Counted from the stretch's first letter, positions 1-64,000 are shown. The stretch: 64,000 nucleotides of DNA from an uncultured Candidatus Saccharibacteria bacterium (GCA_964512925.1 CAZEKH010000004.1:72392-136391), one strand, 5' to 3'. Program-made: numbers and translations. The notes: a model not told the origin generated them from the letters alone.

Positions 1-274
1 TACAGTAACGCCGACTGAATCTCCTAGCGCTACGCCCGCAAGTTTAACCACAGACAAAATTTTGATAAATCAAATTAAAATTACAAGTACCCCAACAGGC
101 TATCTGAATGTCAGAAAAACTCCTTCCACTTCCGGCGCATTGGTGTCAAAAGTTTATCCGGGCGAGGTGTATCATTTTCTATCTTCAGAGAACGGCTGGT
201 ATAAGATAAGCCTGAAAGACGGAACTCCGGGATGGATATCAGGTCAGTATACGGAAAAAGTTCCAGCTCCGTAA
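1..274 (+). CDS. 3' fragment of a protein ending in a bacterial SH3 (SH3b)-like domain; the 5' end lies outside the window
   Basis: The frame is open from nt 2 to a stop at 272-274. The tail GYLNVRKTPSTSGALVSKVYPGEVYHFLSSENGWYKISLKDGTPGWISGQY looks SH3b-like. Confidence 0.5.
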   Translation, partial: TVTPTESPSATPASLTTDKILINQIKITSTPTGYLNVRKTPSTSGALVSKVYPGEVYHFLSSENGWYKISLKDGTPGWISGQYTEKVPAP

Positions 275-289
275 AAGATCGGTAAATAT

Positions 290-331
290 AAAACTAGCGC
301 CTAAATAGTTATGGGCGCTAGTTTTATTATT
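290..331. terminator. Bidirectional rho-independent terminator hairpin
   Basis: AAAACTAGCGCC-N12-GGCGCTAGTTTT followed by ATTATTT; it lies between convergent genes. Confidence 0.6.
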
Positions 332-391
332 TGTCCCAAGGTATTTTAAAATAGAAAATTGTTTGAGGTTGGGGAATTTGATTAATTTTTT

Positions 392-1114
392 TTATTCTCT
401 GGCTATAACCAGGCAAAATACTGACCCGGCGCCGGCTTCTTTGAGCGCTTTACTTGCAGACAAAAGGGTTTCGCCGGTGGTTGTAACATCGTCTATGAGT
501 AAGAAATTTTTATTCTGAATATCGGTTTTCACGAAATTTTTACTTATAGAAAAGGCATTTTTCAGATTTTTTTGTCTTTCAGCTTTTTTTAAGTCTTTTT
601 GGGTTTTGGTATATTTGTTTCTTTTTAGCGCTTCTGAGATTGGCAAATTTAGTGTGTCAGAAAACGCTTGGGAAAGTATTTTGGTTTGGTTAAAACCCCT
701 CCAACGTTCGCGCCAGGAATTTAGAGGAATCGGACAAATGACTGGATTTTTTGGCTTAAAGAATTCAGGATAGTTAGTTTGCATATCAGCGGCAGCCATT
801 TTACCTAGCATTTCAAAAATTTGCGGCACAAAATAATATTTGCCTTTGATAATAAGATCTTTTATTGCCTGGTCATTATAATCAAAAATACAAAAGAGAT
901 TTTCTGGACAAATGGAAGTTTTGCATTTTGTGTGGGTTTGGCCAAATGGGGAAGATTTTTTGCAGATAATACAAATTTGCGCATCTATCCGTTTAACAAG
1001 ATTTTGGCAGGACTGGCATAAATATTCTTTTCCTTCTTTTTCGCACCGAAGACAATAGATGGGAAAAACCAGATCTAAAAGAAAAGTTTTGATGTCAGAA
1101 AGAAGGGGATGCAT
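392..1114 (-). CDS. comFC: ComF family protein (competence protein F, phosphoribosyltransferase fold)
   Basis: ATG at 1114. N-terminal Cys pairs (CLRC...CQSC) and a C-terminal PRTase motif LLIDDVTTTGETL. The longer ORF-track version (to 1576) starts at TTG and runs through a separate gene. Confidence 0.75.
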   Translation of the reverse strand: MHPLLSDIKTFLLDLVFPIYCLRCEKEGKEYLCQSCQNLVKRIDAQICIICKKSSPFGQTHTKCKTSICPENLFCIFDYNDQAIKDLIIKGKYYFVPQIFEMLGKMAAADMQTNYPEFFKPKNPVICPIPLNSWRERWRGFNQTKILSQAFSDTLNLPISEALKRNKYTKTQKDLKKAERQKNLKNAFSISKNFVKTDIQNKNFLLIDDVTTTGETLLSASKALKEAGAGSVFCLVIARE

Positions 1115-1261
1115 AAAGATTGAAGATTTCCTCCTTCGCCAACCTCTTACGCCAAGGCTACAAAGGTCAGGAGGCTTCGAAGGACAAGGAAGATTGAAGA
1201 AGTGTTCCGAACTGAGGAATGATTTTGAAATATGAGAAATTATAATTGTATCTATTTTACC

Positions 1262-1306
1262 AAATAAATAAAAAGCACGCTGTCCCCGTGGCGGTTCGGG
1301 GACAGC
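1262..1306 (-). terminator. Rho-independent terminator of the small GC-rich gene
   Basis: 10-bp stem GCTGTCCCCG/CGGGGACAGC with a T-run on the minus strand. Confidence 0.6.
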
Positions 1307-1316
1307 GTGGGTCGGA

Positions 1317-1631
1317 CTACACTTCAGTGTCAACGAAATGGATGGGGGTTTTGCAGAAGTGGCAGCAAAAGCGGTCACCCCAGAAGATGTTCCGCGATTT
1401 TTTCGGATTCCAAGACAACGGCTGGTTGCACATTGGGTTTGGGCATCTCCAGAATACCTGACCCCATTCTTTTTTGAAATGGGCTTGAACGTATTCCACC
1501 ACAGGGGGCGGTGGTGGCGGTGCGAGTGTTGGGGGGAAATAGGCAATCCTCGTATCACACACGGAAACGTAACCAATCCTCAGTCCGCCCTGGGCAGGAG
1601 CTGCCCCATTGTGGGTGATGACGTAAATCAT
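1317..1631 (-). CDS. Small hypothetical protein (104 aa), Cys-rich with a PPPPPP run, inside a GC-rich island
   Basis: Near-consensus SD (GGCTAAGGAGG) 7 nt before the ATG and its own terminator. Motifs CPNPMC and CCHFC suggest metal binding. Local GC is far above the surroundings. Confidence 0.55.
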   Translation of the reverse strand: MIYVITHNGAAPAQGGLRIGYVSVCDTRIAYFPPTLAPPPPPPVVEYVQAHFKKEWGQVFWRCPNPMCNQPLSWNPKKSRNIFWGDRFCCHFCKTPIHFVDTEV

Positions 1632-1740
1632 ACTAAGGCCTCCTTAGCCTTAGGCGGAGCTTAACAAAGCGCAGAGAGAGAGTCAAGGGCATATCAATTA
1701 TTCAAATTGTTCTAAGTGCTCTAATTGATTTAATAATTTT

Positions 1741-1773
1741 AAAAAAAACAGCCCTGCCGTAGCAGGGCTGTTT
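1741..1773 (-). terminator. Rho-independent terminator downstream of clpC
   Basis: AACAGCCCTGC-CGTA-GCAGGGCTGTT with T8 on the minus strand. Confidence 0.7.
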
Positions 1774-1784
1774 AAATATTTAGT

Positions 1785-4331
1785 TTATGCTGTGACGGCG
1801 ACTCTTTCGTTTTTTGACGTAACTATGATGATTTTGTCTTTTTTGAGTTCCGCCTGGATTTTGCCGCCTTCTTTGACAGCGCCGGCAATGATCTTTTCCG
1901 CCAAGGGGTCTTCCAAAAGATCCTGGACATTTTTCCTTACGTACCTGGCGCCTTGACCCGGGTCAAAGCTTTTGTCGGCGATGTATTTTAGAACATTGGC
2001 GGGAATTTTCAGCTGAATATTTTGCCCCAAGAGGCGGGTTTGAAGTTCAGCAGCCTGGAGCTTGGTGATTTCTTTGAGTTCTTCCATACCCAGGGGCTTG
2101 AACACCACAATTTTATCCACGCGGTTTAGAAATTCAGGACGGAATTCCTGCTTTAAGGTTTCCATTACATTGTCTTTGATTTTTTCATACTCAATTTGCA
2201 AAGCAAATTTTTCGTCCAGTTTTTCTTCCTTGTCCGCAAAACCGATTTTTTGCGCCTGGGTGTTGAGTTCCTGCATCCCGAGGTTGGAAGTCATAATTAT
2301 AATAGTATTTCTAAAAGAGACTTTTTTGCCTTCCGAATCAGTCAGCTGGCCGTCTTCTAAAATCTGTAAAAAAATGTTAAACACATCGGGGTTGGCTTTT
2401 TCAATTTCATCAAACAAAACCACGCTATAAGGTTTTCTTCTTACAGCTTCGGTCAGCCTGCCGCCTTCGCCATAGCCGACATACCCGGCTGGCGCGCCTA
2501 TAAGCCTTGAAACATTGTGTCTTTCCATAAACTCCGACATATCCACCCGGATCAAGGCTTCTTCGTCTTCAAAAACTTCGCGCGCCAAAGCTTTGGCTGT
2601 CTCGGTTTTGCCCACGCCGGTGGGACCTAAGAAAATGAAACTGCCAAGGGGTCTTTTTGGGTTTGAAATGCCGGCGCGGCTTCTTTTTACGGCTTTGGAA
2701 ATTTCGCTGATAGCTTCATTTTGACCGATGATTTTGCTTTTAAGTATATTTTCCAGCTTAGCCAGTTTGGTAACATCGGTTTTAGTGAGTTTGGTAACTG
2801 GGATTTTAGTCATCATTGAAACCGTGTGGGCGATGTCTTCAGCGGTTATATCCCTGACCGGCGGCTGTTCCTGGGCGGCTAAGTTTTTGGAAAGTTCCTG
2901 TTTTTGTTTTAAAAGTTTTTCTTCCTGGCTTTTTAAGTGAATGGCTGTGGTAAAATCCTGAGCCAAAACGGCTTTGGTTTTTTCTTCTTCCAAAGCAGTC
3001 AGATCAGCTTCCAATTTTTTGGTGGCGCGCAGAATTTTGGAAGGGGAGTTGATTGACCTTAAAAAAGCCGCGGTTTCGTCTATCAAATCTACCGCTTTGT
3101 CAGGCAAAAATCTGTCTTGTATATAGCGCGTGGAAAGATCCACTGCCGCAAGCAAAGCCTCGTCCATAATCCTGACATTATGGTGTTTTTCGTAGTTGGG
3201 CTTTAAACCTTTGAGAATCTCAATTGTTTCTTCGCGCGAGGGTTCATCTACCAGCACGGGCTGAAATCTTCTTTCCAAAGCCGCGTCTTTTTCTATGTGC
3301 TGTTTGTATTCAGACAGGGTGGTTGCGCCGATAGCCCGAAGTTCGCCGCGGGCTAAGGCCGGTTTTAAGATATTGGCGGCATCCAGGCTGCCGGTTGTGG
3401 CGCCGGCGCCAACCATAGTGTGCAGTTCATCCACAAACAAAATGGTGTTTTTATCCGCTCTGACTTCTTCTATGATTTGCTTCAGTCGGTTTTCAAATTC
3501 GCCCCTAAACATAGAGCCGGCTACTATCAGAGCCAAATCCAGAGAAAGAATTTTTTTGTCCAAAAGAGAGTCCGGCACTTCGCGTTTAGAGATCGCCAAA
3601 GCCAAGCCCTCAACAATGGCGGTTTTACCCACACCAGCTTCGCCGATAAGCAGGGGATTGTTTTTGGTCCGCCTGTTTAAAATTGAGACCATTCTTTCAA
3701 TTTCCACTTTTCTTCCTACTACAGGATCCACAAGTCCTTGGGCGGCCTTTTTGGTCAGATCGGTAGTAAAATATTCAAGCAAGCTGTTTTTTTTGCCATC
3801 CGGTTTTCCGCCCGGCATCGGCTGGCCGGTTGATGGGTTTGGCATCCCGTTTTCGGATTGTGGAATTTCGGGAAATTTGGAAATATTTTCAAAAATATGC
3901 ATTAAGTCATGCTCAACTTCAGCGGGGTTGACATTCAGTTTCGCCAAAACGGTTTTGGCTTTATTTTGTCTGGCGGAAACCAAGCCATATAAAAAATGCT
4001 CTGTCCCGATGAATTGGTAGCCGAATTGGCTCGCCATAATAGCGGCTTTTTCAATGGCGATTTTTAAATTTTCCGACAGTACCGGTTTCCAGCTGGAAAC
4101 TGTGTTGCCGGAGTTAACGAAAATCAGTTCTTGTTTGACGATTTCCGGACTGAGTTTGGTTTTAGCCAAAATTTCCGAAGCAAAAGAACTTTTTTCGCCG
4201 ATTATGCCGTATAACAAATGTTCAGTCCCGATTTGCCCGTGTTTTAGTTCCTCTGAAACCATTTGCGCGAGGATAAGAGCGTTTTTTGCCCTGGAGGATA
4301 AACGTTCAAGTATTGAAGAAAAATTATTCAT
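1785..4331 (-). CDS. clpC: Class I Hsp100 AAA+ chaperone, ClpC-like (two Clp_N repeats, two AAA modules, short M-domain)
   Basis: Two Walker A motifs (GEAGVGKT, GPTGVGKT), a short coiled-coil middle domain and a KIGF loop. Confidence 0.85.
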   Translation of the reverse strand: MNNFSSILERLSSRAKNALILAQMVSEELKHGQIGTEHLLYGIIGEKSSFASEILAKTKLSPEIVKQELIFVNSGNTVSSWKPVLSENLKIAIEKAAIMASQFGYQFIGTEHFLYGLVSARQNKAKTVLAKLNVNPAEVEHDLMHIFENISKFPEIPQSENGMPNPSTGQPMPGGKPDGKKNSLLEYFTTDLTKKAAQGLVDPVVGRKVEIERMVSILNRRTKNNPLLIGEAGVGKTAIVEGLALAISKREVPDSLLDKKILSLDLALIVAGSMFRGEFENRLKQIIEEVRADKNTILFVDELHTMVGAGATTGSLDAANILKPALARGELRAIGATTLSEYKQHIEKDAALERRFQPVLVDEPSREETIEILKGLKPNYEKHHNVRIMDEALLAAVDLSTRYIQDRFLPDKAVDLIDETAAFLRSINSPSKILRATKKLEADLTALEEEKTKAVLAQDFTTAIHLKSQEEKLLKQKQELSKNLAAQEQPPVRDITAEDIAHTVSMMTKIPVTKLTKTDVTKLAKLENILKSKIIGQNEAISEISKAVKRSRAGISNPKRPLGSFIFLGPTGVGKTETAKALAREVFEDEEALIRVDMSEFMERHNVSRLIGAPAGYVGYGEGGRLTEAVRRKPYSVVLFDEIEKANPDVFNIFLQILEDGQLTDSEGKKVSFRNTIIIMTSNLGMQELNTQAQKIGFADKEEKLDEKFALQIEYEKIKDNVMETLKQEFRPEFLNRVDKIVVFKPLGMEELKEITKLQAAELQTRLLGQNIQLKIPANVLKYIADKSFDPGQGARYVRKNVQDLLEDPLAEKIIAGAVKEGGKIQAELKKDKIIIVTSKNERVAVTA

Positions 4332-4501
4332 ATTTTACAGATCACAAATAGCATAGGTAATACTGATGCTAAATATTAATATATAAGTTACAAGAAAATT
4401 TAATATTTGTTACACTTAAATTATAACATTTATTACAGCATAGATGATCTTATCACTCGTGTCAAGAGAGTGATAATAAAAATGCAAAATTAAATATCAA
4501 A

Positions 4502-4990
4502 ATGCAAAATATTGAGGCAGAAAATTTAGAAAAAGCTTATTCATATTCAATCTATTTGTTGTCTTTGAAGTTGCGCACGGAAGGGGAAATTAGAAATAAA
4601 TTACAAATAAAAAATTATAAATTACAAATTATAGACAGTGTCGTTCAAAAGCTGAAAGAAAATCAATATATAGACGACCAGAGGTATGCGGAGGTTTATG
4701 TGGAGAATTTGAAAAAGTATAAAACTTTCGGTTACTACGGCATAAAAAAGAAACTGATGGAAAAACGTCTGCCTGCCGGGATCATTGAACAGGTTTTAGA
4801 TGAATCTCTGAGCGAGGAGGAAGAGATAAAGATTGCAAAAAGGTATTTAATAAAATATGAAGCAGGAAATATGAAGCAGGAAGCAAAAGTGCAAAAAAAG
4901 GATGAGTTATATCAGGTAAAGCAAAAGCTGGCCAAAAAATTGGCCAGCCGGGGGTTTAGGACGGAAGTTGTAATGCAAATTATACTTTAA
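4502..4990 (+). CDS. recX: RecX family regulatory protein
   Basis: RecX-like three-helix repeats; motif YIDDQRYAEVYV. Confidence 0.65.
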   Translation: MQNIEAENLEKAYSYSIYLLSLKLRTEGEIRNKLQIKNYKLQIIDSVVQKLKENQYIDDQRYAEVYVENLKKYKTFGYYGIKKKLMEKRLPAGIIEQVLDESLSEEEEIKIAKRYLIKYEAGNMKQEAKVQKKDELYQVKQKLAKKLASRGFRTEVVMQIIL

Positions 4991-5354
4991 TTTCATTTCC
5001 TTCCAGATACCATTTATTTCCATTCGATGAATGCACTAAAGAAAATACCCCTGTGCGTGTATTCGAATTTGTTTGGGTATTTCCATATTGATAAGTGATG
5101 GTATATTCTGTTTCAATAATATGTTCTTCGCCTTGTTGTGAGGGTCTTAAATATTCTTCAACTTTACACGGATATTGTTCGCAAAATTCCTTAGGACCCC
5201 TTTGCTGATTAGCATGCGCTGATATTGCAGTTTGTACTATGTTCGGTAAGCGTTCTAAAAATTTTTTCAGTTTTATTTCTTGTACTTTTCCACTGATTAA
5301 ATCCGGGGTTTTTGGACCCTCAGGTGTAACAAAGCCTAAAAGTTTTTTTAACAT
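4980..5354 (-). CDS. Hypothetical protein (124 aa)
   Basis: Intact ORF convergent with recX; the two 3' ends overlap by 11 nt. No recognisable domain. Confidence 0.4.
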   Translation of the reverse strand: MLKKLLGFVTPEGPKTPDLISGKVQEIKLKKFLERLPNIVQTAISAHANQQRGPKEFCEQYPCKVEEYLRPSQQGEEHIIETEYTITYQYGNTQTNSNTRTGVFSLVHSSNGNKWYLEGNEIKV

Positions 5355-5377
5355 ATTTTATATACTAATAATTAGTT

Positions 5378-6325
5378 TTATAAATTCATTTCCCTAAGCC
5401 TTTTTACCCTCTCTTCTATGGGAGGATGGGTGTTAAAGAGGGAGGTAAACCAACTTCTTCCGGAGGAAGAAGTTGTCCTGAGCGCAGCCGAAGGACCCCT
5501 TAAATCGTCCTCGTGAAAAGGATTAACTATATACAAGTGAGCAGTAGCTTTGTTGGCAGCCTCTAGCGGTTCGTGGTCAGAACTGATTTTTTCTAAAGCC
5601 CGCGCAAGCCCTTCCGGGTAGCGTGTTAGGAGCGCCCCTGAGGCGTCTGCAAAAAATTCACGTTTTCTGGAGACTGCTAGTTTTATGAGAGTAGCAATTA
5701 TCGGGGAGAGGATGGCGAGTACAAGTCCCGCGATCATCAAAACCAATTTTAACTGACCGCCTCCCTCGCGGTCGTCGGATTTGCGTCCGCCAAAAAAACT
5801 TGCGCGAAGCATAAAGTCCGCAAGCAGGGTTACAGTGCCGACTAAAACTACGACCAAAGTCATAACACGGATGTCGTAGTTGCCTATGTGGGAGAGTTCG
5901 TGGGCTGTTACGCCTTCCAGTTCTACTTTGTCTAACTTTTGTAAAATCCCGGTTGTATAGCACACAACCGCATGCTTGGGGTCGCGTCCCGTGGCAAAAG
6001 CATTGGGCGCTGTGTCTTCTATTATATAAATTTTCGGTGTTGGAATGCCTGCTGTGATGCAAAGATTTTCTACTATGCGGTAAAGCTCCTGGTTAGACTG
6101 TCTGTCAACTTCCTTAGCCCCTGACAAGGCTAAGGTAATAGAATCGGAATAGTAGTAGGAAATGAGGGATGAAAAAACCGAAAAACCCACAGCGATATAA
6201 AGTATCTGCGGATTTCCATAAACCTGTGAAAATACAAAACCCAAAAGTGCAATAACTGCCAAAAAGCTGAATATGAGTATCCAGCTTTCGGTTTTGTTTT
6301 TATTTATATGGTCGTAAGTCAACAT
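5378..6325 (-). CDS. htpX: Zinc metalloprotease HtpX (peptidase M48)
   Basis: N-terminal TM segments, HELSH zinc motif and a THPPIEERV C-terminal tail. Confidence 0.85.
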   Translation of the reverse strand: MLTYDHINKNKTESWILIFSFLAVIALLGFVFSQVYGNPQILYIAVGFSVFSSLISYYYSDSITLALSGAKEVDRQSNQELYRIVENLCITAGIPTPKIYIIEDTAPNAFATGRDPKHAVVCYTTGILQKLDKVELEGVTAHELSHIGNYDIRVMTLVVVLVGTVTLLADFMLRASFFGGRKSDDREGGGQLKLVLMIAGLVLAILSPIIATLIKLAVSRKREFFADASGALLTRYPEGLARALEKISSDHEPLEAANKATAHLYIVNPFHEDDLRGPSAALRTTSSSGRSWFTSLFNTHPPIEERVKRLREMNL

Positions 6326-6358
6326 TTATTGCACTAATTACAAATATTACTAATTTTA

Positions 6359-6736
6359 CTAATAGAGATTTACAACTCGTTTTTGAATGATTCCATCTTT
6401 GGTAAAAACTCCAATGATACCTAGTTGTAGTTTGTGAGCTTTTAAATACCCGTGAACTTGTTTGATATGTTGAGGGTAAACCGCGTTTGCAACCTTAATC
6501 TCTAAAACAATTAAATTATTAATTAAAAAATCTAGATAATAACCACCAATATTTTTATTATTAAAAACCAATGGTGAATATAGCTGTTCTTTTACATCAA
6601 AACCTAATTTTATTAACTCGTCTTTAATGGCTTTATAATAATACTTTTCTTGGTAGCCATATCCAAATTCGTTGAAGACTTTAAACAAGACCCCAACTAT
6701 TTTATAACTCTCATCTGGAAATAAAGCCGCAGGCAT
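6359..6736 (-). CDS. GxxExxY family protein (PD-(D/E)xK-like)
   Basis: Motif GYGYQEKYY near the N-terminus. Confidence 0.65.
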   Translation of the reverse strand: MPAALFPDESYKIVGVLFKVFNEFGYGYQEKYYYKAIKDELIKLGFDVKEQLYSPLVFNNKNIGGYYLDFLINNLIVLEIKVANAVYPQHIKQVHGYLKAHKLQLGIIGVFTKDGIIQKRVVNLY

Positions 6737-6778
6737 ACTTAATTAGTATGATTTGTACGATGCGTAATTGGTGCAATA

Positions 6779-7327
6779 TTAAAATTGAACTTTAACGACC
6801 TGACCTTCCGGGCCTTTTTCGTCGATGTCGAAGAACTCTCTTTTGACAAAACCGAACATAGAGGCAAAGATGTTGCCTGGGAATTTTTCTACTGAAGTGT
6901 TGAAGTCGCGGACGGTGCCGTTGTAAAACCTTCTGGCAGCCTGGATTTTGTCTTCAGTGTCAGTTAGGTCTCGCTGCATCTGCATAAAGTTGGTGTTGGA
7001 CTTAAGGTCAGGGTATGCTTCGCTGACCGCAAACAGGGATTTTAAGGCTCCTGAAAGCATATTTTCGTCTTTGAGCTTTTCTTGCAAAGAACCGGCATTC
7101 ATAGCCATATTTCTGGCTTTGGTAACATTTTCCAAAACTGATGACTCTTGCTTGGCGTAACCTTTGACCGTATCAACCAAGTTTGGTATGAGGTCATACC
7201 TGCGTTTTAGCTGAACTTCGATGTCGCTCCAAGCTTCGTCTACCCGGTTTTTGGCTGTAATCAGCGAATTATAAAGAAAAATCGCAAAAACTACTATCAG
7301 ACCCAATACAATGATAAATGGTAACAT
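6779..7327 (-). CDS. lemA: LemA family protein
   Basis: N-terminal TM segment followed by the conserved LemA core (RYDLIPNLV, AARRFYN). Confidence 0.8.
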   Translation of the reverse strand: MLPFIIVLGLIVVFAIFLYNSLITAKNRVDEAWSDIEVQLKRRYDLIPNLVDTVKGYAKQESSVLENVTKARNMAMNAGSLQEKLKDENMLSGALKSLFAVSEAYPDLKSNTNFMQMQRDLTDTEDKIQAARRFYNGTVRDFNTSVEKFPGNIFASMFGFVKREFFDIDEKGPEGQVVKVQF

Positions 7328-7395
7328 ATGATTTTTTTGTTAATTTATTAGTCTATATATTATAGCATATTTTACTATATAATTGACAATGAAAT

Positions 7396-7767
7396 TTGGG
7401 GGTATATAATTTTAATATGGAATCAAAAGTTAAAAAAGAAATAACATTAGAAAGCCTTGCTGTTTCGGTTGACAATGTAGCAAATTCTTTACAAAATTTG
7501 GCCATAATGACCGCCAAGGGTTTTGAGAATGTAAATGAAAGATTGGATAAAGTTGAAGGCAGTTTAAATAAAGTTGAGGGTAGATTGGATAAAGTTGAAA
7601 ATGAAATGGCTGGGCTAAGGTCAAGCGTGAATAGATATTTAGAACTTTCAGATAAAAGGTATTTGGAGCTGAAGGCCAGGCAGGATGTTATTGTTTCCTG
7701 GGTTAAACAGATTGGCGACAAAACCGGGGTGAAGATTGATTTGACTGAGTTAGAAAAAGTGGTTTAA
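7396..7767 (+). CDS. Hypothetical coiled-coil protein with internal LDKVEG/LNKVEG repeats
   Basis: Heptad-like repeats KVEGSLNKVEGRLDKVENEM. A TTGACA / TATATAAT promoter-like pair lies upstream. Confidence 0.45.
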   Translation: MGVYNFNMESKVKKEITLESLAVSVDNVANSLQNLAIMTAKGFENVNERLDKVEGSLNKVEGRLDKVENEMAGLRSSVNRYLELSDKRYLELKARQDVIVSWVKQIGDKTGVKIDLTELEKVV

Positions 7768-7872
7768 TTTTTTTTAAAAAAACCGTTAGGGTTCAAAGCC
7801 ATAGCGGTTTTTTGATTTGTAAAAAATATGGTATAATAAATTGTAAAATACAAAATCAAAAAAGAAACAAAA

Positions 7873-10239
7873 ATGGCTTTTGTTGAGGATTTAAAAGACA
7901 AAGTAAATAGGTATTTAGACACCCAAGCTCTCAAATCTTTGGAGCATCGGGTTGGTTTGATTTTAAACGAGAGGGAAGAACTAAAAAGCTGGACTGACAA
8001 TGAGCTGAGGCTTTCTACTTTGGCTTTTAAGGATGATTTAGCAAAGGGAAAAAGTTTGGACTCGCTGGTAATATCTGCTTTTGCCGTGGTTTGCGAAGCC
8101 GCCAGACGAGTTTTTGGAAAGATCCCGTATGAGGTTCAGATTTTAGCCGGGCTTGTCATACATCAGGGAAAAGTTGCTGAGATGAAAGCCGGGGAAGGCA
8201 AAACTTTGACTGAAACTATGCCGGTGTATTTAAACGCGCTCTTAGGCAAGGGTGTGCACATCATAACTACTAACGACTATTTAGCTGAAAGGGATGCCAA
8301 AGAGATGAGTAAGCTGTATAGCTTTTTAGGCCTCACAACCGGTTATGTGGTTTCCACTTTAAAAAATCAAGAAAGGCAAACAGCGTATGCTCAGGATATA
8401 ACTTATGTAACAAATCAGGAAGTCGGGTTTGATTTTTTAAGGGATAACTTGGTTTTTGCCCGCAAGGAAAGAGTTTTAAGGTCTAAGAATCCTTTGCATT
8501 TCGGTATTATTGACGAAATAGACAGCATACTCATAGACGAGTCGCGCACGCCTTTGATCATTGCCGAGGCGGTTTCAGAGGAAAGGCAATTTTACGATTT
8601 GTTTACAGGCATTTCGTCTAAACTAAAGGAAGAGGAAGATTTTAAAGTTGATTATCAGCATAAGCAAGTAAGTATGACTGAAGAGGGGTTAAATAAAGCT
8701 GAAGCGATTTTGGGCGAACCGATTTTTAGCGCCACTAATCCAATGTATGTTTTTTATCTGGATGTTTGTTTAAGGGCCAAAACGCTTTTTGAAAAAGATA
8801 GGGACTATATCATTACTTCTGACGGGGTTGAAATAGTGGATGAATTCACGGGTCGGGTTTTGCCTGGCCGCAGATTTACAGATGGGGTGCACCAGGCGAT
8901 TGAAGCAAAAGAGAAAGTTAAAGTGCAGGAAGCTGACAGAACCACGGCAGCAGTCACTTTTCAGAATTTTTTTCCGATGTATGAAAAACTGTCGGGAATG
9001 TCCGGCACTGTGATGCGCGCGCGGGATGAGTTCCGTCAGGTTTATCATTTGGACGTGATACAGATTCCTACCAACAAACCTCTTTTAAGGATTGACCATA
9101 ACGATCTTTTTTTCAAAACCCAAAAAGGCAAATTTTTGGGGATGATGAAAAAAATCCTTCAAGCTCATAGAAAAGGCCAGCCGGTTTTAATCGGTTCGCG
9201 TAATGTAGAAACCGCCCATATGGTTGCTTCCATACTGGAAGAACAAAATTTAGCTTTCCAGCTCCTAACAGCTTCTGACCACCGTTCGGAAGCGGAAAAA
9301 ATCGCTCAGGCAGGTCAAGCGGGAATGATAACAGTCGCGACCAATATGGCCGGCAGGGGAACTGATATTTTACTTGGAGCCGGAGTTGAAGCGGAAGGCG
9401 GACTTTTTGTCATAGGCACAGAAAGACACGAATCCAGAAGAATTGACGACCAGCTGGTGGGAAGGTCTGGCAGGCAGGGGGAAGCCGGAGAGTCGCAATT
9501 TTTTATATCAATGGAAGATGAGATTATGCAGCTTTTTGGCAGTGAGAAAATCATTGATGCGATGGAGAGCATAGACATAGCTGAAGATGAATACATATCG
9601 GGCCGTAGTTTGGATTTGGCCTTTAAAAAAGCCCAGGATTTTGTGGAAAGTCGGAACTATGATTCTAGAATTTATCTATATAAATATGATCGGGTGGTAA
9701 ATTTTCAGCGCAATGAAGTATATAAATTAAGAGAACAGCTTTTAGAGAATGAGAATGCTTTTTCAGATTTTTTAAAAAGAACCGTGCCTGAGGTTTTGGA
9801 CGAGATATTTTCCTGGCCAGATTCTGAATCAATAGAAAAAAAACTAAGCGAGGTTTTTAGCGTTAACGTCGGGGGCGGCGAACTTGAAGAGTTTTTGAAA
9901 GAGAAAAATTTTTACAAGAAAACACAAAAGCTCTTAGAGATAAAAAATAAGCTGGCTGGATATTTTACCGAGAAAGCATTTTTAATGCGCGAAGACAGGG
10001 AAGTTTGGCTAGCTGCTCAAAATTTGGTTTTAAATGTAATTGACAGCAACTGGAGCAATCAGCTGGAGCTGATGGATATTTTAAAAGAAGAAGCGAATCT
10101 TTTTTCTTACGCTTCTGAAGACCCGCTTTTGGACTACATCCGCGACAGTCGGGATTTGTTTGCGGAGATGGGAAAAAATATCCAAAGGCAGTTTTTACAG
10201 GCAATATTTTTACGGTTAAATCAGCAGGGAAAACTTTAG
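7873..10239 (+). CDS. secA: Preprotein translocase ATPase SecA
   Basis: SecA DEAD motor motifs (MKAGEGKT, DEIDSILIDE). Confidence 0.95.
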   Translation: MAFVEDLKDKVNRYLDTQALKSLEHRVGLILNEREELKSWTDNELRLSTLAFKDDLAKGKSLDSLVISAFAVVCEAARRVFGKIPYEVQILAGLVIHQGKVAEMKAGEGKTLTETMPVYLNALLGKGVHIITTNDYLAERDAKEMSKLYSFLGLTTGYVVSTLKNQERQTAYAQDITYVTNQEVGFDFLRDNLVFARKERVLRSKNPLHFGIIDEIDSILIDESRTPLIIAEAVSEERQFYDLFTGISSKLKEEEDFKVDYQHKQVSMTEEGLNKAEAILGEPIFSATNPMYVFYLDVCLRAKTLFEKDRDYIITSDGVEIVDEFTGRVLPGRRFTDGVHQAIEAKEKVKVQEADRTTAAVTFQNFFPMYEKLSGMSGTVMRARDEFRQVYHLDVIQIPTNKPLLRIDHNDLFFKTQKGKFLGMMKKILQAHRKGQPVLIGSRNVETAHMVASILEEQNLAFQLLTASDHRSEAEKIAQAGQAGMITVATNMAGRGTDILLGAGVEAEGGLFVIGTERHESRRIDDQLVGRSGRQGEAGESQFFISMEDEIMQLFGSEKIIDAMESIDIAEDEYISGRSLDLAFKKAQDFVESRNYDSRIYLYKYDRVVNFQRNEVYKLREQLLENENAFSDFLKRTVPEVLDEIFSWPDSESIEKKLSEVFSVNVGGGELEEFLKEKNFYKKTQKLLEIKNKLAGYFTEKAFLMREDREVWLAAQNLVLNVIDSNWSNQLELMDILKEEANLFSYASEDPLLDYIRDSRDLFAEMGKNIQRQFLQAIFLRLNQQGKL

Positions 10240-10293
10240 AGTTATCATAATTTCTAATTGACCTAATTATTCTAAATCAGGTATACTTTACGT

Positions 10294-10575
10294 ATGCTGA
10301 GTAAAGAAGAGATAAAAAGAATTGCGGTTTTAGCTCGCATAGAGCTGAGCGAACAGGAAGTGGAAGGTCTTCAAAAAGACCTCTCTGCTGTTTTGGATTA
10401 TGTTGAGGATTTAAAACAGGTAGACACTGAAGGACTTCAGGAGATTGCCCAGGTAACCGGTTTGGTTAATGTGCAAAGAATGGACGCGCCGGAAGAAACT
10501 CAAATCCGCGAGGAGATTTTTAGCCAAGCTCCGGAGATGAAAGATGGATATTTTAAGGTGAAAGCGATCTTATAA
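10294..10575 (+). CDS. gatC: Glu/Asp-tRNA amidotransferase subunit C
   Basis: 93 aa GatC-like, located immediately upstream of gatA and gatB. Confidence 0.85.
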   Translation: MLSKEEIKRIAVLARIELSEQEVEGLQKDLSAVLDYVEDLKQVDTEGLQEIAQVTGLVNVQRMDAPEETQIREEIFSQAPEMKDGYFKVKAIL

Positions 10576-10753
10576 ATTGTTCAAATTTCCCCGCCTGCCA
10601 AGAAAGTGGAGAGTTGAAAAGATAAAATAATTATAATCAATAATTCTATTAATTCAGTTGTCTTGGGCTGGCAGATAATTAACCTAAAATATATTATTGG
10701 GGATTTAGGAATTATTTAGAATAATTAGATATTAGGTTAATTAGAATAATTTT

Positions 10754-12241
10754 ATGTCAGATTCTTTTGAATTTAAAACTTTAACAGAACTGCGGAATTT
10801 GCTGGATTCCAAGTCCATATCTTCTTTGGAATTGACCAAATATTTTTTGTCGCGCATAAAAAATTTGGATAAAGATTTAAATTCTTTTGTGACTGTTTCA
10901 GAAGAAGAGGCTTTGAAAAATGCCAAGGATGCGGACGAGTTTATAAATTCGCCTGGTGAAAATCCTTTTTTATGCGGTATTCCTTATGCTTCAAAAGATT
11001 TATTTTTGACCAAAGGCGTGCGCACCACTGCTTCTTCAAAAATATTGGATAACTATATACCGCCTTATGATGGAACTGTGACAAAAAAACTAAAAGATCA
11101 AAAGTCAGTTTTGCTGGGTAAAACCAATTTAGACGAATTTGCCCACGGCTCTTCTACTGAAACTTCAGCTTATGGGGTGTCAAAAAATCCTTGGGATAAA
11201 AATCGCATACCGGGAGGTTCTTCGGGTGGTTCTACTTCAGCTGTGGGAGGCGGACTTGCTCCTTGGGCAACAGCTACGGAAACAGGCGGCAGTATCCGTC
11301 AGCCGGCTTCTTTGTGCGGGCTTTCTGGCTGGAAGCCTACCTACGGGCGTGTTTCAAGATTTGGAGTCATAGCTATGGGTAGTTCTTTGGACTGTCCTGG
11401 CGCGGTTGCGCATACAGTTGAGGATTTGGCTCATTTGGCTGAAATAATGTCAGGACTGGACCCGAAGGATTCCACTACCGGACCGGTTGAGGTACCGCGC
11501 TTTTCCAAATCTTTAAACCAAAACATTAAAGGAAAAAAATTGGGTTTGCCCAAACAATATTTTGTAGATGGTATGGAGGAGGGTGTCAAGATAAGGGTTT
11601 TGGAAGCGGTTGATGAGCTTAAAAAACTTGGCGCTGAAATTGTTGAAGTTGACCTGCCGAACACCAGATACGGGTCTTTAGTTTATGCTATTATTTGTCC
11701 TTCGGAAGTTTCTTCAAATCTTGCGCGGTTTGATGGCATCCGCTATGGCCATAGCTCCAAGGAAGCGAAAAATCTTTTGGAAACCTATGAGAAATCCCGC
11801 GGAGAAGGTTTGGGTTTGGAGGCAAAGCGGAGGGTTTTAACAGGGACATATGTATTATCTGCCGGCTACTATGATGCGTATTATAAAAAAGCTCAAAAGG
11901 TCAGGGGGCTTATACTGCACGAATTTCAGGAAATTTTTAAGTCAGTTGACGCCCTGGTCTGCCCTTCTTCGCCAAATGTTGCGCCGAAAATCGGCACTGC
12001 CAAACAAAACCCGCTTTTTGGCTATATTGCCGACCAGCTGAACATCCCGTCCTCGCTTGCCGGCCTTCCTGCTTTGTCTGTTCCTTGCGGATTTTCTTCC
12101 CCGTCTGACGATGCTTCAGTACAGCTGCCTGTCGGCCTCCAGATCATCGGTCCTCAATGGGGAGAGCAGACAGTATTTGATATAGGTTATGCTTTTCAAA
12201 AAGTTACTGATTGGCATACCAAACATTCAACTCTTGCATAA
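10754..12241 (+). CDS. gatA: Glu/Asp-tRNA amidotransferase subunit A (amidase signature)
   Basis: Amidase signature GGSSGGS...TETGGSIRQPA. Confidence 0.9.
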   Translation: MSDSFEFKTLTELRNLLDSKSISSLELTKYFLSRIKNLDKDLNSFVTVSEEEALKNAKDADEFINSPGENPFLCGIPYASKDLFLTKGVRTTASSKILDNYIPPYDGTVTKKLKDQKSVLLGKTNLDEFAHGSSTETSAYGVSKNPWDKNRIPGGSSGGSTSAVGGGLAPWATATETGGSIRQPASLCGLSGWKPTYGRVSRFGVIAMGSSLDCPGAVAHTVEDLAHLAEIMSGLDPKDSTTGPVEVPRFSKSLNQNIKGKKLGLPKQYFVDGMEEGVKIRVLEAVDELKKLGAEIVEVDLPNTRYGSLVYAIICPSEVSSNLARFDGIRYGHSSKEAKNLLETYEKSRGEGLGLEAKRRVLTGTYVLSAGYYDAYYKKAQKVRGLILHEFQEIFKSVDALVCPSSPNVAPKIGTAKQNPLFGYIADQLNIPSSLAGLPALSVPCGFSSPSDDASVQLPVGLQIIGPQWGEQTVFDIGYAFQKVTDWHTKHSTLA

Positions 12242-12279
12242 CTAGAGAATTTTTAATTTGCAATTTTAATGAATTTTCA

Positions 12280-13830
12280 ATGAAAGAATTTACAGCTTCA
12301 ACCGAATACAAACCCGTGATTGGGTTTGAGATACATATACAGCTTGCTACCAAATCTAAGATGTTTGGCGTGGCGCACAACAACCCGGACCAGACTGAGC
12401 CGAATATGGATATAGACGAAGTTAACACGGCGCAGCCCGGGACTTTGCCTGTGGCAAACAAAGAAGCTATAAGGATGACTACAATGGTGGGGCTTGCTTT
12501 AAACTGTCAGATAGATGAGTTTAGCAAGTTTGACAGAAAACACTATTTTTACCCCGACCTGCCGAAAGGTTATCAGATTTCTCAGTATGATCAACCCATT
12601 GCGAAAAACGGGTATTTGGACATAGAGGTGAATGGAAAAATAAAGAGGATTAACATCACCAGGGGGCACCTTGAAGAAGATGCCGGGAAAAACATTCACC
12701 CAGAAGGATTGCCTTACTCTTTGGTTGATTACAACAGGGCTGGGTCAGCGCTTTTGGAAATTGTGACTGAACCGGAGATAGAAAGCGGACAGGAAGCTTA
12801 TGCGTTTTTAAGTGAGTTAAAAAATATCGTACGCTACTTGGGCGTGTCTTCCGCAGATATGGAAAAAGGAATTTTAAGGTGTGAGCCGAGCATTTCTGTG
12901 CGAAAACCTGGGGAAACCACTCTGCCAAAATATAAAGTGGAAGTAAAAAATATCAACTCTTTTCGCTTTGCCCAGGCTGCGATTGACTACGAAATCGCGC
13001 GGCAGACCGAGATTTTAAAAGACGGCGGAACGCCCAAGCAGGTTACTATGGGCTGGAACGAAAAGCTGGGAGTGACGGTTGAGCAGAGAAGCAAAGAAGA
13101 AGCAAACGACTACCGATATTTTCCGGAGCCGGATTTGCCGGTTTTACAATTTACCCAAGAGTATTTAGATGAGCTTAAAAGAAAAATGCCGGAACTGCCT
13201 GCTCAGAAAAGGCAAAGATTTTTAGAGGAATACGGTCTGCCTAAAGCGGATGTGGAAAATTTGGTTAATTGGAAAGAATTGGCGAATTATTTTGAGGAAG
13301 TGGTGAGTGAAATAGACGAATGGATCATTGTGGAAGGTCAATCGTTCGACCTCTCCCGCCCTGCGGGCACCCTCCCCACGCCTGGGGAGGGAAAAAGTGT
13401 TATTGCTTCGCAACTCTATAAAAGCGCTGTCAATTGGTGTTTGCAGGATTTTTCCGCGCTTTTAAACCAAAATCTGTGGAATCCTTCGGATTCTTCTGTA
13501 ACCCCTGAAAATTTTGCTGAGCTTTTAGTAATGATCCAGAAAGGAAAAATTTCAACTTCTGCAGCCAAACAGGTGTTTAAAGTGATGTTTGAAAAAGGCG
13601 GAGAGCCGGACAATATAGTTTCCGACCTTGGCCTGGAGCAGGTTTCAGATACAGGAGCTATTGAATCCGCTTTGGATAAAGTCATTGCCGAAAACCAAAA
13701 AGCTGTTACGGACTACAGGGCAGGCCAACAAAAGTCTTTTGGTTTTTTGGTCGGCCAGGCAATGAAAGAGCTGAAAGGTAAAGGCAACCCGCAGATTATA
13801 AACGAAATTTTAAAGAAAAAACTTTCTTAG
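12280..13830 (+). CDS. gatB: Glu/Asp-tRNA amidotransferase subunit B
   Basis: ATG at 12280 (MKEFTAS...) overlaps the gatA end. GatB core plus YqeY-like tail. It carries a GC-rich in-frame insert (see 13350-13391). Confidence 0.9.
   Translation: MKEFTASTEYKPVIGFEIHIQLATKSKMFGVAHNNPDQTEPNMDIDEVNTAQPGTLPVANKEAIRMTTMVGLALNCQIDEFSKFDRKHYFYPDLPKGYQISQYDQPIAKNGYLDIEVNGKIKRINITRGHLEEDAGKNIHPEGLPYSLVDYNRAGSALLEIVTEPEIESGQEAYAFLSELKNIVRYLGVSSADMEKGILRCEPSISVRKPGETTLPKYKVEVKNINSFRFAQAAIDYEIARQTEILKDGGTPKQVTMGWNEKLGVTVEQRSKEEANDYRYFPEPDLPVLQFTQEYLDELKRKMPELPAQKRQRFLEEYGLPKADVENLVNWKELANYFEEVVSEIDEWIIVEGQSFDLSRPAGTLPTPGEGKSVIASQLYKSAVNWCLQDFSALLNQNLWNPSDSSVTPENFAELLVMIQKGKISTSAAKQVFKVMFEKGGEPDNIVSDLGLEQVSDTGAIESALDKVIAENQKAVTDYRAGQQKSFGFLVGQAMKELKGKGNPQIINEILKKKLS
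13350..13391. repeat. GC-rich palindromic element inserted in-frame in gatB (hairpins CCCGC-CCT-GCGGG and CCCTCCCC-ACGCCT-GGGGAGGG)
   Basis: It translates to SRPAGTLPTPGEG. The second hairpin is the C-for-T variant of the CCCTCTCC-N6-GGAGAGGG core seen elsewhere in the window. Confidence 0.6.
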
Positions 13831-13836
13831 ACAGTT

Positions 13837-14724
13837 ATGTTAAATAGAAGAGAATTTCTAACAAGTTTACTTCCTGCTTTAGCTTTTAAATCTGAAGCAA
13901 AAGAAAAAAAGCAGGATCAGGTATGGAGCGAGGGCGTTGAAAGGATGAGTATTTTGTCGAAAACTGGGGAGGTTGAGATGAGTAATGTGTTTTTACACAA
14001 ACCCGGCGAAAAGTCTAGTTGGAATCTGGAAACTATAGGTGGAGAAAGAGTGGTTTCTGCAAATAAAGCAGAATGGGAGTTTATTCGCGAAAAAATCCAA
14101 AATGGATATTTAGTCATTACCGGTCATACTCATACAAGTCAAAGTGTTGAATCCGATGTGTTAAAGCTGACCAAGCAGAATAAAAAACCGGATATGGTTA
14201 AGCTTATTTCACCACCCAGTGTGCAAGGGCTGCTCGATATGGAAGCTTCAGGTGATTTTATTTATGCTTTTGACCAAGCAATGAATATAAAAAGTTATGG
14301 ACTTCCTTCTGAGTATGTGCTAAATGCGGTTTATGATCCAGCAGGGGTTTGGGTTTTTAAGGTTGATGCTGATACGAATTTTGTTCAAGATTTACATAGT
14401 ATTTTAAAGCGAGAACAAGAGTTAAAAGTGAACAATAAGTTAACAGGCGAATCAGTTAGCGCTTTGGCCTTGGAAAAAAAACAGCTGAGAAAAAAATATA
14501 GTCTCAATCTGGAAAGAGTAGCAAGCGCTTATAGAGAAATTTTAGAAGAGAATGTATTAAGTGTTCGTCACGCGCATTCCAATATGTTTGAAGTTTCCCA
14601 AAAAGCAAACCAGGTTTGTGGTGTTTTGGGAAATTTGGGCATCTCTATGAAGTATTATCAGTATCCGGATGCTGTCAAAATAGCGCCTTTGGAGATAGCA
14701 AAAGAATTTAGAATAAAATTCTAA
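13837..14724 (+). CDS. Hypothetical protein (295 aa) with an RREFL twin-arginine-like N-terminus
   Basis: Intact ORF with no confident homology. Confidence 0.45.
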   Translation: MLNRREFLTSLLPALAFKSEAKEKKQDQVWSEGVERMSILSKTGEVEMSNVFLHKPGEKSSWNLETIGGERVVSANKAEWEFIREKIQNGYLVITGHTHTSQSVESDVLKLTKQNKKPDMVKLISPPSVQGLLDMEASGDFIYAFDQAMNIKSYGLPSEYVLNAVYDPAGVWVFKVDADTNFVQDLHSILKREQELKVNNKLTGESVSALALEKKQLRKKYSLNLERVASAYREILEENVLSVRHAHSNMFEVSQKANQVCGVLGNLGISMKYYQYPDAVKIAPLEIAKEFRIKF

Positions 14725-14726
14725 AA

Positions 14727-14778
14727 AAAGTGCCGCCCGGGAAATTCGCCAACAGGCGAATCATCCGGGCGGTTTTGT
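14727..14778. terminator. Bidirectional terminator, nested hairpin GCCGCCCGG...CCGGGCGG
   Basis: A-run before and T-run after; it lies between convergent genes. Confidence 0.6.
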
Positions 14779-14780
14779 TG

Positions 14781-14993
14781 TCAGGGGTCACCGTATTTGC
14801 CCATCAAGATGTCGGAAACGACTTGAGCGAAGGCCTCATCGGTCGTCACTCCATTTAGCTGGGCTTGTTTGAAGGCCGTTAGTGAATAATCGATGATTGG
14901 GTTCCTGTCCGGGGCTTTTTCCCAGATCATAACCCCGTCTTTCATTTTGCAGATAGAAATCACTTGGGACCCGTCACGTGTGACGTAAGGCAT
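14781..14993 (-). CDS. Small hypothetical protein (70 aa) in a GC-rich island
   Basis: ATG at 14993 (MPYVTRDG...) with SD AAGGAG 6 nt upstream. GC is clearly above the neighbouring genes. Confidence 0.5.
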   Translation of the reverse strand: MPYVTRDGSQVISICKMKDGVMIWEKAPDRNPIIDYSLTAFKQAQLNGVTTDEAFAQVVSDILMGKYGDP

Positions 14994-15006
14994 GCACACT
15001 CCTTTC
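14988..15006 (-). promoter_or_regulatory. Hairpin that sequesters the SD of the small GC-rich gene (ACTCCTTT-TTG-AAAGGAGT on the mRNA)
   Basis: Perfect 8-bp stem whose right arm contains the AAGGAG SD. Confidence 0.4.
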
Positions 15007-15022
15007 AAAAAGGAGTATATAT
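15006..15022. repeat. (TA)8 dinucleotide microsatellite
   Basis: tatatatatatatatat. Confidence 0.9.
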
Positions 15023-15044
15023 ATATATATATCAGTTATTTTTT

Positions 15045-15083
15045 GCAAATAAAAAGAAGGGCACCCTCTTGCATTGCAAGAGG
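15045..15083 (-). terminator. 39-nt perfect palindrome (AGAAGGGCACCCTCTTGCA / TGCAAGAGGGTGCCCTTCT); probably the terminator of the miaA transcript
   Basis: Perfect inverted repeat, with an A-run on the plus side giving a T-run on the minus strand. Confidence 0.5.
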
Positions 15084-15273
15084 GTGCCCTTCTGGTGTAT
15101 TAATTATTTTTCGGATTGATGTTTTTGGGTTTAGCGTCGTTATTTTCTGGCTTTGTATCCGGGTGCAAATTTCTTAGACCAAAGGTTTCTTCGGTTAAAC
15201 CAAGCCCTCCGCATTGAGCTGGGTCTTCTCTTAGTGGATTGAAGTCAATTTCGTATTTTGGTTTTGGTATAAG

Positions 15274-16305
15274 TTAATGAATAAATTTTTTTATTAATTT
15301 TTCCGCTGTTTTTATGTTTGGTTTGATCCAGTGGATTTCCTGATTTTTTTTCCACCAGGTAAGCTGGCGTTTGGAGTAGTGTTTGATTGCGTAGGATAGT
15401 TCGGTTTGCGCGATATTCCACACCCTTCTAACCTCCCGCCTCAAGGGGGAGGAAATGTTTATATCGGGGTATTGTTGTAAAAATTTTGCAATGTACCGGT
15501 ATTCCAGACCGAATTGTTCTAATCTTTTCCAAGATAGCGCGGAACGGCGCGGAATTTTACGCGGAACGGCGCGGAAACCTTTATGCAGATTTTGTACTTC
15601 TTGGATCATTCCATCTTTTATTCTTTGTTTCAATCTTTTGTCGATTTTTTCATACAAAGTTTTTTGCGGCAAGATTGTGCCGATCCAGAGCGTATCATAT
15701 TTGCTGAGTACTGATGACTGAGCACTGATGACTGGGACAGGTTTACCTGTTGTGGCGATTATTTCTAAAGCGCGTATTAGTCTTCGTCTGTTATATCTGT
15801 CTATGGTTTTTGCGCGCTCTGGGTCCAAGCGAACTATTCGTGCGAATAGTTCCTCAGTGGATAGTTTTTCTAGTTCTTTGCGGAGCTTCGGGTTGGGTTT
15901 TACTTCGGGTATGCTTTGGTTAAAAACCACGGCGTCTATATAGTGCATACTCCCGCCGCAAAGTATTGGCAGTTTTCCGCGTTTTAAAATATCAGTTATA
16001 GCTTTGTCCGCGGCTTTTTTAAACCGCGAAACAGAATATTGGCGTTTTGGCGAGACAAAGTCTATGAGGTGGTGGGGGATGGATTTATAGTAAAATTGAA
16101 AATTTAATGATTTAAAGATTAAAGATTTTGGATTTTGAACCTTTTTCCAAACGCCAGGAACTTTTCCTGTGCCTAGGTTTAGGCCGCGGTAAATCTGCCG
16201 GCTATCGCAGGAGATTATTTCGCCGTTAAATTTTTTTGCTAAGGCTACTGCCAACTCGCTTTTACCTGAAGCTGTGGGGCCGACAATAATAATTATCTTA
16301 TTCAT
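15274..16305 (-). CDS. miaA: tRNA dimethylallyltransferase MiaA
   Basis: P-loop GPTASGKS and DSRQIYRGL; a C-terminal extension is present. Confidence 0.9.
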   Translation of the reverse strand: MNKIIIIVGPTASGKSELAVALAKKFNGEIISCDSRQIYRGLNLGTGKVPGVWKKVQNPKSLIFKSLNFQFYYKSIPHHLIDFVSPKRQYSVSRFKKAADKAITDILKRGKLPILCGGSMHYIDAVVFNQSIPEVKPNPKLRKELEKLSTEELFARIVRLDPERAKTIDRYNRRRLIRALEIIATTGKPVPVISAQSSVLSKYDTLWIGTILPQKTLYEKIDKRLKQRIKDGMIQEVQNLHKGFRAVPRKIPRRSALSWKRLEQFGLEYRYIAKFLQQYPDINISSPLRREVRRVWNIAQTELSYAIKHYSKRQLTWWKKNQEIHWIKPNIKTAEKLIKKFIH

Positions 16306-16551
16306 TATGACCGATCTGTATTAAAAATCTTTTATAAATATATTATTTTACAATTAATTTTTTTCCAGCGTGCGGGTTTTTTAACTTTAAAGACGCTCCC
16401 GAAAGTTTCATTTTTGGGCGTTTTTTAATTTCCCGCCTTTTGGCTTTTGTCGGGTATTCGTCAAAGATTTTTTTTCTCATAAAATGTCAAAAAAGAAATA
16501 TCAATTTTAGGTATGATATAATTATATTGCAAGATAAATAAATATACAAAG

Positions 16552-17082
16552 ATGAAAAATAAAATTTTCCCGTTGATATTAGTCCTTATTTTAGGCGGTG
16601 TGGCGAGCTATTTTTGGTATGATTCCAAGGAGAGAACAGTTTTGGCGCCAATACTGCCTGAAAAAAATAATTTGGAAAAAACACAGCAAGATTTAAGCCA
16701 GGGTCAAAAGCCTGAGCAGACAGAAAAACCGGTCGTAACATCTACACCAAAGCCTACCTTAGCACCTTCTCAAAGCTCAGGGGTGTTTTCCAGCGGTGAA
16801 GAGGTGGATGCGCCAGATATTTTGGTTTTAGAAAGCATTTTTGACGGCAGTAGTTTTAGTCCAAAAATTCTTGACATCAAAGCCGGGGATATAATCATTT
16901 TCAGAAATACTTCTAAAGTTCCTTTAAAAATAAAATCTATTGACTCAAGTTACTTAGAGTTTGATTCGGGCCAGGATATTTTACCCGGAGCAAAGTTTCA
17001 GTTTAAGTTTGAAAAAACCGGCTCGTGGCAATATTCGGATGAAAGATACCCGGATGCTGTAGGCCGGGTAAATGTAAAATAA
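16552..17082 (+). CDS. Hypothetical membrane-anchored protein (one N-terminal TM segment, Pro/Thr linker, C-terminal beta-rich domain)
   Basis: Intact ORF with a terminator after it. Confidence 0.45.
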   Translation: MKNKIFPLILVLILGGVASYFWYDSKERTVLAPILPEKNNLEKTQQDLSQGQKPEQTEKPVVTSTPKPTLAPSQSSGVFSSGEEVDAPDILVLESIFDGSSFSPKILDIKAGDIIIFRNTSKVPLKIKSIDSSYLEFDSGQDILPGAKFQFKFEKTGSWQYSDERYPDAVGRVNVK

Positions 17083-17088
17083 GTAAAT

Positions 17089-17120
17089 CCCGTCCTTTTC
17101 TTGAAAGGACGGGATTTTGT
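17089..17120 (+). terminator. Rho-independent terminator
   Basis: CCCGTCCTTTC-TTGA-AAGGACGGG followed by ATTTTGTATTT. Confidence 0.7.
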
Positions 17121-17169
17121 ATTTGGCTGAAAAAATGCTATAATAAAGTGGTAAAATTAAGATTTTTTC

Positions 17170-18012
17170 TTGAATATCAACTGGAAAACTTTTGGACACA
17201 GCCAAATAAAAAATCTGTTAGCTAAACAGCTTGAACACCAAAGGGTTCAAGGGGCTTATTTGTTTTTGGGCATTCCCGGAGTGGGTAAAAAAACTTTGGC
17301 TCTGGAGTTTTGTGAAAAAATATTGAAGACCGAGAATTTATCCACTCACCCGGATTTTTTTCTTTTTGACAAAGGTGAAGAAGAGATTTCCGTTGAAAGT
17401 TTAAGGGAATTTTCCGATAAGTTTTTTTTAAGTCCCGTCATGGGAGGGTATAAAACCGTAGTTATAAACAACATTCATAATTTAAATACTTTTAGCGCTA
17501 ATTCTCTTCTCAAAACACTCGAAGAGCCGGCAAAAAATACTGTTATCATTATGCTGTCTGAAAAACCACCTCTTCCAACAATACTTTCCCGCAGCCAGAT
17601 TTTTCGCTTCGGGAGGCTTTCCAGGCTTGAGGTGGATAATTGGCTTGCCTCATATAAGAACAATATTCCCGCCAATTTGATTAGCTGGGGGCGTGGCCAG
17701 GTTGGTTTTTTATACCAAGCTATCAAGGCCGGCCATGCTGAAATTTTAGCTGAATGGCAGGCGGAAAGAATAGAAATCCTTTCAGAAAAACCGGGTGTAA
17801 GGCTTAGGTTAATACCTAAATTTTCAGAAATGGAACTTGGAACAATGCTGGAATATGTGGATTTTTGGACAACTTTAGAATTGGACGAACTTGCGGAAAA
17901 TCCAAACAATTTTTTTCGCCTCAGACTGTTGCAGGAGCTTCGTAATAAATTGGCATTCAACGGTTTTAACAAAAAATTGCTTTTTCAGCAATTTTTATTG
18001 GAACTTAAATAA
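17170..18012 (+). CDS. holB: DNA polymerase III delta-prime-like AAA+ clamp-loader subunit
   Basis: TTG start. Walker A GIPGVGKKT and a TLEEP sensor-like motif. Confidence 0.65.
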   Translation: MNINWKTFGHSQIKNLLAKQLEHQRVQGAYLFLGIPGVGKKTLALEFCEKILKTENLSTHPDFFLFDKGEEEISVESLREFSDKFFLSPVMGGYKTVVINNIHNLNTFSANSLLKTLEEPAKNTVIIMLSEKPPLPTILSRSQIFRFGRLSRLEVDNWLASYKNNIPANLISWGRGQVGFLYQAIKAGHAEILAEWQAERIEILSEKPGVRLRLIPKFSEMELGTMLEYVDFWTTLELDELAENPNNFFRLRLLQELRNKLAFNGFNKKLLFQQFLLELK

Positions 18013-18017
18013 AAATT

Positions 18018-19082
18018 ATGTTTAAAAAAAGAAAAAAAATATTTTTGTTGTTTGTTTTGCTCTTGCTTTCGGCATCGTGCAATCCTTTTGCCAAAAACCA
18101 GCAGGCGGGAATTTATAAAACTTCAAACGGGGGAACGGATTGGCAGGCGGTTAACGCGCTTAAAACCGGAGGCAGTATCAGCCTGGCTCGGGTTACCAAG
18201 ATGTATTTTGATCCAAAAAATCACGAGACAGTTTTTGCCGGCACGCATAACCAAGGACTTTTGCGATCCACGGATTTTGGAGTTTCCTGGGAAAAGATTT
18301 TGTCAAAAATTTTGGTTTTTGATGTGGCTATTGATCCCAATAAAAATAGCACAATTTATGCAGCTGGTACTTATAACGGATTTGGAAAAATTTTAAAAAC
18401 TGAAGATAGCGGAAAAAGCTGGGTGGAAGTATATAACGAACAGGGGTCAGAGAATCCGGTCAGGGCTTTAGTTTTAGATACTGGCAATCCGATGGTTATA
18501 TATGCGGGTACCACGGCAGGCAACGTGGTAAAGTCAGTAGATGCTGGAAAAAGCTGGAAGCTGTTATATAGTTTTAATGACAGGGTGCAAAAAATTGGAT
18601 TTCAAAATAACAGAGTTTATGTGTTAACCAGGAGCAAAGGTCTTTTCGCCGCATCCTCTTCTTCTGTTGAAGTTTTTACAAATTTAACCGAGAAACTGAC
18701 AACTTTGTATGATTCTCAAAATTTTGGTTTTAATCAAGCCCAGGTTGGAACTTTTAACCAGTTTTTTGTAGACGAAGCCTCGGGAAACCTGATATATTTA
18801 ACTACTGACAAGGGTTTGCATAAATCTGTGGATTTTGGACAAAATTGGCAGTTTATGCCTTTACCCATAAAACAGGGTGACAGCTTTGCCAGGGCAATCG
18901 CCATTTCAAAAAATAGCAGTAATATTGTTTATGTTAGTGTAGGAACCACGGTCTACAAATCAACAGACGGGGGTCAAAGTTTTCAAACCCAGGGCCTTCA
19001 GGCTGGCGGGTACATAAATTACATTTTAGTAGATCCGCAATACCCTCAGATTGCTTTTGCCGGAATATATTATGATCAATAA
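18018..19082 (+). CDS. Lipoprotein with BNR/Asp-box (SxDxGxSW) beta-propeller repeats
   Basis: Lipobox LLLSASC and six Asp-box motifs (SNGGTDW, STDFGVSW, EDSGKSW, SVDAGKSW, SVDFGQNW, STDGGQSF). Confidence 0.6.
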   Translation: MFKKRKKIFLLFVLLLLSASCNPFAKNQQAGIYKTSNGGTDWQAVNALKTGGSISLARVTKMYFDPKNHETVFAGTHNQGLLRSTDFGVSWEKILSKILVFDVAIDPNKNSTIYAAGTYNGFGKILKTEDSGKSWVEVYNEQGSENPVRALVLDTGNPMVIYAGTTAGNVVKSVDAGKSWKLLYSFNDRVQKIGFQNNRVYVLTRSKGLFAASSSSVEVFTNLTEKLTTLYDSQNFGFNQAQVGTFNQFFVDEASGNLIYLTTDKGLHKSVDFGQNWQFMPLPIKQGDSFARAIAISKNSSNIVYVSVGTTVYKSTDGGQSFQTQGLQAGGYINYILVDPQYPQIAFAGIYYDQ

Positions 19083-19097
19083 TTAAATTTTTAATTT

Positions 19098-19655
19098 ATG
19101 ACAGATTCAGTTATAAGTTCGCATAAGCCGAATTTTGAAAAAGTTTTAGAACACTATATGCACGACCTGTCTTCGGTTAGGACGGGGAGGGCTAACCCCG
19201 CTCTTTTAAATACCGTCACAGTTGAAAGTTATGGTTCAAAACTTCCTCTAGAACACGTAGCTTCGGTTACAGTTTCAGACGCAAAAACTTTGACTATAAG
19301 TCCGTGGGACAAAGGCCAGCTCCAGGCCATAGAAAAAGGCATCCAGCTTGCAAACCTCGGGTTTAACCCGTCAAATGACGGCATAGTTATCCGCATTAAC
19401 CTTCCGCCAATGAGCGAGGAGCGCAGGAAGGAAATGGTTAAAATGGTGGGGCAATTGGCTGAAAAAGCGAAAATTGGCGTAAGGAACGTACGGGAAGACG
19501 CGATGAAAGAAATGAAAAAAGCCGAAGCAGACGGAAAAATTTCTAAGGACGAACTGACTGGCGGACAGAAAAAACTCCAGGAAGTGGTAGACAAATACAA
19601 CGAAGAGATAAAAAAACACGCAGAGAGCAAGGAAAAAGAAGTACTCACAGTTTAA
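19098..19655 (+). CDS. frr: Ribosome recycling factor
   Basis: 185 aa of typical RRF sequence. Confidence 0.95.
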   Translation: MTDSVISSHKPNFEKVLEHYMHDLSSVRTGRANPALLNTVTVESYGSKLPLEHVASVTVSDAKTLTISPWDKGQLQAIEKGIQLANLGFNPSNDGIVIRINLPPMSEERRKEMVKMVGQLAEKAKIGVRNVREDAMKEMKKAEADGKISKDELTGGQKKLQEVVDKYNEEIKKHAESKEKEVLTV

Positions 19656-19780
19656 ATTGACCTAAGTATTCTAATTTCTAATTGCCCTAAATATTTATTA
19701 ATCAGATTGGGATTTATTTAGAATAATTAGAACAATTAAAGAATTAGAAATTTGCAAATTAAATTAACAGAAATATTTAA

Positions 19781-20932
19781 ATGTTTTTTACCATAATAAT
19801 ATTTATAGCTATATTAGGTTTACTTGTACTGGTTCACGAGTTTGGGCATTTTATAGTGGCTAAAAAGTCGGGGATGGTGGTACACGAGTTTGGGTTTGGG
19901 TTTCCACCCCGCCTGTTCGGATTTTATAAGAGTCAGGGCAAGTGGAAATTAATATTTGGACATTCAAAGATTAAAACAGAAAATAATACAGAACAGGCGG
20001 GGCAAGCCCCTTTAGAATCTACCATATACTCTATAAATCTTTTGCCACTTGGGGGTTTTGTGAAGATAATGGGGGAAAACAACGACGAAGCCAGTGACCC
20101 AAGGTCTTTTGTAAACCGCCCTTTTTGGCCCAGGTTTTTTACTCTAGTGGCCGGGGTGGTTATGAATGTAGTTTTAGCTTGGTTTTTAATCTCAATTGGA
20201 TATATAATTGGTCTTCCTGCCGGGGTGCAGGATATTGCGGATTTGCCTCAAAATGCCCAGTTTAAGGAAGTCAGCTTAAAGATCAGTCAGGTGCAGGAAA
20301 ATTCCCCGGCTTTTCAGGCTGGGCTCAACGCGCTTGACCAGGTGGTTTCAGTTGATGGAAAAAATTTCACCAAGCCATCAGATCTGAGAAACTATATTTT
20401 GGAAAACAAAGGCAGAGAATTTGCTTTTCAGATAAAAAGGCAGGAGGAAAATCTGGAGTTAAAAGTTAAATCCAGAAGCGAGTATGGTCCCAACGAAGGC
20501 CCAACCGGCATTGGTTTGGATTTGGTGGGAAAACTTTCCTATTCTCCTTCGGTTGCGTTTATAGAAGGATTTAAAACCACGGGAGCTCAATTGGTAAATA
20601 TCACTCAGGGTTTTTACCAGCTAGTTTCCTCCAAAGCCGGACTTTCAGGGCTAGGTGGGCCGGTTAAAATAGCTAAGATTACTGGTCAGGTGGCGGATTT
20701 GGGTTTTTCGTATTTAATCCAGTTTGCGTCGTTTTTATCTTTAAATTTAGCTTTTTTAAACATTTTGCCCTTCCCAGCTTTGGACGGCGGCAGGATTTTG
20801 TTTTTAATTGTTGAAAAAATCCGTGGGCAAAAAAATAACCAAAAGTTTGAACAATGGGCCAACACCGCAGGTTTTGCCTTGTTGCTACTTTTGATGCTTT
20901 TAGTCACTATTAAAGATATTAGGGGAATATAA
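19781..20932 (+). CDS. rseP: Site-2 protease RseP (M50) with a PDZ domain
   Basis: HEFGH zinc motif in TM1 and an LDGG motif. Confidence 0.85.
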   Translation: MFFTIIIFIAILGLLVLVHEFGHFIVAKKSGMVVHEFGFGFPPRLFGFYKSQGKWKLIFGHSKIKTENNTEQAGQAPLESTIYSINLLPLGGFVKIMGENNDEASDPRSFVNRPFWPRFFTLVAGVVMNVVLAWFLISIGYIIGLPAGVQDIADLPQNAQFKEVSLKISQVQENSPAFQAGLNALDQVVSVDGKNFTKPSDLRNYILENKGREFAFQIKRQEENLELKVKSRSEYGPNEGPTGIGLDLVGKLSYSPSVAFIEGFKTTGAQLVNITQGFYQLVSSKAGLSGLGGPVKIAKITGQVADLGFSYLIQFASFLSLNLAFLNILPFPALDGGRILFLIVEKIRGQKNNQKFEQWANTAGFALLLLLMLLVTIKDIRGI

Positions 20933-20968
20933 CGAAAATTGCTTGGCTCCTTAGATTATTTCTGTTTT

Positions 20969-21481
20969 ATGGTTCAAGATCAAAAAAATTACGCTTTTAT
21001 TGACAGTCAAAATTTGAATCTGGGCGTGAGAAGCCAAGGTTGGGTTTTAGATTTTACAAGATTTAGGATTTTTTTAAGGGACAAATATAAAATAGAAAAG
21101 GCTTTTTTATTTATTGGTTTTATCCCTGAAAATCAATCCTTATACACTGAGCTTCAAAAGGCAGGTTACATTTGTATTTTTAAGCCAACTTTGGAAATTA
21201 AGCAAAATCATAAAGTTAAAGTAAAGGGTAATGTAGACGCAGAGTTAGTTTTGCACACAATGATTGAATATAAAAATTATGAAAAGGCCGTTATTGTTTC
21301 AGGAGATGGTGACTTTCATTGTCTCATTGAGTTTTTGATGGTTCAAAATAAGCTTTTAAAAATTATTGTTCCTAATAATAAATATTCAAGTTTGTTAAAA
21401 AAATTTAGTTTATATATAGCTAATATTTCGCTTTTTAGAAAAAAAGTTGAAAATAAAAAGAACGGCATTCCCGCGGGATAA
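20969..21481 (+). CDS. NYN (LabA-like) domain protein
   Basis: AFIDSQNL...GDGDF motifs. The start is uncertain (20939 or 20969). Confidence 0.6.
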   Translation: MVQDQKNYAFIDSQNLNLGVRSQGWVLDFTRFRIFLRDKYKIEKAFLFIGFIPENQSLYTELQKAGYICIFKPTLEIKQNHKVKVKGNVDAELVLHTMIEYKNYEKAVIVSGDGDFHCLIEFLMVQNKLLKIIVPNNKYSSLLKKFSLYIANISLFRKKVENKKNGIPAG

Positions 21482-21551
21482 ACCCTTTGGTAGTCCGTTC
21501 ATCGTGATACATAAATCATATCAAATTTAAACATTTTGTCAAGTAAACTCT

Positions 21552-22778
21552 ATGCGCCAATCTAAATATTTTTTAAAGACATCTAAAAATAAACCGGCTG
21601 AGGATTTGTCCATTAACGCTGTGTTTTTAGAACAGGGCGGTTTTGTGCAAAAAGTTATGGCCGGGGTGTATTCCTACCTGCCTTTGGGAATGAGAATTTT
21701 AAGGAAAATTGAAAATATTGTCAGGGAAGAAATGGATGCTATCGGCGGACAAGAGGTGTTTATGCCTTCGCTTCACCCCAAAGCCAATTGGGAAACCACT
21801 GACAGGTGGAAAAATATGGATGTGCTTTTTAAGATAAAATCACAGCATAACTATGAGTACGCCTTGGGTCCGACCCACGAAGAAATAGTCACCCCAATGG
21901 CATTGCCTATTATAAATAGTTACAAAGACTTGCCTTTAGCGGTATATCAGATACAGACGAAATTTCGCGATGAAGCTCGGGCCAAATCCGGGTTATTGCG
22001 GGGGAGGGAATTCAGGATGAAGGATTTATATAGTTTTCATTCGGATTCAAAAGATTTGGCAAGCTATTATGAAAATATGGCTGTGCCGGCTTATAAAAAT
22101 ATTTTTAAAAGGCTCGGGCTTGACGCGATATATACTGAAGCGTCGGGCGGGACTTTTAGCAAGTTTTCCCATGAATTTCAGGTGGCGATTCCAAGCGGCG
22201 AAGATACTATTTATATTTGTGAAAAATGCGAGATGGGAAAAAATAAAGAAGTTTTTTCCGAAGGTGTTGATTGCACGATTTGCGGCAAAACCGCCTGGCA
22301 GGAAGTTTCGGCTTCAGAAGTCGGAAATATTTTTAAGCTGGAAACAAAATTTTCTTCCGCGTTTAACTTAAATTATACTGACAAAGACGGGGAGAAAAAA
22401 CCGGTTGTTATGGGCTGCTATGGCATTGGCACTTCAAGGCTGATGGGCGTGTTGGTAGAAAAACATAATGATGAAAAAGGAATTATATGGCCGGAGGCGG
22501 TGGCTCCATTTAGGGTTCATTTAATAGCGCTTAAAGGCGCGGAAAACAAGGCTGACGAGCTTTACGCGTCTTTGACTTCCGCCGGGGTTGAGGTATTATA
22601 TGACGACAGGGACATAAGCGCGGGGGCGAAGTTTGCGGATGCGGATTTAATAGGTATTCCTTATAGGGTGGTGGTTTCGGCCAAAACTTTAGAAAAAGAA
22701 TCTGTAGAGGTAAAAAAGCGAAGTGAAAGTGAAGCGAATTTGGTAAAGATTGGTGATTTATTGAATTTTTTTAATTAA
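21552..22778 (+). CDS. proS: Prolyl-tRNA synthetase (short form lacking the editing insertion)
   Basis: Class II aaRS motifs and a Cys cluster CEKCEMG...CTICGK. Confidence 0.85.
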   Translation: MRQSKYFLKTSKNKPAEDLSINAVFLEQGGFVQKVMAGVYSYLPLGMRILRKIENIVREEMDAIGGQEVFMPSLHPKANWETTDRWKNMDVLFKIKSQHNYEYALGPTHEEIVTPMALPIINSYKDLPLAVYQIQTKFRDEARAKSGLLRGREFRMKDLYSFHSDSKDLASYYENMAVPAYKNIFKRLGLDAIYTEASGGTFSKFSHEFQVAIPSGEDTIYICEKCEMGKNKEVFSEGVDCTICGKTAWQEVSASEVGNIFKLETKFSSAFNLNYTDKDGEKKPVVMGCYGIGTSRLMGVLVEKHNDEKGIIWPEAVAPFRVHLIALKGAENKADELYASLTSAGVEVLYDDRDISAGAKFADADLIGIPYRVVVSAKTLEKESVEVKKRSESEANLVKIGDLLNFFN

Positions 22779-22872
22779 ATTTTCAATTTTCAATTTTTTC
22801 CGCAATGCGGAATCTGGTTTTACCGGACAATTTTCAGTAAATAATTTAAATATATATTTAAAAATTTGTTGG

Positions 22873-22904
22873 AAATTGTAAAATTGTAAAATTGTAAAAT
22901 TGTT
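22873..22904. repeat. Tandem octamer (AATTGTAA)x4 in the mreB upstream region
   Basis: aaattgtaaaattgtaaaattgtaaaattg. Confidence 0.8.
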
Positions 22905-22915
22905 TAGGGACTGAA

Positions 22916-23971
22916 TTGTTTTTTGACAAATTTTACCAAAAATTTTCCAAGGATATCGGGATTGACCTTGGCACGGCAAATACCCTCGTCTATGTAAAAG
23001 GCAAGGGGATTGTTATCAATGAGCCCTCAGTAGTTGCAATCAACCAGAGAACTAAGCAGATTTTAGCCATTGGCACCGAAGCTCGCAAAATGGTGGGTCG
23101 CACGCCTCCGCATATTGTCGCTACACGCCCTCTGGTTGACGGGGTGATTTCGGATTTTGAAGTTACCGAAGCAATGCTCCGGTATTTTATAGACAAAGTC
23201 CACAGCCAGGTTTATCCTTTTTTACGCCGCCCACGGGTTGTGATCGGTATTCCGTCAGGAGTTACTGAAGTTGAGAAGAGGGCGGTAGTAGATGCCGCTA
23301 TAAACGCCGGCGCCAGCCAAGCGTTTTTGATTGAAGAGCCTATGGCTGCCGCCATAGGCGCTCGTTTGCCTGTCCAGGATGCTACGGGAAGTATGATTGT
23401 GGATATAGGTGGCGGAACCACCGAGATAGCGGTTTTGTCTTTGGGCGGCGTGGTGCTGTCCCGGTCTTTGCGCATTGCCGGAGACGAAATGAACGGCAAT
23501 ATTATCAATTTCGCCAGGGAGCATTCCAATTTGCTTTTGGGAGTCAGAACAGCCGAGGCTGTAAAAATAGAAATTGGCAGCGCTTACCAGCTTGAAAAAC
23601 CTTTGTATACCACGATGCGCGGCAGGGATTTGGTTTCTGGGCTGCCCAAAGAGGTGAATATATCTGATACGCAGGTTAGGGAAGCCTTATCTTCCAGTTT
23701 GAGGTCAATAGTAAGCAATATCAAAAGCGTGATTGAAGAAATTCCTCCGGAGTTGATTTCCGATATTATGCATCGGGGTATTATTTTGGCCGGAGGCGGA
23801 GCTTTGCTTAGAGGGCTTAGTACTTTAATTCAGGAGGCTACTGGGATGCCTGTTTCCGTTGCTGAGGATCCTTTGACAGCGGTTGCGAGAGGAACCGGGG
23901 TTGTGGTTGAGGATTTGGAGAATCTTAAAGATGTTTTGGTTCCTGCGGAATTCGGAAAAATTCCCAGATAA
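22916..23971 (+). CDS. mreB: Rod-shape actin homologue MreB
   Basis: TTG start; IGIDLGTANT phosphate-1 motif. Confidence 0.9.
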   Translation: MFFDKFYQKFSKDIGIDLGTANTLVYVKGKGIVINEPSVVAINQRTKQILAIGTEARKMVGRTPPHIVATRPLVDGVISDFEVTEAMLRYFIDKVHSQVYPFLRRPRVVIGIPSGVTEVEKRAVVDAAINAGASQAFLIEEPMAAAIGARLPVQDATGSMIVDIGGGTTEIAVLSLGGVVLSRSLRIAGDEMNGNIINFAREHSNLLLGVRTAEAVKIEIGSAYQLEKPLYTTMRGRDLVSGLPKEVNISDTQVREALSSSLRSIVSNIKSVIEEIPPELISDIMHRGIILAGGGALLRGLSTLIQEATGMPVSVAEDPLTAVARGTGVVVEDLENLKDVLVPAEFGKIPR

Positions 23972-24031
23972 TCAGATGTCAGAAGATGTAAGATACTTAA
24001 AGTATACCTAGAGTTTTAAATTGAGTAGTTT

Positions 24032-24829
24032 ATGAAATTTTTTCCCAATAAGACGATAAGCTGGTTTTTTGTCGCATTTTTTTTTATAACAGTTTTATTT
24101 GGTTTAGAAACAGTAGGGCGGCTAAACAACGTAAGGGCGGTATTTTTACATATCCCGCAGCCTATTATTAGAGTGTTTTCTTCCATAATTTCGCCTGTGC
24201 ATAGTTTTTTTACCACAGCCTTCAGGCTAAAAGCTCTTGTGAAGGAAAATGCAATTTTAGAGAGCGAAATGTTTAGACTTGAGCAAGAAACTGCAAGACT
24301 TAAAAGTCAGGAGCGCGAAAATGAAACCTTGCGTAAAGAATTGGGATTTGTTCAGGTGAGTAAGTTGAATTTGCAGCCGTGCTCCGTGTTGTCTGAAAAT
24401 ATTTTTAAGATCTCGGATACAATCCTGTTAGATTGCGGCTCAGAACAGGGCGTAACAGAAGGTCAAGCGGTCATTTCTCAGGGGTATTTGGCTGGCAAAG
24501 TTGTTTATGTGTCGCAGAGAACCAGTACTGTTATTTTAACCACTGCTTCGGCTTTTTTGGTAGATGCCAAGACGAGCGATAGCGGAACACCGGCGGTTGT
24601 CAGAGGGTCTTTTGGGTCAGGGATGTTTGTTGATCAGCTTCCGCAAGATTTACAAGTACAGAAAGGTTGGATGGTTGTTACAGCTGGTATAAACCAAAAA
24701 ATTCCCAAGGATATTTTAATTGGCAAGGTAAACGAAATTACCTCCACAAATAACGCTCTATTTAAAAAAGCCACGCTTATCTCGCCAATAAATTTCGGCA
24801 TGTTAAGATTTGTTTTTGTAGTGAAATAA
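24032..24829 (+). CDS. mreC: Rod-shape protein MreC
   Basis: TM segment plus coiled coil plus beta domain, located directly after mreB. Confidence 0.8.
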   Translation: MKFFPNKTISWFFVAFFFITVLFGLETVGRLNNVRAVFLHIPQPIIRVFSSIISPVHSFFTTAFRLKALVKENAILESEMFRLEQETARLKSQERENETLRKELGFVQVSKLNLQPCSVLSENIFKISDTILLDCGSEQGVTEGQAVISQGYLAGKVVYVSQRTSTVILTTASAFLVDAKTSDSGTPAVVRGSFGSGMFVDQLPQDLQVQKGWMVVTAGINQKIPKDILIGKVNEITSTNNALFKKATLISPINFGMLRFVFVVK

Positions 24830-24839
24830 TATTCATTTA

Positions 24840-25370
24840 ATGAAATATTTGATATTTTTGCTCGGCATAATTTTTTTGGTCTCCATCAATATGGGTTTTT
24901 TTTCGTACTTAAGAATATATTTGACACTACCAAATTTGTTGCTGATGTCAGCAATAGTTTTTCCTATGTTAAGCCAGAAAGATGATTTTATTTTTTTTGC
25001 TTTTTTTTGCGGTTTGTTTGCGGATTTTTTTTACAGCATATATTTTGGTCCTTTTGCAGCAGCGTTTTTAATAGCCGCATTTTTTATCAGGTTTGTTTCT
25101 GAAAAATTTGTTTCTCCGCTTTCCGGCATTAAGACATATCTGACATTGTTTGTTGCGGGCGTCTTTTTTACCCATATATTGATTTATATTTTTCAAAATT
25201 TAATAGAAAGTTTGGGACGTCCTCTATACACAGTGCCTATGCGTGAAAGTTTATTTATGTTGATGGGTGAGCTGTTATGGGGTATAATTCTGTTGCCGGC
25301 TGTATGGAAATTCCTGAAGTATTTGATTGAAATCAATGAAAAATTTTTTTCAAAAAGAAAAGTTTTTTAA
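24840..25370 (+). CDS. mreD: Rod-shape protein MreD (polytopic membrane protein)
   Basis: Position and hydrophobicity. Confidence 0.6.
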   Translation: MKYLIFLLGIIFLVSINMGFFSYLRIYLTLPNLLLMSAIVFPMLSQKDDFIFFAFFCGLFADFFYSIYFGPFAAAFLIAAFFIRFVSEKFVSPLSGIKTYLTLFVAGVFFTHILIYIFQNLIESLGRPLYTVPMRESLFMLMGELLWGIILLPAVWKFLKYLIEINEKFFSKRKVF

Positions 25371-25373
25371 ACT

Positions 25374-27335
25374 ATGCAAAATCCTTTTGAAACAAAAAAT
25401 TTTATTGACAGTAAAAAAAAATCCGGTTTTTTAGAGTGGGAAGAATCTGCTGTAGATAAAGAATCAGGCGTGGAAGAGCTGTTAGACCAGCAGCGTGAAA
25501 GTCCAAAATTGGGCTGGTTAAAATTTTTTTTGTTTTTTTGTTTTTTTATCCTTGGCTACCGTATTTTTAGCCTGCAGATTTTAGGTTATGAAAATTTTAG
25601 CAAGCTGTCGGAAAATAACAGAACCAGAAAATTTCCGTTAATTGCGCCACGGGGTTTGATTTATGATATAAATGGGCAAATTATTGCTCAAAATTCTGCT
25701 AGCTTTTCATTGGTGGCTGTGCCATTTGATTTGCCAAAGAATCAAATTGATTTGGAATTGGAAGTAAAAAGCCTTTCAGCTTTGTTTTCTTTAGACGCGG
25801 ACAAAATTTTAAATATTTTGATACGCAATAAGCAGGGAGGCCTTACCCCGGTGGTGGTAAAGAGGGGACTTAGCGCCGAAGAAAGTATTTTATTTCAAAC
25901 TTATTTTGCAGATTTTCCGGGTTTTTCCATACAAAAAAATCCAACCAGGCTGTATCCGCAAAAAGATTTATTTTCACACATTTTGGGTTATACCGGTCTG
26001 ATTTCAAAAACCGAAAAAAATGCTGAAATCTATAAAAATTATGATGATATTGATATTGTTGGCAAGAGCGGAGTGGAAAAACAGTATGAAGAGTATTTGC
26101 ACGGTGAAAATGGGCAGAGCCTGATTGAGGTTGATGCTTCGGGCAAGCTAATAAATATCATCGGTGAAGATGAAGCTAAGCCGGGTTATAACGCCATATT
26201 GAATATTGATTTAGAATTGCAGAAGAAATTTTATGACAGTTTAAAAAATTCAAGACCCTCTGGAAGCATTAAGGCGGCGGCAGTGGCTTTAAATCCAAAA
26301 AATGGGAATATTCTGGCCTTGGTCAGTTTGCCAGGTTATGATAACAATATTTTTTCCGGCGGGCTTTCTGACGAAGAATATTCAATTTTGTTTGATGATG
26401 CAAATTTGCCATTGTTTAACCGGGTTATTGCCGGAACATATCCGCCAGGTTCTACAGTAAAGCCCGGAGTGGGCGCTGCCGCCTTGCAGGAAAAAATAGC
26501 AACGCCGGATACGGTAATCGTAGATAAAGGCGTTTTGGTTGTTCCTAATCAATTTAACCCCTCTCTTGCTTATAATTTTTACGGATGGAAACGTTCGGGT
26601 TTGGGACCTATGAATTTAGCTTCCGCCATAGCTGAAAGCAGTGATATATATTTTTATACCATAGCGGGCGGGTATCCGAATACCGGTATTTCCGGGCTGG
26701 GCGCAGAAAAGCTTTCTGCATACTTAAAAAAATTCGGTTTTGGTTCAATAACCGGGATCGATATTCCAGGAGAAAAGCCAGGCTTAGTTCCAGATCCCGA
26801 GTGGAAAGCCGAGTATTTTAAAAATGACGATATTTTGAGCAAGTGGTACTTGGGAAACACATATCATTTGGGTATTGGTCAGGGGGATATGCTTGCCACG
26901 CCTCTTCAAGTGGCGAATTTAACCGCAGTTTTTGCCAACAATGGAAAAACTTTTAAACCTAATATTCTAAATAAAATCGTTGATGAAAAAGGAAAATTAA
27001 TTTTTCAGCCAAAGCCAGAAGTTTTAATTTCAAATTTTGTTGATCAGCAGAATATTCGGGAAATTCAAAAAGGAATGAGGCAAACAGTGTTGTCCGGTTC
27101 AGCTGTTCAGTTAAAGGATTTGCCAATTAGCGCGGCTGGAAAAACGGGAACATCCCAATTTGACGGAGCAGATTTGAAAAAAACTCATGCTTGGTTTACA
27201 GCTTACGCTCCGTATGAAGATCCTCAGATTGTGCTGGCAATTTTGGTTGAGGCGGGTGGAGAGGGTCATTCGGTTGCGGTGCCTGTTGCCAAAGAGGTGT
27301 TAAAATGGTGGTCGGAAAACAGGTTAAAAAATTAA
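25374..27335 (+). CDS. mrdA: Penicillin-binding protein 2 (elongasome transpeptidase)
   Basis: STVK, SSD-like and KTGT transpeptidase motifs. Confidence 0.85.
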   Translation: MQNPFETKNFIDSKKKSGFLEWEESAVDKESGVEELLDQQRESPKLGWLKFFLFFCFFILGYRIFSLQILGYENFSKLSENNRTRKFPLIAPRGLIYDINGQIIAQNSASFSLVAVPFDLPKNQIDLELEVKSLSALFSLDADKILNILIRNKQGGLTPVVVKRGLSAEESILFQTYFADFPGFSIQKNPTRLYPQKDLFSHILGYTGLISKTEKNAEIYKNYDDIDIVGKSGVEKQYEEYLHGENGQSLIEVDASGKLINIIGEDEAKPGYNAILNIDLELQKKFYDSLKNSRPSGSIKAAAVALNPKNGNILALVSLPGYDNNIFSGGLSDEEYSILFDDANLPLFNRVIAGTYPPGSTVKPGVGAAALQEKIATPDTVIVDKGVLVVPNQFNPSLAYNFYGWKRSGLGPMNLASAIAESSDIYFYTIAGGYPNTGISGLGAEKLSAYLKKFGFGSITGIDIPGEKPGLVPDPEWKAEYFKNDDILSKWYLGNTYHLGIGQGDMLATPLQVANLTAVFANNGKTFKPNILNKIVDEKGKLIFQPKPEVLISNFVDQQNIREIQKGMRQTVLSGSAVQLKDLPISAAGKTGTSQFDGADLKKTHAWFTAYAPYEDPQIVLAILVEAGGEGHSVAVPVAKEVLKWWSENRLKN

Positions 27336-27347
27336 TCGACGTCTCGT

Positions 27348-28268
27348 ATGCAAAATAGAACACATAAAATAAATAAATTATTTTTTGACGGCCTAATAAA
27401 TTGGGCGAGTTTTTGTTTAAACAAAGTTTTTATTTATCTTGGGTTGAAAAAAGAAAAAAATTTTTGGGGTGTCGTTTATGATAGTCAAACCAAGCAGCCA
27501 ATTGATCCTGCTGTAGTGAAGATTGTCAGGGCCGGCACAAATATGGAAGTTCAGACCGGTATTACGGATTTGGGAGGACGTTACGGTTTTTTAGTCGGAC
27601 CTGGCAAATATAAAATAATAGCAAAAAAACAAAATTATTTGTTTCCGACAGAAATGTTGAAAGGCAGCGATGATGGGATTTATAAACATATTTATAAAGG
27701 AGAGTTTTTTGAAGTAAAAGGGGGGAGTGAGGTGGTGGCTCCCAATATTCCGATGGATTCGATTAATACAGATTGGAATCAGGAGGCGAAAAAAAAATAT
27801 TTTAAAGCCTATCCTTATGTCAGGTATTCTATTTTGTATTTGGCGAGCTGGGTGTACCGGTCGTTGTTTGTTATAAGTGTATTATTTATAAGCCGGGATT
27901 TTTTTCCTGATTTAACGATTCAAAAAAATATTTGGACATATATTTTTATCATCTTTCTATTGTTATGGTTATTTTCAAAAATTATCCCTGATATTCGTCT
28001 TTACGGTCAAATTTTAGATAAGAAAACCAAATCAGCGGTTTCTGGATTGTATTTAGAAGTGCACAGTCCACTTTTCCAGAGTGTTGTTTTTGGAAAAACC
28101 CAAACCAATGAAGATGGTAAATTTTTTTTGCGCGCCAGTCCTGGCAGCTACCGATTGCTTTTTTTTGACAATCCTTCTGAAAAACAAAGAAAAATTTTAG
28201 GCGCAGTTGACTTAAAGATCGGCGGAAATGGGTTGTTAAATAAAAAATTTACAATTGATTTGACATAA
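27348..28268 (+). CDS. Hypothetical membrane protein with two carboxypeptidase-regulatory-like beta domains flanking TM helices
   Basis: It occupies the slot where rodA would normally be. It is not SEDS-like. Confidence 0.45.
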   Translation: MQNRTHKINKLFFDGLINWASFCLNKVFIYLGLKKEKNFWGVVYDSQTKQPIDPAVVKIVRAGTNMEVQTGITDLGGRYGFLVGPGKYKIIAKKQNYLFPTEMLKGSDDGIYKHIYKGEFFEVKGGSEVVAPNIPMDSINTDWNQEAKKKYFKAYPYVRYSILYLASWVYRSLFVISVLFISRDFFPDLTIQKNIWTYIFIIFLLLWLFSKIIPDIRLYGQILDKKTKSAVSGLYLEVHSPLFQSVVFGKTQTNEDGKFFLRASPGSYRLLFFDNPSEKQRKILGAVDLKIGGNGLLNKKFTIDLT

Positions 28269-28372
28269 CTTGAGGTTTGTTGTCAAATTTGCTGTGGATA
28301 GCTAGTATTGTAATAACTGATAAAAACTAATATACTAATAAAGCATTCAGATTTAATAATCCAATCAAATGT

Positions 28373-28777
28373 ATGGATAGATCAACAAAAAAAATATTAG
28401 TTGTAGAAGATGACGGGCTTTTACAGAAAATACTCACAGACAAGCTTAGGCTTTTAAATTATCAGGTTTTTGCCGCAAGCGACGGCAGGGAAGCGCTTAA
28501 AATTGTGGAGGAGCAAAAACCGGATTTATTGCTTTTAGATTTATTGCTTCCTGAAATAGACGGATACAGGGTTCTTGAAAATATCCGTAAAAATACCGAT
28601 AAACAAATTGCTGAAACTTTAGTGATAGTGCTTTCAAACCTGTGGAGCGATCGCGACATTTTAAGCGCTCAAGCTTTAAAAATTGACGCTTATTTTGTGA
28701 AAACAACAGTGGACTTGGACGAGGTTTTTTCCCAGGTGGAAAAGTCGTTATTGGCCAAAGAAGGGTTGGAATCATAA
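28373..28777 (+). CDS. Stand-alone response-regulator receiver domain (CheY-like)
   Basis: VEDD...D...LLLPEIDG...K receiver motifs; no output domain. Confidence 0.75.
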   Translation: MDRSTKKILVVEDDGLLQKILTDKLRLLNYQVFAASDGREALKIVEEQKPDLLLLDLLLPEIDGYRVLENIRKNTDKQIAETLVIVLSNLWSDRDILSAQALKIDAYFVKTTVDLDEVFSQVEKSLLAKEGLES

Positions 28778-28800
28778 AATACCGGCTTTTATAACCGGGT

Positions 28801-28829
28801 TTGACACTGTCAACGGCTAGTGTTATAAT
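28801..28829 (+). promoter_or_regulatory. Consensus sigma70-type promoter (TTGACA-17-TATAAT) driving secE
   Basis: ttgacactgtcaacggctagtgttataat. Confidence 0.6.
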
Positions 28830-28838
28830 AGTATTATT

Positions 28839-28860
28839 AAAAGGCCGAACAAGGCCTTTT
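28839..28860 (+). promoter_or_regulatory. 5' UTR stem-loop AAAAGGCC-GAACAA-GGCCTTTT immediately downstream of the promoter
   Basis: Perfect 8-bp stem. Confidence 0.35.
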
Positions 28861-28877
28861 AAAAAAGGCGAAAAAAT

Positions 28878-29048
28878 ATGATACAATTTTTTTCCGAAGT
28901 AAAAAATGAGCTTTTAAAAGTTGTTTGGCCGACTAAAAGCCAGACTGTTAGCTATACTTTAGCTATCATTTTTTTAAGTTTGTTTGTAGCAGGTTTTTTA
29001 GGTCTGGCTGATTTTGGCCTGATCCGATTGTTCCAGGCTATAATATAA
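28878..29048 (+). CDS. secE: Preprotein translocase subunit SecE (56 aa, one TM segment); absent from the ORF track because it is under 60 aa
   Basis: MIQFFSEVKNELLKVVWPTKSQT...LAIIFLSLFVAGFLGLADFGL; the classical secE position is upstream of nusG. Confidence 0.65.
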   Translation: MIQFFSEVKNELLKVVWPTKSQTVSYTLAIIFLSLFVAGFLGLADFGLIRLFQAII

Positions 29049-29050
29049 AT

Positions 29051-29584
29051 ATGCTACCTCCCGGGCATATTGCGGCAGGGGCGCTTTTGGGGTATGGGGT
29101 TTCGTTTTTATTTCCCAACCTTTCTCCCGAAATCCGGAATCAATTGCCATTGCTTGGAGCATTTTGGGGTTTTGTTCCGGATTTAGATGAGTTTTGGATT
29201 TTTTTAAAAAACAAGAATTTTTTAGTTGTCAACAATCCCCAGAGGAATCATCGTAAGTACTTTAGCCACGCTCCTTTTTTATGGGTTTATGTTGCGGTTT
29301 TGGTTTTTTTATCCTTCCCGACCGAAAATGGCAAGATACAGGCAATGATGATTTTAGGCGGCAGCTGGACGCATTTTTTTCTTGACTCGTTTGATTACGG
29401 CATAATGTGGCTCTGGCCTTTTTCGGAAAAACTTTATTCATTTAGAACTCCTGGGCGAGAGTTTGTAATCACAGAAAAAAAGTTTTTAAGACACACGGGA
29501 GAATTTCTGAAGTTATATAGTAAAACTTTTACCTTTTATATGGAAATATTTATTTTATTTATTGCTTTAATAATTTACATTTAA
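29051..29584 (+). CDS. YdjM/DUF457-like membrane-bound metal-dependent hydrolase
   Basis: N-terminal PGHIAAG and a polytopic membrane profile. It is inserted between secE and nusG. Confidence 0.45.
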   Translation: MLPPGHIAAGALLGYGVSFLFPNLSPEIRNQLPLLGAFWGFVPDLDEFWIFLKNKNFLVVNNPQRNHRKYFSHAPFLWVYVAVLVFLSFPTENGKIQAMMILGGSWTHFFLDSFDYGIMWLWPFSEKLYSFRTPGREFVITEKKFLRHTGEFLKLYSKTFTFYMEIFILFIALIIYI

Positions 29585-29597
29585 TCTAAATCTTTTT

Positions 29598-30143
29598 ATG
29601 AGCAGACAGCAAGTTACAGGCGAAAGGCATTGGTATGTGCTTCATACTTATAGCGGATATGAAGACGCGGTGGCAGGAGCCCTGCACCAGCGCATAGAGT
29701 CTTTGGGTATGCAGGATAGCATTTTCGGCGTGCTTGTGCCTAAAGAAAAAAAGATTAAAATCAAGGAAGGCAAGAGAACCACAGTGGAAGAAAAGATTTT
29801 TCCCGGCTATGTGCTGGTGGATATGATTGTGACGGACGATTCCTGGTATGTAGTCAGAAATACGCCCAATGTGACGGGTTTTGTGGGCTCTGGAACCATC
29901 CCCACGCCTATTGCCCAGGAAGAATGGGATTACCTCAGTAAACGTATGGGTCAGGATGAGCCGAAGTTTAAAGTTGACTTCTCAGTTAACGAGCTGGTTA
30001 AGATCAACGATGGACCGTTTAAGGATTATGAGGGTAAAATCAGCAACGTAGACGAAGCCCACGGAAAAGTAAAGGTTATGGTCACAATTTTCGGCCGCGA
30101 AACCCCGGTTGAACTGGACTTTTTGCAAGTAAAGAAAATGTAA
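29598..30143 (+). CDS. nusG: Transcription antiterminator NusG
   Basis: NGN plus KOW domains (WYVLHTYSGYE...). Confidence 0.9.
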   Translation: MSRQQVTGERHWYVLHTYSGYEDAVAGALHQRIESLGMQDSIFGVLVPKEKKIKIKEGKRTTVEEKIFPGYVLVDMIVTDDSWYVVRNTPNVTGFVGSGTIPTPIAQEEWDYLSKRMGQDEPKFKVDFSVNELVKINDGPFKDYEGKISNVDEAHGKVKVMVTIFGRETPVELDFLQVKKM

Positions 30144-30181
30144 CTACGAATGCTTTATATTTCGGTTATAAAAGATTCATT

Positions 30182-30388
30182 ATGAACGACGAAGAAAAAT
30201 CAGAACAATATTTGAAGGATTTAAAGGATTGGCAAAATAATATGAATTCTCCCGGAGCCTACTTAGGGGGGAATATGCCGCCTTTGGTAAAGTATGGAAA
30301 TAGAAGACTGTTAAAGCCGTGGGCATATTTTGGTCTGGCACTCATAACCCTTTTGATAATTTTAAGCGCTTATAATTTTTTTAAATAA
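30182..30388 (+). CDS. Small hypothetical membrane protein (68 aa)
   Basis: C-terminal TM segment. Confidence 0.4.
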   Translation: MNDEEKSEQYLKDLKDWQNNMNSPGAYLGGNMPPLVKYGNRRLLKPWAYFGLALITLLIILSAYNFFK

Positions 30389-30479
30389 TAATTTTATTTT
30401 ATATTCACTTCCTGCGCTTCTCGGGTTGTGAACAAGAATAAAATTAATTGGTTTTTCAACCTCTCTGCCCTTTGGGCAT

Positions 30480-30498
30480 CTCTCCAAGTCTTGGAGAG
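30480..30498 (+). promoter_or_regulatory. Conserved hairpin CTCTCCAAG-TC-TTGGAGAG in the rplK leader (same element as 56549-56567)
   Basis: Perfect 8-9 bp stem; preceded by a second hairpin TGCCC-TTT-GGGCA. Confidence 0.5.
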
Positions 30499-30515
30499 AA
30501 AAATAAGGAAATGCT

Positions 30516-30941
30516 ATGGCTAAAAAAGTAAAAATTGAACTTAAACTGACCTTGCCGGCTGGCAAGGCAACCCCGGCTCCGCCGGTTGGAACCGCGCTGG
30601 GTCCCCACGGCGTCAATATCGCTTTGTTTGTAAAGGAATTTAACGACCGCACAGCTCCGATGGGCGACCTGATGATTCCCGCGGTTTTAACAATCTTTGA
30701 AGACAGGACTTTCAGTTTTATATTGAAAACTCCTCCGGCTTCAAACCTAATAATGAAAGCTATCGGCCTTCAGAAAGGCTCAGCGAATCCGCTTTTAAAC
30801 AAAGTAGGAAAGCTAACAGCTAAACAGGTTACTGAAATTGCCGAAAAGAAAATGCCTGACCTGAATGCCAACGACATCAAAGCCGCAGAAAAGATCATCC
30901 GTGGTACTGCCAGAAGTATGGGTGTGGAAGTAATAGATTAA
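30516..30941 (+). CDS. rplK: 50S ribosomal protein L11
   Basis: [29 protein letters not shown]. Confidence 0.95.
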
Positions 30942-30976
30942 TGCAAAATGCAAAACTCAAAATGTAAAATTAAAGA

Positions 30977-31005
30977 GTCCGCCCAAGGCGGACACAAAAA
31001 TTTTA
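30977..31005 (+). terminator. Rho-independent terminator after rplK
   Basis: GTCCGCC-CAAG-GCGGAC followed by ACAAAAATTTT. Confidence 0.6.
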
Positions 31006-31038
31006 ACTTTTGAATTTTAATTTTTAAACTTATCTCAC

Positions 31039-31806
31039 ATGTGGATTTACCTTTTAGCATTTATTCTTTTCTTCATTGTTCTTCCCGGCCTTAGGGTTGT
31101 TCAGCAGTACGAAAAAGGCGTGGTGTTTCGTTTGGGTAAGATTGTCGGGCTTAAAGAGCCGGGCCTTGCTTGGATTGTCCCATACATCTCCTGGGTTAAA
31201 AAAGTTGATTTAAGAACCATTACTCTGCCAATCCCGCCGCAGAAAATCATTACCAAAGACAATGTTTCGGTGGATGTTTCGGCAGTTGCTTATTACCAGG
31301 TTATTGACTCGGTAAAAAGTATAGTAGCTATAGAAAATGTAATGTCTGCCATCAATCAAATTGCCCAAACAACTGTCAGAAATATAGTTGGCAGGTTTCA
31401 GCTGGACGAAATTTTGTCAGAAAGAGACAGAATCAACCAGGAAATTCGTGGCGTTTTGGACCAACATACCGAAGCCTGGGGAGTTGTGGTTTCGCTGGTG
31501 GAAATAAAAGATATTGAATTGCCAGAAAATATGCAAAGAGCAATGGCCAAGCAGGCTGAGGCTGAGCGCGAGAAAAGGGCGAAGATAATCGCAGCCGAGG
31601 GAGAACTTTTGGCCAGTCAAAAGCTGGCGGAAACCGCTGATGTGATGGAAAAGCATCCGATAGCTTTACAGCTCAGGAATTTGCAGACTATGGCGGAAAT
31701 TTCCATAGAAAAAAATTCAACCATTATTTTCCCAGCCCAGTTTATGAGCACTGTTCAGGATGTAAAAAAATTTATTTCCGGCGAACATAAACATTTAAAT
31801 AATTAA
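31039..31806 (+). CDS. SPFH/band-7 (stomatin/prohibitin-like) membrane protein
   Basis: N-terminal TM segment and an SPFH core. Confidence 0.85.
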   Translation: MWIYLLAFILFFIVLPGLRVVQQYEKGVVFRLGKIVGLKEPGLAWIVPYISWVKKVDLRTITLPIPPQKIITKDNVSVDVSAVAYYQVIDSVKSIVAIENVMSAINQIAQTTVRNIVGRFQLDEILSERDRINQEIRGVLDQHTEAWGVVVSLVEIKDIELPENMQRAMAKQAEAEREKRAKIIAAEGELLASQKLAETADVMEKHPIALQLRNLQTMAEISIEKNSTIIFPAQFMSTVQDVKKFISGEHKHLNN

Positions 31807-31816
31807 AATTAAAAAT

Positions 31817-32137
31817 ATGTCGTTAAAAAAAGCCTATTTATATCTAGTGTCGGTTATATCTTTGGTTATATGGGTCATCGGAGCGATAATGCTTCTGAAT
31901 ATGGCTCTAAAAACATGGGTATTTACCAAAGCTGACAGGGATTACTACTCATATGCATGCCCAATGTCCCCGGGATCGGAAAAATGCACGGCTGAACAGG
32001 ATGAGATGTATAGGAAACAAAGTAAAGACAATCGTTCCGCCCAAAAACAACGGGACGCTGCGCAAGCTTTGTCGTTTATCATAGTTGGAGTGCCGGTTTG
32101 GTTTGGACATTGGAGGCTGGCTAAAAAAGAAGTATAG
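31817..32137 (+). CDS. Small hypothetical membrane protein (106 aa) downstream of the SPFH gene
   Basis: Two TM segments flanking a Cys-containing loop. Confidence 0.45.
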   Translation: MSLKKAYLYLVSVISLVIWVIGAIMLLNMALKTWVFTKADRDYYSYACPMSPGSEKCTAEQDEMYRKQSKDNRSAQKQRDAAQALSFIIVGVPVWFGHWRLAKKEV

Positions 32138-32320
32138 TCCACAGATACGCAGATATTGCAGTGACATAGATAATTTATTGAATAAATTTAAATAATTAAT
32201 TTGTGGGACCCGATTGCAATTTAAACATATAAAGATTGAAAATTGAAAAATAAATTTTTCAATAGTTAAATTTTTATTTTTAAATTTAGATTGGGGTTTG
32301 TACCACGAAGGAAAAAATAT

Positions 32321-33004
32321 ATGGCAAAAATTGCTAAAAGAGTTAAGAAAAATTTAGAGTTAGTGGATATAAAAAAGGTTTATACTGCCGAAGAAGCTGT
32401 GGAGCTTGCCAAAAAAACAGCTAATACCAAATTTGTAGGTTCTTTGGAGGTTCATATCCGCACCAATATTGACGCTAAAAAAACCGATCAGGCAGTCAGG
32501 GGAACAGTTAGCTTGCCCAACGGAACCGGCAAAACCAAAAAAGTAGCGGCTTTTGTAACTGAAGCTAAAGAAAAAGTCGCTAAAGAAGCTGGCGCGGCCA
32601 TAGTCGGCGGCGAAGAGTTGATCAAGCAAATCAAAGAAACGGAAAAAACCGATTTTGATGTAGCTGTCGCAGAACCCGCTATGATGCCAAAATTGGCTCA
32701 GATTGCCAAGATTTTGGGTACCCGGGGGCTGATGCCGAATCCAAAAACCGGCACTGTTGGCGAAAATATCGCCCAGTTGGTTAAGGAAATTGCCGGTGGC
32801 AAGGTTACTTTTAAAAATGATGATTCTGGCAATATTCACCAAATCATTGGAAAAAGCAATTTTGACAGCAAACAGCTTTTGGAAAATCTTAAAGCTTTGC
32901 TTGAAGCGGTGCAGTCTGCAAAACCCCAAGGAATTAAGGGGCAGTTTGTTTCAGGAATGTCTATCAATGTAACTATGGGTCCGGGAATCAAGTTTAAAAT
33001 ATAA
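32321..33004 (+). CDS. rplA: 50S ribosomal protein L1
   Basis: ATG at 32321 with SD GAAGGA (MAKIAKRVKK...). Confidence 0.9.
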   Translation: MAKIAKRVKKNLELVDIKKVYTAEEAVELAKKTANTKFVGSLEVHIRTNIDAKKTDQAVRGTVSLPNGTGKTKKVAAFVTEAKEKVAKEAGAAIVGGEELIKQIKETEKTDFDVAVAEPAMMPKLAQIAKILGTRGLMPNPKTGTVGENIAQLVKEIAGGKVTFKNDDSGNIHQIIGKSNFDSKQLLENLKALLEAVQSAKPQGIKGQFVSGMSINVTMGPGIKFKI

Positions 33005-33006
33005 AA

Positions 33007-33045
33007 ATATCCGCCCCGATATTCACTGGGGCGGATATTTTTTTG
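33007..33045 (+). terminator. Rho-independent terminator after rplA
   Basis: ATATCCGCCCC-N10-GGGGCGGATAT followed by T7. Confidence 0.7.
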
Positions 33046-33095
33046 TAAAAAAATAAAAAATGTAGTATTATTGATACTACAATTAAGTAAAAAAA

Positions 33096-33686
33096 ATGAT
33101 ACTTTCAGACAAGGATATAAAACAATATTTGAAAAGCGGGCGGATCCAAGTAGAGCCACTTTTTCCAAATAGCATACAGCCAGCATCGGTTGACCTGCAT
33201 TTGGGCGCGGATTTTTTGGTTTTTTCCACGGATAGCCATACCTTTATAGACCCAAAAGAGCCGATAGATGATATGATGAAAAAAGTTTCCATCAGCGATA
33301 AAAAACAGTTTATTTTGCATCCGGGCGAATTTGCTTTGGGTATGACTTATGAAGTGGTGGGTGTTTCCGAAGATATGGTAGGCAGGCTTGAGGGTAAGTC
33401 CTCTTTGGGCAGGATTGGACTGATTATACACGCTACGGCGGGGTATTTGGATCCGGGCAACAAGCTAAAGATGACTTTGGAGCTATCAAACATTTCTACC
33501 CTGCCTATCAAGCTGTATTACAAAATGCCGATCGCCCAAATGTCTTTTACGCCTCTGTCATCGAAAGCGGACAATGCCTATGGAAAGTCAAAACTTAACA
33601 GCAAATACTACGGCGCTATGAAGCCGCAGGCCAGCCAGTACTGGAAAAATTTTAAAAAAAATAACCAGTGGATGAAATTTAAATAG
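33096..33686 (+). CDS. dcd: dCTP deaminase
   Basis: MILSDKDIKQYL and VDLHLG motifs; dUTPase-fold family. Confidence 0.85.
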   Translation: MILSDKDIKQYLKSGRIQVEPLFPNSIQPASVDLHLGADFLVFSTDSHTFIDPKEPIDDMMKKVSISDKKQFILHPGEFALGMTYEVVGVSEDMVGRLEGKSSLGRIGLIIHATAGYLDPGNKLKMTLELSNISTLPIKLYYKMPIAQMSFTPLSSKADNAYGKSKLNSKYYGAMKPQASQYWKNFKKNNQWMKFK

Positions 33687-33689
33687 ACA

Positions 33690-33728
33690 AATAAAAAAGC
33701 GATTCAAATGTTGGATCGCTTTTTTATA
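33690..33728. terminator. Bidirectional terminator between dcd and the convergent transporter gene
   Basis: AAGCGAT-N11-ATCGCTT flanked by A and T runs. Confidence 0.55.
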
Positions 33729-34701
33729 TTATGATCTTAAGAAAAACAAAAATTGAAAAAAATGAAAGTATGGTTGACACTACCATTGTGGTCGCGGTAA
33801 ATTCAGCATCCAGTCCAAATTTTTCCGCTAACACAAAAGTTGTTGCCGCTGTGGGCATACTGGCAAGCAAAAAAGATGCCGCAATGATTTGCGGTTCAAA
33901 CCCCAGAGTTTTAAACAGTAGCCAGATAAAGCCGGGAAAAATCGCTAATTTTAAGAGGGAAACTAAAACCGAATTTAGTAAATTGGTTCGGCTGAATTTT
34001 CCGTGCATAAAAGCGCCTAATGCAAACAAAGCAACCGGAGAAGCTGTGGCTGCCAGCAGTCCGGCAGAAGATTGGATAATTTCAGAAAACAAATTTTTTT
34101 TTGGCATAAAACTAAAAACAATGCCTAAAACCAGACTAAGTATGAGCGGATTGTAAAAAAAATCTTTTAAATATTGTTTAAAGGTTACTTTGCCGCGACT
34201 GTAATATTCAGAAATCAGTAGGCCAAAAGCTATACCAAAAACCAACTGGCTAGCGCCAATGCCGATTATCAGTCCTGAGTATTCCGGCGCAAAGGCAGCT
34301 TGCCCGATAGGAAAACCCATATAAATGGTATTGCCGACTGTACTGGTAAGCAGGATGGCTGCCTTTAGTTTTTTGCTTATTTTCAAATATTTTAAGAGCA
34401 AGGCCAGTAAACCGCCAAAAATCAACAGGCCAAAAATATTTTGTATGATTGCTTGAAAAATTTGAGGATTTGACCAGTCAATTTTAGACAGGCTAAAAAA
34501 AACAATAGCCGGCAAAGCGACATAATACGCAAAGCCGTTTAGGTCGGACACCCAGGACTGTTTAACCACTTTAAATTTTTTAAGCAAAAATCCGCTAAGA
34601 ATAACGGCAAAAACCGGCATAATAATTAACAAAGTTTGCATTTTGATTTTGGTTTCTTTTGAGAGTTGGGCCGAACTTATTTTGTACACCACTATTTCCA
34701 T
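33724..34701 (-). CDS. AEC (auxin efflux carrier) family transporter
   Basis: About 10 TM segments and the typical two-repeat architecture. Confidence 0.8.
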   Translation of the reverse strand: MEIVVYKISSAQLSKETKIKMQTLLIIMPVFAVILSGFLLKKFKVVKQSWVSDLNGFAYYVALPAIVFFSLSKIDWSNPQIFQAIIQNIFGLLIFGGLLALLLKYLKISKKLKAAILLTSTVGNTIYMGFPIGQAAFAPEYSGLIIGIGASQLVFGIAFGLLISEYYSRGKVTFKQYLKDFFYNPLILSLVLGIVFSFMPKKNLFSEIIQSSAGLLAATASPVALFALGAFMHGKFSRTNLLNSVLVSLLKLAIFPGFIWLLFKTLGFEPQIIAASFLLASMPTAATTFVLAEKFGLDAEFTATTMVVSTILSFFSIFVFLKIII

Positions 34702-34777
34702 TTTGCCTTATTTTCAGGTAAAATACAAGGGAGTTTGACATTAAGCTGGTAAAGGTCAATGTTTAAGATTGGAAGCT

Positions 34778-35230
34778 ATGTTAAAAGCAAAAATTAAAAG
34801 GCTGGATTCTGCTGTTGAATTGCCAAAATATCAGACAGCTGAATCAGCCGGGTTTGATATCGCGTCAAATATTGATTGTATTGTTGAACCGGGGCAAATT
34901 GCTAAGATACCCACAGGTTTGATAGTGGAAGCGCCGGCGGGGCATTTTTTAATGATAGCCGCCAGAGGCAGTACGGCAGCTAAAAAGGGTTTAAAGATGG
35001 CTAATGCAATCGGAATTATAGACAGGGATTTTGCAGGTCCAAACGATGAAATATTTTTACCTATGCATAACTTTACCAACCAGCCGGTTGAATTGAAAAA
35101 GGGTGAAAGGATAGCTCAGGGAGTTTTTGTCAAAGTTGACCAGGCGGTGTGGGAAGAACAGGGGTCAATGCGCGAAAAAGACCGGGGCGGATATGGCAGT
35201 ACCGGTGGATATGAAGAAAATTCAAAATGA
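34778..35230 (+). CDS. dut: dUTP diphosphatase
   Basis: MLKAKIKRL...LPKYQTAESAGFDI; an alternative TTG start lies at 34769. Confidence 0.85.
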   Translation: MLKAKIKRLDSAVELPKYQTAESAGFDIASNIDCIVEPGQIAKIPTGLIVEAPAGHFLMIAARGSTAAKKGLKMANAIGIIDRDFAGPNDEIFLPMHNFTNQPVELKKGERIAQGVFVKVDQAVWEEQGSMREKDRGGYGSTGGYEENSK

Positions 35231-35239
35231 AAATCCTAA

Positions 35240-35812
35240 ATGGAAAATTTGAAGCATAAAATTTTGATCGGTTTAATAGGCGAGAAATTGTCCGGAAAAG
35301 ATACAGCAGCGGATTTTTTGGTTAGAAAATATAAAGCCGAACATTTCCGTACCAGCCATATTTTGGATGAGCTTTTAGATGTTTTGGATCTGCCTAAAAC
35401 CAGGCAAAATGAAATAGCAGCCGGTCGGGGTATGGAGATGGTTTTTGGGGAAAGAGTGATCGGAGACGCGCTGTTAAGTAGAATAAATAAAAGCGCAGCC
35501 CAAGTTGTAGTTAACAATGGGCTGAGGCAGGAATATCAGTTTGAAGATGCGCTTAAAATGGGCGCAAAAATCATCTATATCACGGCGCCGGTAGAGATTC
35601 GTTATGAAAGGTTTTTGTCCCGGGCAGAAAAAACTGAAGATGGGAGGGAATCTATTTCTGACTTCGCCAAGCAGGAAGCTCAGTGGATTGAAAATAAAAT
35701 TCCGGTTTTAGGCGCAAAGGCTGACTATAAAATTGAAAATATGGGTACTTTGGAGGAGTTCTATAAAAAAGTGGAAGAAATTTTTCTGGATATTGAACAT
35801 AAATTAAGTTAA
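35240..35812 (+). CDS. P-loop nucleotide kinase-like protein (dNMP/dephospho-CoA kinase fold)
   Basis: Walker A GLIGEKLSGKDT; sits inside the dut-tmk-thyX cluster. Confidence 0.4.
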   Translation: MENLKHKILIGLIGEKLSGKDTAADFLVRKYKAEHFRTSHILDELLDVLDLPKTRQNEIAAGRGMEMVFGERVIGDALLSRINKSAAQVVVNNGLRQEYQFEDALKMGAKIIYITAPVEIRYERFLSRAEKTEDGRESISDFAKQEAQWIENKIPVLGAKADYKIENMGTLEEFYKKVEEIFLDIEHKLS

Positions 35813-35816
35813 ATCT

Positions 35817-36566
35817 ATGTCATTTTTAAAAAAAATTATGGGGAAAAATAATGCGGATATGTCCCAGAAGCGCGGGAGGTTTGTGGTGATTGACGGAACT
35901 GACGGCAGCGGCAAAGCCACCCAGACGCAGATGCTGATGGATACTTTGAAAGCCGAAGGTTTTGAGTTTGAAGTCGCGGACTTTCCTCAGTATGGGCAAA
36001 AGTCGGCTGCGATGGTTGAGGAATATCTGATAAATAAAAAATACGGACAGGTGAATCCATATGCCGCTTCCACCTTTTACGCTATTGACCGGTTTGACGC
36101 GAGTTTTAAAATCCGCAAATGGCTCGAAGAGGGTAGGGTTGTTGTTTCCAACCGCTATGTGACTGCCAGCGCCGGTCATCAGGGGGGGAAAATTTCCGAC
36201 CAGGACGAGCGCAATAAATTTTTCAGCTGGCTTAACCGGCTGGAGTATGAAATTTTTGGTATCCCGAGGCCGGATTTGAATATCATCCTTCATATGCCGG
36301 CGGAAATGGCGCAAAAATTGGCGCAAAAAAAATGGGAGGACCAGAAGGAGTATATGAATGGAAAGAAAACCGATCTACACGAAGAGGATTTGAATCATTT
36401 GAAAAATGCGGAAAAAGTTTTTATAGAAATTTCCAATTTGTTCCCCAACACCAAACTGGTAGAATGCCTCGACGGAGAAAGGCTGCTGAGTCCCCAGGAA
36501 GTCCATAACAAAGTTTGGGAAATGGTCAGAAGAATTGCTTTGAAAGATTATAAGTTAAAAAAATAA
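35817..36566 (+). CDS. tmk: Thymidylate kinase (long, eukaryote/archaea-like form)
   Basis: P-loop IDGTDGSGKATQ and a DRF/DRY-like motif AIDRFDAS. Confidence 0.85.
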   Translation: MSFLKKIMGKNNADMSQKRGRFVVIDGTDGSGKATQTQMLMDTLKAEGFEFEVADFPQYGQKSAAMVEEYLINKKYGQVNPYAASTFYAIDRFDASFKIRKWLEEGRVVVSNRYVTASAGHQGGKISDQDERNKFFSWLNRLEYEIFGIPRPDLNIILHMPAEMAQKLAQKKWEDQKEYMNGKKTDLHEEDLNHLKNAEKVFIEISNLFPNTKLVECLDGERLLSPQEVHNKVWEMVRRIALKDYKLKK

Positions 36567-36570
36567 ACAT

Positions 36571-38256
36571 ATGTTCACTGAAGAAGAAAAAAAAGTTTTA
36601 CAAAAATTTGTCACTTCTGCTGAAGATAATATTTTTGCCATACGCGGGATGCCCGGGATGGTTGGGGCGGCGTATGCCCGTTATAGCAGGGCCAAGGGCG
36701 GCTTTAGAGAAGTATTGCTTAAAGAGTTTATAGAAGCTGGCAATATTGATCCCAAGCACGCTGACGAGCTGATTGCCAGGGTCTTGGTTGCGTACGGGGA
36801 CGACTCAGTGGGCGAGCTTGAAGGCGCGCATATCAGTTTTGAAAAAATATCAATGCTGGCGGCTAAAGAAATTGAAGATCGCAGGATCGGAGGAAGTCCG
36901 ATTGAGCAGTCTACCCGTTATGTTCTCTATGACCAAAAAACCGAGGATGGAAAATGGCTGTATTATAGGGGCGATGATGTGCTTAAAACCTCCTTTGGAA
37001 AATTGTATGAAGAAACGATGGATTTTATTTTTCAGACCTATTCAGAATTAGTTGAGCCTTTAAAAAAACATTTGGAAAATCAAAAGCCGTTGTCTGAAGC
37101 GGAATATGATATAAATGGCGATGGTAAAAAGGAGCTTTTAAGCGAATTGACTGATGACAAGCAGATCAAAGCTTTTAAACAAACTTATACTTTTGAACTG
37201 AGGGCTAAAGCTTGTGATATTTTAAGGTCTTTTTTGCCCATAGCCACCCTGACAAATGTTGGGATGTTTGGAAATGGCAGATTTTATCAAGGATTGATTT
37301 CTTATCTTCTAACTACTGATTTACCGGAAAATCACAGTGTGGCGGCGGGCGCTCAGAAAGCTTTGTCAGAAATTATCCCTCAGTACATAAGACGCGCTCA
37401 GAGAAGCGAGTACATAGCGGAAAATCGCCGGGCGATGTTTAGTTTAACCAAAGAAATGTTAAAAAGCCATAAAGCCCATCCGCCTTTGGAATTGCCAGAG
37501 TTTGTTTTACAAGACAGGGGAGAAAAAATTATAGAAAAAATTATTAAAGAAGGCGGTTTGGTGGAGAATGCTTTAAACCGAGCGGAGGAAATTTCGCTTT
37601 TAGCAATGATGCTATATTCATATAGTGATTTTGCTTTAGCTGATTTGAGACTGATTGTGGAAAATTTGTCTGAAGAGGAAAAAATAAAAATATTCCAAAC
37701 TTATATGGGAGAAAGAAAAACCAGAAGAGATCGTCCCGGCAGGGCTATGGAAGACGGTTATTCGTATAATTTTGATATGGTTACCAATTTTGGGGTTTAT
37801 AAAGATTTACAAAGGCACCGGATGAATACCCAAACCCGCCAGTTGTTTACAACCAAGCTTGGTTTTTTTTACGCGCCTGAACTGGAAGCTGTGGGCGCGA
37901 TGGAAAAAGCGAAATTGTGTGTGGAAAAATCCAATCAATTGTTTGAAAAAATGCATTTGGAAAATCCGGAACTAGCTCAGTATGCGGTGCTGCACGGGCA
38001 TTATATCCGCTGGTATATGGGTTTTAACGACCGAGAAGCTATGCATCTTTTAGAACTTCGTTCAACACCGCAAGGTCATCCGAATTACAGGCAGGCCGCT
38101 CAACAAATGCATAAATTGATCTTAGAAAGGTCAGAGCCAAGAGGTTCGGCTATGAAGTTTGTGGATCACAATGAATACTACTGGTCAAGGGCGGACAGCG
38201 AAGCCAAGCAGCGGGTTAAGGAAGCCGAACTTGATAAAAAATTCGGGAAAATTTAA
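36571..38256 (+). CDS. thyX: Flavin-dependent thymidylate synthase ThyX, tandem double-domain fusion
   Basis: The N half carries RRIGGSPIEQSTRY (RHR-x7-S-x-RY with H replaced by R). The C half carries DLQRHR with an altered Ser region. The protein is about twice the usual ThyX length. Confidence 0.6.
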   Translation: MFTEEEKKVLQKFVTSAEDNIFAIRGMPGMVGAAYARYSRAKGGFREVLLKEFIEAGNIDPKHADELIARVLVAYGDDSVGELEGAHISFEKISMLAAKEIEDRRIGGSPIEQSTRYVLYDQKTEDGKWLYYRGDDVLKTSFGKLYEETMDFIFQTYSELVEPLKKHLENQKPLSEAEYDINGDGKKELLSELTDDKQIKAFKQTYTFELRAKACDILRSFLPIATLTNVGMFGNGRFYQGLISYLLTTDLPENHSVAAGAQKALSEIIPQYIRRAQRSEYIAENRRAMFSLTKEMLKSHKAHPPLELPEFVLQDRGEKIIEKIIKEGGLVENALNRAEEISLLAMMLYSYSDFALADLRLIVENLSEEEKIKIFQTYMGERKTRRDRPGRAMEDGYSYNFDMVTNFGVYKDLQRHRMNTQTRQLFTTKLGFFYAPELEAVGAMEKAKLCVEKSNQLFEKMHLENPELAQYAVLHGHYIRWYMGFNDREAMHLLELRSTPQGHPNYRQAAQQMHKLILERSEPRGSAMKFVDHNEYYWSRADSEAKQRVKEAELDKKFGKI

Positions 38257-38265
38257 TAAAGTCAA

Positions 38266-38297
38266 AACACTCCCATACTTTGGAGTATGGGAGTGTT
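38266..38297 (+). terminator. Rho-independent terminator after thyX
   Basis: 14-bp stem AACACTCCCATACT / AGTATGGGAGTGTT. Confidence 0.6.
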
Positions 38298-38312
38298 TAA
38301 GGGGAAATATTT

Positions 38313-39389
38313 TTGAAGGAATTGGTAAAAAAAATCGAAGAGCTTTTGTTGGAAATTTCCAAGCTAAAACAGCATTTAAACCTGCCACAAAAAGAGCAGA
38401 GGGTTTTGGAATTGGAAGATATGATGAATCAGGGAGGTTTTTGGGATGACAATGAGAAAGCCCAAAAAATTTCCAAAGAATACAGCGGGCTGAAAAAGTT
38501 TTATGATTTTTGGATAGATTTGGAAAAGGAAACCAAAGAACTTTTGGAACTTGCCAAAGCTGAAACAGATGCTGATTTTTTTTCCAAACAATACGAAGTC
38601 TTGGTAAAAAAATACAAAGAAAACAGATTTGTGGCTTTAATGTCAAAAAAATACGACGATCATAGCGCGATTTTTTCTTTGCATTCCGGCGCCGGGGGAG
38701 TGGACGCGCAGGATTGGGCGGACATCCTTTTAAGGATGTTTTTACGGTATTGCGAAAGAAAAAATTTGGAAACAGAAGTTTTGGAACTCTCCAGGGGCGA
38801 GCAGGGAGGTCTGAAGACTTGTGTGGTGGAAGTAAGAGGTCCATATGCTTACGGGCTTTTAAAAAGCGAAGCCGGAGTGCATCGTTTGGTTAGGCTTAGC
38901 CCTTTTAATCCTGCGCATACTCGGGAGACTTCTTTTGCGCTCTTAGAGCTTTTGCCGGTTTTGGAAGAAAAAGAAACAATTGAACTTGACCCCAAAGACC
39001 TGAAAATAGAAGCCAATACGGCCTCAGGCCACGGCGGCCAGTCGGTTAATACCACTTATAGCGCTATTCGCATCACTCATATTCCTACGGGGCTTAAGGT
39101 GTCGATTCAAAATGAACGTTCCCAGCACCAAAATCGCGAATTGGCAATGAAAATCCTGATGTCCAAGCTGAAAACATTGGAGGAAGAAAAAATGCAAAAA
39201 GAAAAACAAGCAATTCGAGGCGAGTTTAAATCCGCAGAGTGGGGCAATCAAATACGCTCGTATGTCATTCATCCGTATAAAATGGTCAAAGACCATAGAA
39301 CAAATTACGAGACTTCAGACCCCGATTCAGTTTTTAATGGCGAATTGGATGAGTTTGTGGAAAGTTATTTGGAAAAAGTAGCCGTCTAA
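38313..39389 (+). CDS. prfB: Peptide chain release factor 2
   Basis: SPF tripeptide and GGQ motif. Continuous ORF from TTG with SD TAAGGGG; no programmed +1 frameshift site. Confidence 0.9.
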   Translation: MKELVKKIEELLLEISKLKQHLNLPQKEQRVLELEDMMNQGGFWDDNEKAQKISKEYSGLKKFYDFWIDLEKETKELLELAKAETDADFFSKQYEVLVKKYKENRFVALMSKKYDDHSAIFSLHSGAGGVDAQDWADILLRMFLRYCERKNLETEVLELSRGEQGGLKTCVVEVRGPYAYGLLKSEAGVHRLVRLSPFNPAHTRETSFALLELLPVLEEKETIELDPKDLKIEANTASGHGGQSVNTTYSAIRITHIPTGLKVSIQNERSQHQNRELAMKILMSKLKTLEEEKMQKEKQAIRGEFKSAEWGNQIRSYVIHPYKMVKDHRTNYETSDPDSVFNGELDEFVESYLEKVAV

Positions 39390-39481
39390 TTTGGATTTTT
39401 GAAAAAAATTTGGTATAATATAAAATACAGAAAGATTTTTTGAAATAAAAATAAAGATATTTGAGTTTGCAAGGGTCTTTT

Positions 39482-40162
39482 ATGATAAGATTTGAAAATG
39501 TTACAAAAAAATATCAAGATTCGCAAGCTGCTTTAAAAAATATTAACCTGCAAATTCATCGCGGGGAGTTTATCTCTTTAGTGGGGCTTTCGGGCGCGGG
39601 CAAGTCAACTTTTCTTAAAATCATTATTGGTGAAGAACCAATAGAAGAAGGCAGGATTTTGATAGATGATGTTGACATCTCAATGGTAAAAAAAAGCCAT
39701 TTACCGCTTTTAAGAAGGAAAATCGGGGTAGTGTTTCAGGATATGAAGTTGCTGCCCAGGCGCACCGCTTTTGAAAATGTGGCGTTTGCGATGGAAGTAT
39801 GCGGACACAGGGAAGAAAAAATAGTTGAGGAAGTGCCGAAGATTTTAGAACTGGTAGGTTTGTCACAAAAACAAAATCATTTTCCCGACCAGATGTCCGG
39901 CGGTGAAAAACAGCGCGTTGCCATAGCCAGAGCATTGTCGCACAGGCCGGTCTTGCTGTTGGCTGACGAACCGACCGGAAACCTTGACGAAGTAAATGCC
40001 GGCGAGGTTTTGGATTTGCTGCTGAAAATAAACCGTTTGGGCACAACTGTGCTTTTAGCCACCCACGCGGCGGATTTGGTAAATAAAATAAATAAACGGG
40101 TGATTACTCTGGAAAATGGCCAAATCACCTTTGAGCAGGAAAGAGGAGTATATAAACTATAA
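39482..40162 (+). CDS. ftsE: Cell-division ABC ATPase FtsE
   Basis: MIRFENVTKKY, Walker A GLSGAGKST, LSGGEKQR. Confidence 0.9.
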   Translation: MIRFENVTKKYQDSQAALKNINLQIHRGEFISLVGLSGAGKSTFLKIIIGEEPIEEGRILIDDVDISMVKKSHLPLLRRKIGVVFQDMKLLPRRTAFENVAFAMEVCGHREEKIVEEVPKILELVGLSQKQNHFPDQMSGGEKQRVAIARALSHRPVLLLADEPTGNLDEVNAGEVLDLLLKINRLGTTVLLATHAADLVNKINKRVITLENGQITFEQERGVYKL

Positions 40163-41080
40163 ATGTTAGATTCTATTTCAATTTTTCGCGTGTTTAAATC
40201 CGGGTTGATGAATTTTGTCAGAAACCCCTGGTTGTCCGTCGGCGCCGGGATGGTGATGACTATTACCCTGGTTATTTTTTCTTTGCTGTTTATGCTTTTT
40301 ACCGTGACGAATTACTCAATCAAAAGCATACAAAATAAAGTTGACATCAGCGTGTATTTTAAAAACGGACTGTCTGAAGAAAAAATCAAAGCTATACAAG
40401 TTGAAGTTGAAAAGGATCCGGCAGTTAAGGAAACGCGTTATATTTCGGCTGCTCAGGCGTTTGAATTGTTCAAAGAAAGGCATAAATATGATCCCCAGAT
40501 CACCCAATCGTTAAACGAGCTGACAGAAAACCCTCTGCCCGCGACTTTAAATGTTAAAGCCAATAATCTGGAGGATTACACAAAAATCGCAGAACGTTTG
40601 CAAAAGCCAGAGTATAAAGACTTTGTTGAAAAAGTGAATTACGAAGACAGTCGCGATTTGATAGATAAGCTGACTAAAATTTTAAAGTATATAGTTTCGG
40701 GAGGTATAGCTTTGGTCGTGGTGTTTTCCTTGATTGCGATTTTGGTTATCTTTAACACTATTACACTGACTATTTACCACCGGAAGGAAGAAGTGGAAAT
40801 AATGCGTTTGGTCGGCGCTACTAACTGGTATATCCGCGGACCGTTTTTGGTTGAAAGTCTGCTTTATGCCCTGTCCGGCACATTTTTAAGCGCTATATTG
40901 TTTGTGCCTGTGTTTACCAATGTGCTGCCAAAAATCGCCGTTTTTATAGATCCGGAGATTGGGCTTTTTAGCAGCAATCTGTTTAATTTTGTTTTTGTAG
41001 TTTTGATGATGCTGATAATTTCTTGTATTTTAGCCTCGCTGTCCACGTTTTTAGCCATAAGGAAATATCTTAAAATATAG
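40163..41080 (+). CDS. ftsX: Cell-division ABC permease-like protein FtsX
   Basis: Four TM segments with a large extracellular loop; directly follows ftsE. Confidence 0.8.
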   Translation: MLDSISIFRVFKSGLMNFVRNPWLSVGAGMVMTITLVIFSLLFMLFTVTNYSIKSIQNKVDISVYFKNGLSEEKIKAIQVEVEKDPAVKETRYISAAQAFELFKERHKYDPQITQSLNELTENPLPATLNVKANNLEDYTKIAERLQKPEYKDFVEKVNYEDSRDLIDKLTKILKYIVSGGIALVVVFSLIAILVIFNTITLTIYHRKEEVEIMRLVGATNWYIRGPFLVESLLYALSGTFLSAILFVPVFTNVLPKIAVFIDPEIGLFSSNLFNFVFVVLMMLIISCILASLSTFLAIRKYLKI

Positions 41081-41085
41081 CCAAT

Positions 41086-41113
41086 TTGACAGCGCATTCA
41101 GATGGGGTATAAT
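41086..41113 (+). promoter_or_regulatory. Consensus promoter TTGACA-16-TATAAT at the ftsX 3' end
   Basis: ttgacagcgcattcagatggggtataat. Confidence 0.55.
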
Positions 41114-41213
41114 TGTAAAGAGCCTAAAAAAGCTTTAAGCTTTAGGCGTTAGATTGCAGAAATCTTTGCCGACTCTCTTTAAATTTTGGGGAGTTTTTTT
41201 ATTTAAGATATGA

Positions 41214-41311
41214 CCCCGTTAGAAATTTAAACTTCATAAATAATTGGATTTAAAATTAAAGTTTGCTAATGTAAATTCTACACTAACAAAGTCAGGAGAT
41301 TTCTAACGGGG
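41214..41311 (+). promoter_or_regulatory. Long-range 13-bp inverted repeat CCCCGTTAGAAAT ... ATTTCTAACGGGG enclosing the SD and GTG start of rplI
   Basis: Perfect arms about 70 nt apart; the right arm ends at the start codon. Confidence 0.45.
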
Positions 41312-41763
41312 TGAAAGTTATATTTTTAAAAGATCTGGCAGGACAAGGAAAGAAGGGGGAACTGAAAGAAGTTGCTGAAGGTTTTGGCAACAATTTTTTA
41401 GTTGCCAAAGGGTTTGCGGCTGTTGCCACTCCGCAGATAATCGCAAAAATTCAAAAAGAAAAAAAGGATGCGGAAGAAAAACTAAATCGGGATTTTCAAA
41501 AAGCAGTGTCGCAAAAAGCAGATTTGGAAAAGCGGGTTTTTATTTTAAAGGTAAAAGTAGGCGATAAAGGGCAGGTTTTTGGGGGAATGCACGAAAAGGA
41601 TATAGCCAAGGCTGTATCGGACAAGATGGGTTTTGAAATTGACAGGCATATGGTGGCAATTCCCCAACCGTTTAAAACCCTGGGCGAGCATAAGGCTAAG
41701 GTTAAACTAAACGACAAAGTTCAAGCTATTATAAACATTAAACTGGAAGCTGAAACCGCTTAG
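41311..41763 (+). CDS. rplI: 50S ribosomal protein L9
   Basis: GTG start; MKVIFLKDLAGQGKKGELKEV. Confidence 0.85.
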   Translation: MKVIFLKDLAGQGKKGELKEVAEGFGNNFLVAKGFAAVATPQIIAKIQKEKKDAEEKLNRDFQKAVSQKADLEKRVFILKVKVGDKGQVFGGMHEKDIAKAVSDKMGFEIDRHMVAIPQPFKTLGEHKAKVKLNDKVQAIINIKLEAETA

Positions 41764-41766
41764 CAT

Positions 41767-42189
41767 ATGACTGACAATATTCCTTTGGAAGAAAATATTG
41801 ATTTGGACAAAAACACAAGACTGAACAGCCTTTTGAAGTTTTTGGTTTTAACTTTTTTAGCCTCTGGTATGGTTTTGGTTGTGCTTCGGCAGATTGAGGT
41901 TTACTACCGCGATCAAATTTACATAGCCACGCAAGTAACATTGCCGGTGCATAAACAGGCCAGTAGATCAGTTGGTCAGAATATCAGTAAGTCAGATAAT
42001 CAGTTAATCAGTGGAAATGATTTATTTAAAGTATGTCCTACTGATTGGATAGTAAATAAAATGCCGGTGATAGATAAAAATCAGCCTGAGGAGTATTATA
42101 TTTTAGACGGCAAGAGGTGGGAGATTTCGGAGTTTGATGTGGGGTGGGTAAGAGAAAATTGTGATGTAAAACCTCAGGCAGTTTACTAA
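41767..42189 (+). CDS. Hypothetical protein (140 aa, one TM segment)
   Basis: Intact ORF. Confidence 0.4.
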   Translation: MTDNIPLEENIDLDKNTRLNSLLKFLVLTFLASGMVLVVLRQIEVYYRDQIYIATQVTLPVHKQASRSVGQNISKSDNQLISGNDLFKVCPTDWIVNKMPVIDKNQPEEYYILDGKRWEISEFDVGWVRENCDVKPQAVY

Positions 42190-42212
42190 ATAATAAAGTT
42201 TATGTTGCTTTA

Positions 42213-42330
42213 CCCCCTCTCCTATATAGGAGAGGGGTGGGGTGAGGTTTGAGCGATGGTAATAAGACATAAGTTTAATCAATTTTTTAACATTGTTGCC
42301 TCACCCTGCCCTCTCCGAGTTTGGAGAGGG
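42213..42330. mobile_element. MITE-like composite: two copies of the GC-rich palindromic element in inverted orientation flanking a 51-bp AT-rich core
   Basis: Left copy CCCCTCTCC-TATATA-GGAGAGGGG-TGGGGTGAGG. Right copy CCTCACCCTG-CCCTCTCC-GAGTT-TGGAGAGGG. Confidence 0.55.
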
Positions 42331-42384
42331 AATTGATAAAAAAATATTTTTTTATAACACATTAACTGTTAACAACTTTATAAA

Positions 42385-44064
42385 ATGGCGAAAAATAACA
42401 ATTCCAGCAAAACAAAAAAAAATCCTATAAAAACCAAATTTATCTTTGTTTCCGGTGGGGTTATATCCGGCATTGGTAAGGGGATTACTTCGGCTTCTGT
42501 GGGAGCGATTTTGAAGTCCAAAGGTTTTTCCGTTAGCGCGGTTAAAGTGGATATGTATTTAAACCAGGACGCGGGAACCATAAGGCCGCAGGAGCACGGG
42601 GAAGTTTTTGTGACTGAAGATGGGATGGAAACAGACCAGGACTTGGGACACTATGAGAGGTTTATCGGGCAAAATATCACCAAGGCAAACTACATCACAA
42701 CCGGACAGATATATGCGGAAGTTTTGAGAAAAGAGCGCGCGTTTGAGTACGGCGGAGAGGATGTGGAAGCTATCCCTCACGTGACGGATGAAATCATCCG
42801 CAGGTGGAGCGTGGCCGGCAAGGGCAATGATTTTTGTTTGGTGGAGCTTGGCGGAACTGTTGGAGAATACCAAAACGGCATCTTTTTTGAAGCCACGCGT
42901 ATAATGAAACTGCGAGATCCTGGGTCAGTATTACATATTCATGTGGCTTATTTGCCCATCCCTTCGTATTTAGGCGAGATGAAGTCTAAACCGGTTCAGC
43001 AGTCAGTCAGAGTTTTAAATAGTATGGGCATTGAGCCGGATATAATAGTCGGACGTTCTTCCGTACCCATAGACGACCGCCGCAAAGAACGCGTGGCTTT
43101 GTTTTGCAATGTGGCAAAAAATTATGTCCTTTCCAATCCCGACGTCTCCAGCATTTACGAAGTGCCTGTTATATTAGAACAACAAAAAGCCGGAGAATTG
43201 ATCTTGGAAAAATTTGGCATTAAACCCAGAAAACAAGATTTGAAAGAATGGAAAGCTTTGGTTTCCCGCATTAAAAATATCAAAAAAGAAGTTAATATTG
43301 CTGTGGTAGGAAAGTACTTTGGCGTAGGGAAATTCCAGTTATCGGATTCATATGTTTCAGTGATTGAATCAATAAAACACGCAGCCTGGCAAAACAAGGT
43401 TAAGGCTAAACTGACCTGGATAGACTCCGTAAAAGTAGAAAAACAGGGCGCTAAGAGCGTTTTAAAAGGTTTTGCGGGCATTGTAGTTCCTGGGGGGTTT
43501 GGCAGCCGTGGCACAGAAGGGATGATTGAAGCAGTTAAATACGCCAGAGAAAACAATATCCCATACCTGGGACTTTGCTATGGAATGCAGATGGCAACCA
43601 TAGAGTTTGCTAGAAATGTTGCAAATTTAAAAAATGCCAACACCACGGAAGTAAATAAAAATACTCCATACCCGGTCATCCATATAATGCCTGAGCAGGA
43701 AAAAATGCTTTTAAATCGCGAGTACGGGGCAACTATGCGTCTGGGTGGTTGGGATTGTCTTATTAAGCGGGGGACTAAGGCTGAGAAAGCTTATTTGGAT
43801 GGCGGCTGGATCAAGAAGTTAGGCAGACCAAGGATTTCCGAACGTCACCGTCATCGTTATGAGTTTAACAACGAATTTAGAGAGCAGCTGGAAAAAGCTG
43901 GGTTAGTCATTGCCGGCACCACGCCGGACGGCAAACTTGTGGAAATAGTTGAACTTAAAGACCATCCCTTTTTTGTCGCCAGCCAGTTCCACCCGGAATT
44001 TTTATCCCGGCCTCTTTCACCGCATCCTTTGTTCGCGGGATTTATGAAAGTGGTAGTAAAATAA
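42385..44064 (+). CDS. pyrG: CTP synthase
   Basis: Synthetase domain plus glutamine amidotransferase domain (GLCYGMQ). Confidence 0.95.
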   Translation: MAKNNNSSKTKKNPIKTKFIFVSGGVISGIGKGITSASVGAILKSKGFSVSAVKVDMYLNQDAGTIRPQEHGEVFVTEDGMETDQDLGHYERFIGQNITKANYITTGQIYAEVLRKERAFEYGGEDVEAIPHVTDEIIRRWSVAGKGNDFCLVELGGTVGEYQNGIFFEATRIMKLRDPGSVLHIHVAYLPIPSYLGEMKSKPVQQSVRVLNSMGIEPDIIVGRSSVPIDDRRKERVALFCNVAKNYVLSNPDVSSIYEVPVILEQQKAGELILEKFGIKPRKQDLKEWKALVSRIKNIKKEVNIAVVGKYFGVGKFQLSDSYVSVIESIKHAAWQNKVKAKLTWIDSVKVEKQGAKSVLKGFAGIVVPGGFGSRGTEGMIEAVKYARENNIPYLGLCYGMQMATIEFARNVANLKNANTTEVNKNTPYPVIHIMPEQEKMLLNREYGATMRLGGWDCLIKRGTKAEKAYLDGGWIKKLGRPRISERHRHRYEFNNEFREQLEKAGLVIAGTTPDGKLVEIVELKDHPFFVASQFHPEFLSRPLSPHPLFAGFMKVVVK

Positions 44065-44077
44065 TATGTAGCTTGAA

Positions 44078-44112
44078 TTTAAAAACCTTCCGAAATATCG
44101 GAAGGTTTTTAA
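44078..44112. terminator. Bidirectional terminator between pyrG and rpmA
   Basis: AAAACCTTCCGA-AATA-TCGGAAGGTTTT. Confidence 0.7.
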
Positions 44113-44116
44113 ATTC

Positions 44117-44398
44117 TTATTTTTCAGCTACCACGTTAACTATTCTGGTTCTTTTTAGGTTGCCGTGGAATTTTTTTACCATCTTGCTTTGGAACTGAAC
44201 TTTGCCGTTGGCCAGGGAGTAGAGGGTGGAGTCGCCGCCTTTACTGACATTTTTTCCCGGGTGAAATTTGGTGCCGTGTTGGCGAACTATCACCTGACCG
44301 GTTTTGACTGCTTGATTGCCAAAGATTTTAACGCCAAGTCGTTTTGAGACTGAGTCGCGGCCTAGGGCTGTACTGCCGCCAGCTTTTTTATGTGCCAT
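44117..44398 (-). CDS. rpmA: 50S ribosomal protein L27
   Basis: [10 protein letters not shown]... Confidence 0.95.
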
Positions 44399-44489
44399 AA
44401 TTATTCACAAATGCACGGATTACACGAATTACACTAATACTAATATTTGTATTCGTAAATTTATGTGCTAAATTAATTATATTTATGTT

Positions 44490-45827
44490 CTAATTTTTTT
44501 CAAATATTGCTATTTCCCTGGCCACTATCTGGTCTTTTCTGTCGTAGATAGCAGTGCCTCTGGCGCTTAGCCTCAAAAATTTCATTTTTTTAGCTATTTT
44601 TGCCGGGATTAAGGCTATTGAATTATATCCTAAAGTACTCGCCCAGTCAAGGGAGGGGAGCATAGTATAAGAATCTCGCCCTTTTTTATAGGCTGGGATA
44701 CACATCACTATTTTGGCTTTTTCCGGCAAAAAAAGGCTAAATTCTTTAAAGGCTTTTTTATAGAGCCTTATTAAGTCGTCAAAATTCATTTCTATTTCTT
44801 TTTGTGTCGGATAGGCTGAATACACAGGTCCCAGTGTGCCTTCTGTAACAATGGCGCTGATTTTCGCTCCTGAGTCGGTAATTAGCTTATTTAAACCCTG
44901 GGTAGCGTCTGAAACCTCCAAACCGAATTTACTTTGCGAGATATGATAGCGATTTTTAAACCATTCTAAATTTTGAATACTGCCTTTGATGGCAAATTTG
45001 TTGATATCCGAACCGATCATCCTAAAACCTAAAAGCAGGCCTTCTTGGATCATAGTGCCAATGCCGCAAAAAGGGTCCAGGATGGTGTCATTGGTTTTCG
45101 CGCCAGATAAATTTAGCATTACTTGCGCAACTTTAGGCGGAATCATTCCCTGTTTTTCGTCTCGTATAGGCCTTTGGTAGTCGCGCCTGCCATAGTCCTC
45201 AAAATCCTGAACCACCAGAGTTTTGGCAGTATAGAGGATTTCTTCTCCAGCTAAAATGCAAATTTCCGAGCCTTTTTCCAAAAGTAAATTTTTAGTAACA
45301 GCAACTGACGCAAGTGATAAAGAATTCATTTCCGGCAAAACCAGCCTGGCGCTAAAGCCCATATCTGTCAGAGTTTTTTTAACCATCATACCCAGCCTTT
45401 TTGGCTCGGAAAAAATATTCATTGAAGGCATACCGTTTTTTGAGGCCTCCGGTTTGTCCGCAAGTTTGCGGTTTAGCAGGTAAACGCTAAGTCCAAACTG
45501 AATTTTTCCCTTATACTCTTTGAGAAATTGTTTCTTAAGGAGGCTTGGCCTGAAATAGTGTTTTAAGGCAAAGTTCAAAGAATCCTGAGGCCGTTTTTTT
45601 ACCTCATCTATTACTTGCAGGATTTTTACTACGCCCCCGAGATTTTTTTGCAGTTTGTGAACATTGATTGCTTGAGGTAACTCTACTAACAAAATTTCTT
45701 CCGAGGCGCAGACAATTTCCGGCTCAAGCCCGGTAAGACCCAGGGAGTCGTCTTTTTTATTTAGCAATTCTACGAGTTCAGCGATGGAAAGCGTGTAAAC
45801 CCTGCCTAAAACAAAAGCGTATTTCAT
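44490..45827 (-). CDS. THUMP-domain class I SAM-dependent RNA methyltransferase
   Basis: SAM motif DPFCGIGT and an N-terminal THUMP-like region. Confidence 0.55.
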   Translation of the reverse strand: MKYAFVLGRVYTLSIAELVELLNKKDDSLGLTGLEPEIVCASEEILLVELPQAINVHKLQKNLGGVVKILQVIDEVKKRPQDSLNFALKHYFRPSLLKKQFLKEYKGKIQFGLSVYLLNRKLADKPEASKNGMPSMNIFSEPKRLGMMVKKTLTDMGFSARLVLPEMNSLSLASVAVTKNLLLEKGSEICILAGEEILYTAKTLVVQDFEDYGRRDYQRPIRDEKQGMIPPKVAQVMLNLSGAKTNDTILDPFCGIGTMIQEGLLLGFRMIGSDINKFAIKGSIQNLEWFKNRYHISQSKFGLEVSDATQGLNKLITDSGAKISAIVTEGTLGPVYSAYPTQKEIEMNFDDLIRLYKKAFKEFSLFLPEKAKIVMCIPAYKKGRDSYTMLPSLDWASTLGYNSIALIPAKIAKKMKFLRLSARGTAIYDRKDQIVAREIAIFEKN

Positions 45828-45889
45828 TTAAAAATGCTTAATTTCCTCATTTTATAAATTTTACAAAAATTCACAGACTTGGTTATAAT

Positions 45890-46291
45890 ATGTTTATGTA
45901 TGAAAAATTGAAGAAAAACTGGCCGGAGATACAGCCTAAGCTCGTTTGGATAGCGACTTCTTTAGTAATGTTTGGCGCCGGATTTGGGGCAGGCAACTAC
46001 GACAGAAAAAATTCCTATAAAAGATTTCAAGTAAAACCACAGGTTAATTATACCACACAAAAGCCTCAAGGGGAGGTAAAGGCCGTATCCACCCCGGCTC
46101 CTGTAAAAGAGGCAGTAACCGGCAAAACTGATCAGCCTGCGGCTGACTGCAAGATTAAGGGCAACATCGGAACCTCAGGCAAGATTTACCATATTCCGGG
46201 AGGACGCTCGTACAAAATAGTTAAGCCTGAACAATGTTTTAACACTGAGGAAGAAGCAGTCAGTGCGGGTTTTAGAAAAGCTTTGCAATAA
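45890..46291 (+). CDS. Hypothetical membrane-anchored protein with a C-terminal Cys-pair domain (CKIKG...YHIPGG...CF...AGFRKA)
   Basis: One TM segment; conserved-looking C-terminal 50 aa. Confidence 0.4.
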   Translation: MFMYEKLKKNWPEIQPKLVWIATSLVMFGAGFGAGNYDRKNSYKRFQVKPQVNYTTQKPQGEVKAVSTPAPVKEAVTGKTDQPAADCKIKGNIGTSGKIYHIPGGRSYKIVKPEQCFNTEEEAVSAGFRKALQ

Positions 46292-46300
46292 AAATTTTTT

Positions 46301-47494
46301 ATGAAAAAATCCATTTATTTAGATTATGCCGCCTCAGCCCCCATAGTAAAAGAAGTCTTGGTAGAAATGTCTCGGATTGAACAAGAGATTTACGGCAACC
46401 CGTCCAGCTTGCACCAAAAGGGGAGAGAGGCTTTTTTACTCATAGAAAAATCCAGACAAAAAATTGCCGGGATTTTTTCTTCAAGTCCGGAAGAAATATA
46501 TTTTACTTCGGGCGGCACTGAAAGTTGTAATTTGGCAATTTTGGGATATGCTAGAGCACAAAAAAAGGGGAGTCACATAATCACAACCGCTTTTGAACAT
46601 CACGCTGTTTTAAATCCTTTAAAGCAGTTGGAGTTTGAAGGTTATAAAGTTACATACTTAAAACCCAGTCCGGAGGGTTTTGTTGAAGCTGAAAAAATTA
46701 AGAAAGCAATCAAAGCGGAAACTGTTTTGGTGACAGCGATGTATGCAAATAATGAAATAGGAACCATACAACCGGTAATTGAGATAGGAAAGTTAATAGC
46801 GGCAGAAAATAAACACAGAAGATCGCAAGGGAAAAAGCAGATAGTTTTTCATACGGACGCGTGCCAGGCGGCAGGGTATTTGGATTTAAATGTTCAAACC
46901 TTGGGCGTGGATTTGATGTCAATAAATGGAAGCAAAATCGGCGGTCCGAAAGGAGCCGGAGTTTTGTTTATAAAAAAAGGCATAAATTTAAAACCTTTGG
47001 TTTATGGAGGCGGGCAGGAAAGCAATATAAGGTCAGGAACAGAAAATACCGTTGGCATTGTAGGGCTTGCCAAAGCTTTGGAGCTGGCTCAGGGATCTAA
47101 AAGTAAAAATTACGCTAAAGTTAGCGAGTTAAGGAATTGGCTTTTTAAGAATATTTTAAAAGAAATTCCGAAATCTTATATAAATGGCAGTCTGGAAAAC
47201 CGACTACCCAATAACTTAAACCTCAGATTTGAGGGAGTTGAAGGGGAGATGTTGATGTTGTATTTAGATGCGAAGGGTATATTTATATCAACTGGAAGCG
47301 CGTGCAGCACTTCCGAAACATTACTTTCGCACGTATTAAAAAGTATTGGACTTTCAGATAGGGAGGCGAGGAGTAGTATAAGAATTACAATGGGTAAAGA
47401 AACTACTAAATCTGATCTAAAATATTTTGTATCAGTCTTAAAATCAAATGTTGAACTAATTAGAAAATCAAAAAATAGTTTTTTTATAGATTAA
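46301..47494 (+). CDS. Cysteine desulfurase (class V aminotransferase, NifS/IscS-like)
   Basis: PLP lysine context SINGSKIGGPKG; catalytic Cys in GSACS. Confidence 0.85.
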   Translation: MKKSIYLDYAASAPIVKEVLVEMSRIEQEIYGNPSSLHQKGREAFLLIEKSRQKIAGIFSSSPEEIYFTSGGTESCNLAILGYARAQKKGSHIITTAFEHHAVLNPLKQLEFEGYKVTYLKPSPEGFVEAEKIKKAIKAETVLVTAMYANNEIGTIQPVIEIGKLIAAENKHRRSQGKKQIVFHTDACQAAGYLDLNVQTLGVDLMSINGSKIGGPKGAGVLFIKKGINLKPLVYGGGQESNIRSGTENTVGIVGLAKALELAQGSKSKNYAKVSELRNWLFKNILKEIPKSYINGSLENRLPNNLNLRFEGVEGEMLMLYLDAKGIFISTGSACSTSETLLSHVLKSIGLSDREARSSIRITMGKETTKSDLKYFVSVLKSNVELIRKSKNSFFID

Positions 47495-47588
47495 TATAAA
47501 AAAAAATTTTTGAATAAAATCCCACTTAGTTTAACTGATTAAAAGTTCTTTATATCTGCTTAAGGGGAGTATTATTAGAAATATATAG

Positions 47589-47618
47589 TATGTCGCACAA
47601 TGTATCTTATGCGACATA
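47589..47618. repeat. Palindrome TATGTCGCA-N12-TGCGACATA embedded in an AT-rich imperfect longer palindrome
   Basis: 9-bp perfect arms. Confidence 0.7.
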
Positions 47619-47732
47619 TAATATATAAATTAACAAAATTATTTCTTTTTATCTCTTTGTTTTTGAATTAGTTTACCGTGCTTTCCGTTTAAAAGTTTTT
47701 CAAAAATAAAATTTATACATTGTATTAAACTT

Positions 47733-47762
47733 AAAACCCAAATGAATATTCATTTGGGTTTT
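47733..47762 (-). terminator. Perfect 30-nt palindrome AAAACCCAAATGAATATTCATTTGGGTTTT; probably the terminator of the minus-strand hydrolase operon
   Basis: Perfect inverted repeat with flanking A/T runs. Confidence 0.55.
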
Positions 47763-47841
47763 ATTGGCATATTATTGTTCCTATACTTTTTATTTTTAGC
47801 GGCAGTGAGGTATTACTTGTCCCCTATCTTTGTATAAAGGC

Positions 47842-48807
47842 CTAATTTTTACAGGCCGTGTCTAAATCTATGTGGATGTGGTCATATTTACGGGCATCAG
47901 TACCTGGGTTAACCTGAAGCCCTAACGAGCTGGCCTTTGCTTCAGCTGCCTTGCCTGCCGGGCTGGATCTGAAAGCTTGTGAACCGTCGGCAAAATCTAC
48001 TGCGCAAAAACGGTAATGATAAGAATTTTTAGCATGTTGGCCGGAGGATACGGAAGAGATTTGTATTTTGCCTTTAGCTGATCCGGCCTTGCATATTTCC
48101 ACCACAGCGGCAAAAATTTCCGGCTGGATACGCGCCGCTTCTTTTTGAAACCTGGCTGCGTCCTGCCAGCCGCAGCCGGCTTGGGTTATGAGCGCTGGGT
48201 CATTTGACCCTAAAGCGTTGAAAATTTGTCCAGAGGAATTTTTCACTCCAGTAACGTTTCCGCTAGAATCTATAACTTGTGTCCAGTCATCCCACCCCGT
48301 TGTATCCAAAGCCACGCTCGGCAGCTGTAGTTTTGGGAACTTCACTAAATCTGGGTTAATGGTTTTAAGGAGTAAATAACCACCCATCAGTAGCACAAGT
48401 CCGGTTAAGCTGGTAGCCAGCATATCTTTGGCTTTGGAAACAGATTCATTATTGCCCTCGGCTGACATATATAAGTATCCGGCTATAACTATGAAAAAGA
48501 CTGAGATGGTGGCCCCAACAATGATGGCAAGGCGGTAAAGCTTGTTGATACAGCTGTATAGATCTCCTTGCCCTGAGACTTTGACTGTGCTTCCGTTAAC
48601 TATGTTTGCGTTTCCTGAAATATTGCTGTTATCCGAAGGCGCGCAGAGATACTTTTTTATCTGATCTGAAACTCCTGTATAGCTGGAGCCTTTTTGGGTG
48701 TAGGGGTTTTGGGTTTGGGCAAAAACTAAATTTACATTTGCCAGTAAAATAGCAAAGCTGAAGAAAAGAAAAAAGACCAGTTTGATTTTTTGTTTTGAGA
48801 ATATCAT
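47842..48807 (-). CDS. Paralogue A: signal peptide plus two-helix membrane hairpin (TrbC/VirB2-pilin-like) fused to a C-terminal M15-type zinc peptidase (VanY/L-Ala-D-Glu peptidase-like)
   Basis: N-terminal 170 aa nearly identical to paralogue B. C-terminal zinc ligands in SYHYRFCAVDF and DHIHIDL. Confidence 0.6.
   Translation of the reverse strand: MIFSKQKIKLVFFLFFSFAILLANVNLVFAQTQNPYTQKGSSYTGVSDQIKKYLCAPSDNSNISGNANIVNGSTVKVSGQGDLYSCINKLYRLAIIVGATISVFFIVIAGYLYMSAEGNNESVSKAKDMLATSLTGLVLLMGGYLLLKTINPDLVKFPKLQLPSVALDTTGWDDWTQVIDSSGNVTGVKNSSGQIFNALGSNDPALITQAGCGWQDAARFQKEAARIQPEIFAAVVEICKAGSAKGKIQISSVSSGQHAKNSYHYRFCAVDFADGSQAFRSSPAGKAAEAKASSLGLQVNPGTDARKYDHIHIDLDTACKN
48300..48745. repeat. Direct repeat copy 1 (about 450 bp, roughly 90% identical to 49690-50130)
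   Basis: Aligned by eye: ggttttaaggagtaaataaccacccatca...gtgtaggggtttt. Confidence 0.8.
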
Positions 48808-49232
48808 TTTATGCAGGTTACTGACAGGTTGTTTTCCTGATTTTTTATAAGTTCCATATTTGCAGCCTTTAGAATAGGGTCAAAAAATACCGGGTTATTA
48901 AAAGAGCTTTTTGGATTTGAAGTTGTAAAAGGTTTAGCGCATTTAAGCCAAAGCAAATCGCCTGTTGTATTCAATTCTACTTGTCCGTAGTTTTCTAATT
49001 CTGGCAAAGACAATGTTTTGGGATAATCCTGATAAATCAATTCCGCTTTAAGTTGTTGATTTTTTTCAGTTAAAGACAGAATATAACTTTCTATGGTAGA
49101 AGTTGGTGTAATGTTTGTAGTTACAGGGTTCTTGATTGTTTGCGGTGTCTTCTCAACAAACAGAAGAGCGCCTATGGCAATTAGACCAAAAAATATTAGG
49201 ATAGAAAGTAAAATAATTATAAACTTATTCAT
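48804..49232 (-). CDS. Small membrane-anchored hypothetical protein (142 aa) between the two paralogues
   Basis: N-terminal TM segment; 4-nt overlap with the downstream gene. Confidence 0.45.
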   Translation of the reverse strand: MNKFIIILLSILIFFGLIAIGALLFVEKTPQTIKNPVTTNITPTSTIESYILSLTEKNQQLKAELIYQDYPKTLSLPELENYGQVELNTTGDLLWLKCAKPFTTSNPKSSFNNPVFFDPILKAANMELIKNQENNLSVTCIK

Positions 49233-49242
49233 AATATATTAT

Positions 49243-50211
49243 TTAGGCTCGAAATTTGTTAAGCCACGATGCAACAGCATCAACACCCTTATCCCAGGTG
49301 CCAAAATTTTGTTTGTTGCCGGCATCGTCATTTCCAACGTTGCCTGGGTTGAAGGTTTGCGCTCCAAGCCCTTTGGTTCCTAGCGAACTGTCGGTTTGCA
49401 TTATGGCAACCATAAGTTTTGCATCTACATTATATTTTGCCGCCGAAGCAAGAATCATTGAGCCGGTTAAGGGAGTTTTTGGAGCTGCTTTTTTTAAATA
49501 TGAATCTATGGTTTGGGGCGATGAAAAATCAATATTTTTCAAATCGTTATATATTTGGGTAACCAAAGCCTCATGATTAGAGGCAGTGGCATAAGGACCA
49601 ATATTATAGCCAGCTAAAATATGCGTCTGGGTTGAATTTCCCGCGCCTCCCCCTCCTCGCGTTGAGGTAAAAGAATAAGTATTCCACTCCGCAGCATCCA
49701 AAGCCACGCTTGGCAGTCTCAGTGTTGGGAATTTTACCAAATCCGGGTTAATGGTTTTAAGGAGTAAATAACCACCCATCAAAAGCACAAGTCCGGTTAA
49801 ACTGGTTGTTAATATATCTTTGGCTTTAGACACAGATTCGTTATTACCCTCGGCTGACATATACAAGTACCCGGCTATAACGATAAAAAAGACTGAGATG
49901 GTAGCTCCGACTATGATGGCAAAGCGGTAAAGTTTGTTGATACAGCTATACAAATCTCCTTGTCCTGAGATTTTGACCGTGCTTCCGTTAACTATATTTG
50001 CATCTCCTGAGATATTGTTGTTATCCGAAGGCGCGCAAAGAAACTTTTTTATTTGATCTGAAACTCCTGTGTAGCTTGAACCTTTTTGGGTGTAGGGGTT
50101 TTGACCAGCTGCGGGCAAAGCGTCAGTTTGGGCAAAGACATTGGAAACATTGCCAAAAAATATTCCAAACAGAATATAACAAAAGAAAAAAATTTGAAAT
50201 TGTTTTTTCAT
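49243..50211 (-). CDS. Paralogue B: the same signal peptide and TrbC/VirB2-like hairpin, fused to a C-terminal GH73/FlgJ-like (or lytic-transglycosylase-like) peptidoglycan glycosidase domain
   Basis: C-terminal AAKYNVDAKLMVAIMQTDSSLG...NPGNVGN resembles the glucosaminidase motif AQAILESGWG...NNLFG, with D at the acid position. Confidence 0.55.
   Translation of the reverse strand: MKKQFQIFFFCYILFGIFFGNVSNVFAQTDALPAAGQNPYTQKGSSYTGVSDQIKKFLCAPSDNNNISGDANIVNGSTVKISGQGDLYSCINKLYRFAIIVGATISVFFIVIAGYLYMSAEGNNESVSKAKDILTTSLTGLVLLMGGYLLLKTINPDLVKFPTLRLPSVALDAAEWNTYSFTSTRGGGGAGNSTQTHILAGYNIGPYATASNHEALVTQIYNDLKNIDFSSPQTIDSYLKKAAPKTPLTGSMILASAAKYNVDAKLMVAIMQTDSSLGTKGLGAQTFNPGNVGNDDAGNKQNFGTWDKGVDAVASWLNKFRA
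49690..50130. repeat. Direct repeat copy 2
   Basis: See copy 1. Confidence 0.8.
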
Positions 50212-50217
50212 TTTAGA

Positions 50218-51561
50218 TTATAAAAAATCCAGCGGGTTGTAGGTGTAGCCAAAAGGCAGGCGGTAAGAACCGTAAATGTTGCTGTATTTACCGTTTGAAA
50301 CCCCAAATCCTTCGGCGTCGTAGACGCCGAAATGTATGTGGTATCCCCTTTCCGGCCCATATAATTTTTTAGTGGTATTGCCTGTGTTGCCTTCGTATCC
50401 GACAATATCTCCCTGCAATACTTTTTGTCCGGGTTTTACTTTATAACTTCGTAAGTGTGCATATAAAGTTACGATGCCTCTTGATCCGCCGGAGGTGCTG
50501 ATGTTATGTTTGATAGCAACCCAGTTTCCATAAGCTTGATCTGAAGAGTCTGTGTATAAAACTTCTCCGTCTGCGGCCGCATATACGGGCTGTCCAGCCG
50601 GGGCTGCTATATCGATCCCATTATGAAAATTGTAACCCAAGGCGGTAAAGCCTGTATTTCCGTATTTTTGAGTTAAAATCCCGTCCATTGGCCAGGCTAA
50701 AACTCCTTTTTTTGCCGCTATGGTTTTTTTACCGAGTTTTGTCCTTATTTGTTCGTCAAGTTCATTGATTTCTTTTTGAATATCCTGCTCTTCTTTTTTG
50801 CTTGTGGCTAAAAGTTTTTGAAAATTGGATTCCAAACCTCTGGTTTGAGCGAGCAATTTTTCTTTTTGAGAACGTTGGGTGACCAGCGATTCCTTGCTTA
50901 TTTGCAGCTGCTCTTTTAGCTCATTTAAATTTTTTAACTGTATTGTTAATTCTTTTTGTTGTTGTTCCAGTCTTGCTTTCAGGTCTTTTATTTTTTTTAC
51001 CAGCTGGAAAATTTTATCTTGATAACTGTTATTGTACTCTATTTGGTCTAAAAATTCGGAAAGATTTTTCGCGCCCAATGTGGATTGGAGTTGGTATTGC
51101 TGGTCAAATTCATTTAGTTCCACTATCAGCTGGCTCAAAACTTTTTTGTTGTCCGCAATTTCTTTTATTTTTTGCTCTATGAGCTTTTCCGTTTCCGCTA
51201 TTTGGAGTTGAGTATCTTCAATTTGGGTGTTTTTTGCTTCTATTTGCAGTTCCATAGACGCAATTTCCCGGTCAAAAATGAAAACTTCGTTTTTGAGTGA
51301 ATTGGAAGCGTCTCTGGCTTTGGCGATTTGTTCGGTGTATTGCTTGATTTGTTTATTTAATTGTTCCAGCTTTTGCTGGCGCTGGTCTTTTTCGTTTTGC
51401 AGTTTAGTTGCGGCGTCTGTAGCGTCATCGGCTTTAGTTAAAAAAGCGCTCAAACAAAACATAAACAAAAAAACCGGCAAAGCAAACAAAGCCAACATTT
51501 TTCGTTTATTTTTTGTTTCAATGAGGTTAATCATTAAAATAATTATACCATAAATTTTCAA
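50218..51561 (-). CDS. Peptidase M23 (LytM) with an N-terminal TM/signal segment and a long coiled coil (EnvC/PcsB-like architecture)
   Basis: HNGIDIAAPAGQP, YAHL and HIHFGV M23 motifs with about 250 aa of coiled coil. The start may instead be at 51498. Confidence 0.85.
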   Translation of the reverse strand: MKIYGIIILMINLIETKNKRKMLALFALPVFLFMFCLSAFLTKADDATDAATKLQNEKDQRQQKLEQLNKQIKQYTEQIAKARDASNSLKNEVFIFDREIASMELQIEAKNTQIEDTQLQIAETEKLIEQKIKEIADNKKVLSQLIVELNEFDQQYQLQSTLGAKNLSEFLDQIEYNNSYQDKIFQLVKKIKDLKARLEQQQKELTIQLKNLNELKEQLQISKESLVTQRSQKEKLLAQTRGLESNFQKLLATSKKEEQDIQKEINELDEQIRTKLGKKTIAAKKGVLAWPMDGILTQKYGNTGFTALGYNFHNGIDIAAPAGQPVYAAADGEVLYTDSSDQAYGNWVAIKHNISTSGGSRGIVTLYAHLRSYKVKPGQKVLQGDIVGYEGNTGNTTKKLYGPERGYHIHFGVYDAEGFGVSNGKYSNIYGSYRLPFGYTYNPLDFL

Positions 51562-51603
51562 AAAATAAAAACCCGCAATTTTTTTTCAATGCGGGTTTTT
51601 TGT
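51562..51603 (-). terminator. Terminator after gltX, immediately before the M23 gene
   Basis: AAACCCGCA-N12-TGCGGGTTT with a T-run on the minus strand. Confidence 0.65.
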
Positions 51604-51611
51604 TTTATTTA

Positions 51612-53144
51612 TTATAATTCAGTAGCGGCTTGGATCAGTCTGTCTATTATCTCTTGTTTCCCTTGGCCAAACAACAGCACTGAAGCAACTTCAAAAGGTC
51701 CGGGACTTTTTTCTTGGCCGGTTAACGCATACCTCAAAGGCCATAATACAGAGCCGTTGTCGTAACCGTTTTTTTCTATAAAAGACTTAAGCTCCGTTTC
51801 AAGATTTGCTTTAGAAAATTTGGCCGTATCTAGAGTTTTGAAAAATTCCGCAAGCTCGTTTAAAACTTTTTTTGTAGACTCAGCCGTGGATTTTTTCCAA
51901 ACCATGAGCTTGGGGTCAACTTTCGGGCGGACAAAAAAGTATGTTGTCCGCTCCCCTATTTCCGAGAGTTTTTTTAGTCTTTCTTTTTCTAAGTTCGCGA
52001 TTTGTTCAAAATATTCGTGCGGCAGGACGGTTTTGTCAAAGTTTAAATGGTTAGCTTCCCAATACTTTAACCAGTAAGGCAAAAGCTCGTTGGTAAGTTT
52101 GCTTGGGTTCATTGTTTTAATGTATTGGCTGTTCATCCAGTCGAGCTTGTTTTGGTCAAAGACAGCCGGCGCTTTGTTTATTTTTTCCAAGTCAAAATTT
52201 TCCATGAGTTCATCCATACTGAAAATTTCTTGCTCGGTTTTCGGGTTCCAACCTAAAAAAGCCACAAAATTTATTAGCGCGTCTTTTAGATAGCCTTTGG
52301 ACAGAAAATCTTCAACAGCCACATCGCCTTGTCTTTTGGAAAGTTTTGACTTGTCTGGATTTAAAATCAGCGGCAAATGGGCGTACTGGGCGGGCTGAAA
52401 GCCCAAAGCATTGGCTATGAGCAAATGTTTTGGAGTGGACGGCAGCCATTCTTCCCCGCGGATAACGTGAGTAATTTTCATATGATGGTCATCTACGACA
52501 ACAGCAAGGTGGTAAGTCGGGAAGCCATCGGATTTTAGTATGACTTGGTCGTCTAAAATTTGGTTTTGATATTTGACCACGCCAAAAATCAGGTCGTTGT
52601 GCACTGTTTCTCCTTCAAGCGGGATTGCAAAACGGATGACCGGATTTTTACCCAAAGCCTTAAATTCGGCTTGTTTTTTTTCAATTTCTTTTGCGGTTAA
52701 ATTCCTGCAATGACGGTCGTACATCGGAGGTTTTTTTAGCGCAACCTGCTCTTTGCGAAGTTCATCAAGCCTTTCAGAAGAACAAAAGCAGAAATATGCT
52801 TTTTTTTCTTCCACCAATTGAAGAGCGTATTTTTGGTAAATTTCTAAACGTTTGGATTGAAGGTATGGGCCATAGTCCCCTTTCTCTTCTAAGCTTCCGT
52901 CGGGTTTTAAAAAATATCCTTCATCAAACCCAATACCAACTTCACTCATCACTTTCAGTAAATTTTCCACTGCCCCTGAAACTAGGCGGTTTTGGTCGGT
53001 ATCTTCTATGCGCAGGATATGACTGCCTTTGTTTTTTTTTGCAAATAAAAAAGAAAACAGCGCGGTTCTAAGCGAGCCTATGTGAACAAAGCCGGTGGGG
53101 CTGGGAGCAAAGCGAGTCCGTACAGATTGATCAAAATTGCCCAT
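51612..53144 (-). CDS. gltX: Glutamyl-tRNA synthetase
   Basis: HIGS (HIGH) and KLSKR (KMSKS) motifs. Confidence 0.9.
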   Translation of the reverse strand: MGNFDQSVRTRFAPSPTGFVHIGSLRTALFSFLFAKKNKGSHILRIEDTDQNRLVSGAVENLLKVMSEVGIGFDEGYFLKPDGSLEEKGDYGPYLQSKRLEIYQKYALQLVEEKKAYFCFCSSERLDELRKEQVALKKPPMYDRHCRNLTAKEIEKKQAEFKALGKNPVIRFAIPLEGETVHNDLIFGVVKYQNQILDDQVILKSDGFPTYHLAVVVDDHHMKITHVIRGEEWLPSTPKHLLIANALGFQPAQYAHLPLILNPDKSKLSKRQGDVAVEDFLSKGYLKDALINFVAFLGWNPKTEQEIFSMDELMENFDLEKINKAPAVFDQNKLDWMNSQYIKTMNPSKLTNELLPYWLKYWEANHLNFDKTVLPHEYFEQIANLEKERLKKLSEIGERTTYFFVRPKVDPKLMVWKKSTAESTKKVLNELAEFFKTLDTAKFSKANLETELKSFIEKNGYDNGSVLWPLRYALTGQEKSPGPFEVASVLLFGQGKQEIIDRLIQAATEL

Positions 53145-53202
53145 AATTAAATGAGATTATTATAAGATTACTAACTGATTATAGCTTTTTTATGGCGAAT
53201 AA

Positions 53203-54150
53203 TCAAACCTGGGAAGATTTAATTTTGTATTTAATCAGTTCGGATACAAGGCCCCAAGTTGCGTGGAAAATCCTTTTATATCTTTTGGGCTGGGTTAGAA
53301 GTCTCCATAACCATTCCAGACCCATTTGAGCTAGTATTTTTGGAGGCTTTGGGTATATGCCGGCTAAATAATCAAAAGTTCCGCCAACGCCCATAACCAA
53401 ATTGATGCTTGAAAGTTTTGGCAAATTTTCCAAAATCCACTTCTCCTGGCGGATAGGTCCAAACGCAACAAATAAAATATCAGGGTTTGCGATGTTTATA
53501 TCATCAATAATTGACACATCCTCGGGATTTTTGTTTGAATATTGAACCCTGATTTTTTGATCTGCTGATCTACTGATCAACTGTTCCGCTGCCAATTTCG
53601 GAGTTTCCCCAAATCCTCCAAGTAAATAAATTGACCAGTTATTTTTTTCCGCAAGCTCTGCAATGTCAGAAACTAGTTCTCGTCCCGGGATTCTTTCTAT
53701 TTGCGTACCAAGCCCCCTCCCCTGCCCTCCCCCGCCTGTGGCGGGAGATGGAGAAAAAAAAGGAAAGGCAAATTTGATTAGCACAGCTAACGCTTGAAAG
53801 TAGGCTTTAAAAATTATTTTCCAGTGGTTAACATTTTCTAGCTTGCCTTTGAACTTATTTTTTTCCCCTCTCCCCGAATCAGATGGGGGGGGAGAGTAGG
53901 GTGGGGGTGTGGGTGGTATTTCCAAATATGTTTTTGCCCACAAAATCCCAATACCGTCAGCTAGGGCAATGTCAGCTTTGTTTAGCATTTCTAAAATTTG
54001 TTTGTCGCGTAAAGCAGCATACAAAAATTCTGAGTACAAAGTCGTTACCCAGGTTTTTTGTTTGTTTCTAATATTTTTTTCTAATTCTTTCAGTAATTCA
54101 GGTTTAGAAAAGTTGTTAATCTTAAGTCCCGCAACATCAATTTTTTGCAT
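53203..54150 (-). CDS. WecB/TagA/CpsF family glycosyltransferase carrying an in-frame insertion of about 70 aa
   Basis: Conserved ADGIGILWA and VMGVGGTFDY blocks. The insert is PTPPPYSPPPSDSGRG...GGGGQGRGLG. Confidence 0.7.
   Translation of the reverse strand: MQKIDVAGLKINNFSKPELLKELEKNIRNKQKTWVTTLYSEFLYAALRDKQILEMLNKADIALADGIGILWAKTYLEIPPTPPPYSPPPSDSGRGEKNKFKGKLENVNHWKIIFKAYFQALAVLIKFAFPFFSPSPATGGGGQGRGLGTQIERIPGRELVSDIAELAEKNNWSIYLLGGFGETPKLAAEQLISRSADQKIRVQYSNKNPEDVSIIDDINIANPDILFVAFGPIRQEKWILENLPKLSSINLVMGVGGTFDYLAGIYPKPPKILAQMGLEWLWRLLTQPKRYKRIFHATWGLVSELIKYKIKSSQV
53709..53917. mobile_element. MITE-like insertion of about 210 bp inside the tagA-like gene: C/G-rich inverted termini around an AT-rich core, read through in frame
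   Basis: The right end contains CTCTCCCC-N12-GGGGAGAG (family core). The left end contains CCCGCC-TGT-GGCGGG. Confidence 0.55.
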
Positions 54151-54226
54151 TATATTTATTTACCCAATAATGTATCATTACTCTAATATTATACCCAAAA
54201 TCCACAAAATCAGCTATAATATCCCT

Positions 54227-54529
54227 ATGGAATTAATAGGTAAAATAGCTTCCAAAATAAAAAAATCAGAAAAGCCCAGGAAAAACCCGCATCTCCACTC
54301 CCCCACCCATCTGCTTGCTGAAGAGCTAACTTTGAAGCTGAATGATAAAAAACATTTTGCTTTTTACCTGAAAATGGCTGTACTTTATGACCATAACTGG
54401 CTTAGGAAGCTGGCTGGTGAGATTTTGGAAAACCGAAATGTGCAAACACCTGGTAAACTATTTGCGTACCTTATTAAAAAAGCCAACTTGGAAAAGAAAG
54501 CTGAGGCAAATATTGAAAAGGCAAAATAA
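54227..54529 (+). CDS. Hypothetical protein (101 aa)
   Basis: ATG at 54227 directly after TATAAT (54215-54220). The longer ORF-track version overlaps tagA antisense. Confidence 0.4.
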   Translation: MELIGKIASKIKKSEKPRKNPHLHSPTHLLAEELTLKLNDKKHFAFYLKMAVLYDHNWLRKLAGEILENRNVQTPGKLFAYLIKKANLEKKAEANIEKAK

Positions 54530-54687
54530 AAAAGCGCCAAAGGGGGCTGGCGCTGCTGTCAAGTCTCCCGGAGCTAGACCGTTCAAAAAGAAAGGGGAGC
54601 CTTTACTCCCATCGCATATTTCCCCCTTTATTTAGCAAGACACTTGCTAACAGTAAACTGATTATAAAGATAAATTTTTTTTAGTCA

Positions 54688-55179
54688 ATGATCCTCCCAA
54701 TCCTTACATACCCAAACGACATCTTAAGAAAACCGACTGAGCCGGTGAGTTTTCCTTTGTCTTCAGAGATGAAGAAACTCACCAAAGATATGATAGAAAC
54801 AGTCAGGAAAGCGGACGGCATTGGTCTTGCCGCTCCGCAGGTTGGAAAGTCGGTTAAGCTGATAGTGGTGAATTTGGAAAAATCGGAAATACCTCTGTTT
54901 CCTCTATATAATCCAAAAGTAGTAAGCAAAGGCGGAAAAAAGATTGAGATTGAAGAAGGCTGTTTGTCCATCCCCGGAGTTTTTGGTATGGTTAAACGGC
55001 CAAAAAAAGTGACCATAGAAGCGCAAAATATGAAAGGCGAAACCATAACTTTTACGGACGAGGGTTGGGTGTCTCGGGTTTGTCAGCACGAGATAGACCA
55101 CATAAATGGGATTTTAATAATTGATTTAATAAAAAAATATACTAAAGGGGAAGAGGTTGTTAGAGAGTTAGAGAGTTAG
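54688..55179 (+). CDS. def: Peptide deformylase
   Basis: GIGLAAPQVG, EGCLSIPG and QHEIDH motifs. Confidence 0.9.
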   Translation: MILPILTYPNDILRKPTEPVSFPLSSEMKKLTKDMIETVRKADGIGLAAPQVGKSVKLIVVNLEKSEIPLFPLYNPKVVSKGGKKIEIEEGCLSIPGVFGMVKRPKKVTIEAQNMKGETITFTDEGWVSRVCQHEIDHINGILIIDLIKKYTKGEEVVRELES

Positions 55180-55211
55180 AGAGTAATTCCGAATTTGTTT
55201 TTCAAATATAT

Positions 55212-55748
55212 ATGAAGTTTATAAAAGATTTACTTTTTTTTGAAATAAATACTACTGGACAGGATAGCGACAAAGACAGCATACTGCAGCTGTCTGCTGT
55301 TTTGCTGGATAAGGATAATTTGCTGGAAAAATCCGTTTTTAATTCTTATGTCAGAGTTAGTTATATGGACAATGTAATGGCTCAGCATGCCAAGCTCCTT
55401 TCTGTCCGGGTAGAAGAAATAAAAAAAGCCCAAAAGATTTATGAAGTTGTCAAATTGTTTCAAAAGAAATTTTCCACGCCCTTGCTTTTAGCGTCAAATT
55501 CTTCGGGCAACATCTTGTTTTTAAAAAACGCCTTTAAAAAGTCGGCTGTGCCGTTTGATTTTGATCCGCATATTTTGGACTTATGGACATTGGGCTATGT
55601 TTATACGCTCAATGCCGGGATGAAAAAGATGCCGGCTTTCAGCACTTTTGTGGACTATTTTAGGTTAAGACAAGAAAATCCGTTTAATGCTTTGGAAAAA
55701 GTCAGGCTGGGCGCTGAAATATTTAGAAGAATAGTTAAAGAAGTTTAG
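55212..55748 (+). CDS. DnaQ-like exonuclease-fold paralogue with degenerate catalytic motifs (probably inactive)
   Basis: FFEINTTG replaces DxE, and there is no C-terminal H-x4-D. Confidence 0.45.
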   Translation: MKFIKDLLFFEINTTGQDSDKDSILQLSAVLLDKDNLLEKSVFNSYVRVSYMDNVMAQHAKLLSVRVEEIKKAQKIYEVVKLFQKKFSTPLLLASNSSGNILFLKNAFKKSAVPFDFDPHILDLWTLGYVYTLNAGMKKMPAFSTFVDYFRLRQENPFNALEKVRLGAEIFRRIVKEV

Positions 55749-55793
55749 ATTATTAATGATTGAATCTACGTACTTACTAAAAAAATTCAGATT

Positions 55794-55873
55794 GTCATTC
55801 CCGCGCAGGCGGGAATCTTGTTTAAACAATACAACTAAACTAATCAGTTTTTCGGCTCTTGGGCCGGAATGAC
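55794..55873. repeat. Intergenic inverted repeat GTCATTCC ... GGAATGAC with an internal hairpin ATTCCCGC-GCAG-GCGGGAAT
   Basis: 8-bp terminal IR and 8-bp internal stem. Confidence 0.6.
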
Positions 55874-55910
55874 AGCAAGTGCGTAAGTCCTAAAAATATT
55901 TAATAAATTT

Positions 55911-56471
55911 ATGAATTTTAACAAAGATATTTTACTTATTGACTTGGAGATGACGGGGTTGGATTTTAGAAACAATGAGATAATCCAGCTCTCAGCCATA
56001 CTTTTGGATAAAAAAACTTTGAAAGAAAAAGCTTGGTTTAACTCTTATGTCAAACCCCGAAACTGGAAAAGTCGTGATCCGGAGTCGATGAAAATCAACG
56101 GGCTTAAATGGGAGATTTTAAAAGAAGCTGCTGATCTAAAACCAGTTTTGGTTTCCTTCATAAAAAAATTCAAGCCTAACCAGGTTATACTCGCTAACTA
56201 TGGCGGGATAATGGACATAACTTTTTTACAAGAAGCTTTTAAAAAAAGTAAGATGAAATGGCCTTTTGATTACCATATATTCAACCTTTGGCCGGTATTT
56301 TTTCAGTATTTGGCGCAAAAAAACCAACTAAGAAACAGTAAAAAATTTACTGGTTTTACTTTGGAAGATTTGATGAAAAGATTTGGCATTAGTTCAGAAA
56401 ACCGCCACGACGGTCTCTCCGACTGCCGCGTAGAGGCTGAAGTGCTGAGGAGAATAGTAAAATCCAAATAA
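55911..56471 (+). CDS. DEDDh 3'-5' exonuclease (DnaQ/oligoribonuclease-like)
   Basis: Exo I LIDLEMTGL; Exo III HDGLSD. Confidence 0.6.
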   Translation: MNFNKDILLIDLEMTGLDFRNNEIIQLSAILLDKKTLKEKAWFNSYVKPRNWKSRDPESMKINGLKWEILKEAADLKPVLVSFIKKFKPNQVILANYGGIMDITFLQEAFKKSKMKWPFDYHIFNLWPVFFQYLAQKNQLRNSKKFTGFTLEDLMKRFGISSENRHDGLSDCRVEAEVLRRIVKSK

Positions 56472-56548
56472 ATTCCCTTTTAAGTGATAAAAAAACGTGG
56501 TGGATAAATAAAGTTTTAAATATATAGAAACATAACCTCTCTCTAACT

Positions 56549-56567
56549 CTCTCCAAGTATTGGAGAG
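56549..56567 (+). promoter_or_regulatory. Conserved hairpin CTCTCCAAG-TA-TTGGAGAG immediately upstream of fmt (same element as at rplK)
   Basis: 18 of 19 nt identical to 30480-30498. Confidence 0.5.
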
Positions 56568-56577
56568 AGAAACTATA

Positions 56578-57522
56578 ATGAAATCTATGAGAATTGTTTT
56601 TTTTGGCACATCAAATGTGGCTTTACCGGTTTTGGAAAATCTTTCCCGCCAGCACGAGATTGTTGCTGTGGTAACCAGGCCGGACGCAAAAGTCGGCAGG
56701 AGCCAGGAACTTTCCGAAAGCCCTGTTTCGGTTTTGGCCAATGAGATGAAAATCAAAGTTCTAAAACCTGAGATGGTAAAAAATAACAATATTTTCAGGC
56801 TGGAACTTCAGGATTTAAACGCTGATATTTTTGTCGTGGTTTCTTATGGGCATATTTTGCCTTTGGAAATAATCAATATACCGAGGCTAAAAACTTTGAA
56901 TGTGCATTTTTCTTTGCTTCCCAAATACCGCGGCGCCTCCCCTATTCAGGCCGCGCTTTTAAACGGAGAGACCGAAACAGGCACCAGCATATTTATTTTA
57001 GACGAAAAGATGGACAGAGGACCCATCCTCAGGCAGGAAAAAATCGCCATTGATCCAGACGACAACTTTTTGTCTTTGTCGGAAAAGCTGGCTGCCCTTT
57101 CGGGAAAAATAATTGTTGACACTATTTATCACTACGACAACGGCGATATTAAACCAATTTTTCAGGACGAAAATTCGGCCACCTATTGTAAGACCTTATC
57201 CAAAGCCGATGGCAAGATAGACTGGTCAAAAACGGCTTTGGAAATCTATAACCAGTTTAGGGCATTTTTCCCTTGGCCAGGAGTTTGGACAGAGTGGAAT
57301 AAAAAGAAGGTTAAAGTGCTTGAATGCATTGCTACAAATCCAGATACTATTAAAGCCACAAATGCCTACGAATTTGGCCAGGTGCTGGAAAATGGAGCGG
57401 TGCTTTGCGGGCAAAATACATTTTTACAAATCAATTCGCTTCAGCTAGAGGGAAAAAAAGAAACAAAAATCGCTGACTTTTTAAACGGCTACTCGGATTT
57501 CGTAGGAAGCAAACTAAACTAA
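56578..57522 (+). CDS. fmt: Methionyl-tRNA formyltransferase
   Basis: MRIVFFGTS...HFSLLPKYRGASPIQ. Confidence 0.9.
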   Translation: MKSMRIVFFGTSNVALPVLENLSRQHEIVAVVTRPDAKVGRSQELSESPVSVLANEMKIKVLKPEMVKNNNIFRLELQDLNADIFVVVSYGHILPLEIINIPRLKTLNVHFSLLPKYRGASPIQAALLNGETETGTSIFILDEKMDRGPILRQEKIAIDPDDNFLSLSEKLAALSGKIIVDTIYHYDNGDIKPIFQDENSATYCKTLSKADGKIDWSKTALEIYNQFRAFFPWPGVWTEWNKKKVKVLECIATNPDTIKATNAYEFGQVLENGAVLCGQNTFLQINSLQLEGKKETKIADFLNGYSDFVGSKLN

Positions 57523-57529
57523 ATTAAAA

Positions 57530-57570
57530 CAATGTCAAGGGTGACCCTTGACATTGTTGCTTTTTGATTT
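57530..57570 (+). terminator. Rho-independent terminator after fmt
   Basis: CAATGTCAAGGG-TG-ACCCTTGACATTG followed by a T-rich tail. Confidence 0.7.
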
Positions 57571-57584
57571 GTTTTTGATTTGCT

Positions 57585-57650
57585 AAAGACTAATCACTAA
57601 AGTCTAAATTCTAAGCACTAAAGACTAACCACTAAACTTTAAAGACTATT
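57585..57650. repeat. Degenerate tandem repeats of CACTAAAGNCTAA
   Basis: cactaaagtctaaattctaagcactaaagactaaccactaaac. Confidence 0.6.
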
Positions 57651-58551
57651 TCAAATATCTATTTTTATTTGCGACGTGTTCTTCAAAAGTTTTTGAGTAA
57701 ACAGGCTCGCCTGAAGGCTGTTTATGCAGAAAATAGTAGTAATCGGTTTTTTTTGAGTTTAGAACCGCGTTTATGGAAGAAAGCGAGGGGCTACAGATAG
57801 GACCGGGAGGCAGGCCGGGGTTAAGGTAAGTGTTATAAGGCGATTTAATTTTTAAGTCCTCAAGTAGCGGAGCAGGGTCATTTTTTCCCGTTATGTAGTT
57901 GATGGTGGCGTCGGACTGAAGAGGTATTTTTGCTTTAAGCCTGTTTAAAAATATTCCCGCCACAATTTGTCTTTCTTCGTCTAACCGTAACTTGCTTTCC
58001 GGGGATACTGCGTTGCGGCCGGTTTCGTTTTCTACAACAGACGCCAATACCAAGACTTCATAGGGTGTATAGCCTATTGTTTGGGCCTTTTGTACCATTT
58101 CCGGACTGAATTTTTTATAGAAATTCGCCAGGGATTTGCTGATGATTTCCTCAGCGGTTTGTTTTTGGTTAAAGCTTTCGGGCTTAAAAATGCGGTAAGT
58201 GTCAGGATATAAAAACCCTTCCAAATCCGCGGTTTTGGGTTTTTGGTAGATGCTGAATTTGTCAGAAAGGTTGTAGGAGTCTTGTAAAACTAAAAAATCT
58301 TTTGCCGAAACAAGTTTTTCTTTTTCCAGATAGTTGGCAATATCTTTTATACCCCAGCCTTCGATAAGTGTTACGCTGACTTCTTCTTTTTTTAAATTCT
58401 TTGCCGCTTCAATGGCTTTCAGCCTGTCGGCTTTTTGTTTCTGATAGCGAAAAAAACCGCTGGCTAAAGCGGCTCCAAGAATTGCTATAAATATTATTAG
58501 AAATATATTTTTAAGTTTTGACATTTCTGAAATTTTGGCAATTATGTTCAA
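57646..58551 (-). CDS. mltG: Endolytic murein transglycosylase MltG (YceG-like)
   Basis: N-terminal TM segment and a YceG core. Confidence 0.8.
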   Translation of the reverse strand: MNIIAKISEMSKLKNIFLIIFIAILGAALASGFFRYQKQKADRLKAIEAAKNLKKEEVSVTLIEGWGIKDIANYLEKEKLVSAKDFLVLQDSYNLSDKFSIYQKPKTADLEGFLYPDTYRIFKPESFNQKQTAEEIISKSLANFYKKFSPEMVQKAQTIGYTPYEVLVLASVVENETGRNAVSPESKLRLDEERQIVAGIFLNRLKAKIPLQSDATINYITGKNDPAPLLEDLKIKSPYNTYLNPGLPPGPICSPSLSSINAVLNSKKTDYYYFLHKQPSGEPVYSKTFEEHVANKNRYLK

Positions 58552-58557
58552 TTTTAT

Positions 58558-59001
58558 TTAATTTTGCGCAATTATTTTGACCCACACTTCCCTGTTTCTG
58601 CCGCCGTCCAGCTCTACGAAAAATACGGTTTGTTTTGCTCCTAACAAAATATCGCCTTTTTCAATGATCAAATTTTCCGAGTTTCCCAGTAAAAACGCTT
58701 TGACGTGGGCGTGGCCGTTGGAGCGCTCGTTGACCGCCACATTTAGCCTGACTTCAAACAAGTCGTGACTGTAACTGGTATCCAGCGGCACTGTGCGGTA
58801 TAACATCTTCATAAAATCCTGAACCAGCAAAGTTTCGTTGTTGTTGATGCGGATAGCTCCGGTGGTATGCGGACAAAAAACCGTTACAATCCCCTCTTTC
58901 ACCCCGCTGTCTATAACAAATTTGCGGATATGGTTGGTTATATCCACCATCTCAAACTGCTTTTTGGTTTCAAGAAAGATTTTATTTACTGGTTTGCTCA
59001 T
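58558..59001 (-). CDS. yjbQ: YjbQ/UPF0047 family protein
   Basis: VFCPHTTGAI signature. Confidence 0.8.
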   Translation of the reverse strand: MSKPVNKIFLETKKQFEMVDITNHIRKFVIDSGVKEGIVTVFCPHTTGAIRINNNETLLVQDFMKMLYRTVPLDTSYSHDLFEVRLNVAVNERSNGHAHVKAFLLGNSENLIIEKGDILLGAKQTVFFVELDGGRNREVWVKIIAQN

Positions 59002-59029
59002 GATTATATTATATCATAAATAATAATAC

Positions 59030-59055
59030 AAAACCCCGCTTTATGGCGGGGTTTT
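59030..59055. terminator. Bidirectional terminator AAAACCCCGC-TTTATG-GCGGGGTTTT
   Basis: Perfect 10-bp stem. Confidence 0.7.
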
Positions 59056-59083
59056 ACAAATCTATTAAATAGTCAGCGGAATT

Positions 59084-59356
59084 TTACAGGATTGCGTCTT
59101 TGGCGGCTTTGAGAACGCGGAATTTGATAACGGTTTTAGCAGGGATTGAGATGCTTTCGCCGGTTGCTGGGTTTCGTCCCATTCTGGCCGGGCGGTGCTT
59201 TTTCAAAAGTTTGCCAAGTCCCGGGATGGTGAATTCGCCTTCTTTTTTGGTAACTGTGTAAGCCATATTGGCTAAAGCATCCATAAACTCACCAGCTTGT
59301 TTTCTGGTTACGCCAAGTTTTTCGGCGAGAGCTTGGAGCATTTCTGACTTTGTCAT
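59084..59356 (-). CDS. hup: Nucleoid protein HU
   Basis: MTKSEMLQALAEK...GRNPATGE. Confidence 0.9.
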   Translation of the reverse strand: MTKSEMLQALAEKLGVTRKQAGEFMDALANMAYTVTKKEGEFTIPGLGKLLKKHRPARMGRNPATGESISIPAKTVIKFRVLKAAKDAIL

Positions 59357-59555
59357 TTGTTTGTGTCCTTTTTACCCCTTATATTTGTTAAGGAGTATAA
59401 ATAATTTTTTTAACTTGTAATTTAATATTAACAGAAAACCCAATAAAATCAAGTGATTTTAAGAGAAAGTGAGAAAAATTTGCAATTTTTAGTTTTCAAT
59501 TTTCAAAAGACAATAATTTCAGCTTAAATATGAGAAAAAATATATAAAATATTTT

Positions 59556-60650
59556 TTAAAGTATTAGCATTCCATCGCCAAAAGAGAAGAAACGCATCTG
59601 TTTTTCCATAGCTTTTTGATAGATATCCAATAGTTTTTTTCTTCCAACCAATGCCGAAACCAACATCATTAGACTGCTTTTTGGCACGTGGAAATTGGTT
59701 ATAAGCCCGTCTATGAGTTTAAATTCATACGGCGGGTAGATAAACAAGTCGGTTGTACCAGAGAGTTTTTTTGTTTGGGCGTAGGATTCAAGAGTGCGAA
59801 GGCTGGTCGTGCCTACAGCAAAAATGGGACGTTTTTGTTTTTTAGCTTTTACGATGAATTCAATAGTTTTTGGGTCAATGAAATACTGTTCGGTATGTAG
59901 CTTGCCGGTTTTGAGTTGCTTTGGCGTTAATGGAGCAAAAGTTCCTAGCGATACGTCGAGGCGGACAAACTTTATGACTATCCCCTGCTTTTTCAAGTCG
60001 GTTAAAAGTTTTTTTGTAAAATGCAAAGAAGCGGTGGGGGCGGCTACGGACTCTCCAGTTTTGGCAAAAACAGTTTGGTACGCTTTCTGTTTTTGTTTTT
60101 CAGTCAAAGGTGAATGCTTAATATACGGAGGCAATGGTGTTTGGCCGTATTTTTTCAGGATTTGCGGGAATTGTTTTATGTCAAAATTAGGTTTTAAAAA
60201 ATAAGTTCCCCCGTCTTTTTTAACGACTGTCAATGACAAAATTTTACGGCTTTTTGAGCTTTTGATTGGAATAGTTAGGATAGAATTTAAAGTAAGTTTT
60301 TTGTTTGAAAGAGCTTTGATCATACCTCCCCTAACCCCAGCCCGACGAGTTCGTTCTGGCGGGCCTCCTTGATAAGGAGGGGAAAATAAAATGGTACCTA
60401 AATACAATAGCTCCACTTTTCCGCCGGTTGGTTTTAAAACAGGCAAACGGGCTGGTAAAACTCTGGTTTGATTGAACACTAAAATCGCGTTTTTCGGCAG
60501 ATATTTTCCAAGATTTTTAAAAATGTCAAAAGATAGGGTTTCATTTTTGCGGTCATATACCAAAACCCTCGCGCTATCGCGAGGATGGGTCGGTTTTTGG
60601 GCTATGAGTTCTGGGGAAATTTCGTAATTAAAATCTTCTGTTTTTATCAT
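59556..60650 (-). CDS. queA: S-adenosylmethionine:tRNA ribosyltransferase-isomerase QueA
   Basis: Typical QueA N-terminus. Contains a GC-rich in-frame insert (SPPYQGGPPERTRRAGVRGG). Confidence 0.9.
   Translation of the reverse strand: MIKTEDFNYEISPELIAQKPTHPRDSARVLVYDRKNETLSFDIFKNLGKYLPKNAILVFNQTRVLPARLPVLKPTGGKVELLYLGTILFSPPYQGGPPERTRRAGVRGGMIKALSNKKLTLNSILTIPIKSSKSRKILSLTVVKKDGGTYFLKPNFDIKQFPQILKKYGQTPLPPYIKHSPLTEKQKQKAYQTVFAKTGESVAAPTASLHFTKKLLTDLKKQGIVIKFVRLDVSLGTFAPLTPKQLKTGKLHTEQYFIDPKTIEFIVKAKKQKRPIFAVGTTSLRTLESYAQTKKLSGTTDLFIYPPYEFKLIDGLITNFHVPKSSLMMLVSALVGRKKLLDIYQKAMEKQMRFFSFGDGMLIL
60324..60382. repeat. GC-rich hairpin element (CCTCCTT-GAT-AAGGAGG plus flanking GC-rich sequence) inserted in-frame in queA
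   Basis: GC far above the gene background; perfect 7-bp stem. Confidence 0.5.
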
Positions 60651-60656
60651 ACAAGT

Positions 60657-61190
60657 TTAGTAGTCTTGTTGCTTGGAAAAATCCACATTTCTAATTTTTT
60701 GAATTGTAGTTTTTAGGTTTGAAATATAATCATTTATATTCACTTTGGATTGAGAAATATAGAGATTATATAAAATACTCTTAACTCTCAATGTTTGAGG
60801 ATGGTCAGGGTTTTGAGCATAAGAATTTAAAATTTGAAAAAAATCCGCCAAGAGTTTTTTTAGCTTATCGATTTGCTCATCTATATTTTTTGGTATAACT
60901 ACTCCTTGCTTTCTTTCAATGAAATCAATCCCAAGATTCTGACCTATAGCTGTTTGAATTGCTTGTTCTTCAGAAAATCGGCTGCTAGTTAAGGTTTTGT
61001 AGAATGTATTAAAAGCCGTTGCTTCAATTGAATTACCAGGCTGGTGTATAAAATTTGCGCAATTTAGTAGAAGTGTTTCAATCCTTGGTATTAGTCTTTC
61101 TAGTTCAAAAGCTAGCATTTCCAGTCTATTTTTGTTATTTTCAGGTTTGGAAAAAAATGATCTTAGTCTTTCAAAATTAGGTCTGAACAT
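60657..61190 (-). CDS. Hypothetical protein (177 aa)
   Basis: Intact ORF. Confidence 0.4.
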   Translation of the reverse strand: MFRPNFERLRSFFSKPENNKNRLEMLAFELERLIPRIETLLLNCANFIHQPGNSIEATAFNTFYKTLTSSRFSEEQAIQTAIGQNLGIDFIERKQGVVIPKNIDEQIDKLKKLLADFFQILNSYAQNPDHPQTLRVKSILYNLYISQSKVNINDYISNLKTTIQKIRNVDFSKQQDY

Positions 61191-61199
61191 ATGTTTATA

Positions 61200-62057
61200 T
61201 TAATGTAATATTATTTTTACTACTTCCACCAAGCCCCAAATAGCGAGGCCTAGGAAAGCTAAAGTGCCGAGAAAAGAAATCCAGGAGTTTTTTACAAGTT
61301 TGACTGTTTTAGCAGGGTTTAAAAAAAGAGCAATATTTAAAAGCGTATGAGCGCCTATAACTCCAATGCTAAATCCGAGCACATTGACTATGGAAAAGAG
61401 CGGCACATAGCCGGCAAAGTCGTCTAAACCCAGTATAAAAGGAACAGTAAAAGAAAAAAAGAGTAACTTTTTCCAAGGCAAGGCGGATGAGCCTTTCATC
61501 TTTTCTCCCAAATCCGGCAAAACCTTTGAAAGTATCGGCCTGATATATTTTAAAAGAGAGCTTAAAAACTTGTCTAAACCTAAAAATATATATTTTTTAA
61601 ACTTTCCTTCCGCTTGCCAATTGGAAAAATGTTCCAGTCCTGAGTAAGCTAGCTCAAAGAGCACCAAAGAAGCGATAAGAACCATTATTGCCAAAAGCCA
61701 TTCAATTTCTTTGAAAAATGTCCAAACTATCAAAATAATTGCCGTGCCGAGGGCGTTGCCCACGGCTGTGCCGATTTCTATGGCTACGCGATTTTTCCAG
61801 CCTGGGTTTGTTGCCATCAGCCTGCCCATAAAAATGGCAAAGTCTACGGCCGTTTTAAGATAAATGGTTCCGCCTATCAGGATATCGTACCAACGGATTT
61901 GTAAAAGAATATCCTGTCCCCGGGTAATCCCGTTTAAGCCTAAAACAGTTAAGGTTAAAAGCCCTGTTAATACAAAAAAAACCACCACTGTCATACTTAA
62001 TGGTATAACTTGGCTATACAGAAAAGGTTCGTTGGTTTTTTGGGCAGGGTTTTGCAT
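61200..62057 (-). CDS. Polytopic integral membrane protein (TerC/DUF475-like)
   Basis: 7-8 TM segments. Confidence 0.4.
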   Translation of the reverse strand: MQNPAQKTNEPFLYSQVIPLSMTVVVFFVLTGLLTLTVLGLNGITRGQDILLQIRWYDILIGGTIYLKTAVDFAIFMGRLMATNPGWKNRVAIEIGTAVGNALGTAIILIVWTFFKEIEWLLAIMVLIASLVLFELAYSGLEHFSNWQAEGKFKKYIFLGLDKFLSSLLKYIRPILSKVLPDLGEKMKGSSALPWKKLLFFSFTVPFILGLDDFAGYVPLFSIVNVLGFSIGVIGAHTLLNIALFLNPAKTVKLVKNSWISFLGTLAFLGLAIWGLVEVVKIILH

Positions 62058-62065
62058 ATTGAGAT

Positions 62066-63229
62066 TTAAAAATATTTTTTATCTTTTAACTTCTCAGGCA
62101 GAAAGCTGGCGGATTGGTCATCGGAAGAACCATATCCCAGATCTTTCATCAGTTGGGTCGGGGCATTCCTTATATGAAGGGGTACGGGAAGATTGCTGAA
62201 ATTTTTGACGTCAGCCTGGGCTGCGCGAAGAGCGTCATAAGCAGAGCGGTCTTTTTTGCAGTTTGCCAGGTAAGCGGCGCCGTGGCTGAGGTTTATGGCG
62301 CATTCGGGGTAGCCGATTTTTTCACAGGCCGCAAAAACCGCAGTAGCAACCACCAAAGCAGTAGGCTGTGCCAGTCCGATGTCTTCTGAAGCAAATATTA
62401 CCATTCTTCTGGCGATAAATAAAGGGTCTTCGCCGGATTCCACCATTCTCGTCAGATAGTAGATTGCGGCATCTGTTTGTCCCGCGCGCATAGATTTGAT
62501 GAAAGCAGAAATAGTGTTGTAATGTTCTTCTCCGGCTTTGTCGTATCGCAAAGTTTTTGACTGTAAGGTTTGTTTGAGATTTTCAAGAGTGACAGACCCG
62601 TACAGGCTGATACAATTTTCCAACATTGACAAAACTTGCCTGGCATCCCCTCCTGACATTGACACTAGCCACTGTTTTTCACCCTCTCCGATATCGGAGA
62701 GGGTTGGGGTGAGGTTACGGATAGCATTATTTATTATTTCTCCAATTTCTTCCTCATTTAACTCATTTAGCACAAAAACCCTGCAGCGGGACAAAAGCGC
62801 GGGGATGACTTCAAAGCTCGGGTTTTCCGTGGTTGCGCCGATCGAAGTCAGCTCGCCAGACTCTACATAAGGCAAAAGGAAATCCTGCTGAGCTTTGTTA
62901 AAACGGTGGATTTCGTCCAGAAAAAGAATCTTGGGTGTATTGGACAGATAAGACTCATTGGACTTATAAGATTTATTTTCAATTATTTTCCTGATATCTT
63001 CTTTCCCAGCGCTGACTGCGGAGAGTTCAAAAAATTCAGCATTCAGTGCTTTTGCATATATCCTCGCCAGGGTGGTTTTGCCCACGCCCGGCGGTCCCCA
63101 CAGCAAAAAACTAAACAAATGTTTTTGTTCTATGGCTTTTCTTATGGGTCCGTCCTCCCCTACCAAATGCTTTTGACCAATATAATCTTCAAGGGTTTGG
63201 GGTCTGAGTTGTTGCGCTAGTGGCTGCAT
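62066..63229 (-). CDS. rarA: Replication-associated recombination protein RarA/MgsA (AAA+)
   Basis: Walker A GPPGVGKTT, Walker B LFLDEIH and a GGDAR arginine finger. Contains the in-frame palindromic element. Confidence 0.85.
   Translation of the reverse strand: MQPLAQQLRPQTLEDYIGQKHLVGEDGPIRKAIEQKHLFSFLLWGPPGVGKTTLARIYAKALNAEFFELSAVSAGKEDIRKIIENKSYKSNESYLSNTPKILFLDEIHRFNKAQQDFLLPYVESGELTSIGATTENPSFEVIPALLSRCRVFVLNELNEEEIGEIINNAIRNLTPTLSDIGEGEKQWLVSMSGGDARQVLSMLENCISLYGSVTLENLKQTLQSKTLRYDKAGEEHYNTISAFIKSMRAGQTDAAIYYLTRMVESGEDPLFIARRMVIFASEDIGLAQPTALVVATAVFAACEKIGYPECAINLSHGAAYLANCKKDRSAYDALRAAQADVKNFSNLPVPLHIRNAPTQLMKDLGYGSSDDQSASFLPEKLKDKKYF
62681..62714. repeat. Palindromic element ACCCTCTCC-GATATC-GGAGAGGGT-TGGGGTGAGG in-frame inside rarA
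   Basis: Encodes TPTLSDIGEG just upstream of the GGDAR motif; same family as 42213-42247. Confidence 0.65.
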
Positions 63230-63295
63230 ATATTTTAGTATAACAAAAAACCCGCATAGGTGTGTACCTGGGCGGGTTTAGGGTTTATGGTTGCA

Positions 63296-63679
63296 TTAGA
63301 ACCAGAAAGAAGAGATAAACATTGAGTGGATTATGAGCACGGCGCCAAGCAGCCCCATATTTTTCGCAAACTGAACTTGCTCCATCATTTTTTTAGTTGG
63401 GTCGGTTTCTTTCCAGAAAGCGTGCATCATAAAAGTTACTGGAACTAAAAACAAAACCAGCGCCAAAGTTCCTAAACGCACGTATTCACCGAGCAGGATG
63501 GAAGCTCCGCCTAGTAAGAGTAAAACACCGCTGGCTAAAACCGCCTGCTTTGGTTGAGGTACGCCTTTAAAGTGGGTATAACCTGACAAGCTTTCGAGGT
63601 TTGCAAAATGGTTGTAGGCGTTGTATAGAAAATATCCGCCCAGCAAAATTCTGCCTAGTAACATTATATCTGCTGACAT
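63296..63679 (-). CDS. doxX: DoxX family membrane protein
   Basis: LLGRILLGGYFL... Confidence 0.75.
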   Translation of the reverse strand: MSADIMLLGRILLGGYFLYNAYNHFANLESLSGYTHFKGVPQPKQAVLASGVLLLLGGASILLGEYVRLGTLALVLFLVPVTFMMHAFWKETDPTKKMMEQVQFAKNMGLLGAVLIIHSMFISSFWF

Positions 63680-63747
63680 ATGTTGATTTGTTTCTTGTCT
63701 TTTTAAGACAGTTAGTTGATGTTAAATTTTTTTAGAAGTTGGCATTT

Positions 63748-63771
63748 TACCCTCTCCTCGCCAGGAGAGGG
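63748..63771. repeat. Intergenic copy of the palindromic element ACCCTCTCC-TCGCCA-GGAGAGGGT
   Basis: Perfect 9-bp stem with a 6-nt loop. Confidence 0.65.
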
Positions 63772-63783
63772 TAAAAATTAAAG

Positions 63784-64000
63784 TTATATCTGGGTTAAGT
63801 CTATGGTTTGGTCTATGCGGATTTGGGAGACAAAATCCGGAATATGGGAAACCATAAGAAATGCGCCTTCGTAGGAGTCTAAAGCCTTAGCTATGACAGG
63901 CAAGTGGCGGAAGTTAATGTGGTTAGTGGGTTCGTCTAAAATCAAAAGTCCCGGTTTCATAAGTACCAGCCTGCAAAAAGCCAAAAGGCCTTTTTGACCT
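63784..64000 (-). CDS. ABC transporter ATP-binding protein, 3' part (the 5' end lies beyond the window)
   Basis: Walker B LILDEPTNHI. Confidence 0.6.
   Translation of the reverse strand, partial: GQKGLLAFCRLVLMKPGLLILDEPTNHINFRHLPVIAKALDSYEGAFLMVSHIPDFVSQIRIDQTIDLTQI

Follow-up and report, generated by a model that had tools for sequence, protein, structure and literature searches.

The short dispersed repeat described as BoxC and as the PIT element (Hoyne and Maher 2000) has been known since the 1990s, and was named TMECO by Holder et al. (2015, NAR 43:10126), who characterize it by the pattern 5'-CCCTCNCCC N3-6 GGGNGAGGG N3 GGGNGAGGG-3', with stems of 9 nt and at most one mismatched triplet (PMC4666352). 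A representative is E. coli copy no. 17, CCCTCTCCC-TGA-GGGAGAGGG-TTA-GGGTGAGGG. The motif assumes a class II intrastrand DNA triplex, whose folding in vitro was followed by CD and NMR and which melts at 70-82 C; for the E. coli motif a quadruplex could be ruled out by NMR, and triplexes of the purine-motif type do not form in RNA (PMC4666352). The same work provides a more general definition of the G/C-rich class II ITxF, namely complementary pyrimidine and purine stems of 6-15 nt around a loop of 1-6 nt, combined with a mirror purine-rich second stem. E. coli K-12 carries 23 TMECO copies, which are "always located intergenically", show no fixed relation to genes and include five tails-inward inverted pairs; they possess neither promoter nor terminator activity, and have no transposase or integrase nearby (PMC4666352). 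DMS footprinting in cells revealed no triplex protection at these copies, local sequence variability is raised around them, and their function is not established; in the accompanying survey the motif was found in 262 proteobacterial genomes (PMC4666352). A different set of palindromic repeats, the RPEs (Ogata et al. 2000), is described in an excerpt of PMC10969869 as comprising elements of about 100-150 bp, which are restricted to Rickettsia and encode family-specific peptides. According to the same excerpt they are inserted in frame in unrelated housekeeping genes, at sites compatible with the fold of the protein, and leave the gene intact (PMC10969869).

The window considered here, i.e. the whole 64-kb stretch of DNA that was analysed, contains at 62066..63229 on the minus strand an intact rarA/mgsA gene, which encodes a protein of 387 aa with the Pfam domains AAA, AAA_assoc_2 and MgsA_C. 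E. coli RarA (PDB 3PVS) matches this protein with E = 7e-88, and the best RarA matches share 70-73% identity with it and carry the label Candidatus Doudnabacteria or Patescibacteria. The signatures GPPGVGKTT, LFLDEIHRF, SRCR and GGDAR are all present, and represent the Walker A and B motifs, the SRC arginine and the sensor-2 motif. Across the repeat that forms the subject of this report the minus strand codes N172-LTPTLSDIGEG-E184, the 11 residues L173-G183 being contributed by the motif; both the peptide TLSDIGEG and the preserved reading frame had been recognized correctly in an earlier note on this DNA. That note further interpreted GGDAR as the arginine finger, which is an error: GGDAR (G194-R197) is the sensor-2 motif of the AAA+ lid, and GDAR begins 11 codons past the motif. 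We take the arginine finger of RarA to be the SRC arginine R148, as in clamp-loader-type AAA+ proteins.

On the plus strand, positions 62681-62704 read ACCCTCTCCGATATCGGAGAGGGT, a perfect palindrome of 24 nt, just as the earlier note had it; about 0.006 perfect palindromes of this length are expected per 64 kb at the base composition of the window (our own arithmetic). The palindrome is followed at 62705-62714 by TGGGGTGAGG, a 10-mer with exactly two occurrences in the window, here and at the intergenic position 42238-42247 with which it had been equated. The sequence of this supposed tail had been given correctly, but it is not an appendage: it supplies the third strand of a triplex motif of the BoxC/PIT/TMECO type. 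The full layout on the plus strand is CCCTCTCC-GATATC-GGAGAGGG-TTG-GGGTGAGG, which amounts to 33 nt and eight triads. In the delineation given by our triplex-motif finder the pyrimidine arm CCCTCTCC (stem 1, 62682..62689) pairs with 62696-62703, with A62681 and T62704 stretching the palindrome to 24 nt, and is followed by a first loop of 6 nt, GATATC (62690..62695). The purine arm GGAGAGGG (stem 2, 62696..62703) would be the central strand of the predicted triplex, and the same arm appears in Table 1 of the E. coli TMECO study (PMC4666352). A second loop, TTG (62704..62706), which is TTA in the E. coli type A, leads to the third strand GGGTGAGG (62707..62714); this strand mirrors the purine arm and forms the core of the 10-mer. 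Set antiparallel to GGAGAGGG, it yields 8/8 allowed purine-motif triads (G*G, A*A or T*A) with 0 mismatches. The EcoRV-like GATATC that had been pointed out is indeed present in the first loop, but is not a conserved feature, as this loop differs among copies and reads TATATA, GAGTTT and TCGCCA in the other window copies and GAAATC in one RarA homologue (P0002, see below).

The rarA motif fits the general class II ITxF definition, with perfect 8-nt stems, a 6-nt loop and 8/8 triads after TTG. It misses the strict 9-nt TMECO pattern: the second loop of 3 nt and the 8 inner positions agree, but the outermost C/G is absent from all three stems (CCCTCTCCg, cGGAGAGGG, GGGTGAGGt), which leaves the motif one triad short throughout. 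Judged by this sequence comparison the rarA element is an 8-triad copy of the known BoxC/PIT/TMECO motif and not a new element. When folded as DNA, the plus strand of the motif gives a hairpin of -11.1 kcal/mol (z = -4.2), a value that reflects Watson-Crick pairs only, while the sense strand gives an RNA hairpin of -20 kcal/mol (z = -4.4). In composition the motif stands apart from its surroundings, with a GC content of 62% where rarA has 45% and the window 40%, and it uses twice the rare Leu codon CTC, which accounts for 6.9% of Leu codons. Five of its six reading frames are open. Neither a target-site duplication nor a terminal repeat was detected at the rarA motif, and no GTAG-type guide adjoins it.

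In an AlphaFold2 model built with 50 homologues (mean pLDDT 84.7) the segment L173-G183 lies between the lid helices 159-172 and 182-192, with coil at 173-181 and a pLDDT of 68 for the block 171-180 versus 92 and 91 on either side. On this model the motif-encoded segment is a predicted surface loop of the lid. It aligns with the variable stretch EDKTRGYGGQDIVLPDET of E. coli MgsA, whose loop is 4 aa longer; given this greater length, a replacement within an existing loop fits equally well as an insertion. Tolerance of the motif at this site can be related to the loop being exposed and variable in length, and to the five open frames.

The finder used above requires an all-pyrimidine stem of at least 7 nt, followed at a distance of 3-9 nt by its perfect complement and, 1-5 nt further on, by a mirror third strand in which one mismatch is allowed. 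Under these strict rules the 64-kb window contains four triplex motifs, as against none in 30 shuffles, and a relaxed search for degenerate copies in the other genes of the window returned none beyond these four, with 20 shuffles also giving 0. The shorter pattern CCTCTCC-N6-GGAGAGG likewise occurs four times in the window (42216, 42310, 62683, 63751) and never in 100 shuffles. Only the rarA copy is coding, the other three triplex motifs being intergenic. The view expressed in the earlier note, of a dispersed palindromic element that resides in frame in a coding sequence, is supported. One sister copy, CCCTCTCC-TATATA-GGAGAGGG-GTG-GGGTGAGG, is situated on the plus strand at 42215..42247 (42214-42248 in the finder output), between an ORF at 41767..42189 and an ORF of 559 aa at 42385..44064, the latter taken to be a putative CTP synthase gene (pyrG). 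Another, CCCTCTCC-AAACTC-GGAGAGGG-CA-GGGTGAGG, occupies 42299..42330 in the inverted orientation (minus strand, finder), and the two form a tails-inward inverted pair. The remaining one is a variant, CTCTCTCC-AATACTT-GGAGAGAG-TTA-GAGAGAGG, recovered by the finder on the minus strand at 56536..56569, in which the third strand GAGAGAGG changes along with the stem; the likely ribosome-binding sequence of the ORF that follows, probably fmt, is paired up in its hairpin. A hairpin-only intergenic relative without third strand, CCCTCTCC-TCGCCA-GGAGAGGG, is found on the plus strand at 63750..63771, and is placed 3' of an ORF given as ending at 63784, whose product we read as the C-terminus of a putative ABC-F-type ATPase. 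At the matching position after a similar C-terminus, a metagenomic locus (L136) displays a full triplex motif. An Rfam scan of the whole window at gathering thresholds returned 0 matches.

Comparison with 198 RarA homologues from the CPR allowed the contribution of the motif to the protein to be delimited. The loop between the conserved "II" and "WL" measures 13 aa in 145 of these homologues and 20 aa in the host RarA, and in 53 it is at least 4 aa longer than the mode. The motif residues are missing from 196 of the 198, and on this alignment they are not part of the conserved RarA sequence. The net gain of 7 codons (21 nt) for a motif of 33 nt implies that some loop sequence was replaced. The term insertion is accordingly to be taken with the reservation that the lengths indicate a partial replacement, and an empty site was not found: when the host protein (P0001) and its fellow carrier (P0002) were used as queries against a collection of 5.8 billion proteins for a closer relative with an empty site, nothing exceeded about 77% identity overall. 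As a close relative with an empty site is lacking, we infer the insertion rather than observe it.

The single other carrier of the peptide LTPTLS(E)IGEG is the protein P0002 from a Logan assembly (NLTPTLSEIGEGE). Its DNA (L001) is identical to the window at 40 of 42 nt across the element, whereas the whole genes are 71% identical, and the element is the best-matching 42-nt window between the two genes (gene mean 29.9, sd 4.0). Where a shared residue permits synonymous codons, the two genes agree in their choice 12 out of 13 times within the element, compared with 124 of 273 (45%) outside it (P = 6e-4). One of the two base differences falls in loop 1 and the other just beyond the purine arm, so that neither loop 2 nor any of the three 8-nt stems is affected. 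The motif bases are conserved well above the synonymous background, and the evidence on what is conserved, the peptide or the nucleic-acid structure, points to the bases. The opposite outcome envisaged in the earlier note, residues conserved throughout RarA with unrelated codons, is not what we observed, given the short loop in 145/198 homologues and the 12/13 codons shared with P0002.

The relationship between the two carriers is itself unusual. Outside the loop P0001 and P0002 are 75.1% identical. With P0121, P0126 and P0097, which have the short loop, P0002 shares 84-85% identity, and P0001 ranks 188th of 197 among the relatives of P0002. A search for a larger recombinant patch between the two revealed none, P0001 ranking 129 to 195 of 197 in every region, the flanks of the loop included. 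The shared copy is therefore hard to explain, and three scenarios may be considered: a single ancient insertion that remained unchanged, along with numerous subsequent losses; two acquisitions at one site; or the transfer of a patch of about 48 nt. Any of the three implies that something besides the peptide preserves or regenerates the base sequence.

To place the loop in a broader context we used rarA DNA from 80 loci of JGI metagenomes, chosen without regard to inserts, along with five selected homologues. Other RarA lineages were found to bear independent GC-rich hairpins in this loop, with offsets that vary and with both orientations represented. These include the motifs CCTCCCC-TAAAATA-GGGGAGG-GTA-GGTGGGG (L202) and CCCCTCC-TAATATA-GGAGGGG-CTA-GGGGAGG (L204, with a second motif on the other strand), as well as CCCCCTCC..GGAGGGGG-A-GGGGGTGG (L122), a two-sided motif (L155) and a 30-nt perfect palindrome without third strand (L160). 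In each rarA case of the triplex type the third strand mirrors the purine arm of its own lineage, and this covariation of arm and third strand across lineages supports the three-strand architecture as a propagated feature. The varying offsets argue that the loop tolerates inserts over a region and does not present one precise target site. Triplex motifs also occur at two other variable spots of RarA, the N-terminal linker (P0048) and the C-terminal tail (P0002). Among the 80 loci an enrichment specific to RarA was suggestive, yet short of significance (2 sites in 97 kb of rarA versus 0 in 274 kb of other ORFs; P ~0.07 by our own arithmetic), and the general count of GC-rich hairpins in these loci is dominated by chance hairpins in conserved coding sequence.

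Comparable inserts are seen in GatB. The gatB gene of the window (12211..13830) contains at 13370-13391 the hairpin CCCTCCCC-ACGCCT-GGGGAGGG, without a proper third strand, which is located in an interdomain linker and read as TLPTPGEG. In 66 of 120 CPR homologues this linker has a length of 11 aa, and in 44 it exceeds that by 4 aa or more; numerous linker inserts resemble translated repeats. One gatB gene (L328) has two in-frame motifs, of which one is a canonical 9-nt motif, CCCTCTCCC-TTT-GGGAGAGGG-TCG-GGGTGAGGG. We had entertained a behaviour specific to RarA and dropped it, as GatB linkers carry like inserts. The GatB inserts indicate that the phenomenon is general in these genomes, with the RarA lid loop being one of several tolerant sites. 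A search for such inserts in CPR proteins found no report in the literature covered.

The distribution of the motif was surveyed by scanning one genome per species (596 Gb) with the pattern CCTCACCC N1-4 CCCTCTCC N4-8 GGAGAGGG, which fixes 24 bases. This core scan recovered at least 154 copies in at least 120 stretches, where about 0.08 chance matches are expected by our own arithmetic. Among the matches listed are Proteobacteria (Pseudomonas, Xanthomonas, Enterobacter, Rhodopseudomonas), Cyanobacteria, Planctomycetota, Chloroflexota (Dehalococcoidia), Verrucomicrobiota, Bacteroidota, Acidobacteriota, Omnitrophica and a Bifidobacterium MAG. The flanks of the copies listed are unrelated, and inverted pairs are frequent among them. 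As far as matches to the core can tell, the motif extends beyond the 262 proteobacterial genomes reported in the 2015 survey. The same core pattern is abundant, among the matches listed, in IMG/VR viral contigs.

Based on these observations we propose, with good though not full confidence, that the rarA segment is a copy of a BoxC/PIT/TMECO-type repeat which is tolerated in a surface loop and whose bases are kept by something other than selection at the protein level. The plus strand serves as the template for rarA; when single-stranded it would form a hairpin and, by analogy with the 9-triad E. coli oligonucleotides, perhaps a triplex, in which the second G-rich run would occupy the major groove of the hairpin; in the rarA mRNA the hairpin alone could form. 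The motif would have arrived by insertion or replacement rather than arisen in place, one repeat copy becoming part of rarA in frame at the expense of some of the variable lid loop. Its bases may since have been held either because selection acts on the nucleic-acid structure, or through homogenisation with, or re-acquisition from, sister copies. Our working view is that of a structure-dependent selfish or near-neutral repeat, without a role at the level of the protein.

Several alternative interpretations bear on the same evidence. The segment could be a selected cis-acting mRNA element, in which a 10-bp GC-rich hairpin near the boundary of ATPase core and lid slows ribosomes or stabilises the transcript. 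The RNA hairpin of -20 kcal/mol (z = -4.4) would suit such a role, as would the conservation of bases above the synonymous background in two distant genes and the hairpin at 56536-56569 that sequesters the likely ribosome-binding sequence of the ORF that is probably fmt. However, 145/198 RarA homologues do without the insert, the inserts of other lineages occur in either orientation and at different points of the loop, and the third strand, conserved and covarying with the arm, would be superfluous to an RNA hairpin and could not act in RNA as part of a purine-motif triplex (PMC4666352). Together with the intergenic position of the E. coli copies and their want of a fixed relation to genes (PMC4666352), this renders an mRNA element unlikely in our judgment. 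We regard as similarly improbable the proposal that the motif is a REP/MITE-type element moved by a Y1/RAYT transposase which recognises the single-stranded hairpin, so that the rarA copy would represent a transposition event. Its short, palindromic and dispersed nature, the presence of inverted pairs, the abundance of the motif among the listed matches in IMG/VR viral contigs, and a RAYT-like Y1_Tnp gene directly 3' of a rarA with several hairpin inserts (L204) are all in keeping with such mobility. Yet a tblastn search with this Y1 protein produced no match in the 64-kb window, the L204 transposase is flanked by hairpins of another family (GTCAAAGGGAATCTTTGAC), the GTAG-type guide is absent beside the motif, and neither a transposase nor an integrase was found near the E. 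coli copies (PMC4666352).

An ordinary stretch of RarA coding sequence with a coincidental palindrome, or a G-quadruplex in place of a triplex-type element, would agree with the intact frame, the loop that RarA proteins generally have at this position and the four G runs on the G-rich strand. Such an explanation is hardly credible in view of the 33-nt match to other copies, the 0 motifs in shuffles, the lack of the residues in 196/198 homologues and the exclusion of a quadruplex by NMR for the E. coli version (PMC4666352). A canonical G-quadruplex, requiring four runs of at least 3 G, was rejected separately: the runs are GG, GGG, GGGG and GG, and as two of them are merely GG a two-tetrad quadruplex at most could form. 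Returning to the triplex-type repeat tolerated in the lid loop, a wider and more tentative form of this reading may be considered, which we hold to be possible while leaning somewhat against it. Triplex motifs and other GC-rich palindromes of Patescibacteria might act in the manner of RPEs, landing repeatedly and in frame in a few tolerant loops such as the RarA lid and the GatB linker, with bases that are maintained irrespective of the peptide and copies that pass between lineages by exchange or re-acquisition. Such exchange would explain why two rarA genes that are not sisters share a near-identical copy, and why the motif is found on viral contigs. Were it true, a repeat of long-unknown purpose would prove to be an element that is mobile, defined by its structure and involved in shaping the protein loops of reduced genomes.

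An in-frame copy in a conserved replication/repair gene constitutes a natural test of whether the peptide or the nucleic-acid structure is conserved. Inserts of this kind yield peptides of the "GEG/PSP" type and length variation in CPR protein families, and may mislead alignment and annotation.

Among the described systems the E. coli TMECO is the nearest, sharing with the rarA motif a pyrimidine arm, a purine arm, a mirror G-rich third strand and a 3-nt second loop, to the extent that the core GGAGAGGG-TTG-GGGTGAGG found here is one loop base off the type A core GGGAGAGGG-TTA-GGGTGAGGG. Both are multi-copy and dispersed, form tails-inward pairs and are not adjacent to a transposase. They differ in the stems, which are of 8 nt here and of 9 nt there, and in the host, a member of the Patescibacteria/CPR with about 40% GC as against a proteobacterium. 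Above all, the rarA copy lies in frame in a conserved gene, in contrast to the 23 copies of K-12, all of which are intergenic; since the repeat had been reported only between genes in E. coli, a coding location is unusual. With REP/REPIN sequences and their RAYTs, whose genes typically have the repeat on their flanks, the motif has in common short palindromes, often in inverted pairs, and many dispersed copies, but it has no GTAG-like 5' guide, is accompanied by no RAYT in the 64-kb window, and is conserved across phyla instead of being lineage-specific. The likeness to RPEs lies in an in-frame palindromic repeat at a fold-compatible site with the ORF kept, here in rarA and in relatives in gatB, which would make these genomes the second lineage after Rickettsia with palindromic repeats that contribute to protein loops. 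No relationship in sequence was found between the rarA motif and RPEs, and the latter are several times longer than the 33-34 nt and 11 residues seen here, where in addition a triplex-type third strand is present and the core extends across many phyla. What is new relative to all these systems is the context, that is, a CPR genome, an in-frame site in a conserved gene, recurrence in the same loop across lineages and conservation at the level of the bases.

The window rarA and the gene for P0002, the only other homologue with the LTPTLS(E)IGEG peptide, both carry the triplex motif and have a second indel feature in common, namely an insert of the SNxSYLS type. In the window this takes the form of an 18-nt tandem duplication, TCTTAT-AAG-TCCAAT / TCTTAT-CTG-TCCAAT (about 62935-62975; rarA residues 86-98), which codes for SYKSNE/SYLSNT, and elsewhere 'SNxSYLS'-like inserts were found only in P0002 and in two further RarA homologues, P0005 and P0006. 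The variable lid loop that holds the triplex motif in RarA also accommodates other repeats. An insert coding for LSPSHRHPERSRG (GTCATCCCGAGCGAAGTCGAGGGATC) separates the close relatives L144 and L147/L149, and is another widespread imperfect-palindrome repeat found in this loop, the three loci providing a clear case of presence/absence variation. Downstream of rarA, in the window (61200-63229 for both genes) as in two distant relatives, L326 and L327, comes a gene for a membrane protein about 285-308 aa long; the L327 copy of this protein matches Pfam TerC/DUF475.

Related structures are found in or beside other genes of the window. Inside gatB (12211..13830) a further GC-rich hairpin, CCCTCCCC-ACGCCT-GGGGAGGG (13370-13391), is the second to lie in frame; its third strand is degenerate, and it codes for TLPTPGEG in the interdomain linker. 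In GatB homologues from CPR bacteria this linker site contains many repeat-like inserts, and a second hot spot of such inserts lies past residue ~117, in the numbering of the annotated 516-aa GatB P0199. At 63750-63771 a hairpin with the arms of the rarA copy and without the third strand adjoins, on the 3' side, the stop of an ORF that ends at 63784 and resembles the C-terminus of a putative ABC-F-type ATPase. In a matching position, locus L136 (737-768) bears a full 9-nt triplex motif, preceded by a similar C-terminus (...IDQTVDLTLL*). Finally, a variant triplex motif (56536-56569, within 56536-56580) lies directly upstream of the ORF 56560..57522, which we take to be a putative fmt from its sequence. 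Its purine arm GGAGAGAG (56562-56569) is the likely Shine-Dalgarno sequence of this ORF because it ends 8 nt ahead of the ATG at 56578. In the hairpin GGAGAGAG pairs with CTCTCTCC, a pairing that could mask the putative fmt from translation.

A RAYT-like Y1 transposase (PF01797, 208 aa; L204 1515-2141) is encoded directly 3' of a rarA with several hairpin inserts. The inverted hairpins flanking this transposase, GTGTCAAAGATTCCCTTTGACA and TGTCAAAGGGAATCTTTGACAC, are a different repeat family. The 24-base motif core itself was recovered in at least 120 stretches of IMG/VR viral contigs (loci L206 onward), which may include host DNA flanking prophages; this abundance contrasts with Holder 2015 (PMC4666352), where the motif was reported to lack any association with phages or plasmids.
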